Sequence record: NC_025824.1
Length of the DNA stretch: 6,408 nt
DNA from: Escherichia phage fd
Reading direction: 5' to 3' (one strand)
In this document: positions 1 through 6,408 of the stretch, piece by piece
How the letters are laid out: each line of letters starts with the position of its first letter
Position numbering within the stretch: position 1 is the stretch's first letter
The notes under the pieces: generated by a model
What the model was told of the DNA's origin: nothing
Databases searched by the model: none
Seen by the model: the letters and a program-made list of their open reading frames with translations, nothing else
Made by a program: the position numbers and the translations under genes

Positions 1-831
1 AACGCTACTACCATTAGTAGAATTGATGCCACCTTTTCAGCTCGCGCCCCAAATGAAAATATAGCTAAACAGGTTATTGACCATTTGCGAAATGTATCTA
101 ATGGTCAAACTAAATCTACTCGTTCGCAGAATTGGGAATCAACTGTTACATGGAATGAAACTTCCAGACACCGTACTTTAGTTGCATATTTAAAACATGT
201 TGAACTACAGCACCAGATTCAGCAATTAAGCTCTAAGCCATCCGCAAAAATGACCTCTTATCAAAAGGAGCAATTAAAGGTACTGTCTAATCCTGACCTG
301 TTGGAATTTGCTTCCGGTCTGGTTCGCTTTGAGGCTCGAATTGAAACGCGATATTTGAAGTCTTTCGGGCTTCCTCTTAATCTTTTTGATGCAATTCGCT
401 TTGCTTCTGACTATAATAGACAGGGTAAAGACCTGATTTTTGATTTATGGTCATTCTCGTTTTCTGAACTGTTTAAAGCATTTGAGGGGGATTCAATGAA
501 TATTTATGACGATTCCGCAGTATTGGACGCTATCCAGTCTAAACATTTTACAATTACCCCCTCTGGCAAAACTTCCTTTGCAAAAGCCTCTCGCTATTTT
601 GGTTTCTATCGTCGTCTGGTTAATGAGGGTTATGATAGTGTTGCTCTTACCATGCCTCGTAATTCCTTTTGGCGTTATGTATCTGCATTAGTTGAGTGTG
701 GTATTCCTAAATCTCAATTGATGAATCTTTCCACCTGTAATAATGTTGTTCCGTTAGTTCGTTTTATTAACGTAGATTTTTCCTCCCAACGTCCTGACTG
801 GTATAATGAGCCAGTTCTTAAAATCGCATAA
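1..831 (+). CDS. II: Replication initiation endonuclease gpII, 3' portion (CDS wraps across the window ends; 5' portion at 6007..6408)
   Basis: Open frame in phase 1 from base 1 to the TAA at 829..831. The ORF track's 85..831 is the same frame begun at an internal TTG. Frame is continuous with 6007..6408 if the window is circular, giving 1233 nt = 410 aa, the known size of Ff gpII. Sequence recognised as Ff gene II. Confidence 0.93.
   Translation, partial: NATTISRIDATFSARAPNENIAKQVIDHLRNVSNGQTKSTRSQNWESTVTWNETSRHRTLVAYLKHVELQHQIQQLSSKPSAKMTSYQKEQLKVLSNPDLLEFASGLVRFEARIETRYLKSFGLPLNLFDAIRFASDYNRQGKDLIFDLWSFSFSELFKAFEGDSMNIYDDSAVLDAIQSKHFTITPSGKTSFAKASRYFGFYRRLVNEGYDSVALTMPRNSFWRYVSALVECGIPKSQLMNLSTCNNVVPLVRFINVDFSSQRPDWYNEPVLKIA
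496..831 (+). CDS. X: gpX, in-frame internal restart within gene II (identical to the C-terminal 111 aa of gpII); replication regulator
   Basis: ATG at 496..498 is in the gene II frame and shares its stop at 829..831 (336 nt, 111 aa). Product begins MNIYDDSAVLDAIQSK. Established Ff gene X architecture. Confidence 0.85.
   Translation: MNIYDDSAVLDAIQSKHFTITPSGKTSFAKASRYFGFYRRLVNEGYDSVALTMPRNSFWRYVSALVECGIPKSQLMNLSTCNNVVPLVRFINVDFSSQRPDWYNEPVLKIA
799..807 (+). promoter_or_regulatory. Candidate extended -10 promoter element (TGgTATAAT) upstream of gene V
   Basis: TG at 799..800 and TATAAT at 802..807, about 35 nt upstream of the gene V ATG. No good -35 hexamer seen. Ff phages are known to have a promoter in front of gene V, but the exact placement here is my inference. 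Confidence 0.35.
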
Positions 832-842
832 GGTAATTCAAA

Positions 843-1106
843 ATGATTAAAGTTGAAATTAAACCGTCTCAAGCGCAATTTACTACCCGTTCTGGTGTTT
901 CTCGTCAGGGCAAGCCTTATTCACTGAATGAGCAGCTTTGTTACGTTGATTTGGGTAATGAATATCCGGTGCTTGTCAAGATTACTCTCGACGAAGGTCA
1001 GCCAGCGTATGCGCCTGGTCTGTACACCGTGCATCTGTCCTCGTTCAAAGTTGGTCAGTTCGGTTCTCTTATGATTGACCGTCTGCGCCTCGTTCCGGCT
1101 AAGTAA
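843..1106 (+). CDS. V: gpV, single-stranded DNA-binding protein (87 aa)
   Basis: ORF 843..1106, product MIKVEIKPSQAQFTTRSGVSRQGKPYSLNEQLCYVDLGNEY..., recognised as Ff gene V protein. Shine-Dalgarno-like AAGGT at 830..834. Confidence 0.97.
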   Translation: MIKVEIKPSQAQFTTRSGVSRQGKPYSLNEQLCYVDLGNEYPVLVKITLDEGQPAYAPGLYTVHLSSFKVGQFGSLMIDRLRLVPAK

Positions 1107-1107
1107 C

Positions 1108-1209
1108 ATGGAGCAGGTCGCGGATTTCGACACAATTTATCAGGCGATGATACAAATCTCCGTTGTACTTTGTTTCGCGCTTGGTATAATCGCTGGGGGT
1201 CAAAGATGA
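1108..1209 (+). CDS. VII: gpVII, minor coat protein at the virion tip that emerges first (33 aa)
   Basis: ATG at 1108, one base after the gene V stop (TAA 1104..1106). Translates to MEQVADFDTIYQAMIQISVVLCFALGIIAGGQR, stop TGA at 1207..1209. Too short for the ORF track; recognised as Ff gene VII. Confidence 0.9.
   Translation: MEQVADFDTIYQAMIQISVVLCFALGIIAGGQR
1163..1190 (+). promoter_or_regulatory. Candidate sigma70 promoter inside gene VII, driving gene IX/VIII transcription
   Basis: TTGTAC at 1163..1168, 16-nt spacer, perfect TATAAT at 1185..1190. Ff phages are known to have a strong promoter upstream of gene VIII; assigning it to these bases is inference from the motif. Confidence 0.5.
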
Positions 1210-1304
1210 GTGTTTTAGTGTATTCTTTCGCCTCTTTCGTTTTAGGTTGGTGCCTTCGTAGTGGCATTACGTATTTTACCCGTTTAATGGAAACTTCCTC
1301 ATGA
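1206..1304 (+). CDS. IX: gpIX, minor coat protein at the same virion tip as gpVII (32 aa)
   Basis: ATG at 1206..1208 overlaps the gene VII stop as ATGA. Translates to MSVLVYSFASFVLGWCLRSGITYFTRLMETSS, stop TGA at 1302..1304. Too short for the ORF track; recognised as Ff gene IX. Confidence 0.9.
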   Translation: MSVLVYSFASFVLGWCLRSGITYFTRLMETSS

Positions 1305-1522
1305 AAAAGTCTTTAGTCCTCAAAGCCTCCGTAGCCGTTGCTACCCTCGTTCCGATGCTGTCTTTCGCTGCTGAGGGTGACGATCCCGCAAAAGCGGCCT
1401 TTGACTCCCTGCAAGCCTCAGCGACCGAATATATCGGTTATGCGTGGGCGATGGTTGTTGTCATTGTCGGCGCAACTATCGGTATCAAGCTGTTTAAGAA
1501 ATTCACCTCGAAAGCAAGCTGA
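1301..1522 (+). CDS. VIII: gpVIII, major coat protein precursor (73 aa procoat; 23-aa signal peptide, 50-aa mature protein)
   Basis: ATG at 1301 overlaps the gene IX stop as ATGA. Product MKKSLVLKASVAVATLVPMLSFA|AEGDDPAKAAFDSLQASATEYIGYAWAMVVVIVGATIGIKLFKKFTSKAS. Mature residue 12 is Asp, as in fd/f1 (M13 has Asn). Confidence 0.98.
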   Translation: MKKSLVLKASVAVATLVPMLSFAAEGDDPAKAAFDSLQASATEYIGYAWAMVVVIVGATIGIKLFKKFTSKAS

Positions 1523-1537
1523 TAAACCGATACAATT

Positions 1538-1565
1538 AAAGGCTCCTTTTGGAGCCTTTTTTTTT
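1538..1565 (+). terminator. Rho-independent terminator after gene VIII
   Basis: Stem aaaggctcc (1538..1546), loop tttt, stem ggagccttt (1551..1559), followed by a T-run through 1565. Sits between gene VIII and gene III, matching the known Ff central terminator. Confidence 0.85.
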
Positions 1566-1578
1566 GGAGATTTTCAAC

Positions 1579-2853
1579 GTGAAAAAATTATTATTCGCAA
1601 TTCCTTTAGTTGTTCCTTTCTATTCTCACTCCGCTGAAACTGTTGAAAGTTGTTTAGCAAAACCTCATACAGAAAATTCATTTACTAACGTCTGGAAAGA
1701 CGACAAAACTTTAGATCGTTACGCTAACTATGAGGGCTGTCTGTGGAATGCTACAGGCGTTGTGGTTTGTACTGGTGACGAAACTCAGTGTTACGGTACA
1801 TGGGTTCCTATTGGGCTTGCTATCCCTGAAAATGAGGGTGGTGGCTCTGAGGGTGGCGGTTCTGAGGGTGGCGGTTCTGAGGGTGGCGGTACTAAACCTC
1901 CTGAGTACGGTGATACACCTATTCCGGGCTATACTTATATCAACCCTCTCGACGGCACTTATCCGCCTGGTACTGAGCAAAACCCCGCTAATCCTAATCC
2001 TTCTCTTGAGGAGTCTCAGCCTCTTAATACTTTCATGTTTCAGAATAATAGGTTCCGAAATAGGCAGGGTGCATTAACTGTTTATACGGGCACTGTTACT
2101 CAAGGCACTGACCCCGTTAAAACTTATTACCAGTACACTCCTGTATCATCAAAAGCCATGTATGACGCTTACTGGAACGGTAAATTCAGAGACTGCGCTT
2201 TCCATTCTGGCTTTAATGAGGATCCATTCGTTTGTGAATATCAAGGCCAATCGTCTGACCTGCCTCAACCTCCTGTCAATGCTGGCGGCGGCTCTGGTGG
2301 TGGTTCTGGTGGCGGCTCTGAGGGTGGCGGCTCTGAGGGTGGCGGTTCTGAGGGTGGCGGCTCTGAGGGTGGCGGTTCCGGTGGCGGCTCCGGTTCCGGT
2401 GATTTTGATTATGAAAAAATGGCAAACGCTAATAAGGGGGCTATGACCGAAAATGCCGATGAAAACGCGCTACAGTCTGACGCTAAAGGCAAACTTGATT
2501 CTGTCGCTACTGATTACGGTGCTGCTATCGATGGTTTCATTGGTGACGTTTCCGGCCTTGCTAATGGTAATGGTGCTACTGGTGATTTTGCTGGCTCTAA
2601 TTCCCAAATGGCTCAAGTCGGTGACGGTGATAATTCACCTTTAATGAATAATTTCCGTCAATATTTACCTTCTTTGCCTCAGTCGGTTGAATGTCGCCCT
2701 TATGTCTTTGGCGCTGGTAAACCATATGAATTTTCTATTGATTGTGACAAAATAAACTTATTCCGTGGTGTCTTTGCGTTTCTTTTATATGTTGCCACCT
2801 TTATGTATGTATTTTCGACGTTTGCTAACATACTGCGTAATAAGGAGTCTTAA
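1579..2853 (+). CDS. III: gpIII, minor coat / receptor-binding adsorption protein (424 aa including an 18-aa signal peptide); N1, N2 and C-terminal domains separated by glycine-rich linkers
   Basis: GTG start at 1579 just after the terminator, with GGAG at 1566..1569. Product [18 protein letters not shown]|[42 protein letters not shown]..., stop TAA at 2851..2853. The ORF track's 1549 start is a TTG inside the terminator hairpin. No foreign insert after the signal peptide. Confidence 0.96.
1834..1890 (+). repeat. Tandem 15-bp repeat encoding the (EGGGS)n first glycine-rich linker of gpIII
   Basis: gagggtggtggctct / gagggtggcggttct / gagggtggcggttct / gagggtggcggt read directly; encodes [19 protein letters not shown]. 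Confidence 0.95.
2284..2400 (+). repeat. Tandem 12-15-bp repeat encoding the GGGS/EGGGS second glycine-rich linker of gpIII
   Basis: About nine consecutive units (ggcggcggctct, ggtggtggttct, gagggtggcggctct ...) encoding [39 protein letters not shown]. Confidence 0.95.
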
Positions 2854-2855
2854 TC

Positions 2856-3194
2856 ATGCCAGTTCTTTTGGGTATTCCGTTATTATTGCGTTTCCTCGGT
2901 TTCCTTCTGGTAACTTTGTTCGGCTATCTGCTTACTTTCCTTAAAAAGGGCTTCGGTAAGATAGCTATTGCTATTTCATTGTTTCTTGCTCTTATTATTG
3001 GGCTTAACTCAATTCTTGTGGGTTATCTCTCTGATATTAGCGCACAATTACCCTCTGATTTTGTTCAGGGCGTTCAGTTAATTCTCCCGTCTAATGCGCT
3101 TCCCTGTTTTTATGTTATTCTCTCTGTAAAGGCTGCTATTTTCATTTTTGACGTTAAACAAAAAATCGTTTCTTATTTGGATTGGGATAAATAA
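2856..3194 (+). CDS. VI: gpVI, minor coat protein at the gpIII end of the virion (112 aa)
   Basis: ATG at 2856, two bases after the gene III stop; AAGGAG at 2842..2847. Hydrophobic product MPVLLGIPLLLRFLGFLLVTLFGYLL..., stop TAA at 3192..3194. Recognised as Ff gene VI. Confidence 0.96.
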   Translation: MPVLLGIPLLLRFLGFLLVTLFGYLLTFLKKGFGKIAIAISLFLALIIGLNSILVGYLSDISAQLPSDFVQGVQLILPSNALPCFYVILSVKAAIFIFDVKQKIVSYLDWDK

Positions 3195-3196
3195 AT

Positions 3197-4243
3197 ATGG
3201 CTGTTTATTTTGTAACTGGCAAATTAGGCTCTGGAAAGACGCTCGTTAGCGTTGGTAAGATTCAGGATAAAATTGTAGCTGGGTGCAAAATAGCAACTAA
3301 TCTTGATTTAAGGCTTCAAAACCTCCCGCAAGTCGGGAGGTTCGCTAAAACGCCTCGCGTTCTTAGAATACCGGATAAGCCTTCTATTTCTGATTTGCTT
3401 GCTATTGGTCGTGGTAATGATTCCTACGACGAAAATAAAAACGGTTTGCTTGTTCTTGATGAATGCGGTACTTGGTTTAATACCCGTTCATGGAATGACA
3501 AGGAAAGACAGCCGATTATTGATTGGTTTCTTCATGCTCGTAAATTGGGATGGGATATTATTTTTCTTGTTCAGGATTTATCTATTGTTGATAAACAGGC
3601 GCGTTCTGCATTAGCTGAACACGTTGTTTATTGTCGCCGTCTGGACAGAATTACTTTACCCTTTGTCGGCACTTTATATTCTCTTGTTACTGGCTCAAAA
3701 ATGCCTCTGCCTAAATTACATGTTGGTGTTGTTAAATATGGTGATTCTCAATTAAGCCCTACTGTTGAGCGTTGGCTTTATACTGGTAAGAATTTATATA
3801 ACGCATATGACACTAAACAGGCTTTTTCCAGTAATTATGATTCAGGTGTTTATTCATATTTAACCCCTTATTTATCACACGGTCGGTATTTCAAACCATT
3901 AAATTTAGGTCAGAAGATGAAATTAACTAAAATATATTTGAAAAAGTTTTCTCGCGTTCTTTGTCTTGCGATAGGATTTGCATCAGCATTTACATATAGT
4001 TATATAACCCAACCTAAGCCGGAGGTTAAAAAGGTAGTCTCTCAGACCTATGATTTTGATAAATTCACTATTGACTCTTCTCAGCGTCTTAATCTAAGCT
4101 ATCGCTATGTTTTCAAGGATTCTAAGGGAAAATTAATTAATAGCGACGATTTACAGAAGCAAGGTTATTCCATCACATATATTGATTTATGTACTGTTTC
4201 AATTAAAAAAGGTAATTCAAATGAAATTGTTAAATGTAATTAA
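3197..4243 (+). CDS. I: gpI, inner-membrane assembly ATPase (348 aa) with an N-terminal Walker A motif
   Basis: ORF 3197..4243. P-loop GKLGSGKT at residues 8-15 (about 3218..3241). Recognised as Ff gene I. Confidence 0.96.
   Translation: MAVYFVTGKLGSGKTLVSVGKIQDKIVAGCKIATNLDLRLQNLPQVGRFAKTPRVLRIPDKPSISDLLAIGRGNDSYDENKNGLLVLDECGTWFNTRSWNDKERQPIIDWFLHARKLGWDIIFLVQDLSIVDKQARSALAEHVVYCRRLDRITLPFVGTLYSLVTGSKMPLPKLHVGVVKYGDSQLSPTVERWLYTGKNLYNAYDTKQAFSSNYDSGVYSYLTPYLSHGRYFKPLNLGQKMKLTKIYLKKFSRVLCLAIGFASAFTYSYITQPKPEVKKVVSQTYDFDKFTIDSSQRLNLSYRYVFKDSKGKLINSDDLQKQGYSITYIDLCTVSIKKGNSNEIVKCN
3917..4243 (+). CDS. XI: gpXI, in-frame internal restart within gene I (C-terminal 108 aa of gpI); assembly protein
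   Basis: ATG at 3917..3919 is in the gene I frame and shares its stop. Product begins MKLTKIYLKKFSRVLCLAIGFASAF... and is 108 aa, the known size of gpXI. Confidence 0.8.
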   Translation: MKLTKIYLKKFSRVLCLAIGFASAFTYSYITQPKPEVKKVVSQTYDFDKFTIDSSQRLNLSYRYVFKDSKGKLINSDDLQKQGYSITYIDLCTVSIKKGNSNEIVKCN

Positions 4244-5501
4244 TTTTGTTTTCTTGATGTTTGTTTCATCATCTTCTTTTGCTCAAGTAATTGAAATGAA
4301 TAATTCGCCTCTGCGCGATTTCGTGACTTGGTATTCAAAGCAAACAGGTGAATCTGTTATTGTCTCACCTGATGTTAAAGGTACAGTGACTGTATATTCC
4401 TCTGACGTTAAGCCTGAAAATTTACGCAATTTCTTTATCTCTGTTTTACGTGCTAATAATTTTGATATGGTTGGCTCAATTCCTTCCATAATTCAGAAAT
4501 ATAACCCAAATAGTCAGGATTATATTGATGAATTGCCATCATCTGATATTCAGGAATATGATGATAATTCCGCTCCTTCTGGTGGTTTCTTTGTTCCGCA
4601 AAATGATAATGTTACTCAAACATTTAAAATTAATAACGTTCGCGCAAAGGATTTAATAAGGGTTGTAGAATTGTTTGTTAAATCTAATACATCTAAATCC
4701 TCAAATGTATTATCTGTTGATGGTTCTAACTTATTAGTAGTTAGCGCCCCTAAAGATATTTTAGATAACCTTCCGCAATTTCTTTCTACTGTTGATTTGC
4801 CAACTGACCAGATATTGATTGAAGGATTAATTTTCGAGGTTCAGCAAGGTGATGCTTTAGATTTTTCCTTTGCTGCTGGCTCTCAGCGCGGCACTGTTGC
4901 TGGTGGTGTTAATACTGACCGTCTAACCTCTGTTTTATCTTCTGCGGGTGGTTCGTTCGGTATTTTTAACGGCGATGTTTTAGGGCTATCAGTTCGCGCA
5001 TTAAAGACTAATAGCCATTCAAAAATATTGTCTGTGCCTCGTATTCTTACGCTTTCAGGTCAGAAGGGTTCTATTTCTGTTGGCCAGAATGTCCCTTTTA
5101 TTACTGGTCGTGTAACTGGTGAATCTGCCAATGTAAATAATCCATTTCAGACGGTTGAGCGTCAAAATGTTGGTATTTCTATGAGTGTTTTTCCCGTTGC
5201 AATGGCTGGCGGTAATATTGTTTTAGATATAACCAGTAAGGCCGATAGTTTGAGTTCTTCTACTCAGGCAAGTGATGTTATTACTAATCAAAGAAGTATT
5301 GCGACAACGGTTAATTTGCGTGATGGTCAGACTCTTTTGCTCGGTGGCCTCACTGATTACAAAAACACTTCTCAAGATTCTGGTGTGCCGTTCCTGTCTA
5401 AAATCCCTTTAATCGGCCTCCTGTTTAGCTCCCGTTCTGATTCTAACGAGGAAAGCACGTTGTACGTGCTCGTCAAAGCAACCATAGTACGCGCCCTGTA
5501 G
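4221..5501 (+). CDS. IV: gpIV, outer-membrane secretin for phage export (426 aa including a 21-aa signal peptide)
   Basis: ATG at 4221 preceded by AAGGT (4209..4213). Signal peptide MKLLNVINFVFLMFVSSSSFA then QVIEMNNSPLRDF... The ORF track's 4182 start is an upstream in-frame ATG inside gene I. Start overlaps the end of gene I by 23 nt; stop TAG at 5499..5501. Recognised as Ff gene IV. Confidence 0.95.
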   Translation: MKLLNVINFVFLMFVSSSSFAQVIEMNNSPLRDFVTWYSKQTGESVIVSPDVKGTVTVYSSDVKPENLRNFFISVLRANNFDMVGSIPSIIQKYNPNSQDYIDELPSSDIQEYDDNSAPSGGFFVPQNDNVTQTFKINNVRAKDLIRVVELFVKSNTSKSSNVLSVDGSNLLVVSAPKDILDNLPQFLSTVDLPTDQILIEGLIFEVQQGDALDFSFAAGSQRGTVAGGVNTDRLTSVLSSAGGSFGIFNGDVLGLSVRALKTNSHSKILSVPRILTLSGQKGSISVGQNVPFITGRVTGESANVNNPFQTVERQNVGISMSVFPVAMAGGNIVLDITSKADSLSSSTQASDVITNQRSIATTVNLRDGQTLLLGGLTDYKNTSQDSGVPFLSKIPLIGLLFSSRSDSNEESTLYVLVKATIVRAL

Positions 5502-5553
5502 CGGCGCATTAAGCGCGGCGGGTGTGGTGGTTACGCGCAGCGTGACCGCTACA
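5497..5553 (+). other. Packaging signal (morphogenetic signal) hairpin A, at the gene IV / intergenic boundary
   Basis: Left arm tgtagcgg (5497..5504) pairs perfectly with right arm ccgctaca (5546..5553), with further imperfect GC-rich pairing inside. Position immediately after gene IV matches the known Ff packaging hairpin. Exact limits approximate. Confidence 0.7.
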
Positions 5554-5599
5554 CTTGCCAGCGCCCTAGCGCCCGCTCCTTTCGCTTTCTTCCCTTCCT

Positions 5600-5760
5600 T
5601 TCTCGCCACGTTCTCCGGCTTTCCCCGTCAAGCTCTAAATCGGGGGATCCCTTTAGGGTTCCGATTTAGTGCTTTACGGCACCTCGACCTCCAAAAACTT
5701 GATTTGGGTGATGGTTCACGTAGTGGGCCATCGCCCTGATAGACGGTTTTTCGCCCTTTG
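5600..5760 (+). other. Minus-strand (complementary-strand) replication origin region, hairpins B and C (approximate limits)
   Basis: Inverted repeat ctaaatcgg (5635..5643) / ccgatttag (5661..5669) with inner ccct/aggg pairing forms hairpin B; more dyad symmetry follows. Location between the packaging signal and the plus origin matches the known Ff minus origin. A GGATCC (BamHI) site lies at 5645..5650 inside hairpin B. Confidence 0.6.
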
Positions 5761-5765
5761 ACGTT

Positions 5766-5810
5766 GGAGTCCACGTTCTTTAATAGTGGACTCTTGTTCC
5801 AAACTGGAAC
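5766..5810 (+). other. Plus-strand origin core: gpII recognition/nicking hairpin D and adjacent hairpin E
   Basis: Stem gagtccac (5767..5774) / gtggactc (5786..5793) around loop gttctttaata; the known gpII nick lies in the loop within cttt/aata (about 5781/5782). It is followed by the palindrome gttccaaactggaac (5796..5810). Sequence recognised as the Ff/f1 origin. Confidence 0.85.
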
Positions 5811-5934
5811 AACACTCACAACTAACTCGGCCTATTCTTTTGATTTATAAGGATTTTTGTCATTTTCTGCTTACTGGTTAAAAAATAAGCTGATTTAACA
5901 AATATTTAACGCGAAATTTAACAAAACATTAACG

Positions 5935-5963
5935 TTTACAATTTAAATATTTGCTTATACAAT
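5935..5963 (+). promoter_or_regulatory. Candidate sigma70 promoter for gene II
   Basis: TTTACA at 5935..5940, 17-nt spacer, TACAAT at 5958..5963, about 44 nt upstream of the gene II ATG. Consistent with the known promoter in front of gene II; exact assignment is inference from the motif. Confidence 0.5.
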
Positions 5964-6006
5964 CATCCTGTTTTTGGGGCTTTTCTGATTATCAACCGGG
6001 GTACAT

Positions 6007-6408
6007 ATGATTGACATGCTAGTTTTACGATTACCGTTCATCGATTCTCTTGTTTGCTCCAGACTTTCAGGTAATGACCTGATAGCCTTTGTAGACCTCT
6101 CAAAAATAGCTACCCTCTCCGGCATGAATTTATCAGCTAGAACGGTTGAATATCATATTGACGGTGATTTGACTGTCTCCGGCCTTTCTCACCCGTTTGA
6201 ATCTTTGCCTACTCATTACTCCGGCATTGCATTTAAAATATATGAGGGTTCTAAAAATTTTTATCCCTGCGTTGAAATTAAGGCTTCACCAGCAAAAGTA
6301 TTACAGGGTCATAATGTTTTTGGTACAACCGATTTAGCTTTATGCTCTGAGGCTTTATTGCTTAATTTTGCTAACTCTCTGCCTTGCTTGTACGATTTAT
6401 TGGATGTT
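6007..6408 (+). CDS. II: Replication initiation endonuclease gpII, 5' portion (runs off the window end and continues in phase at 1..831)
   Basis: ATG at 6007, open through 6408 (402 nt = 134 codons, no stop). Translates to MIDMLVLRLPFIDSLVCSRLSGNDLIAFVDLSKIATLSGMNLSARTVEYHIDGDLTVSG... Recognised as the gpII N-terminus. Confidence 0.92.
   Translation, partial: MIDMLVLRLPFIDSLVCSRLSGNDLIAFVDLSKIATLSGMNLSARTVEYHIDGDLTVSGLSHPFESLPTHYSGIAFKIYEGSKNFYPCVEIKASPAKVLQGHNVFGTTDLALCSEALLLNFANSLPCLYDLLDV

Follow-up and report, generated by a model that had tools for sequence, protein, structure and literature searches.

Gene X of the Ff filamentous phages f1, M13 and fd, encoding the protein pX (G10P), is an already known gene and has been a feature of the Ff genetic map since the early 1980s. 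Within this system RF replication is driven by pII, which nicks the origin, while pX, an essential protein, antagonises or limits pII-driven RF replication and is needed for the accumulation of single strands; translation of both pII and pX is repressed by the gene V protein. Independent initiation and essentiality of gene X were reportedly shown by experiment in 1981 and 1984, the later study being said to have changed the gene X ATG to an amber codon in a suppressor host. Outside the Ff group the closest described systems are those of the N-pilus phage IKe and the Erwinia PEar phages. Their gene X (907..1272 in IKe) starts inside gene II, in frame, at an ATG aligned with the fd one, and an RBS is annotated together with a putative internal promoter. 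IKe gene X differs from that of fd in the length of its product (121 amino acids), in a gpII identity of 60% and in a weaker Shine-Dalgarno (SD) sequence (AAGGT, -3.4 to -3.9 kcal/mol).

Internal in-frame starts have also been described in a number of rolling-circle and plasmid initiator genes. These include phiX174 A/A*, pIGRK RepR/RepR', RK2 TrfA-44/33 and RSF1010 RepB/RepB' (PMC6854812), in which, as with gpX, the N-terminally truncated product modulates replication, and the same source describes pII and pX as two in-frame Rep proteins of f1/M13/fd. These pairs belong to unrelated protein families and offer an analogy of mechanism, not of membership; a further difference is that phiX174 A* is still active as a nuclease, the catalytic domain being absent from gpX. 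A second nested gene of the same design lies within the Ff genome itself: gene XI, inside gene I (3197-4243), starts at ATG 3917 (Met241 of pI) and encodes the C-terminal 108 amino acids (3917-4243). It differs from gene X in belonging to the assembly module rather than to replication and in a much weaker SD sequence (AGGT before the ATG, -3.1 kcal/mol).

Gene X within gene II of the fd genome

The window, by which we mean the whole 6408 nt stretch of DNA analysed, is the complete genome of an Ff filamentous phage of the fd type, linearised at the customary position 1. Over its first 1600 nt it shares 99.6% identity with phages Copypasta and FfIris (each 6408 nt) and approximately 98% identity with f1 and M13, and all ten classical Ff genes were found in their usual order. 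Gene II spans the linearisation point, and joined translation from ATG 6007 gives a gpII of 410 amino acids. Because gene II crosses this point the ORF listing gives only a TTG-started fragment at 85..831, in keeping with the remark in the initial annotation that gene X would be invisible to an ORF track. The two parts of gene II and the gene nested within it are as follows:

6007..6408, + strand: 5' part of gene II, codons 1-134, continuing at position 1
1..831, + strand: 3' part of gene II, codons 135-410 and stop
496..831, + strand: gene X CDS, 336 nt comprising 111 codons and TAA, in the gene II frame
496..498, + strand: gene X initiator ATG, gpII codon Met300

Genes II and X have the stop codon in common (TAA, 829-831). 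It had been proposed from the sequence that ATG 496, in the gene II frame, opens a nested gene X whose product equals the C-terminal 111 amino acids of gpII. Translation bears this out, the 111 amino acids of gpX being identical to gpII residues 300-410 (Met300 to Ala410), and the proposal matches both the CDS X annotated at exactly 496..831 in the curated records of f1 (J02448) and M13 (V00604) and the IKe RefSeq note, according to which pX arises by initiation at an internal codon of gene II in the same frame. Searches with gpX returned PF05155 (G2P_X_C) over residues 20-108 (E 2.9e-36, 124.3 bits against a cut-off of 25) and TIGR01629 (rep_II_X) at profile positions 297-405 (124.3 bits against a cut-off of 29). 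Since coordinates, sequence, family models and annotation coincide, the locus is gene X of the Ff phages and not a mere lookalike, and we are highly confident that 496..831 is the Ff gene X, nested and independently initiated. Coordinates, frame, length, SD and upstream sequence are identical throughout f1, M13 and fd, and nothing of substance sets the gene apart from that of f1 or M13.

Independent initiation at ATG 496

An in-frame ATG at 496 is not special by itself because gene II contains seven of them, ATG 496 and six others. Independent initiation at this codon is nevertheless strongly supported in silico by the strength of its SD sequence, by the codons in which that sequence is written, by the conservation of the start codon and by its position at a domain boundary. 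The SD sequence lies within the coding sequence of gene II:

484..490, + strand: Shine-Dalgarno sequence GAGGGGG, gpII codons Glu296-Gly297 and the first base of Asp298

A gap of 5 nt separates it from ATG 496 (8 nt for its GAGG core), and its predicted pairing with the 3' end of the 16S rRNA (-11.3 kcal/mol) ranks first among the 185 ATG and GTG codons considered genome-wide on the + strand; the start of gene II itself reaches -6.3 by the same scoring. Within gene II the site ranks second of 402 codon positions. The native sequence falls in the strongest class of the 768 synonymous encodings of Ala-Phe-Glu-Gly-Asp-Ser, with a codon-usage-weighted probability of 0.015 for an SD at least as strong, and it makes use of the rare glycine codon GGG, which accounts for only 6% of the Gly codons in the genome. 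The weakest synonymous version, with GAA GGC GAC in place of GAG GGG GAT, has a predicted pairing of -4.4 kcal/mol.

To assess the start codon across the II/X family we aligned 15 phage gene II homologues with 29-60% identity to fd, a set made up of Ff, IKe, Erwinia PEar1, the Dulem viruses, Pseudomonas 42-1, 97-1 and NEU2023, Acinetobacter M02, blackswan219-1 and D_HF5_61. The Met300 column is ATG in 15/15; it holds the only invariant Met and is among the 30 invariant of 531 alignment columns, the columns flanking it being conserved at only 30-70%. Each genome carries a G-rich SD-like element 6-9 nt upstream of the aligned ATG, which falls within the best 2-21% of the gene in question (Fisher-combined p-value of the SD ranks 3.5e-5, which ignores shared ancestry and has qualitative value only). 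The comparison was extended to 85 homologues from the databases, taken from 746 matches and 43-66% identical. Met occupies the column in 84 of them, and an initiator codon is available in 85/85: the single non-Met, in an Arsenophonus prophage (contig DAYVGI010000284.1), is a Val whose GTG codon can itself serve as initiator. AAGGGG lies 7 nt in front of this GTG, and two codons before it there is also an ATG. The f1, M13 and fd sequences differ at 3 positions in 171 nt, none of them within 423-510, which is too little variation for a synonymous-constraint test.

Gene X is annotated only in the Ff, IKe and PEar records, 11 of the 14 related phage records examined lacking the annotation. An in-frame ATG at the Met300 column with an SD-like element 6-9 nt upstream and no annotated gene X is found in Dulem viruses 52, 57, 60, 62, 63 and 65, and the same ATG and SD-like element, again with gene X unannotated, in Pseudomonas 42-1, 97-1 and NEU2023, Acinetobacter M02, blackswan219-1 and D_HF5_61. 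The predicted nested products in the Dulem, Pseudomonas, Acinetobacter M02, blackswan219-1 and D_HF5_61 phages are 114-138 amino acids in length. With a start codon kept in 85/85 homologues, a nested X cistron seems to be universal in the II/X family. The signature at this locus combines an invariant start codon, standing alone in a disordered linker between two domains, with an upstream SD written in disfavoured codons. It leads us to suspect an unannotated X cistron in many II/X-family genes of phage and prophage records. Gene X offers genome scans a clean positive control, a nested in-frame cistron that is beyond the reach of ORF callers yet recognisable from sequence alone.

The domain boundary was apparent from both profile searches and modelling. 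Pfam divides gpII into Phage_CRI (residues 1-274) and G2P_X_C (residues 319-407), and Met300 sits between the two domains. In an AlphaFold2 model of the protein (pLDDT 85.3, pTM 0.73) the pLDDT drops below 50 in only two segments, one of which, residues 297-303, includes Met300. Starting in this inter-domain gap and low-pLDDT segment, gpX comprises a flexible linker tail and the whole C-terminal helical domain. The invariant N-domain residues H62, E65, G101-H102-N103, Y197 and K199 all precede Met300 and gpX therefore lacks them. The second low-confidence segment covers gpX residues 82-86 (gpII 380-391; about 739-753 in the window). The last ~35 residues common to gpX and gpII are predicted to be mostly non-helical yet include the invariant P385, F394, Q397, Y402 and P405, and in the model this stretch may be an interaction tail.

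A Foldseek search with the gpII N-domain (residues 1-296) matched RepD/RepDE, plasmid rolling-circle initiators of the Rep_trans type (4cwe, 4cij; E 1e-4 to 5e-4), with TM scores of only 0.25-0.39 and a high rmsd; the matching part is N-terminal to Met300 and absent from gpX. The model also matches TBP-like folds, likewise with low TM scores. A label of HUH nuclease for the N-domain was dropped as the fold search points weakly to Rep_trans-type initiators, and the modelled fold weakly suggests a Rep_trans-like instead of an HUH architecture. A sequence search returned no PDB relative, and the model structure gives no clue to how pX antagonises pII.

Two accounts of the 111-amino acid species dispense with initiation at ATG 496. 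It could be a proteolysis product of gpII cleaved in the flexible inter-domain linker, residues 297-303 being predicted to be disordered and plausibly accessible to proteases. Cleavage leaves unexplained, however, why this very column always holds a start codon, with GTG as the sole substitution, and why it is preceded at the correct spacing by the best SD in the genome, written with a rare codon; the curated annotation and notes also specify internal initiation, and we consider proteolysis very improbable. Alternatively ATG 496 could be an ordinary internal Met, as the six other in-frame ATGs of gene II might suggest, and gene X an annotation convention with no separate product. The SD, conservation and domain-boundary evidence are all contrary to this, as are the titles of papers on the regulation of the gene X protein, and we give this account almost no credence.

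A putative internal promoter for gene X

The initial annotation had pointed to a TATAAT upstream of gene X as the possible -10 of a gene X promoter for which no matching -35 hexamer could be found. Its coordinates proved exact, and the search for a -35 again yielded no hexamer with at least 4/6 matches at a spacing of 16-18 bp. The elements considered are:

412..417, + strand: candidate -10 TATAAT, gpII codons Tyr272-Asn273
389..394, + strand: best -35 candidate, ATGCAA, weak, 3/6 matches to TTGACA with a 17-bp spacer
423..425, + strand: predicted start of transcription, GGG located 6-8 nt past the -10 and placed from the sequence

TATAAT occurs three times on the + strand of the window, at 412 (84 nt upstream of gene X), 802-807 (41 nt upstream of gene V) and 1185-1190 (116 nt upstream of gene VIII). 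Between 3.6 and 3.9 occurrences are expected and the number is not above chance, so the count is not suggestive; only the placement of the sites is. Each of the three has a poor -35 (≤3/6) and G residues at the expected +1. A TGn extended -10 accompanies the gene V and gene VIII sites; at the gene X site, which lacks one, a TG is present one base out of register. Because the TATAAT sites of genes V and VIII share the poor -35, the absence of a good one at 412 does not argue against a promoter. A consensus promoter scan did not call the 412 site; the sites at 802 and 1185 went likewise unreported, and the scan was set aside as uninformative for promoters of this TATAAT/poor -35 class. With a rough sigma-70-like PWM of our own the 412 site ranks second of 1197 gene II positions. 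All three + strand TATAAT sites are situated within the first 1200 nt of the 6408-nt genome.

In classical in vitro mapping, promoters with a G start were assigned to about 0.06, 0.12 and 0.18 map units. Transcripts beginning ~7 nt past each TATAAT would start at 424/6408 = 0.066, 814/6408 = 0.127 and 1197/6408 = 0.187, and the computed positions agree with the mapped ones. The levels of pX have reportedly been attributed to a promoter for a smaller mRNA.

TATAAT 412-417 is kept in fd, f1 and M13, and the stretch 423-510 is base-for-base identical in all three. In IKe the homologous codons read GATAAT/AATTAT (Asp-Asn-Tyr against Asp-Tyr-Asn in fd), and it is this element, at 817-825, that truly corresponds in position to the fd TATAAT, whereas the putative promoter of the IKe record (849-877) is nearer to the ATG than that of fd. 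The IKe sequence also has a TTGATA 17 bp upstream of AATTAT. Beyond IKe and PEar, -10-like elements in distant relatives gave no consistent signal. The putative leader (423-560) showed nothing unusual in its RNA structure (z = -0.41), and Rfam returned no matches anywhere in the window. From the sequence and placement of the site, TATAAT 412-417 is probably the -10 of an internal gene X promoter and is treated here as putative.

Under this reading RNA polymerase would start near 423-425 at one of the phage's promoters that pair a consensus -10 with a poor -35. The shorter mRNA would lack the gene II start, leaving ribosomes only the strong SD of gene X (GAGGGGG in gene II codons 296-298) on which to load; they would initiate at AUG 496 and read the gene II frame to the shared stop. 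Ribosomes elongating on full-length gene II mRNA would suppress initiation at the X site, an interference said to have been reported in 2007, and a separate mRNA would matter for this reason; most gpX would probably come from the shorter mRNA. The product, an inter-domain linker tail and the whole G2P_X_C domain, lacks the N-terminal nicking/joining domain (invariant Y197 and K199) and would counteract or limit pII. The transcript would continue through genes V, VII, IX and VIII to an intrinsic terminator:

1538-1559: intrinsic terminator directly after gene VIII, strong, with a 9-bp stem followed by a T-run

This terminator closes the frequently transcribed region that the gene X transcript would enter. 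In recoding or refactoring gene II of M13 or fd, positions 484-498 and probably 412-417 should be kept, as otherwise the dosage of pX, and hence the yield of ssDNA, changes.

A real gene X could also do without a promoter of its own, ribosomes entering internally on full-length or RNase E-processed gene II mRNA and TATAAT being mere codons for Tyr272-Asn273. The gene X SD is strong enough for such internal recruitment, the 412 site is missing both an acceptable -35 and a TGn, the number of TATAAT sites equals chance expectation and relatives beyond IKe have no conserved -10 at the homologous site. Set against this are the location of the three + strand TATAAT sites just upstream of genes X, V and VIII, each followed by a G-run at +1, and the second rank of the 412 site among 1197 positions in gene II. 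The reported promoter for a smaller mRNA and the reported ribosome interference speak against it as well. The title of Kokoska & Steege 1998 states that separate mRNAs are required. On balance we regard initiation of gene X without its own promoter as unlikely and retain the internal promoter as the favoured reading.

G-runs and a candidate gene V protein operator

Runs of at least four G are rare, six being present on the + strand. Of four such runs, at 486-490, 1195-1199, 5976-5979 and 5998-6001, three constitute the SD sequences of genes X, IX and II with a spacing of 5-6 nt, and the fourth lies in the gene II leader where it is flanked by U-runs. By analogy with this U-flanked G4 run of the gene II leader (CUGUUUUUGGGGCUUUU, 5968-5984), the G-run of the gene X SD (UUUGAGGGGGAUU, 481-493) may double as a candidate translational operator for the gene V protein. 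The combined proposal, of a gpV operator at the gene X SD together with an X cistron that is universal but mostly unannotated in the II/X family, is a tentative one which we consider possible but rather doubtful. If true, one element would encode Glu-Gly of gpII, recruit the ribosomes for gpX and receive repression by gpV. The gene II and gene X leaders both have CUGUUU upstream of their G-runs, a likeness that may bear on how the gene V protein represses the two genes.

Follow-up and report, generated by a model that had tools for sequence, protein, structure and literature searches.

A 13-nt sequence shared by the gene V and gene IV translation initiation regions of an fd-type Ff phage

Results

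The window, that is, the whole stretch of DNA analysed here (6,408 nt, Escherichia phage fd, NC_025824.1), is an fd-type Ff genome, with 99.2% identity to FfIris/Copypasta and 97% to f1 and M13. Two of its genes, V and IV, are preceded by an almost identical stretch (table 1); the M13 and f1 records annotate these genes at 843-1106 and 4220-5500, respectively. The original prediction had singled out a 12-mer, AGGTAATTCAAA, directly before the gene V ATG (843) and ending on the A of the gene IV ATG (4221), a placement that the sequence confirms. Exactly two matches had been expected, and a string search of both strands returned two (831-842 and 4210-4221), both on the plus strand and each at a start codon. 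The sequence of the 12-mer stands but its length does not, the exact repeat being 13 nt, AAGGTAATTCAAA, at 830-842 and 4209-4221. At gene V the junction reads ...gcaTAAGGTAATTCAAA followed by ATGattaaa (ATG 843), and at gene IV ...aaaaAAGGTAATTCAA followed by ATGaaattg (ATG 4221). The additional A ahead of the gene V ATG relative to gene IV, likewise predicted, is present, and if a single-A indel is allowed the identity between the two sites continues through ATGA. Apart from the glycine-rich repeats of gene III, AAGGTAATTCAAA is the sole repeated 13-mer of the window. No antisense copy was detected in the genome when both strands were searched, and copies with up to three mismatches amount to 8 against 4.4 expected, a nonsignificant excess. 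Three unrelated exact 12-mer repeats also occur in this genome.

Table 1. Features at the gene V and gene IV starts of the window
Feature	Position	Strand	Remarks
13-mer copy 1, gene V TIR	830..842	+	last two bases of gene II/X stop codon and whole 11-nt II-V spacer
TAA stop of genes II and X	829..831	+	ORF 85..831; overlaps gene V SD UAAGG (829-833)
Gene V, ssDNA-binding protein, 87 aa, PF02303	843..1106	+	ATG 843-845, 9 nt past last G of UAAGG
13-mer copy 2, gene IV TIR	4209..4221	+	wholly within gene I/XI coding sequence; last base is the A of gene IV ATG
Gene IV, secretin, 426 aa	4221..5501	+	PF21305/PF03958/PF00263 in homologues; ATG 4221-4223, 8 nt past last G of AAGG
Gene I, pI, Zot family	3197..4243	+	last 23 nt overlap gene IV

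In keeping with the predicted SD-like element plus A-rich spacer, both copies consist of an SD-like (U)AAGG(U) and an A/U-rich spacer, and form the translation initiation regions (TIRs) of genes V and IV. They adjoin real gene starts, as supported by PF02303 homologues for V and secretin homologues for IV, with the M13/f1 annotation in agreement. The gene V SD, UAAGG, is separated from the ATG by a 9-nt spacer and forms with ACCUCCUUA a duplex of -4.0 kcal/mol; for gene IV, AAGG(U) (4209-4213) and an 8-nt spacer, the value is -3.9 kcal/mol. Both SDs are purine-rich and complementary to the 16S rRNA 3' end, and their spacers fall in the range of about 5-13 nt before the start. The surrounding mRNA is rich in A+U (74-85% from -20 to +13 of the two starts) and poorly folded: the MFEs of the -35..+35 segments, -3.1 (V) and -3.6 (IV) kcal/mol, are the two weakest among 11 genes, and the 81-nt windows at V and IV are less stable than their own shuffles (z of +1.9 and +1.4). 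An Rfam search with the element gave no family match, and promoter and terminator scans around both copies gave no such site overlapping it. An exact-pattern scan of IMG/VR for AAGGTAATTCAA(N)ATG retrieved at least 120 single-copy matches in unrelated large phage contigs; among the matches listed, none of which is an Ff-like genome, a long ORF follows in 40/120, compared with 19% for random ATGs (p=2e-4). The motif thus precedes long ORFs more often than random ATGs do, and so is a workable generic TIR.

The 13-mer identity is exact in fd, FfLilac, FfLavender, and one metagenome contig. In M13, f1, FfViolet, FfAmethyst, and f1_2_FR the gene V copy reads AAGGTAATTCACA, with a C at -2, so that the 12-mer is inexact in these phages and the exact common core is 11 nt. 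FfLavender, equidistant from both Ff clades (~90.6%), retains the A at -2, which shows that the C is derived; with FfLavender as outgroup, the exact 13-mer is the ancestral Ff state. Outside this group the V/IV identity is absent in IKe, I2-2, If1, PEar1, and the metagenomic L125, L133, L131, L134, L135, L127, and L128, one of these seven contigs encoding a pV that is 83% identical. In the four scored relatives (IKe, PEar1, L133, and L128) the V and IV TIRs have no more than 6 nt in common, the remaining seven having been compared by eye from their sequences. The comparison across Ff-like phages that had been proposed as a check is therefore favourable only in part: the core is kept in all Ff examined, yet the M13/f1 gene V copy carries one substitution and the identity is absent in IKe and If1. 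On this distribution, the V/IV identity is confined to the Ff lineage. Within that lineage the conservation of the two 13-mers is unremarkable, 24% of 13-nt windows being invariant in the same panel.

Nucleotide BLAST at a distant setting with the gene V region reaches Ff only, and relatives were found via proteins and their encoding contigs. A pV-based locus search of IMG/VR returned no match, and protein, metagenome, and genome searches found no intermediate genomes in the interval from 83% to about 100% pV identity. Scanning metagenomes and genomes with the 23 conserved nucleotides that open gene V yielded one further Lavender-like Ff (L148), an M13 contaminant (L150), and unrelated genes. 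Two candidate intermediate pV relatives, P0004 and P0006, were rejected as M13-derived fragments.

In relatives the II-V spacers measure 21-90 nt and are unrelated in sequence, with gene V SDs such as TTGGAG (L124-126), TAGGAG (L133), GAGAG (IKe), and GTGGAG (L128). In fd the 13-mer corresponds exactly to the whole spacer plus the AA of the stop codon, a fit suggestive of one discrete remodelling step more than of drift, and, judged from the sequences compared, the gene V copy looks remodelled. The 8-9 nt spacer TAATTCAA(A) is Ff-specific at the V and IV loci simultaneously. A possible AATCG homology among the gene V leaders of fd, L133, and IKe was rejected, these bases being gene II codons in fd and intergenic in the others.

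The gene IV copy, in turn, spans the pI codons AAA GGT AAT TCA AAT (K G N S N), within a conserved pI C-terminal motif, I-D-x-C-x-V-x-I-K-K-G-x-x-N-E-x-V-x-C. The gene IV SD is written in the K-G codons and the ATG in the N-E codons (read in the -1 frame), and both positions are conserved across the clade. Such overlapping I/IV starts, with SD and ATG in pI codons, are conserved in Ff, L125, L131, L133, L135, and If1, whereas in IKe, I2-2, and PEar1 gene I ends just ahead of the gene IV ATG, with no overlap. The arrangement AAGG-N8-ATG within K-G-x-x-N-E, common to Ff, L125, L131, and If1, indicates that the gene IV context is older, and the gene IV copy looks ancestral.

How surprising the repeat is depends on the null model. 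Some repeated 13-mer is present in 41% of Markov-1 random genomes of the same size and composition, and a shuffle test giving 0/200 overstates the rarity, being conditioned on the motif. We thus relied on an RBS-aware null of 501 SD-bearing pseudo-TIRs drawn from the unrelated phage contigs of the IMG/VR scan, with related contigs and the motif itself excluded. A shared run of at least 13 nt at a register offset of at most 2 occurs in 3e-5 of pseudo-TIR pairs, or about 0.002 over the 55 pairs of an 11-gene genome; for the 11-nt shared state of M13/f1 the figure is about 0.018. The next-best TIR pair in fd has 6 nt in common, and the remaining TIR pairs in fd, IKe, PEar1, L133, and L128 have a common run of at most 6-9 nt. 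Two start sites sharing a 13-mer are unusual, and the identity exceeds expectation from shared function alone. Local alignment of the 60-nt flanks of V and IV gave no extended similarity (upstream p=0.70, downstream p=0.18).

Discussion

In this study, we explored a short sequence shared by two start sites of a filamentous phage. It is highly probable that the two copies of the 13-mer are the ordinary SD-led TIRs of genes V and IV in fd-type Ff phages, and that their identity has no function in itself. A short purine core, UAAGG at V and AAGG(U) at IV, would pair weakly with the 16S rRNA 3' end, and the 8-9 nt A/U-rich, G-free spacer would set the AUG in the P site. Since the mRNA around both starts is almost unstructured, 30S subunits would load without an unfolding or coupling step. 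In these respects the two sites resemble the weak-SD, A/U-rich, unstructured TIRs of E. coli and its phages, which are accessibility-driven and assisted by ribosomal protein S1, with a similar SD pairing of 4-5 bp (about -4 kcal/mol) and a G-free spacer. The gene V site fills a shortened II-V spacer, one base of which later changed in the M13/f1 branch, and the gene IV site is held in place by the conserved pI codons (K-G-x-x-N-E). Positions, SD complementarity, mRNA openness, distribution across the phylogeny, and the placement within pI codons are all directly observed; that nothing but the ribosome reads the shared sequence is what we infer. If the V/IV identity does no work of its own, the large gap between pV and pIV output would be set mainly by transcript abundance and downstream context, not by the 13 bases.

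Both sites have a long history. Ribosome-protected f1 sites were reportedly sequenced by Pieczenik, Model and Robertson in 1974, and are said to have been mapped to genes V, VIII, and IV by Ravetch, Horiuchi and Model in 1977; the gene V site was later described, reportedly by Blumer, Ivey and Steege in 1987, as a strong independent initiation site. The sites examined here agree in sequence, coordinates, and SD-type initiation with the classic Ff gene V/IV ribosome-binding sites of the 1970s-80s (Steitz, Gold, and Stormo compilations), with no difference in kind; compared with the classic M13/f1 sites, the fd window has A, not C, at -2 of gene V, and so 13 nt are shared, not 11. Full-text literature searches, with the primary fd/f1 sequence and operator papers outside their scope, found no discussion of the V/IV identity, and the sequence string itself occurred in one unrelated preprint. 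As both are classic ribosome-binding sites, the identity is probably already known, as the original prediction suspected.

That the repeat is a meaningless one, a 13-mer recurring in an AT-rich 6.4-kb genome and functionless at both places, might be defended by the 41% of Markov-1 genomes with a repeated 13-mer and by the unrelated 12-mer repeats of the real genome. Yet both copies end at the starts of two well-established genes and hold their SDs, positions at which a random repeat would fall with a probability of the order of 1e-4, and on account of this placement the reading is effectively refuted. Also very improbable, if somewhat less so, is a shared operator, where one trans factor (the pV repressor, a host protein, or an sRNA) would read the 13-mer on both mRNAs and coordinate pV and pIV translation. 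The excess of identity over the RBS-aware null speaks for it, as does the established role of pV as a translational repressor of gene II via an mRNA operator, GTTTTTGGGGCTTTTC (PMC5405960). This operator, a T/G-tract sequence within the leader of gene II (window positions ~5977-5992), is like the V/IV element an mRNA element beside a start codon of the same phage, but it lies upstream of its SD whereas the V/IV element comprises SD and spacer; AAGGTAATTCAAA does not resemble it, having neither the T-tract nor the G-tract pattern of GTTTTTGGGGCTTTTC. Furthermore, in M13 and f1 the base at -2 of gene V departs from the shared sequence and gene IV has no corresponding change, relatives outside Ff have no V/IV TIR identity, conservation of the 13-mer in Ff is unremarkable given the 24% of invariant windows, and neither an antisense copy in the genome nor an Rfam match is found. 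Zaman et al. in 1991 reportedly observed that translation of genes I, III, V, and X is pV-sensitive and that of IV is not, which would separate the two sites.

The identity of two ordinary TIRs still calls for an origin. The original prediction left the choice between a duplicated and a convergent region, and neither alternative emerges unscathed: the flanks give no positive support for duplication (p=0.70 and 0.18), and chance stands at about 0.002. On balance we slightly favour coincidence or convergence under shared RBS constraints. The RBS-aware null sits awkwardly with this, both for the 13 nt of fd (about 0.002) and for the 11 nt of M13/f1 (about 0.018), and makes plain coincidence uncomfortable, although the observation was chosen post hoc. 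Equally awkward are the spacer TAATTCAA(A), specific to Ff at both loci, and the extent of the repeat, which takes in the entire II-V spacer. These same features lend themselves to a short-patch copy, possible but doubtful in our judgement, by which, in the Ff ancestor, a template switch or microhomology-mediated recombination would have replaced or shortened the II-V spacer and set ~13-16 nt from the start of gene IV (AAGGTAATTCAAATGA) before gene V, with a one-A slip thereafter. Such a copy, a matter of origin that leaves room for ordinary TIR function, would fit the low RBS-aware chance (about 0.002), the exact coverage of the 11-nt spacer and stop-codon AA, the 21-90 nt spacers and different SDs of relatives, the gene IV architecture shared with L125, L131, and If1 (which makes IV the older context), the continuation of identity through ATGA with a 1-nt indel, and the FfLavender outgroup, by which the exact 13-mer is ancestral in Ff. 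Against it, neither flank is similar (p=0.70, 0.18), 13 nt would make a very short recombination patch and an additional indel is required, and no intermediates occupy the range from 83% to about 100% pV identity in the searches made. The observation was also selected post hoc. Coding constraints could have erased the flank similarity of a duplication. As to polarity, relatives conserve the IV context, and the V spacer is peculiar to Ff and unusually short, yet TAATTCAA is Ff-specific at both loci, and the two variable pI codons AAT TCA may just as well derive by conversion from the V site. That the Ff ancestor exchanged its II-V spacer for a copy, 13-16 nt long, of the gene IV start, or that short-patch conversion ran the other way, seems to us rather unlikely.

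Were a copy nonetheless the true origin, a minimal ssDNA phage would have re-used its own ribosome-binding "cassette" for its most abundant non-structural protein, and we would have a documented case in which a translation signal was transplanted within one genome instead of each RBS evolving independently, a small and tidy instance of regulatory-signal re-use in 6.4 kb. Short of that, the consequences for biology at large are small, as both are ribosome-binding sites of the textbook kind and the genome is among the best studied of any phage; we see no sign of a new control element or mechanism, and regard the identity as a curiosity of the Ff group. For M13/fd vector engineering the arrangement has practical implications. 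The gene V signal takes up all of the II-V spacer and shares bases with the gene II/X stop. The gene IV start signal is fixed in the conserved pI C-terminal codons, so that refactoring the I/IV overlap touches signal and codons alike. With the same 13 nt before two genes of very different output, yield in these phages would be set by transcript level and context, and not by SD and spacer alone.

Extent and Register of the Shared Element

The window (6,408 nt) represents the whole genome of an fd-type filamentous phage of the Ff group, 99.2% identical over its full length to FfIris and Copypasta and ~97% to f1 and M13, with the ORF set expected for such a phage. The M13 and f1 records place gene V at 843-1106 and gene IV at 4220-5500; because the window carries an additional base ahead of gene IV, the gene IV ATG falls here at 4221. 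The observation that genes V and IV begin behind the same short string is confirmed and slightly extended: fd shares 13 nt between the two sites, whereas M13 and f1 share 11 nt. The 12-mer of the original prediction has exactly two matches when both strands are searched, both on the + strand, and the exact repeat runs one base further; apart from 13-mers in gene III's glycine-rich repeats, no other is repeated in the window. The gene V copy ends directly 5' of the ATG, while the last A of the gene IV copy is the A of its ATG, a register that bears out the additional A predicted before the gene V start. With a single-A indel allowed, the identity extends through ATGA.

Copies of the 13-mer with up to three mismatches are not enriched in the window (8 found, 4.4 expected). 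One near-copy matches at 10/13 positions; it sits within gene I, 48 nt 5' of the gene IV copy, and no ATG follows it. Three other exact 12-mer direct repeats are unrelated to start codons and consistent with chance, random genomes holding a mean of 2.8 repeated 12-mers. A segment within gene II resembles codons 4-11 of gene V (78% identity over 23 nt), a likeness that is probably fortuitous in an AT-rich genome.

Features of the window bearing on the gene V and gene IV start sites
Feature	Coordinates	Strand	Description
12-mer direct repeat	773-784 / 4858-4869		TAGATTTTTCCT
Predicted 7-bp hairpin	796-802 paired with 810-816		encloses -10-like box
Extended -10-like box	799-807		TGGTATAAT
Gene II/X stop codon	829-831	+	TAA, ORF end
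Gene V SD	829-833		UAAGG
13-mer	830-842 / 4209-4221	+	AAGGTAATTCAAA
12-mer	831-842 / 4210-4221	+	AGGTAATTCAAA
Gene V	from 843	+	87-aa ssDNA-binding protein pV, PF02303
Gene V / gene II likeness	852-874 / 6271-6293		GTTGAAATTAA
12-mer direct repeat	1691-1702 / 3230-3241		TCTGGAAAGACG
Near-copy of 13-mer	4161-4173		AAGGTTATTCCAT
pI C-terminal motif	4181-4243		end of gene I
Gene IV	from 4221	+	secretin pIV
12-mer direct repeat	4425-4436 / 4774-4785		CGCAATTTCTTT

Two Initiation Regions

The gene V copy comprises the final two bases of the II/X stop codon and all 11 nt of the II-V intergenic spacer; its SD overlaps that stop codon, lies 9 nt from the AUG and forms a modest duplex with the 16S 3' end (-4.0 kcal/mol). 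The gene IV copy, with a modest SD duplex of -3.9 kcal/mol, lies wholly within gene I/XI, 23 nt ahead of the gene I stop, where the gene I frame reads AAA GGT AAT TCA AAT GAA (K G N S N E). This belongs to a C-terminal pI motif with two conserved cysteines, I-D-x-C-x-V-x-I-K-K-G-x-x-N-E-x-V-x-C-stop, kept in the translated gene I ends of Ff, the relatives L125, L131, L133 and L135, and If1. The gene IV SD is encoded by the K-G codons (AAA GGT) and the ATG spans the N-E codons (AAT GAA); variation is limited to the pair of x codons that make up the spacer, which are AAT TCA for Ff, GAT TTT for L125 and CGT ATC for L131. Since SD and ATG thus sit within conserved pI codons, the gene IV architecture appears ancestral. 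In IKe, I2-2 and PEar1, unlike Ff, where the gene IV SD and ATG are inside gene I, gene I ends just before the gene IV ATG.

Both leaders are the least structured among 11 phage genes (MFE from -35 to +35 of -3.1 kcal/mol for V and -3.6 kcal/mol for IV), with an A+U content of 74-85%, and the 81-nt segments around V and IV have weaker folds than shuffled versions of the same segments (z of +1.9 and +1.4). All testable features of an SD-type initiation region were found at the two sites. The proposal of a shared ribosome-binding region thus holds as regards the SD and A/U spacer at both starts; as to its being duplicated or convergent, neither is favoured decisively. No Rfam family matched in the window, and scans around both copies revealed no promoter- or terminator-like sites overlapping the element. 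The two elements are the classic Ff ribosome-binding sites: ribosome-protected f1 sites were reportedly sequenced by Pieczenik, Model and Robertson in 1974 and assigned by Ravetch, Horiuchi and Model in 1977 to genes V, VIII and IV, and the compilations of Steitz, Gold and Stormo are said to set the V and IV sites side by side. The gene V site has reportedly been characterised as a strong independent initiation site. Translation of gene VII is coupled to that of gene V (PMC7697814). Full-text searches of openly available literature turned up no discussion of the V/IV identity itself.

Other observations concern gene V. The -10-like box, ~35 nt upstream of its ATG, was missed by the consensus promoter scan because it has no -35 match; it probably corresponds to the promoter already known immediately ahead of gene V. 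An M13-like contig (L143, Logan SRR5681800) has ATT at ~1166-1168 in place of the gene V ATG (CACAATTATTAAAG), so that the gene caller took a start farther upstream, giving an ORF of 117 aa; the contig is probably a mutant or an engineered construct. In four metagenome contigs (L144, L146, L147, and L149) unrelated genes start with the exact first 23 nt of gene V (ATGATTAAAGTTGAAATTAAACC, MIKVEIKP) behind upstream regions entirely unlike that of gene V; these may be distant ssDNA-binding-protein genes.

Conservation within and outside Ff

We aligned eight Ff genomes (fd, FfLilac, FfLavender, M13, f1, FfViolet, FfAmethyst, and f1_2_FR). The gene IV copy is unchanged in all of them; the exact 13-mer occurs at both sites in the first three, and also in a metagenome contig outside the alignment (L148). 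In the other five the gene V leader reads AAGGTAATTCACA, leaving an exact common core of 11 nt with gene IV. The sole variable site within 810-860 in this panel is 841 (-2 of gene V), A in fd, FfLilac and FfLavender and C in the M13/f1/FfViolet/FfAmethyst lineage. FfLavender, ~90.6% identical to both the fd and M13/f1 clades, is equidistant and hence usable as an outgroup; as it carries the exact 13-mer, exact identity is ancestral in Ff and C at -2 derived. The identity was lost on one branch of fully viable phages, with no matching change in gene IV. Invariant 13-nt windows make up 24% of all in the panel, and conservation of the element is unremarkable.

The identity is absent in IKe, PEar1, I2-2, If1, and the relatives L124-126, L127, L128, L131, L133, L134 and L135. 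The cross-phage conservation raised by the original prediction is therefore partial: the core is kept in fd, M13 and f1, whereas the gene V copy of the 12-mer is inexact in M13 and f1 and the V/IV identity is absent in IKe and If1. In the nearest non-Ff relatives found, L124-126, pV is 83% identical to fd pV (no genome with pV identity between 83% and ~100% was found); the first 23 nt of gene V equal those of fd and the leader differs, while homology to the fd leader can be recognised in the gene IV leader of L125. L124 (Logan SRR23874052) has a 90-nt T-rich II-V spacer at 2640-2728, against 11 nt in Ff. The II-V junction is labile among relatives (spacers of 11, 21, 23, 26, and 90 nt, with differing SDs), and the 8 or 9 spacer bases, TAATTCAA(A), are peculiar to Ff at V as well as at IV.

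Leaders of genes V and IV outside Ff
Phage	Gene V	Gene IV
IKe, PEar1	cgagagata(ta)tattATG	gaaggttgattATG
I2-2	ctaaggggttttaaATG	gaaggctaattATG
If1	aaaaggtgtttatATG	ttaaggatgggaaacATG
L124-126	ttattggagtttttcATG, after 90-nt II-V spacer	aaaaaaggtgattttaATG

Origin of the Identity

Among Markov-1 random genomes matched in size and composition, 41% contain some repeated 13-mer; the unusual point is the placement of both copies at start codons, in near register. A result of 0/200 shuffles answers the wrong question, because the shuffles were conditioned on the motif. To allow for the constraints on any ribosome-binding site, we used a null of 501 SD-bearing pseudo-TIRs of long ORFs from ~1 Mb of unrelated AT-rich phage contigs, leaving out related contigs and the shared motif itself. 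An exact shared run of at least 13 nt, with a register offset of at most 2, occurred in 3e-5 of pseudo-TIR pairs, which over the 55 pairs that 11 genes can form gives ~0.002 (0.018 for at least 11 nt). The second-best gene pair of fd has 6 nt in common, and the best pairs in IKe, PEar1, L133 and L128 have 7-9 nt. The coincidence is real but, for an observation chosen post hoc, not overwhelming.

The 15-16 nt motif AAGGTAATTCAA(N)ATG is found as a single copy in each of at least 120 unrelated phage contigs, most of them large (IMG/VR, L004-L123). Among the matches listed, an ORF of at least 60 codons follows in 40/120, against 19% for all ATGs of the same loci (p=2e-4); since the motif precedes ORFs above the ATG background, the string acts as a start site in some of these phages. 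On balance we lean toward coincidence or convergence: an AGG core, a G-poor A/U spacer of 8-9 nt and open surroundings are required at both sites, and the motif is a workable generic TIR, as its occurrence before ORFs in those contigs shows. A short-patch copy of the start region in the Ff ancestor is a less probable, though credible, source: it would fit the 0.002 of the pseudo-TIR null, a repeat coinciding exactly with the entire II-V spacer, and the unusual shortness of that spacer, but the flanks lack any similarity (p=0.70 upstream, 0.18 downstream), the patch is very short, an extra indel is required and the direction is unproven. That a start signal was transplanted within the genome of the Ff ancestor seems to us less likely than not.

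It is very improbable that the shared sequence is read by something besides the ribosome. This phage has a single established translational operator, the target of pV on the mRNA of gene II, GTTTTTGGGGCTTTTC (PMC5405960), which falls within the window's gene II leader; the 13-mer bears no resemblance to it and, on sequence, is not a pV operator. The M13/f1 substitution breaks the V/IV identity, every other lineage compared lacks it, no complementary copy occurs in the window on either strand, and conservation is at an ordinary level; each of these points tells against a shared operator. Zaman et al. reportedly found in 1991 that translation of genes I, III, V and X, not IV, was pV-sensitive in vitro; if so, the two sites would be functionally separate. 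Nothing suggests that the element does more than ordinary initiation: genes V and IV have two ordinary, open, weak-SD, A/U-rich initiation regions, whose shared sequence is a feature already known in kind and confined to the Ff species group.

Follow-up and report, generated by a model that had tools for sequence, protein, structure and literature searches.

The stretch of DNA that we analyzed, hereafter called the window (6408 nt), is almost certainly the complete circular genome of phage fd, written as the packaged + strand and encoding 11 proteins in that sense, so that its mRNAs must be copied from the complementary strand of the replicative form. The genome belongs to the Ff group of Inoviridae (genus Inovirus). 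Its pI is exactly the UniProt entry G1P_BPFD and its pIV exactly G4P_BPFD (P03664), a sequence recorded for phage fd alone; the gene VIII product exactly matches the entry CAPSD_BPF1, which carries fd and f1 accessions. No difference from fd was detected in pI, in pIV or in length, which is likewise 6408 nt in the standard numbering of fd, and the fd-specific proteins together with this length identify the phage. Aligned over its whole length (100%), the window shares 99.2% identity with Copypasta and FfIris, the nearest of the Ff genomes compared (53 differences each), 97.0% with M13 (193 differences) and 97.2% with f1 (181 differences), the last two counts agreeing with the divergence of about 3% known between fd and f1 or M13. 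The identities to M13 and f1 satisfy the limit of >95% whole-genome nucleotide identity that delimits the species Inovirus M13 (ICTV, PMC8491893). The host field of the closest isolates is F+ E. coli and, judging from the exact protein identity with fd, the virion would be filamentous, carry circular positive-sense ssDNA and infect through the F-pilus.

All 11 Ff genes (II, X, V, VII, IX, VIII, III, VI, I, XI and IV) are found on the + strand, where they translate cleanly at the expected coordinates and together cover 91.0% of the 6408 bases, in full agreement with the earlier claim that every supported gene lies on this strand. They follow the Ff order II(X)-V-VII-IX-VIII-III-VI-I(XI)-IV and then one large intergenic region, the only long non-coding stretch (5502-6006):

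6007..6408, + strand: gene II, replication initiator/nickase, 5' part (circular ORF 6007..7239, ATG start, one stop; Pfam Phage_CRI and G2P_X_C)
1..831, + strand: gene II, 3' part (G2P_X_C, E = 2.9e-36)
496-831, + strand: gene X, 111 aa, nested in the frame of gene II
843..1106, + strand: gene V, ssDNA-binding protein, 87 aa (Phage_DNA_bind, E = 1.3e-42)
1108..1209, + strand: gene VII, minor coat protein, 33 aa (Inovirus_G7P_2, E = 1.3e-21)
1206..1304, + strand: gene IX, minor coat protein, 32 aa (annotated in all Ff records)
1301..1522, + strand: gene VIII, major coat protein precursor, 73 aa (Phage_coatGP8, E = 8.3e-28)
1579..2853, + strand: gene III, attachment protein, 424 aa, GTG start (Phage_Coat_A, E = 6.1e-66)
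2856..3194, + strand: gene VI, minor coat protein, 112 aa (DUF5455, E = 4.2e-35)
3197..4243, + strand: gene I, assembly ATPase, 348 aa (Zot, E = 2.1e-53; exactly G1P_BPFD)
3917-4243, + strand: gene XI, 108 aa, nested in the frame of gene I
4221..5501, + strand: gene IV, outer-membrane secretin, 426 aa (Secretin, E = 4.5e-44; exactly G4P_BPFD)

Gene II spans the junction of the circle (6007..6408 plus 1..831, 410 aa) and is annotated alike in M13 and f1. Gene IX overlaps both gene VII and gene VIII by 4 nt, and the overlap between genes IV and I is 23 nt. Nine of the ten gene products queried pass the Pfam gathering cut-offs, the sole failure being pIX (32 aa), for which no Pfam family was matched.

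The same polarity is present in the deposited coding sequences of M13, f1, FfIris, FfLavender, FfViolet, FfAmethyst and Copypasta, all of which lie on the + strand only, and in the annotations of IKe, I2-2, If1 and PEar6, which list + strand genes only. Among eight Ff genomes, 565 of the 673 variable coding sites fall at position 3 of the + strand codons, with variable fractions of 0.044, 0.012 and 0.289 at positions 1, 2 and 3, respectively; this concentration at the third position indicates purifying selection in exactly these + frames. One-strand coding on the T-rich strand of fd has been known since the 1970s, and its description here is correct, ordinary and not new. The observations are those of a positive-sense ssDNA phage, with every protein gene reading in the sense of the packaged strand and no conserved gene on its complement. 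The Inoviridae at large have circular positive-sense ssDNA genomes with mRNAs transcribed from the replicative form (ICTV profile, PMC8491893).

The first-pass annotation had presented this polarity as that expected for an ssDNA phage, with which it is indeed consistent, but it is not diagnostic. T7 shows strict one-strand coding like fd although its genome is dsDNA, and therefore polarity alone does not indicate ssDNA. Conversely, the inovirus VFJ of Vibrio has, unlike fd, the minus-strand regulator genes orf135 and orf154, even if the core replication, structural and assembly modules of integrative inoviruses (VFJ; CTXphi-like and Pf-like phages) lie on the + strand as in fd. In integrative inoviruses the repressor is usually encoded on the (-) strand (PMC8491893), and these minus-strand regulators imply that strict polarity is a feature of Ff-like, non-integrating phages and not of all filamentous ssDNA phages. 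Among the coliphages of Lineavirus and Infulavirus, IKe, I2-2, PEar6 and If1 have the gene order of fd with all genes on one strand, despite alignments with fd in patches only (67-69% nucleotide identity) and the use of other pili than those of Ff; If1 has extra ORFs. The circular ssDNA coliphage phiX174 (Microviridae) likewise carries all its genes, some overlapping, on the packaged strand, and replicates as fd by rolling circle from a + strand nick, but its proteins and its virion (icosahedral, lytic) are unrelated to those of fd, and the two phages are placed in different viral kingdoms.

The T-richness of the + strand, previously noted by eye, is confirmed by its composition (A 24.6, C 20.2, G 20.7 and T 34.5%): AT skew is -0.167 (binomial p = 9e-25 for T versus A) and GC skew +0.011 (p = 0.57), with T exceeding A in 65 of 65 sliding windows of 500 nt. 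Examination of the codon positions, which had been recommended as a check, gives T frequencies of 25, 31 (30.5) and 48% at positions 1, 2 and 3. Fourfold sites have 56% T, 19% C, 14% A and 11% G, and a T-ending codon is the most frequent in 14 of the 15 families having one; the non-coding DNA (577 bases) contains 33% T against 23% A. The excess is thus concentrated at synonymous sites, as in the NNT bias of ssDNA phages (PMC3278643). Both the + strand polarity and the T-richness are real and far beyond chance. A T excess like that of fd is found also in IKe, I2-2 and PEar6 (T 33-34%, AT skew about -0.15), but If1 has almost no AT skew (-0.023) and the ssDNA inovirus Pf1 none in favor of T (+0.007), so that T excess is not universal in inoviruses.

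The cause of this excess is less straightforward than its presence. It corresponds to the signature described for ssDNA coliphages, which is usually attributed to C-to-T deamination of a strand that would spend time single-stranded (NNT bias and deamination explanation: PMC3278643, PMC4032129); purifying selection at the first two codon positions would then filter the effect, and selection on codon choice probably contributes too. When third-position substitutions were polarized by parsimony, which is biased with an outgroup 9% divergent and here rests on small counts, C>T changes amounted to 0.133 per site versus 0.068 for G>A, and T>C changes (0.096) were likewise twice A>G (0.048); the T/(T+C) equilibrium predicted from this spectrum is about 0.58 versus 0.79 observed at the same sites. 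Moreover, C (19%) exceeds G (11%) at fourfold sites and GC skew is near zero, a poor fit to deamination alone, which is expected to leave more G than C.

These discrepancies lend some weight to an alternative that we nevertheless consider unlikely, namely that neither feature is related to single-strandedness: polarity would stem from an operon-like layout with cascading promoters and few terminators, and the T excess from selection, through T-ending codons favored in translation and T-rich second positions in hydrophobic membrane proteins, instead of single-strand damage. The equally strict polarity of dsDNA phage T7 and the lack of T excess in Pf1 are in line with such an explanation, as are the 30.5% T at codon position 2, which fits many membrane proteins, and the adaptation of ssDNA phages by favoring 'U-friendly' codon families (PMC4032129). 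Yet T exceeds A also in the 577 non-coding bases, beyond the reach of codon selection; T7, with the same host and polarity as fd, has A>T (AT skew +0.05) and only 31% T at third positions; the unrelated phiX174 has the same bias as fd (T 31%, 51% at third positions); and the C>T rate per site on the + strand is twice that of G>A. The composition of the fourfold sites suggests that the T excess of Ff phages may be a general avoidance of purines on the packaged strand rather than simple deamination of cytosine. The alternative of selection concerns nothing but the origin of the composition and leaves untouched the fd identity and the polarity, which none of the observations contradicts.

The intergenic region contains, in the fold of the + strand, the elements expected for Ff replication and packaging, to which we assign functions tentatively from their identity with those of fd:

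5500..5577, + strand: hairpin A, putative packaging (morphogenetic) signal, a 78-nt imperfect hairpin in the + strand DNA fold
5625..5751, + strand: hairpins B (5625-5679) and C (5693-5751), putative minus-strand origin, from the predicted fold
5767..5812, + strand: hairpins D (5767-5793) and E (5794-5812), putative core plus-strand origin, from the sequence GTTCTTTAATAGTGGACTCTTGTTCCAAACTGGAACA and the fold

Equivalents of hairpin A are annotated in IKe, together with origin hairpins, and in I2-2 as a morphogenetic signal; its function in packaging is what we take to be established for Ff phages. The nick sequence of gene II protein, GTTCTTT/AATAGTGG, lies on the + strand at 5775-5790, with the nick at T5781/A5782 in the loop of hairpin D. 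The nick in M13 is at 5780T/5781A (PMC5405960), the difference of +1 being due to one extra base at 3195 in fd relative to M13 and f1. The intergenic fold is better for the + strand (-71.4 kcal/mol, z -6.6) than for its complement (-63.7 kcal/mol, z -3.8). Although the identity of the packaged strand is unreadable from the sequence itself and would rest on that of the phage, the + strand nick sequence and the better + strand fold may be regarded as independent signs that + is the single-stranded form, and all three support the previous proposal that the genome is packaged as this strand. Following the literature, the virion would carry the + strand, which host enzymes would convert into the replicative form; gene II protein would nick the + strand within the hairpin D loop, leading to rolling-circle synthesis of new + strands, which gene V protein would sequester until they are packaged via the signal in hairpin A.

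Host RNA polymerase presumably makes a short primer RNA at the minus-strand origin by reading the + strand. The idea that transcription proceeds only from the complementary strand thus holds for the mRNAs but not for this primer. The M13 minus-strand origin is referred to as a promoter-like template of RNA polymerase (PMC7948647). A literature search retrieved no strand-specific transcriptome of Ff phages. Two sites with the appearance of transcription signals deserve mention:

1538..1569, + strand: terminator-like hairpin and T-run after gene VIII, AAAGGCTCC-TTTT-GGAGCCTTT then TTTTTTT
5935..5963, + strand: promoter-like TTTACA-17-TACAAT, 44 nt upstream of the gene II ATG, 10/12 matches (consensus match only)

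The terminator-like hairpin has a 9-bp stem with five G-C pairs. On the complementary strand the stem is followed by no more than three T, so that the element resembles a terminator in the + sense alone. All six terminator-like sites in the window are on the + strand, as are the two joint-best promoter-like sites (10/12). The consensus scan for promoters does not discriminate between the strands, however, since each has nine matches and their total of 18 is within chance. Scanning with Rfam returned only weak sub-threshold matches, all centered on the 1538..1569 hairpin.

The minus-strand ORFs had been dismissed as short and unrecognizable, and so they proved: none is longer than 89 aa, their length is within the expectation from shuffling and no significant match to Pfam or PHROG was found. 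The longest is the following:

1711-1980, - strand: ORF of 89 aa with a TTG start, antisense to the glycine-rich linker of gene III; not a gene

In FfLavender, 35 nucleotide changes in this ORF produce 32 amino acid changes, and in Copypasta it has a premature stop. The longest stop-to-stop stretch of the minus strand is 120 codons versus 99.7 +/- 19.1 in shuffled sequence, and no gene has an antisense open stretch beyond that of its codon-shuffled versions, the smallest fraction reaching the observed value being 0.09 (gene III). Matches of the ten longest minus-strand ORFs to Pfam and PHROG are all far below cut-off (best E = 0.026). Of the nine longest, five are disrupted in at least one Ff genome by a stop, a frameshift or loss of the start codon, and nucleotide changes among Ff phages are mostly non-synonymous in the minus frames. 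Every long (>50 aa) antisense alignment runs into stops in one or more of IKe, PEar6, I2-2 and If1, the matches free of stops being shorter and partial. None of the minus-strand reading frames shows protein-coding constraint, and the search for a supported, conserved minus-strand gene, named earlier as a finding that would contradict the polarity, came out empty.

These tests covered ORFs of at least 30 aa, Rfam families and consensus promoters. A functional minus-sense product apart from the origin primer, either a micro-protein of <30 aa, outside the range of the tests, or a short regulatory or non-coding antisense RNA for which the + strand of the replicative form would be the template, is very improbable. 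The + strand is a known template of RNA polymerase at the minus-strand origin (PMC7948647) and the minus strand has nine promoter-like matches, but the total of such matches for both strands is not above chance (18 vs 14.3 +/- 3.8), the minus strand is devoid of terminator-like sites and no Rfam family reaches threshold on either strand. A few minus-strand ORFs remain uninterrupted throughout the eight Ff genomes (921-1133, 1055-1267, 5955-6125, 714-878 and 2470-2616), but the + strand genes in which they lie are the most conserved ones, and the small number of substitutions in these ORFs are mostly amino acid-changing (in 921-1133, 17 nucleotide changes give 15 amino acid changes). Antisense stretches that align in IKe or PEar6 usually contain stops, with the exception of 921-1133, which has a stop-free partial match of 49 aa in PEar6; 1055-1267 and 2470-2616 have no aligned minus-strand counterpart. 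To our knowledge, decades of Ff genetics have yielded 11 genes, all in the + sense.

Although Ff sequences are very common as vectors and the f1 origin segment occurs in unrelated 'phage' records, there is hardly any chance of the window being a vector or phagemid derived in the laboratory (such as M13mp or fd-tet) instead of wild-type phage, given its length of exactly 6408 nt, its colinearity with wild isolates with no insertion of >1 base relative to other Ff genomes, pI and pIV sequences that are the wild-type fd entries and an uninterrupted intergenic region (5502-6006) in which no lacZ-alpha, tet or bla gene or polylinker is present. The phage fd so defined shares with f1, M13 and the environmental Ff isolates the 11 genes, their order, overlaps and strand, and the intergenic origin region, at identities ranging from 90.7 to 99.2% (f1, M13, FfIris, FfLilac, FfAmethyst, FfViolet, FfLavender and Copypasta). 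They differ as follows: the base at 3195 is missing in f1, M13, FfViolet and FfAmethyst, gene IV of FfViolet has a 19-nt deletion, and FfLavender, 9% divergent from fd, has four extra bases in total.

All 11 genes of the Ff group (fd, f1 and M13, together with the isolates FfIris, FfLilac, FfAmethyst, FfViolet, FfLavender and Copypasta) are stop-free on the plus strand of the circularized sequence and together occupy 91.0% of the genome, leaving positions 5502-6006 as the sole long non-coding stretch of the window. Their arrangement is as follows:

6007..6408 + 1..831 (+), gene II, wrapping the junction
496-831 (+), gene X, nested in gene II
843-1106 (+), gene V
1108-1209 (+), gene VII
1206-1304 (+), gene IX
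1301-1522 (+), gene VIII
1579-2853 (+), gene III, with a GTG start
2856-3194 (+), gene VI
3197-4243 (+), gene I
3917-4243 (+), gene XI, nested in gene I
4221-5501 (+), gene IV

Nine of the ten gene products that we queried passed the Pfam gathering cut-offs (E 1e-21 to 1e-66), and no Pfam model matched the 32-residue pIX. Direct evolutionary evidence comes from the 673 coding sites that vary among eight aligned Ff genomes, 565 of which lie at the third position of plus-strand codons (fractions of variable sites of 0.044, 0.012 and 0.289 at positions 1, 2 and 3, respectively); this concentration indicates that the plus-strand frames are those under protein-coding selection. The deposited annotations of Ff phages, IKe, I2-2, If1 and PEar6 all place their CDS on the plus strand only. 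The first-pass annotation had assigned all genes to this strand, which the intact frames, their coverage and the third-position bias of variation bear out. Two records are peculiar in gene IV. FfViolet has a 19-nt deletion near its 3' end (window 5404-5422) and an annotated pIV of 415 rather than 426 aa with an altered C-terminus; provided that the sequence is right, this is unexpected in a secretin that is essential. In PEar6 the gene is annotated in two pieces, pIVa and pIVb (4845-5636 and 5678-6154), corresponding to a single ORF in IKe, so that the secretin of PEar6 is either truly split or only looks so through a frameshift introduced in sequencing.

Additional plus-strand ORFs (1338-1637, 1730-2077, 2162-2446 and 3399-3614), as well as two intergenic CDS of Copypasta, were considered as genes, and most of them are broken in other Ff genomes. 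The ORF at 1338-1637, which encodes 99 aa from a TTG start and runs in the third frame from gene VIII through the terminator into the 5' part of gene III, is open in all eight Ff genomes; it was rejected for lack of coding constraint, because 18 nucleotide changes in FfLavender produce 15 amino acid changes. That at 2162-2446 was also rejected, since its ATG is lost in FfViolet and FfAmethyst, though the frame stays stop-free. The Copypasta record (OR791786) carries its two 'hypothetical protein' CDS in the intergenic origin region, at window positions 5527-5739 and 5711-5881 on the plus strand (6154-6366 and 6338..100 in its own numbering). Stop codons interrupt the first CDS in f1 and in FfLavender; the second is interrupted by a stop in the majority of Ff genomes, as well as in the window. 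Both resemble spurious annotations placed across the packaging signal and the origins.

Minus-strand ORFs that begin with a start codon reach at most 89 aa (1711-1980), and the longest stop-to-stop stretch, located opposite the gene III region for the glycine-rich linker, has 120 codons versus 99.7 +/- 19.1 in shuffled sequences. Antisense open stretches are equally long after codon shuffling within each gene, the lowest fraction reaching the observed length being 0.09 (gene III). Searches of the ten longest minus-strand ORFs against Pfam and PHROG families gave a best E of 0.026, with every match far below the cut-off. Comparison of the eight Ff genomes shows that substitutions in the minus frames are mostly non-synonymous: 35 changes in ORF 1711-1980 of FfLavender alter 32 amino acids, and 17 changes in ORF 921-1133 alter 15. 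Five of the nine longest minus-strand ORFs (1711-1980, 4283-4489, 5409-5609, 5628-5819 and 5223-5375) are broken by a stop, a frameshift or the loss of the start codon in at least one Ff genome. Antisense translations have many low-E matches in IKe, PEar6, I2-2 and If1, which are stop-free only in shorter partial matches; each alignment longer than 50 aa is interrupted by stops in one or more of the four phages. We rejected this homology as evidence of genes, because it mirrors the conservation of the sense genes. The description of the minus-strand ORFs as short and unrecognizable is thus correct, and a search for a supported, conserved minus-strand gene by means of shuffles, protein families, the eight Ff genomes and the four relatives found none.

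An Rfam scan (E <= 1) detected no RNA family on either strand, four sub-threshold matches (19-25 bits versus the 34-70 needed) being all centred on the gene VIII terminator hairpin, and a search of a paper library for strand-specific Ff transcriptomics or antisense RNAs retrieved nothing relevant. We consider it very improbable that fd has an undetected short minus-sense RNA or micro-protein, and improbable that its pyrimidine bias, described next, has an origin other than deamination.

The plus strand, earlier judged T-rich by eye, contains A 24.6, C 20.2, G 20.7 and T 34.5%, a highly significant imbalance of T over A (AT skew -0.167, binomial p = 9e-25) that is present in all 65 sliding 500-nt windows, with G and C equal (p = 0.57) and GC skew about zero. 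T makes up 25, 31 and 48% of codon positions 1, 2 and 3, respectively, and 33% of non-coding DNA, and a T-ending codon is the top codon in 14 of the 15 families having one. In ssDNA coliphages, the T excess has been explained by C-to-T deamination, a reaction that proceeds about 100 times faster when the DNA is single-stranded, acting together with purifying selection on codon positions 1 and 2 (PMC3278643, PMC4032129). We infer that the T excess of fd is the same compositional signature, which would arise from C-to-T deamination filtered by selection at positions 1 and 2. Cytosine deamination on the plus strand as the only force predicts G above C together with T above A, and therefore fits imperfectly with the near-zero GC skew and with the fourfold-degenerate sites of all genes, where T is 56%, C 19%, A 14% and G 11%; the bias at these sites looks like a pyrimidine preference, more than C-to-T decay alone.

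The substitution spectrum bears on the same question. Among 185 third-position changes polarized by parsimony within the fd/f1/M13 clade (FfLavender as outgroup), small counts that are subject to parsimony bias, C-to-T changes occur at 0.133 per site versus 0.068 for G-to-A, the direction predicted by plus-strand deamination; T-to-C changes also exceed A-to-G changes twofold (0.096 versus 0.048 per site), and the equilibrium T/(T+C) implied by this biased method is about 0.58 versus 0.79 observed. The last two results leave room for the T excess to derive from selection on codon choice, as argued in PMC4032129, or from a more general avoidance of purines on the packaged strand.

Comparison with other phages separates the two properties of fd. 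The dsDNA coliphage T7 has one-strand genes like fd, but its A exceeds T (AT skew +0.05) and T at third positions is only 31%; the unrelated ssDNA coliphage phiX174 shares both features of fd, with all genes on the plus strand, T 31% and third-position T 51%. Vibrio phage VFJ, an inovirus, differs from fd in having two regulator genes on the minus strand, and according to the ICTV profile (PMC8491893) integrative inoviruses usually express their repressors from the (-) strand. Since T7 codes on one strand only and temperate inoviruses do not, one-strand coding alone is no evidence for an ssDNA genome: the strict polarity that the first-pass annotation had expected of an ssDNA phage is typical of Ff-like, non-integrating phages and fails as a general ssDNA rule. 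The values of T7 indicate that T skew, unlike polarity, discriminates strandedness, even if T excess is not universal among inoviruses, as Pf1 (AT skew +0.007) and If1 (-0.023) combine ssDNA and one-strand coding without the strong T excess of fd, IKe, I2-2, PEar6 and phiX174. An ssDNA signal more specific than polarity is consequently a strong excess of T over A where the coding strand is free to vary synonymously, though GC-rich inoviruses such as Pf1 lack it.

Judged by its sequence, the window is phage fd itself and possesses all the testable features that define the Ff group. The gene IV protein is identical to UniProt P03664 (G4P_BPFD), a sequence recorded for phage fd only, and the gene I protein to G1P_BPFD (exact-sequence look-ups). 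Ff genomes match the window end to end, with 99.2% identity for Copypasta and FfIris, 97.2% for f1 and 97.0% for M13, and whole-genome alignment counts 193 differences in M13 and 181 in f1, fitting the divergence of roughly 3% between fd and those phages. One extra base at 3195 (the VI/I junction) relative to M13 and f1 accounts for the 6408 nt of fd versus their 6407. The window both begins and ends at the conventional Ff numbering origin, a junction crossed by gene II, and contains no insert, which rules out a laboratory vector. Phage fd was sequenced in 1978 and is the basis of phage display; textbooks already describe the placement of its genes on one strand, the T-richness of the viral strand, the hairpins of the origins and the nick site, so that our results confirm a textbook architecture and change nothing known.

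The identity with fd, taken with the description of Inoviridae as having circular positive-sense ssDNA and mRNAs transcribed from the replicative form (PMC8491893), supports the plus strand as the packaged one, which is not readable from the sequence alone. The recognition and nick sequence of gene II protein, GTTCTTT/AATAGTGGACTCTTGTTCCAAACTGGAACA, lies on the plus strand with the nick between T5781 and A5782, one position beyond the 5780T/5781A of M13 (PMC5405960) because of the extra base at 3195. When folded as DNA, the plus strand of 5495-5830 forms five hairpins with -71.4 kcal/mol (z = -6.6), versus -63.7 (z = -3.8) for its complement, as would be expected if G-T pairs were selected in the strand that exists single-stranded; nick sequence and fold point the same way. 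The predicted hairpins are:

5500-5577 (+), hairpin A
5625-5679 (+), hairpin B
5693-5751 (+), hairpin C
5767-5793 (+), hairpin D, with the nick in its loop
5794-5812 (+), hairpin E

Following the classical Ff intergenic map, we take A to be the packaging signal, B and C the minus-strand origin, and D and E the core plus-strand origin; the IKe and I2-2 records annotate equivalent features.

From the coding sense, the minus strand has to be the template for all mRNAs. Terminator-like sites, including a hairpin with a T-run at 1538-1569 (+), lie on the plus strand in six of six cases, by a T-run criterion that itself favours the T-rich strand. Promoter-like consensus sites number 18 versus 14.3 +/- 3.8 expected, nine per strand, and the scan says nothing about the direction of transcription. 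Apart from the terminator-like sites, the expected tendency is seen only in the two promoter matches of 10/12, both of them on the plus strand; one (5935-5963) is a consensus match 44 nt upstream of gene II.

According to the literature on Ff phages, the packaged plus strand enters the cell, where host RNA polymerase recognizes the promoter-like B/C hairpins and makes a short primer, as is known of the minus-strand origin in Ff biology. Synthesis of the minus strand by host polymerase then yields the replicative form, gene II protein nicks the plus strand, and rolling-circle synthesis displaces new plus strands that are coated by gene V protein and exported via the pI/pXI/pIV machinery. For the minus-strand origin of M13, PMC7948647 mentions that RNA polymerase plays a role. 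The claim of transcription only from the complementary strand stands for mRNAs; the origin primer is an exception, since its template is the plus strand. With this qualification and that on the logic of polarity, the earlier interpretation is supported.

The Copypasta record begins at the base that is window position 5782, immediately 3' of the point where gene II protein nicks, an arrangement that could reflect either deliberate re-orientation or an assembly end from nicked or rolling-circle molecules. A 456-nt Ff origin region (window 5489-5944, ~95% identical) is also present in the unannotated records of Lambdavirus lambda (OR474059), Listeria phage LM 4-14-1 (3074 bp) and Escherichia phage ECO95 1-6-1 (2111 bp), most likely as contamination by the f1 ori of phagemids or cloning vectors.

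Follow-up and report, generated by a model that had tools for sequence, protein, structure and literature searches.

The window analyzed here, 6408 bases in length, is the complete genome of an Ff filamentous phage of the fd type in its conventional numbering, and its positions 1108-1209 and 1206-1304 are the textbook Ff minor coat protein genes VII and IX. The explanation as a whole, which combines an fd-type Ff genome carrying these two genes with a three-step translational relay and an independently started gene VIII, is in our judgment very probably correct. In the first step, gene VII, practically devoid of a ribosome-binding site of its own, would be served by a fraction of the ribosomes terminating on gene V, through the termination-reinitiation published for f1. 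In the second step, also published for f1, ribosomes translating gene VII would open an RNA hairpin, re-predicted here, leading to initiation of gene IX at the AUG of the AUGA. Finally, gene VIII would start independently and at a high rate from an open, unstructured region, its overlap with gene IX reflecting genome compaction. Genes V and VIII are very highly expressed neighbours on the same mRNAs, and such a relay would hold the output of genes VII and IX low.

The two genes, their products, the place of these products in the virion and their coupled translation were all known before, the low expression that results from coupling to upstream genes having been established decades ago, and nothing in this analysis is new for biology. 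An ATGA overlap alone is no proof of functional coupling between two genes. Among three adjacent tight junctions in this region, one couples without any overlap, a second couples via an RNA hairpin, and the third overlaps but shows no apparent dependence.

Identity of the genome and of genes VII and IX

Whole-genome comparison matched the window to the Ff phages with 97.0-99.2% identity and 100% coverage. The nearest records, Escherichia phage Copypasta and FfIris (99.2% over 100% of the length), are environmental isolates, Copypasta originating from Swiss river water; f1 (97.1-97.2%) and M13 (97.0%) each matched over 100% of the length as well. Membership of the Ff group is apparent from the gene order II-X-V-VII-IX-VIII-III-VI-I-XI-IV, with all 11 reading frames intact at their expected positions. 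In the Ff records, the + strand carries all annotated genes. The coordinates of genes V (843..1106), VII (1108..1209), IX (1206..1304) and VIII (1301..1522) are those of M13 (NC_003287) and f1 (V00606), and the DNA from 1108 to 1304 is the same as in both references at 197 of 197 bases. Compared with genes VII and IX of the Ff phages (f1, fd and M13; genus Inovirus), the window matches in coordinates, lengths, junctions, DNA and proteins, and no difference was found within 1108-1304.

Upstream of the two genes, on the + strand, gene V encodes the ssDNA-binding protein of 87 aa (Pfam PF02303, 1.3e-42), and downstream, on the same strand, gene VIII encodes the major coat protein precursor of 73 aa (Pfam PF19199, 8.3e-28), both in line with the annotation of M13 and f1. 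Gene VIII is the final gene of its operon. An intrinsic terminator at 1538..1567 (+), made of a nine-pair stem followed by a T run, closes the II-X-V-VII-IX-VIII transcription unit.

The window is 6408 nt long, compared to 6407 nt for M13, owing to one extra base in the spacer between genes VI and I (3192-3199). The VI/I junction reads TAA-AT-ATG in the window and TAA-T-ATG in M13; the spacing of another tight junction thus differs among Ff strains. In the window, genes I, XI and IV are numbered one position higher (+1) than in M13. A further difference lies in codon 35 of pVIII (window position 1403), which specifies Asp in the window and Asn in M13. Asp was found at this codon in the window and in 10 of the 11 other Ff genomes compared, and Asn in M13 alone. 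The residue is consistent with a coat of the fd/f1 type rather than of the M13 type.

The first-pass annotation had claimed that genes VII and IX, of 33 and 32 aa, were truly present in this DNA. To verify this, both frames were translated and compared with the known proteins. Gene VII (1108..1209, +) gave MEQVADFDTIYQAMIQISVVLCFALGIIAGGQR up to its stop codon (33 aa), and gene IX (1206..1304, +) gave MSVLVYSFASFVLGWCLRSGITYFTRLMETSS up to its stop codon (32 aa), with no internal stop in either. Both products are identical to pVII and pIX as annotated in M13 and f1. Indeed, over their entire lengths, pVII is 100% identical to the chain named 'Tail virion protein G7P' and pIX to the chain named 'G9P' in PDB entries 8B3P, 8IXL and 8JWW, and the confirmation from virions proposed in that annotation is thereby already available in the literature. 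Moreover, pVII matched Pfam family PF19978 (Inovirus_G7P_2) with 76.4 bits over residues 1-33 of 33 (cutoff 27) and the profile phrog_7781 at 4.6e-20, while pIX matched the profile phrog_10143 at 3e-26 over residues 1-32 of 32. No Pfam-A or NCBIfam model matched pIX, and no NCBIfam model matched pVII. Model-based naming would therefore leave essential proteins nameless even where they are called. In RefSeq record NC_025823, all ten f1 proteins are named 'hypothetical protein'.

Both pVII and pIX are small hydrophobic proteins, and they cap the end of the particle that emerges first from the cell. In the round tip of the f1/M13 virion, five copies of pVII form a central plug with five copies of pIX around it, and Arg33 of pVII faces the DNA (PMC10175506; PMC10480500). 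Judged by its sequence identity to the G7P chain, pVII of the window is identified as this virion tip protein.

Genes VII and IX are both absent from a default ORF list with a cutoff of 60 aa, and the first-pass annotation was right to ascribe their absence to length. Over their DNA, this list gives two antisense ORFs of 70 aa instead, at 921..1133 and 1055..1267. The chance ORFs above the default cutoff comprise these two (- strand) and a third of 99 aa at 1338-1637 (+). With a cutoff of 20 aa, genes VII and IX appear only as 44-aa forms stretched to upstream TTG codons, and several chance ORFs of similar size are listed nearby. Because chance readily produces open frames of such length, ORF length is no evidence for genes VII and IX. 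When the sequence was shuffled 1000 times with its dinucleotides preserved, a chain of two ATGA junctions between ORFs of 30 or more codons arose in 4 cases. Single ATGA junctions do arise by chance: one at 2443-2446, within gene III, likewise links two out-of-frame ORFs, each 30 codons or longer.

Mechanical ORF lists do offer the antisense and TTG-extended alternatives, and one might accordingly hold that the VII and IX frames are fortuitous and that the true coding sequence is the antisense 70-aa ORF at 1055..1267 or the 44-aa forms. We regard this as practically negligible, given that both short frames exactly match proteins seen in virion structures. In addition, the 5 sites that vary in 1108-1304 across 12 Ff genomes, including the three in gene IX, are all synonymous third positions in the VII and IX frames, whereas three of the four natural variants inside the antisense ORF 1055..1267 are nonsynonymous in that ORF (P to L, Q to L and K to N). 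Annotated genes are exclusively on the + strand. The N-termini of homologues from IKe-like phages align with the ATG start for pIX and close to the ATG for pVII. The antisense ORFs and the TTG-extended forms were rejected on the basis of virion identity and of the pattern of synonymous variation. Identity to G7P and G9P, the matches to family models and the synonymous-only variation are decisive for genes VII and IX.

It had also been claimed that automated callers miss essential small genes. This is true of naive length cutoffs, but both genes are annotated in every one of the 31 public Ff records of the phage collection, recent environmental isolates included. The region can nevertheless be used for calibration: with a 60-aa cutoff, two essential genes go unlisted and spurious antisense ORFs are shown in their place, and the rule of extending each ORF to its first start leads to wrong, TTG-extended N-termini.

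Coupling of gene VII to gene V and of gene IX to gene VII

The junction between genes V and VII (1104..1110, +) reads TAA-C-ATG: the gene V stop occupies 1104-1106, C1107 is the only spacer base and the gene VII ATG begins at 1108, in agreement with the earlier description of a stop one base before the start. All 11 gene starts of the genome were characterized by their pairing with the 3' end of 16S rRNA (anti-SD pairing) and by the energy cost of opening positions -20 to +12. Gene VII displayed the weakest anti-SD pairing of the 11 starts (-1.7 kcal/mol) together with the highest opening energy (19.9 kcal/mol). For gene V, the corresponding values were -4.0 and 5.9 kcal/mol, making its start the second most open of the 11. 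Going by these two sequence proxies, the gene VII start would have no independent ribosome-binding activity. The gene V stop lies within a few nucleotides of it, as termination-reinitiation requires.

Published experiments agree with this picture. According to the account of Ivey-Hoyle and Steege given in PMC7697814, the gene VII site is inactive alone and, once coupled, attains about 10% of the activity of gene V; the same account describes the site as inherently defective because it contains no ribosome-binding information. In an M13 V/VII reporter, the activity stated in PMC2268962 was twofold lower at a stop-start distance of 4 nt and at background level at 40 nt. No site varies between 1067 and 1122 across the 12 Ff genomes, and the published results on V/VII coupling in f1 and M13 therefore hold for the sequence of the window. 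The dependence of gene VII on ribosomes finishing gene V is published for f1, and the V/VII junction is a standard model for re-initiation.

Genes VII and IX overlap by an ATGA at 1206..1209 (+), which contains the gene IX start and the gene VII stop. This overlap and the one between genes IX and VIII at 1301..1304, both reported in the first-pass annotation, are present in the sequence. The Shine-Dalgarno (SD) sequence of gene IX, GGGGGU at 1195..1200 (+), lies in Gly-Gly codons shortly before gene VII ends. Its anti-SD pairing (-9.1 kcal/mol) is the second strongest of the 11 starts, and the opening energy of the gene IX start (13.3 kcal/mol) makes it the third most structured.

An RNA hairpin wholly inside gene VII was predicted at 1138..1186 (+), ending 8 nt upstream of the gene IX SD. 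Its folding energy is -15.9 kcal/mol (z = -3.3), with 1 of 200 shuffled sequences folding equally well. Larger contexts of 91, 126 and 281 nt folded no better than shuffles (z of -0.3 to -0.7), and the isolated hairpin was the only significant structure among the folds tested. It is invariant in the 12 Ff genomes and so offers no covariation within the Ff group. An Rfam search of positions 900-1600, evaluated by E-value, gave no match in 1108-1304 and only sub-threshold chance matches on the terminator following gene VIII. The hairpin leaves the gene IX SD unpaired; a predicted outer helix (1123-1128/1196-1201) would pair it.

A 2025 review (PMC12548453) summarizes the work of Blumer et al. 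(1987), in which a long hairpin was predicted to end a short distance before gene IX; coupling of gene IX was kept when the gene VII stop was moved to +62 nt and lost when it was moved to +89 nt. From the spacing convention of the review, we infer that these stops map to 1141-1143 and 1114-1116, respectively. These positions are codons 12 and 3 of gene VII, both CAG and both one step from amber. The first falls within the 5' arm of the hairpin (pairs 1141-1183, 1142-1182 and 1143-1181), whereas the second is 22 nt upstream of it. So far as the review details them, the behaviors published for +62 and +89 fit the mapped positions. The mutants, as presented there, indicate that translation of gene VII must melt the hairpin for gene IX, and the +89 result suggests that opening of the outer helix (1123-1128/1196-1201) is not enough. 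Coupling by unfolding calls for a stable structure at the gene IX ribosome-binding site within gene VII, and the 1138-1186 hairpin provides one. It is therefore likely, as far as the predicted fold is a guide, that this hairpin is an inhibitory element melted by ribosomes translating gene VII.

The tight junctions might alternatively do nothing more than save space in a 6.4-kb genome, with free 30S subunits initiating genes VII and IX independently. Such a view would accommodate the other tight junctions present (III/VI, +2; VI/I, +2; I/IV, -23), the ease with which the -4 motif arises in evolution (PMC12548453) and the strong SD of gene IX. It is at odds with the gene VII start, which of all starts in the genome has the weakest SD pairing and is the most structured, and with the published reporters, for which PMC7697814 and PMC2268962 relate no independent gene VII activity and a dependence on the stop-start distance. 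The loss of gene IX coupling caused by a gene VII stop at +89, in the review's account (PMC12548453), would also not be expected, and a loss of pVII and pIX synthesis upon blocking of upstream translation is described as already reported. Moreover, the pattern of a gene VII without SD and a gene IX with SD is kept at about 30% protein identity. Independent initiation of both genes is thus very improbable, and the relay from gene V through gene VII to gene IX is the reading we retain.

The IX/VIII junction and comparison with other inoviruses

The second ATGA, at 1301..1304 (+), contains the gene VIII start and the gene IX stop. The anti-SD pairing of the gene VIII start is -3.3 kcal/mol and its opening energy of 5.7 kcal/mol is the lowest, making it the most open of the 11 starts. 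The 51 nt around it fold with -1.8 kcal/mol, and 192 of 200 shuffled sequences folded at least as well.

The three junctions V/VII, VII/IX and IX/VIII could be imagined to re-initiate alike, in which case pVIII would depend on ribosomes passing through gene IX. All three are tight (+1, -4 and -4), no coupled spacing is commoner in prokaryotes than NTGA (PMC12548453), and the weak SD of gene VIII points in the same direction. However, re-initiation passes on a fraction of the ribosomes (about 10% from V to VII in the account of that junction cited above), yet pVIII far exceeds pIX in each virion: a 500-angstrom mini-phage virion contains five pIX and 105 pVIII (PMC10480500). The most open start region of all 11 genes, that of gene VIII, likewise speaks against dependence on gene IX, as does the absence of a conserved tight junction. 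Indeed, the IX/VIII ATGA was found in Ff only, and in IKe, PEar1, L018 and L019 its place is taken by a +10 nt spacer that includes an SD.

Early amber codons in gene IX did not lower particle titres either. In the DeltaPhage helper, two amber codons directly follow codon 2 of gene IX, and phagemid titres in a non-suppressor host were 'similar and very high' (PMC3439877). The helper genome is the sole source of pVIII in such a rescue. From these titres we infer that the gene IX ambers leave the supply of pVIII intact; a modest coupling of gene VIII to gene IX would still be compatible with them. Uniform re-initiation at all three junctions is thus improbable. Given the open gene VIII start, the spacer in IKe-like phages, the excess of pVIII over pIX and the DeltaPhage titres, the IX/VIII overlap does not appear to be needed for pVIII, and this ATGA is probably a matter of compaction, not of obligatory coupling.

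The first-pass annotation had interpreted the whole ATGA arrangement as translational coupling. This stands for the V to VII and VII to IX steps, where coupling is documented, but not for IX to VIII, where it is undocumented and the evidence is against it. At V/VII, the junction for which coupling is best proven, the genes do not overlap. As V/VII and VII/IX couple by different mechanisms, the ATGA motif is not their common cause. Generic prokaryotic NTGA (-4) coupling has the same spacing motif, and upstream translation sets the downstream yield in it as it does here (PMC12548453); the motif, however, does not define the mechanism in this region.

The order V-VII-IX-VIII is shared by the IKe-like phages, which comprise Lineavirus IKe, the Erwinia PEar phages and two IMG/VR loci (L018 and L019). 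Their VII and IX proteins are of similar size (29-33 aa) and only about 30% identical to those of Ff; the C-terminal Arg of pVII is invariant between the two groups. As in Ff, gene VII of the IKe-like phages starts at most 4 nt from the gene V stop and has no SD, and genes VII and IX overlap by 4 nt with an SD inside gene VII (IKe, PEar1, L018 and L019). This SD is CUGGAG at the equivalent place, with a pairing energy of -5.9 to -6.2 kcal/mol, compared to -9.1 kcal/mol for GGGGGU in Ff. Two junctions differ. In IKe, V/VII is an ATGA overlap, whereas Ff has its one-base spacer; conversely, genes IX and VIII of the IKe-like phages are 10 nt apart, with an AAGGA SD belonging to gene VIII, whereas those of Ff overlap by ATGA. 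In L019, the start codon of the gene IX homologue is TTG, and its overlap with the stop of gene VII reads TTGA instead of ATGA (1861-1864), the SD being unchanged (-5.9 kcal/mol).

A consensus fold of four gene VII sequences from IKe-like phages gave a long, imperfect hairpin, with the GGAG of the gene IX SD paired at its base. Among its 18 pairs, one is compensatory (UA to AU), and the covariation term is -0.56 kcal/mol for 4 sequences only. As a prediction, this consensus hairpin is suggestive only as support for the structure.

Distant relatives of gene V, in Xanthomonas-type and other metagenomic inoviruses (30 of the 33 IMG/VR loci), were filtered for a V-VII-IX-VIII chain. An Ff-like chain was found in none of these 30 loci, and L043 alone passed the filter. 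In L043 (1820-2162), three small hydrophobic ORFs of 39, 34-36 and 40 aa follow gene V, with overlaps of -1/-7 and -4 and an SD on each ORF. The distant metagenomic inoviruses carry no information on Ff either way. In four metagenomic inoviruses, the gene V protein is 35-44% identical and the interval between genes V and VIII is unlike that of Ff (L008, 1171-1513; L009, 1167-1470; L010, 1141-1414; L007, 1173-1482). In Dulem virus 52, D_HF5_61 and toucan80, the same interval holds a single ORF of 73-88 aa with one C-terminal hydrophobic segment, and in Dulem virus 57 it holds a 34-aa ORF overlapping gene V by ATGA, followed by a 66-aa ORF. These ORFs may be fusions or replacements of genes VII and IX, or miscalls of them. 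Some metagenomic inovirus records have different or doubtful gene calls between V and VIII, which may reflect either different biology or annotation error.

Possible additional constraint and a possible promoter within genes VII and IX

Variation at synonymous sites is about threefold lower in genes VII and IX than in genes V and VIII on either side. Among degenerate third positions, 5 of 60 in VII and IX are variable across the 12 Ff genomes, against 37 of 154 in V and VIII (Fisher p = 0.012). With all sites included, 5 of 197 positions vary in 1108-1304, against 44 of 486 in 843-1106 and 1301-1522 (p = 0.002). These p-values are indicative only, given that the sequences share a phylogeny and that a single genome, FfLavender, contributes most of the changes. 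Going by sequence comparison, the low synonymous variation is consistent with an extra constraint on genes VII and IX at the RNA or DNA level.

Positions 1182-1190, which belong to the 3' arm of the hairpin in gene VII, read TGGTATAAT, a perfect extended -10 element. The only -35 element that accompanies it is a weak one, TTGTAC at 1163-1168. A consensus promoter scan called no promoter inside gene VII or gene IX, this element failing the -35 criterion, and a literature search on internal promoters returned nothing relevant. Older Ff maps presumably place a promoter near map unit 0.18-0.19. We propose only tentatively, and think it rather unlikely, that genes VII and IX are under added selection at the nucleic acid level in which TGGTATAAT would serve both as hairpin arm and as promoter. 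If the element were active, transcripts would start near 1197, within or adjoining the gene IX SD and downstream of the hairpin. The same bases would then act in two ways: as RNA in long transcripts, they would keep gene IX coupled to gene VII, and as DNA they would launch short, hairpin-free transcripts, mainly for gene VIII. Such a short-transcript route would explain the escape of gene VIII from the relay.

A literature search found neither ribosome profiling of M13 nor RNase E processing of filamentous phage mRNA. Inside gene IX, positions 1248-1269 form a terminator-like stem-loop, with 7 pairs and a loop of 8, followed by a T-rich stretch. This stem-loop could be due to chance, or it could be an element of mRNA processing or stability.

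Follow-up and report, generated by a model that had tools for sequence, protein, structure and literature searches.

Gene I of this phage encloses a second, shorter gene in its own reading frame, gene XI, and the end of both is overlapped by the start of gene IV in another frame (Table 1). The window, which is the whole stretch of 6408 nt that was analysed, is the entire genome of a filamentous phage (Inovirus), which is of the Ff type and belongs to the fd lineage. Its open reading frames follow the canonical order II/X, V, VII, IX, VIII, III, VI, I, IV, and gene II crosses the ends of the window, from the ATG at 6007 to 6408 and on through 1-831, because the window represents a whole circular genome. 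FfIris and Copypasta are 99.2% identical to it in an end-to-end alignment with the same numbering, and f1 is about 97% identical, collinear and numbered in the same way. M13 shows 194 differences genome-wide and is 97.2% identical over the gene I region. One of these differences is an extra A near 3193 of the window, which sits in the A-rich junction between genes VI and I and is absent from M13. This extra A explains why the length is 6408 rather than 6407 nt and why the downstream gene I, XI and IV coordinates are shifted by +1 relative to M13 and f1. The gpI protein is 100% identical to those of FfIris, Copypasta and FfLilac and 99.1-99.4% identical to those of f1 and M13. A mechanical listing of open reading frames stretches gene III upstream to a TTG at 1549 and gene IV to a TTG at 4182; the accepted starts, following the M13 annotation, are the GTG at 1579 and the ATG at 4221.

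Table 1. Genes and features of the gene I/XI/IV region, the comparable nested gene X, and the I/IV junction in related phages (positions in the window)
Feature	Position	Strand	Basis or remark
Gene I (gpI, 348 aa, 39.5 kDa)	3197..4243	+	ATG-initiated ORF; Pfam and PHROG matches; near-identical to gene I as annotated in M13, f1 and FfIris
Gene XI (gpXI, 108 aa, 12.4 kDa)	3917..4243	+	In frame inside gene I; gpI residues 241-348
Weak Shine-Dalgarno-like AGGT	3907..3910	+	6 nt upstream of gene XI ATG
Basic cytoplasmic juxtamembrane segment MKLTKIYLKKFSR (gpI 241-253)	3917..3955	+	Five K/R, zero acidic residues
Transmembrane anchor VLCLAIGFASAFTYSYI, common to gpI and gpXI (gpI 254-270)	3956..4006	+	Hydropathy; AlphaFold2 helix; literature prediction
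Periplasmic beta-rich domain, common to gpI and gpXI (gpI 291-348)	4067..4240	+	Modelled strands, pLDDT ~85
Gene IV Shine-Dalgarno-like AGGT	4210..4213	+	7 nt upstream of ATG, within gene I/XI coding sequence
Gene IV (gpIV precursor, 426 aa, outer-membrane secretin)	4221..5501	+	Pfam; M13 annotation
I/IV overlap, 23 nt	4221..4243	+	First 7 gene IV codons plus two bases of codon 8, against the last 7 gene I/XI sense codons and stop
Gene X (111 aa)	496-831		Internal ATG of gene II
I/IV junction, Ff (window)			23-nt overlap
I/IV junction, If1			20-nt overlap
I/IV junction, VFJ			20-nt overlap
I/IV junction, Halomonas prophage (L011)			20-nt overlap
I/IV junction, metagenomic relative (L012)			32-nt overlap
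I/IV junction, Vibrio phage 10N			1-nt overlap
I/IV junction, IKe, PEar6, I2-2			2-nt gap
I/IV junction, Vaf1			17-nt gap

Within gene I, an in-frame ATG recurs at just two codons, 169 and 241. The second of these (3917-3919; (3917-3197)/3 = 240) had been proposed in a first-pass annotation of the sequence as the start of a 108-residue gpXI, and translation from it yields exactly 108 amino acids and a stop (MKLTKIYLKKFSRVLCLAIGFASAFTYSYITQ...EIVKCN), in frame with and identical to the C-terminus of gpI. The host is Ff gene I, flanked by VI and IV in the order VI-I-IV, and the nested product keeps one transmembrane helix and the periplasmic domain and is devoid of the ATPase domain. In the FfIris record (PP430148), whose gpI is 100% identical, a CDS described as 'XI; formation of the phage assembly site' lies at the homologous offset, 720 nt after the gene I start. 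All coordinates of the first-pass annotation are correct. An internal start in gene I that gives rise to gp11 at Met241 has been described, and gp1 and gp11 are both essential (Loh et al. 2017; PMC5408679). Earlier work, as represented in a paper that cites it, had already placed the start of pXI at Met241 and found it to be essential (Rapoza and Webster 1995; Haigh and Webster 1999).

The stretch 3917-4243 is thus the textbook gene XI together with the known I/IV overlap of the Ff phages, and is already known. Annotation has nevertheless remained uneven: gene XI is not annotated in the RefSeq record of M13 (NC_003287, version NC_003287.2), in the f1 records or in Copypasta (OR791786.1), and the RefSeq M13 record annotates the nested gene X and not XI, whereas FfIris, FfLilac and related records from 2024 include it. 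The omission is a shortcoming of annotation, in which an essential gene is passed over, and not an open question. The value of finding gene XI here is one of annotation hygiene only, since an essential gene is absent from several reference records, and its recovery from the raw sequence by an automatic scan is correct behaviour. Relative to M13, the region 3917-4243 has diverged by 1.2 differences per 100 nt, the part coding for gpI only (3197-3916) by 3.6 and gene IV (4244-5501) by 5.9. The difference between the XI and the I-only parts gives p=0.04 in a Fisher test. Divergence from M13 is patchy throughout the genome and amounts to 0 in genes VII and IX, and the low value of gene XI may reflect either embedded signals or recombination history.

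The part of gpI which gpXI lacks is a Zot-type ATPase domain. Pfam Zot (PF05707) matches gpI residues 2-185 with an E-value of 2e-53 and 181 bits, against a cut-off of 20.3, and gpI matches PHROG 1675, 'morphogenesis (protein I of M13)', with an E-value of 6e-163. A Walker A motif (GKLGSGKT, G8-T15, of the form GxxGSGKT) and a Walker B motif (D88/E89) are present, and G8, G11, G13, K14, D88 and E89 are all invariant. A PF05707 score above the gathering threshold combined with Walker A and B motifs, by which members of the Zot family are recognised, is therefore found in gpI and is not applicable to gpXI. Searched alone, gpXI matches zero Pfam families at E<=0.01 and, among the PHROGs, finds the gene I families again and nothing else; a sequence search of the PDB with gpI returned 0 matches. 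A fold search with full-length gpI returns mainly matches to the ATPase domain (Zot 2r2a, RecA) and reveals nothing on the gpXI part, which is why gpXI was modelled separately.

The first-pass annotation had also designated a hydrophobic stretch, FSRVLCLAIGFASAFTYSYI, as the probable membrane anchor shared by gpI and gpXI. This stretch corresponds to gpI 251-270, gpXI 11-30 and window positions 3947-4006. The assignment holds for its core, residues 254-270, which is the sole hydrophobic segment of gpI, contains the top of the hydropathy profile and lies within a modelled helix at 253-271, but the first three residues, F251, S252 and R253, belong to the basic cytoplasmic flank. A transmembrane helix at exactly gpI 254-270 has been predicted previously (Loh et al. 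2017; PMC5408679). The AlphaFold2 model of gpI, which was built on an alignment of 62 sequences and has a mean pLDDT of 83, shows in this part two helices, 237-250 and 253-271, which a linker connects to a beta-rich domain at 291-347, and the separate model of gpXI agrees with it in placing a helix at gpXI 4-30. A caveat attaches to the proposed check by a transmembrane predictor. The highest 19-residue Kyte-Doolittle window of gpI (254-272) scores 1.31 and falls below the classical cut-off of 1.6, so that a crude predictor could have wrongly dismissed it. In the homologous anchor segments the median Kyte-Doolittle score is 1.96, with values of at least 1.6 in 89 of the 114 aligned sequences, and the hydropathy maximum lies 9-15 residues past the conserved Met in 109 of the 114. 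G260 is invariant in the gpI alignment, and T244, I246, Y247 and the K/R at 249, 250 and 253 are conserved. Five K/R and 0 acidic residues flank the helix on its N side, against 3 K/R and 2 acidic residues on its C side, and from these charges and the positive-inside rule we infer that gpI and gpXI are oriented N-in/C-out.

On the far side of the membrane, the domain shared by gpI and gpXI contains two cysteines, Cys332 (4190-4192) and Cys347 (4235-4237), which are invariant in all 114 aligned sequences. Both residues have been assigned to the periplasm, and mutagenesis has shown them to be essential (Loh et al. 2017; PMC5408679). In a Foldseek search with the predicted gpXI model, eight of the top nine matches are PilP or GspC/LspC, albeit with weak E-values of 0.04-0.6. 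The domain is therefore predicted to resemble PilP and the homology region of GspC (GspC-HR) at the level of the fold. Structural alignments of the model to these proteins have a sequence identity of only 5-12%, which together with the lack of any Pfam match means that homology is not detected at the sequence level and that membership in the PilP/GspC-HR family is not established.

The internal start itself can be followed through a homolog alignment of 114 sequences, comprising 113 full-length database homologs with 50-96% identity and the sequence of the window. Met241 is present in 111 of the 113 database homologs, and it is invariant in nine inovirus orthologs with identities down to 46%, among them those of M13, If1, IKe, PEar6, I2-2, VFJ and two other Vibrio phages. 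At each of the nine residues which precede it (gpI 232-240), the residue of the query is matched in only 4-51% of the sequences. Position 169, the only other internal Met, is Leu in 57, Met in 24 (the window included), Ile in 13, Phe in 10 and Val in 10 of the 114 sequences. Judged by this alignment, the conservation of Met241 is far beyond chance. In the two homologs with Val in place of Met241 (P0038 and P0075, at about 2215-2223 of L011 and L012) the codon is GTG, with an ATG two codons further on. The Shine-Dalgarno sequences of these two, at -7.1 and -6.6 kcal/mol, rank in the top 0-1% within their own gene; those of the ATG-start phages are far weaker. The strong Shine-Dalgarno seems to make up for a weaker start codon, and its combination with a GTG replacement is the pattern that would be expected if the position were selected as an initiation site. 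A single homolog, P0104 from a Pectobacterium carotovorum contig (L013 1501-3293), has lost the gpXI start Met through a deletion of four residues. The adjoining gene IV is split into ORFs of 106 and 136 aa, which makes P0104 probably a decaying prophage, and an integrase is located nearby. Retention of Met241, or its replacement by GTG, in about 120 relatives shows that the nested gene is general in the gpI-type assembly genes of phages that encode their own secretin.

The signals around position 3917 are by comparison unremarkable. The AGGT upstream of the ATG forms a duplex of about -3.1 to -3.6 kcal/mol with the anti-Shine-Dalgarno and is not distinctive, since about 20% of the in-frame positions of gene I are equally good. 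The strength of the Shine-Dalgarno was rejected as evidence for the start because in Ff, If1, IKe and the Vibrio phages it ranks in the top 6-32% of in-frame positions and does not discriminate; only the two GTG-start relatives stand out. The predicted accessibility of the mRNA at 3917, expressed as mean unpaired probability from -15 to +5, is 0.44, which equals the background of gene I (0.43 +/- 0.13) and gives no signal. With a weak Shine-Dalgarno in Ff and accessibility at background level, the sequence alone is no proof of initiation, and initiation at 3917 rests on the comparative pattern and the literature. The starts of genes XI (3907-3924) and IV (4210-4228) are alike in that AGGT is followed after 6 or 7 nt by ATGAAATT, and both gpXI and gpIV begin with Met-Lys-Leu, a likeness which is probably trivial. 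A scan of positions 3000-4400 for promoters and terminators found 5 promoter-like sites, where 5.4 are expected, and 0 terminators, which is not above chance. A sigma-70-like site, TTAAAA-17-TATGAT at 4026-4054, lies within gene XI, with gene IV beginning about 170 nt further downstream, and it may be the weak gene IV promoter of the older Ff literature.

These plain initiation signals would also suit a different origin of the 12-kDa species, namely as a proteolytic fragment of gpI in the absence of any internal start, with Met241 conserved for structure alone. T244, I246 and Y247 are conserved as well, which points to a constraint at the protein level on the whole segment, and a 1993 paper refers in its title to transmembrane-directed proteolysis of a gpI fusion protein. 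Proteolysis is nevertheless very improbable as an explanation. The substitution M241L abolishes gp11 and leaves gp1 functional, and phage with an amber codon at position 23 still synthesise gp11 (Loh et al. 2017; PMC5408679). Furthermore, the codon that replaces Met241 is in both cases one that can serve as a start, each time with a very strong Shine-Dalgarno, and the freedom of the nine preceding residues to vary fits a start-codon boundary. It is scarcely credible that internal initiation occurs at another in-frame codon. Two start-type codons are available in frame, the ATG at 3701 (Met169, giving 180 aa) and the TTG at 3938 (Leu248, giving 101 aa), and the predicted accessibility at 3701 is somewhat higher (0.63), but Met169 is not conserved (24 of 114), position 248 is mostly Phe or Trp in the alignment, and the literature places the start at Met241. 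Both codons were rejected as starts because they are not conserved among the homologs.

Gene IV raises a related choice, between a regulatory device and mere packing. Its ATG (4221-4223) opens with MKLLNVINFVFLMFVSSSSFA and is one base off the gene I frame ((4221-3197) mod 3 = 1), and the overlap with the last 23 nt of gene I that had been noted at first pass is borne out by the same boundaries in M13, f1 and FfIris. The gpIV product combines the Secretin C-domain (PF00263, E=4.5e-44, 150.5 bits), a GspD-like N0 domain (PF21305, 46.4 bits) and Secretin_N (PF03958, 33.5 bits), the set of domains by which a secretin is recognised. That the overlap serves as a functional device for translational coupling, beyond compact packing, would be in line with the Shine-Dalgarno of gene IV being located inside gene I, with the zero differences between fd and M13 over the 23 nt, and with the recurrence of overlaps of 20-32 nt in If1, VFJ, the Halomonas prophage and the metagenomic relative. 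However, IKe, PEar6 and I2-2 have a gap of 2 nt and Vaf1 one of 17 nt, and Vibrio 10N retains an overlap of just 1 nt. The family can therefore do without the overlap; its gene order I-IV is conserved, and the junction is not. Coupling is unlikely on this comparison, and ordinary compaction accounts best for the overlap.

Taken together, the window is an fd-type Ff genome in which 3917-4243 is gene XI, encoding the internally initiated and ATPase-free C-terminal third of gpI which works together with gpI and gpIV (probability about 0.96). The coordinates, frame, length, start conservation and the predicted layout of helix and domain derive from the window, and the synthesis from Met241, the essentiality and the interaction with pIV derive from the f1/M13 literature, where gpI is 99% identical. 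On this reading, AUG 3917, which is codon 241 of gene I, would serve on the gene I mRNA as an independent start for ribosomes, with no change of frame. The longer product, gpI, consists of a Zot-type P-loop ATPase followed by a transmembrane helix and a periplasmic domain. The shorter one, gpXI, retains its C-terminal third, with a short basic cytoplasmic segment, a helix (254-270) that would be oriented N-in/C-out and a periplasmic part of about 78 residues which contains a beta domain capable of forming a disulfide, and is without the Zot-type ATPase domain. Together they would constitute the inner-membrane complex for assembly and export, whose shared periplasmic domain would touch the gpIV secretin at its N0 domain. 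Gene IV, beginning in another frame 23 nt before the stop of genes I and XI, would represent ordinary packing in a 6.4-kb genome. The pI/pXI proteins have been described as the component of the egress machine that sits in the cytoplasmic membrane and contacts the N0 domain of the pIV secretin (Conners et al. 2021, 2023), and the genetic evidence for this contact has been summarised (Conners et al. 2021).

The resemblance to PilP and GspC-HR suggests how such a contact might be made. In type II secretion and type IV pili, these are the domains by which the inner-membrane platforms are anchored to secretin N0 domains (PMC3169554), and from the similarity of the predicted fold we infer a comparable mode of docking of the gpI/gpXI domain on the gpIV N0. 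[quoted passage not shown] A more far-reaching proposal, which is tentative and has the odds somewhat against it, is that the shared domain is a diverged PilP/GspC-HR docking module and that gpXI supplies extra copies free of the ATPase, which would allow a small gpI ring to engage all 15 gpIV N0 domains. If this were true, phage export would have a mechanistic and perhaps an evolutionary connection with the inner-membrane platforms of the type II secretion and type IV pilus systems. No mention of a PilP/GspC fold relationship of gpI/gpXI was found in the searchable literature, a search which leaves out subscription journals, and it may be published. The predicted PilP/GspC-like fold is the sole item here with some research value, as it offers a testable model of how pI/pXI grip the pIV secretin.

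Compared with known systems, the locus is closest to gene XI of the other Ff phages. In f1, M13 and fd the same codon, Met241, starts the same 108-aa product with the same layout, and the difference is essentially nil; the XI region of the window departs from that of M13 at 4 nucleotides and in one substitution (I326L). The Pfam Zot family includes the N-terminal domain of gpI, along with Zot of CTXphi and the N-terminal domain of the Neisseria Zot protein, whose structure (PDB 2r2a) is the closest solved fold, and this Zot-type domain is precisely the part that gpXI is without. Unlike GspC-HR and PilP, the gpI/gpXI domain forms one chain with a Zot-type ATPase in gpI, contains two essential cysteines and is represented by a predicted model rather than a solved structure. 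The same design as in gene XI is found once more in the same window, in gene X, where an internal in-frame ATG of gene II at 496 gives rise to a protein of 111 aa which equals the C-terminus of the larger product. The X/II and XI/I pairs are made up of different proteins and differ in function, the former comprising a replication initiator and its regulator.

Follow-up and report, generated by a model that had tools for sequence, protein, structure and literature searches.

Coordinate map of the packaging and replication signals in the gene IV / gene II intergenic region of bacteriophage fd

Introduction

The intergenic region of the Ff phages f1, M13 and fd is familiar as the "f1 ori" of cloning vectors and has been well studied. 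The published packaging signal lies between gIV and the origin, comprises a 24-bp stem with the motif CGGGT..GGTG and acts with pVII/pIX. The minus-strand primer is synthesised by host RNA polymerase on SSB-coated DNA. In f1, M13 and fd, gpII binds and nicks the supercoiled duplex RF, and linear DNA is left uncut. The sequence that gpII recognises and cuts has been published as GTTCTTT^AATA, with the nick placed at 5780/5781 in M13 and at 5781/5782 in fd, and the gIIp footprint covers M13 5774-5813. Domain A of the plus-strand origin is needed for initiation and termination of plus-strand synthesis, and the enhancer is bound by IHF in duplex DNA. The gene V protein operator serves the translational repression of gene II. 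According to a review, the intergenic region also contains the major rho-dependent terminator.

Priming from folded ssDNA is known from further systems. The sso of pT181 type, which is primed by RNA polymerase, the ssi of phiX174 and G4 and the Frpo/ssi promoters resemble the fd minus origin in that folded ssDNA stays free of SSB and attracts a host enzyme, which makes one primer for complementary-strand synthesis. phiX174 and G4 employ the primosome or primase, whereas RNA polymerase is used at the fd minus origin.

Results

The window, meaning the whole stretch of DNA analysed, was the complete 6408-nt genome of phage fd. The translations of gpII and gpIV were residue-for-residue those of the fd proteins (G2P P69545; G4P P03664). 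Over the whole genome, Copypasta and FfIris, which are fd-like isolates, showed a DNA identity of 99.2%, and f1/M13 one of 97%. For the intergenic region, it was 98.4-98.8% to the fd-like isolates and 96.0-96.3% to f1/M13 (over 571 nt). The gene order corresponded to that of annotated Ff records, with the region located between gene IV, encoding the secretin, and gene II, encoding the replication initiator. Gene II was present as a 410-aa ORF starting at 6007 and crossing the circular junction. The original prediction of a non-coding gap of 505 nt was confirmed at 5502-6006, the classical gene IV / gene II intergenic region, as the gene IV TAG occupies 5499-5501 and the gene II ATG starts at 6007.

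Annotated f1 and M13 records marked only the flanking genes and no origin features. Feature coordinates were therefore taken from papers and shifted, the window coordinate being the published f1/M13 coordinate +1. The published M13 and fd coordinates mapped onto the predicted hairpins. Together with the fd proteins and the 96% identity, this upheld the identification as an Ff intergenic region with packaging signal, minus origin, plus origin with nick site and AT-rich enhancer. The intergenic region of bacteriophage fd is thus almost certainly a packed set of cis-acting signals. Identity, hairpins and their excess stability, strand asymmetry, conservation and covariation, and exact matches to published motifs were computed here. 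Which proteins act, and in what order, was taken from the literature, and the rut-like tract was placed by deduction. The features were as follows:

5499..5501, plus strand: gene IV stop codon TAG, overlapping the foot of hairpin A; the flanking translation is that of fd G4P
5500..5577, plus strand: hairpin A, packaging (morphogenetic) signal, from fold, motif, position and published description
5578..5624, plus strand: pyrimidine-rich, C-rich, G-poor spacer, candidate Rho-loading (rut-like) tract, from composition
5625..5679, plus strand: hairpin B, minus-strand (complementary-strand) origin, from fold and covariation
5693..5751, plus strand: hairpin C, minus-strand origin, with a 14-bp core of 5706-5719 paired with 5723-5736
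5718..5737, minus strand: predicted template for the primer RNA of ~20 nt (RNA 5'-AGGGCGAUGGCCCACUACGU-3') made by host RNA polymerase
5767..5793, plus strand: hairpin or palindrome D, plus-strand origin, with an 8-bp perfect stem and an 11-nt loop with the gpII nick
5770..5820, no strand assigned: plus-origin domain A (core origin), published M13 5769-5819 shifted by +1
5794..5812, plus strand: hairpin or palindrome E, which belongs to the gpII binding region and has an 8-bp perfect stem within the published footprint
about 5821..5911, no strand assigned: plus-origin domain B, the AT-rich replication enhancer, published M13 5820 to ~5910 shifted by +1
~5826-5858 (strong) and 5887-5943 (weak): IHF sites, published M13 5825-5857 and 5886-5942 shifted by +1
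5935..5963, plus strand: gene II promoter, TTTACA, 17-nt spacer, TACAAT
5970..5985, plus strand: gene V protein operator GTTTTTGGGGCTTTTC, located in the gene II mRNA 5' UTR and identical to the 16-nt operator described in the literature
5996..6009, plus strand: gene II Shine-Dalgarno region CCGGGG with the ATG (6007-6009), from sequence

The f1/M13 region shared its position, the five hairpins, nick sequence, enhancer, promoter and operator with fd. About 23 substitutions separated fd from f1/M13, nearly all of them in 5813-5965. Among nine Ff genomes, 12 variable columns were found in 5500-5812 versus 46 in 5813-5965. Further differences from f1/M13 were T5614, A5647, T5690 and C5692, and A5647 introduces a BamHI site into the hairpin B loop. 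The 456-bp f1 ori cassette of phagemids corresponded to 5489-5944. IKe and the IKe-like Erwinia PEar phages shared the order of elements, with a packaging hairpin where gene IV ends, then two hairpins of the minus origin and two of the plus origin with TTTAATAGTGGACTCTTGTT. Five stem-loops in the order found here were annotated in the IKe record. IKe and these phages were alignable to fd only at ~5592-5752 and at the nick region, with roughly 80% identity, and differed in the sequence of the packaging signal. In IKe, C and D were separated by ~100 additional nt, and the D stem was longer, with 11 bp and a 5-nt loop. Compensatory changes were seen in B, C and E in relatives.

Folding of the plus strand of 5480-5830 as ssDNA gave -72.1 kcal/mol, compared with -47.0 +/- 3.8 kcal/mol for dinucleotide-preserving shuffles (n=100), corresponding to a z of -6.6 with none of the 100 shuffles as good. 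Five hairpins, A to E, were present on the plus strand, with z of -2.8 to -5.4 versus shuffles. The stable hairpins expected for this segment were thus found. In a sliding ssDNA fold of 100-nt segments over the whole genome, the nine most stable segments were all located within 5431-5610, with a minimum of -29.9 kcal/mol versus a genome mean of -7.5. The inverted repeats listed in the original prediction were all present and perfect:

5497-5504 with 5546-5553: 8 nt
5635-5643 with 5661-5669: 9 nt, the core of a 19-nt repeat
5767-5774 with 5786-5793: 8 nt
5796-5801 with 5805-5810: 6 nt, the full helix being 8 bp (5794-5801 with 5805-5812)

That list was real as far as it went, but hairpin C (5693-5751) was missing from it. 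Hairpins A and C depended on G.T pairs and folded well on the plus strand only. D and E, in contrast, were perfect palindromes without G.T pairs and showed equal stability on both strands. This agrees with action of A and C in ssDNA and of D and E in duplex DNA. All elements had been expected to act in the single-stranded form of the genome, which was correct for the packaging signal and the minus origin but not for the plus origin and the enhancer, which work on supercoiled duplex. A scan of the whole window against Rfam (E<=1) yielded no match in 5497-6006 and weak sub-threshold hits at the gene VIII terminator only. The lack of an Rfam family over the region is expected, as the elements act as DNA.

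In hairpin A, an upper stem of 24 bp (5513-5536 with 5540-5564) was capped by a 3-nt loop, and 5500-5507 paired with 5569-5577 to form a lower stem. The ascending limb of the hairpin carried CGGGT (5519-5523), followed by GGTG (5526-5529). It thus represented a long imperfect plus-strand hairpin of ~24 bp right after gene IV with both motifs of the packaging signal on its ascending limb. The hairpin reached -29.0 kcal/mol (z -3.1) with pair probabilities of 0.89-1.0 and was part of the most stable 100-nt ssDNA segment of the genome. The minus strand folded worse, with -22.6 kcal/mol (z -1.1), due to five G.T pairs in the plus-strand stem. The sequence did not vary among nine Ff strains and hence gave no covariation within Ff. 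IKe, PEar1 and an IMG/VR relative showed a different sequence with a hairpin at the equivalent place, in which the CGGGT..GGTG motif was kept. The repeat at 5497..5553 had been taken as the hairpin here, a claim that was replaced by the 24-bp stem. Pairing of 5497 with 5553 was an alternative register with an ensemble probability of ~0, and forcing it in a constrained fold cost 8.5 kcal/mol. The spacer downstream of hairpin A, 5578-5624, was 87% pyrimidine, the highest value among all 47-nt segments of the genome. With 45% C and 13% G, 5564-5641 was the most C-rich, G-poor 78-nt segment of the genome.

The minus origin consisted of two hairpins, B and C, with the predicted primer template carried by C. 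Upstream of the plus origin, the two lay next to each other on the viral strand and were conserved across Ff and IKe. Hairpin B showed -15.5 kcal/mol (z -5.3), and its IKe equivalent was annotated as minus-strand origin. In 16 phage and plasmid homologues, 96% of the cells of its 19-pair helix were standard pairs, and four pairs were changed on both sides. Hairpin C folded on the plus strand alone, at -11.4 kcal/mol (z -2.8), with no equivalent hairpin on the minus strand (z -1.6). Its core contained three conserved G.T pairs. The 30-nt core was identical in Ff, IKe, PEar and one IMG/VR phage and covaried in plasmid homologues. Searching IMG/VR with this core retrieved only four loci, namely IKe, one IKe-like phage and two contigs with the phagemid cassette. 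The predicted lower stem (5693-5704 with 5738-5751) showed no conservation outside Ff and may not exist. Positions 5718-5737 had AGGGCGATGGCCCACTACGT as their reverse complement, reportedly the same as the primer RNA sequence that Higashitani et al. gave in 1993.

Covariation within Ff strains was uninformative, as the stems do not vary. In Ff and IKe-like phages alone it was weak, with three pairs changed on both sides, a level reached by 137 of 500 shuffles. Clear covariation of B+C appeared only after plasmid homologues were added. In the resulting alignment of 16 sequences, 95.5% of the cells paired versus 35-51% in slid controls, 21 cells were changed on both sides and the covariation score was reached by none of 500 shuffles.

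At the plus-strand origin, hairpin D showed -7.4 kcal/mol (z -5.35) and hairpin E -6.3 kcal/mol (z -5.1). Folded together, D and E reached -13.7 kcal/mol (z -5.4). The D loop, 5775-5785, read GTTCTTT^AATA with the published cut between T5781 and A5782. As in the gpII family of origins, the cut sequence was located in the loop of an inverted repeat, the second repeat E adjoined it and the gpII gene lay alongside. In FfLilac, the 8-bp stem of D was retained by a compensated change, an inserted A together with G5786T. The helix of E was kept in IKe through a swap of C-G to G-C at 5799/5807.

The AT-rich part showed no excess structure (z +1.1), and domain B varied more among Ff strains than any other part of the region. 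An AT-rich stretch of ~100 nt directly 3' of the core origin with predicted IHF sites matched the described enhancer. Sites resembling the IHF consensus, with one mismatch each, were found at 5833-5845, 5896-5908, 5919-5931 and 5944-5956. Genome-wide, IHF consensus matches were not enriched, with 16 compared with 11.5 expected, and the local clustering of predicted IHF-like sites in domain B is suggestive. The enhancer had been placed at about 5830..5950. An AT-rich, unstructured enhancer was indeed present at ~5821-5911, with IHF sites up to 5943, but 5935-6006 was taken up by the gene II control signals, namely promoter, gene V protein operator and ribosome site. The gene II promoter was the best sigma-70-like site within 5300-6200, with 10 of 12 positions matching. 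Two M13KE changes fell on these control signals. Deletion G6748, described as located in the gene II promoter, corresponded to G5934 adjoining the -35 hexamer, and the Shine-Dalgarno mutation G6813A corresponded to G5999.

Other explanations of the hairpins were considered. The major rho-dependent terminator in the region and the C-rich, G-poor tract following hairpin A would suit hairpins that serve mainly as gene IV transcription terminators instead of replication or packaging signals, and an old IKe annotation labelled all five stem-loops as "potential transcription termination". However, a scan found no intrinsic terminator, no hairpin was followed by a T run and A and C rely on G.T pairs of the viral-strand DNA. 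Nor would termination account for the conserved nick sequence, for a hairpin C that is identical over 30 nt between genera or for the occurrence of the B+C module in plasmids outside transcription units. Terminators as the main role are therefore very unlikely; termination at 5560-5640 probably comes in addition and does not amount to an alternative. It is extremely unlikely that the ORFs 5524-5739 (plus strand), 5409-5609 (minus) and 5628-5819 (minus) are real small genes with incidental hairpins. They exist in the sequence, and the automated annotation of Copypasta placed two "hypothetical proteins" here, one of which corresponds to 5527-5739. When four ORFs within or beside the region were compared with Pfam and PHROGs, however, no family was detected; the one hit was an insignificant DUF6238 (E 0.07, 13.5 bits at a cut-off of 29.1 bits). 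The plus-strand ORF was frameshifted in FfLavender and truncated in f1, 5628-5819 was broken in FfLilac and absent in f1, and the start of 5409-5609 changed. No gene was annotated here in the hand-curated f1, M13 and IKe records, and conservation tracked helices, not codons. The three ORFs, in the ORF list but without protein family or conservation among Ff strains, are by-products, as had been assumed.

Base composition offered a further explanation, in which the hairpins are functionless chance products of a G+C-rich stretch. With 49-65% G+C, 5450-5750 was the most G+C-rich part of the genome (5800-5999 held 23-32%), and such DNA folds more stably. This was refuted by the shuffle and covariation controls, given that no dinucleotide-preserving shuffle folded as well and that compensatory changes preserved the helices in diverged relatives. 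After G+C content was regressed out, the segments of the region were still outliers by 3-4.5 sd. The probability of a chance origin is vanishingly small, and the hairpins are read as packaging and replication signals.

Covarying homologues of the B+C module were present in about 1200 enterobacterial plasmid records. Three of the plasmid copies examined, all from large plasmids, were located ~0.6-0.7 kb downstream of a rep gene. Replicons of R1 type carry a primase "G site" for leading-strand priming at that distance downstream of rep. Frpo/ssi elements are found in conjugative leading regions, whereas the three B+C copies lay just downstream of rep genes.

Discussion

The signals mapped here would act in sequence. 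On the incoming SSB-coated plus strand, B and C would remain double-stranded and be recognised by the host RNA polymerase holoenzyme. Along the 3' arm of C, RNA polymerase would then synthesise a short primer, and DNA polymerase III would extend it to the minus strand. On the supercoiled duplex, gpII would bind the D/E palindromes of domain A and nick the plus strand at T5781/A5782. It would stay on the 5' end and prime rolling-circle synthesis, and after one round cut and reseal at the same site. Domain B with IHF would raise initiation roughly 30- to 100-fold, and the last 70 nt, with promoter, gene V protein operator and ribosome-binding site, would couple the supply of gpII to how far the infection has advanced. 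Hairpin A would form on the packaged plus strand, be free of gene V protein and mark the DNA end where pVII/pIX begin assembly. Rho is probably loaded at the C-rich tract that separates A from B and would end the gene IV transcript, the exact placement of the tract being one we infer from composition.

A possible reading, short of a probable one, is that B+C (5625-5751) is a copy of a mobile ssDNA-priming cassette exchanged among Ff/IKe phages, small enterobacterial plasmids and large plasmids of IncF/IncI type. If true, some theta-replicating plasmids start their leading strand from an f1-type primer made by RNA polymerase. The spread of B+C in plasmids gives real covariation support for both hairpins and is of possible interest for plasmid replication.

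The original prediction was correct in its main finding, and everything in it was already known. The region is among the best dissected cis-acting DNA segments, and phagemids, M13 sequencing vectors, phage display and the production of ssDNA scaffolds all build on it. The useful output is a coordinate map for this exact sequence. In this map, strand asymmetry separates two classes of elements, the G.T-dependent hairpins A and C acting in ssDNA and the perfect palindromes D and E acting in duplex DNA.

Genome context of the intergenic region

The window was a complete circular Ff genome in standard numbering, whose end junction rebuilds GTT/AAC. The 410-aa gpII, encoded from 6007 through the junction, matched fd G2P (P69545) in every residue, as did the 426-aa gpIV (4221-5501) with fd G4P (P03664). 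DNA identity was 99.2% to the recent fd-like isolates Copypasta and FfIris and 97% to f1 and M13. In the intergenic region, a window position equals the f1/M13 position plus one. The single long non-coding stretch comprised 505 nt between the TAG of gene IV (5499-5501) and the start of gene II (6007). All four perfect inverted repeats named in the original prediction were present, as was the AT-rich stretch (23-32% G+C). The observation was confirmed and its reading as packaging signal, minus origin and plus origin was supported, with corrections. All features of the element itself were known before.

Folding of the plus strand

Folded as single-stranded DNA, the plus strand of 5480-5830 reached -72.1 kcal/mol, compared with -47.0 +/- 3.8 kcal/mol in dinucleotide-preserving shuffles (z -6.6). 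When the whole genome was folded in sliding 100-nt windows, the nine with the greatest stability all lay within 5431-5610, and the region was still an outlier by 3-4.5 sd once G+C content was regressed out. Five stem-loops were predicted.

Predicted hairpins of the intergenic region
5500-5577, plus strand: hairpin A (packaging signal), -29.0 kcal/mol, z -3.1
5625-5679, plus strand: hairpin B (minus origin), -15.5 kcal/mol, z -5.3
5693-5751, core 5706-5736, plus strand: hairpin C (minus origin), -11.4 kcal/mol, z -2.8
5767-5793, plus strand: hairpin D (plus origin), -7.4 kcal/mol, z -5.35
5794-5812, plus strand: hairpin E (plus origin), -6.3 kcal/mol, z -5.1

Compared with shuffles, no excess structure was found in the AT-rich 5830-5950 (z +1.1) or the gene II leader (z +1.7). 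Two corrections concerned the hairpins originally listed. Hairpin C was missing, and the proposed pairing of 5497-5504 with 5546-5553 was a competing register with an ensemble probability of about 0, which cost 8.5 kcal/mol when forced. Hairpin A is in fact built on a 24-bp helix between 5513-5536 and 5540-5564, with a lower stem beneath it. Elsewhere in the genome, the only other strongly folding 100-nt windows were at 3271-3410 and 1461-1560. One, located in gene I, had -19.5 kcal/mol (residual z -3.2). The other, where gene VIII ends and weak sub-threshold Rfam stem-loop matches also fall (1536-1576), is presumably the gene VIII terminator.

Packaging signal, minus-origin primer and spacer

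The published packaging signal is a 24-bp stem between gene IV and the origin, with CGGGT and then GGTG in its ascending limb. Hairpin A matched this description exactly (CGGGT at 5519-5523, GGTG at 5526-5529). The sequence AGGGCGAUGGCCCACUACGU, which we take to be the minus-strand primer RNA, was the reverse complement of 5718-5737, a segment spanning the loop of hairpin C and its 3' arm. The spacer between hairpins A and B (5578-5624) was 87% pyrimidine, the highest value among all 47-nt windows of the genome, and 5564-5641 was the most C-rich, G-poor 78-nt window. No intrinsic terminator was predicted, and a review places the major rho-dependent terminator in the intergenic region. We infer that the pyrimidine tract is a candidate site for Rho loading on the gene IV transcript.

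Strand form of the elements

Five G.T pairs were present in hairpin A and six in hairpin C, three of these in the core. Because these pairs turn into C.A mismatches on the minus strand, hairpin A folded there with only -22.6 kcal/mol (z -1.1) and hairpin C was lost (z -1.6). Hairpins B, D and E were equally foldable on either strand, D and E without any G.T pair. According to the literature, the packaging signal and minus origin function on the viral single strand, whereas gpII binds and nicks supercoiled duplex RF, leaving linear DNA uncut, and IHF binds the enhancer in duplex form. The strand asymmetry of the hairpins fits these published roles. The claim that all elements act in the single-stranded form was therefore half right: it holds for the packaging signal and minus origin, and fails for the gpII plus origin and the IHF enhancer.

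Plus origin, enhancer and gene II control signals

For M13, a published map gives a gIIp footprint at 5774-5813, the nick between T5780 and A5781, domain A at 5769-5819, domain B from 5820 to about 5910 and IHF sites at 5825-5857 and 5886-5942, together with the 16-nt gene V protein operator GTTTTTGGGGCTTTTC and mutations of promoter and Shine-Dalgarno sequence (PMC5405960). Shifted by +1, these coordinates coincided exactly with window features. The published cut sequence GTTCTTT^AATA was located in the hairpin D loop, which places the cut between T5781 and A5782, the nick position in fd numbering (PMC11765958). Three gene II control signals were placed.

Control signals of gene II
5935-5963, plus strand: gene II promoter TTTACA-17-TACAAT, the top sigma-70-like site of the region
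5970-5985, plus strand: gene V protein operator, located by sequence
5999, plus strand: gene II Shine-Dalgarno G, from the published mutation shifted by +1

The promoter adjoined the base whose deletion was published as 'in the gene II promoter' (PMC5405960). Genome-wide, a single site matched the IHF consensus perfectly (AATCAAGTTTTTG), at 5692-5704 on the minus strand, within the lower hairpin C stem. We know of no function for this match.

Intergenic ORFs and probable vector-derived copies

The three ORFs dismissed in the original prediction as by-products were present in the ORF list. Pfam and PHROGs scans of the intergenic ORFs matched no family, and in FfLavender, FfLilac and f1 the ORFs carried frameshifts, were truncated or were absent. 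Both results bore out their dismissal. In Copypasta (OR791786, 99% identical), two 'hypothetical proteins' were auto-annotated (CDS 6154-6366 and 6338..100), corresponding to window 5527-5739, one of the spurious ORFs, and about 5711-5881; these reading frames lacked conservation among Ff strains. The exact 456-bp phagemid 'f1 ori' cassette equalled window 5489-5944 and occurred at ~95% identity in unrelated records. These were phage records of lambda (OR474059), Listeria phage LM 4-14-1 (OR848931, 3074 bp) and Escherichia phage ECO95 1-6-1 (OR845556, 2111 bp), two IMG/VR loci (L017 and L019) and plasmid records of Micromonospora, Ruficoccus, Staphylococcus, Aeromonas and Mucilaginibacter. The cassette in these phage, viral-contig and plasmid records looks like cloning-vector sequence.

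Conservation among Ff and IKe-like phages

Across nine Ff genomes, 12 variable columns fell in the hairpin block 5500-5812 compared with 46 in 5813-5965, and hairpin A was invariant. The sole D-stem change among Ff genomes was found in the natural isolate FfLilac (PP430150), with an A inserted after 5773 and G5786T. The double change gave a perfect 8-bp stem (GAGTCCAA with TTGGACTC), either alone 7 bp, and altered the fifth base 3' of the nick. T5614, A5647, T5690 and C5692 distinguished the window from f1, M13 and other fd-like isolates; the divergent FfLavender also has T5614, A5647 and C5692. A5647 gives rise to a second BamHI site (5645), located in the hairpin B loop, and the GGGGATCCC loop version was also present in the small plasmids pEC11-7, a ColpVC plasmid (L025) and pBio3.

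Five stem-loops are annotated in the IKe record, in the same order as in the window. Packaging hairpins of IKe-like phages differed in sequence but kept position, stability (z -4 to -6) and CGGGT..GGTG, and the helix of IKe hairpin E was preserved by a C-G to G-C swap. Since 30 nt of the hairpin C core were identical across genera (Ff, IKe, PEar and an IMG/VR phage), this core points to sequence-specific recognition besides structure. Just upstream of hairpin B, the block GTTCTCCGGC (5609-5619) was identical in the window, FfLavender, IKe and PEar1 amid diverged flanks; to our knowledge, it has no known function. In Erwinia phage PEar4 (MT901799; ~6390-6560), the 35 nt after the nick (AATAGTGGACTC...GTGCTA) were relocated relative to IKe, ~100 nt upstream of a segment ending GAGTCCACTATGTTT, so that one rearrangement junction coincided exactly with the gpII-type nick GTTT^AATAG. 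The entire plus-origin D/E block was missing from the PEar1 record (MT901797; 6475-6500). These oddities reflect either artefacts of assembly at the RF nick or genomes that are rearranged or defective.

Plasmid homologues of the minus origin

In a search of plasmid records, the minus-origin segment (B and C, 5625-5751) matched 1192 enterobacterial records; the homologue loci were L022 (4001-4033), L023 (1561-1693, minus strand), L024 (4001-4112) and L025-L032. About 180 Salmonella pSLT-type plasmids carried the hairpin C core as an exact 33-nt match. B and C were found at 76-82% identity in small plasmids (1.3-2.3 kb) of the ColpVC and Col(BS512) types, and many large IncF-type plasmids matched at 72-79%. 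In two IncFII-type replicons, with CopA RNA present, and one repZ-type replicon, the rep gene was followed at a distance of ~0.6-0.7 kb by the element, which was oriented such that it would prime synthesis away from the origin. R1-type plasmids have a primase 'G site' at the equivalent position downstream of rep. In a Klebsiella plasmid, the element followed a gpII-family initiator gene (Pfam Phage_CRI and G2P_X_C), which suggests a role as single-strand origin in a rolling-circle module.

Folded independently, each homologue examined formed the same two hairpins. In a 16-sequence alignment, 95.5% of cells paired compared with 35-51% when the partner was slid by one to three columns. Changes on both sides affected six pairs (21 cells), and the covariation score was reached by 0 of 500 shuffles. 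This covariation argues for hairpins B and C as real, selected structures, and is the strongest independent evidence for them here.
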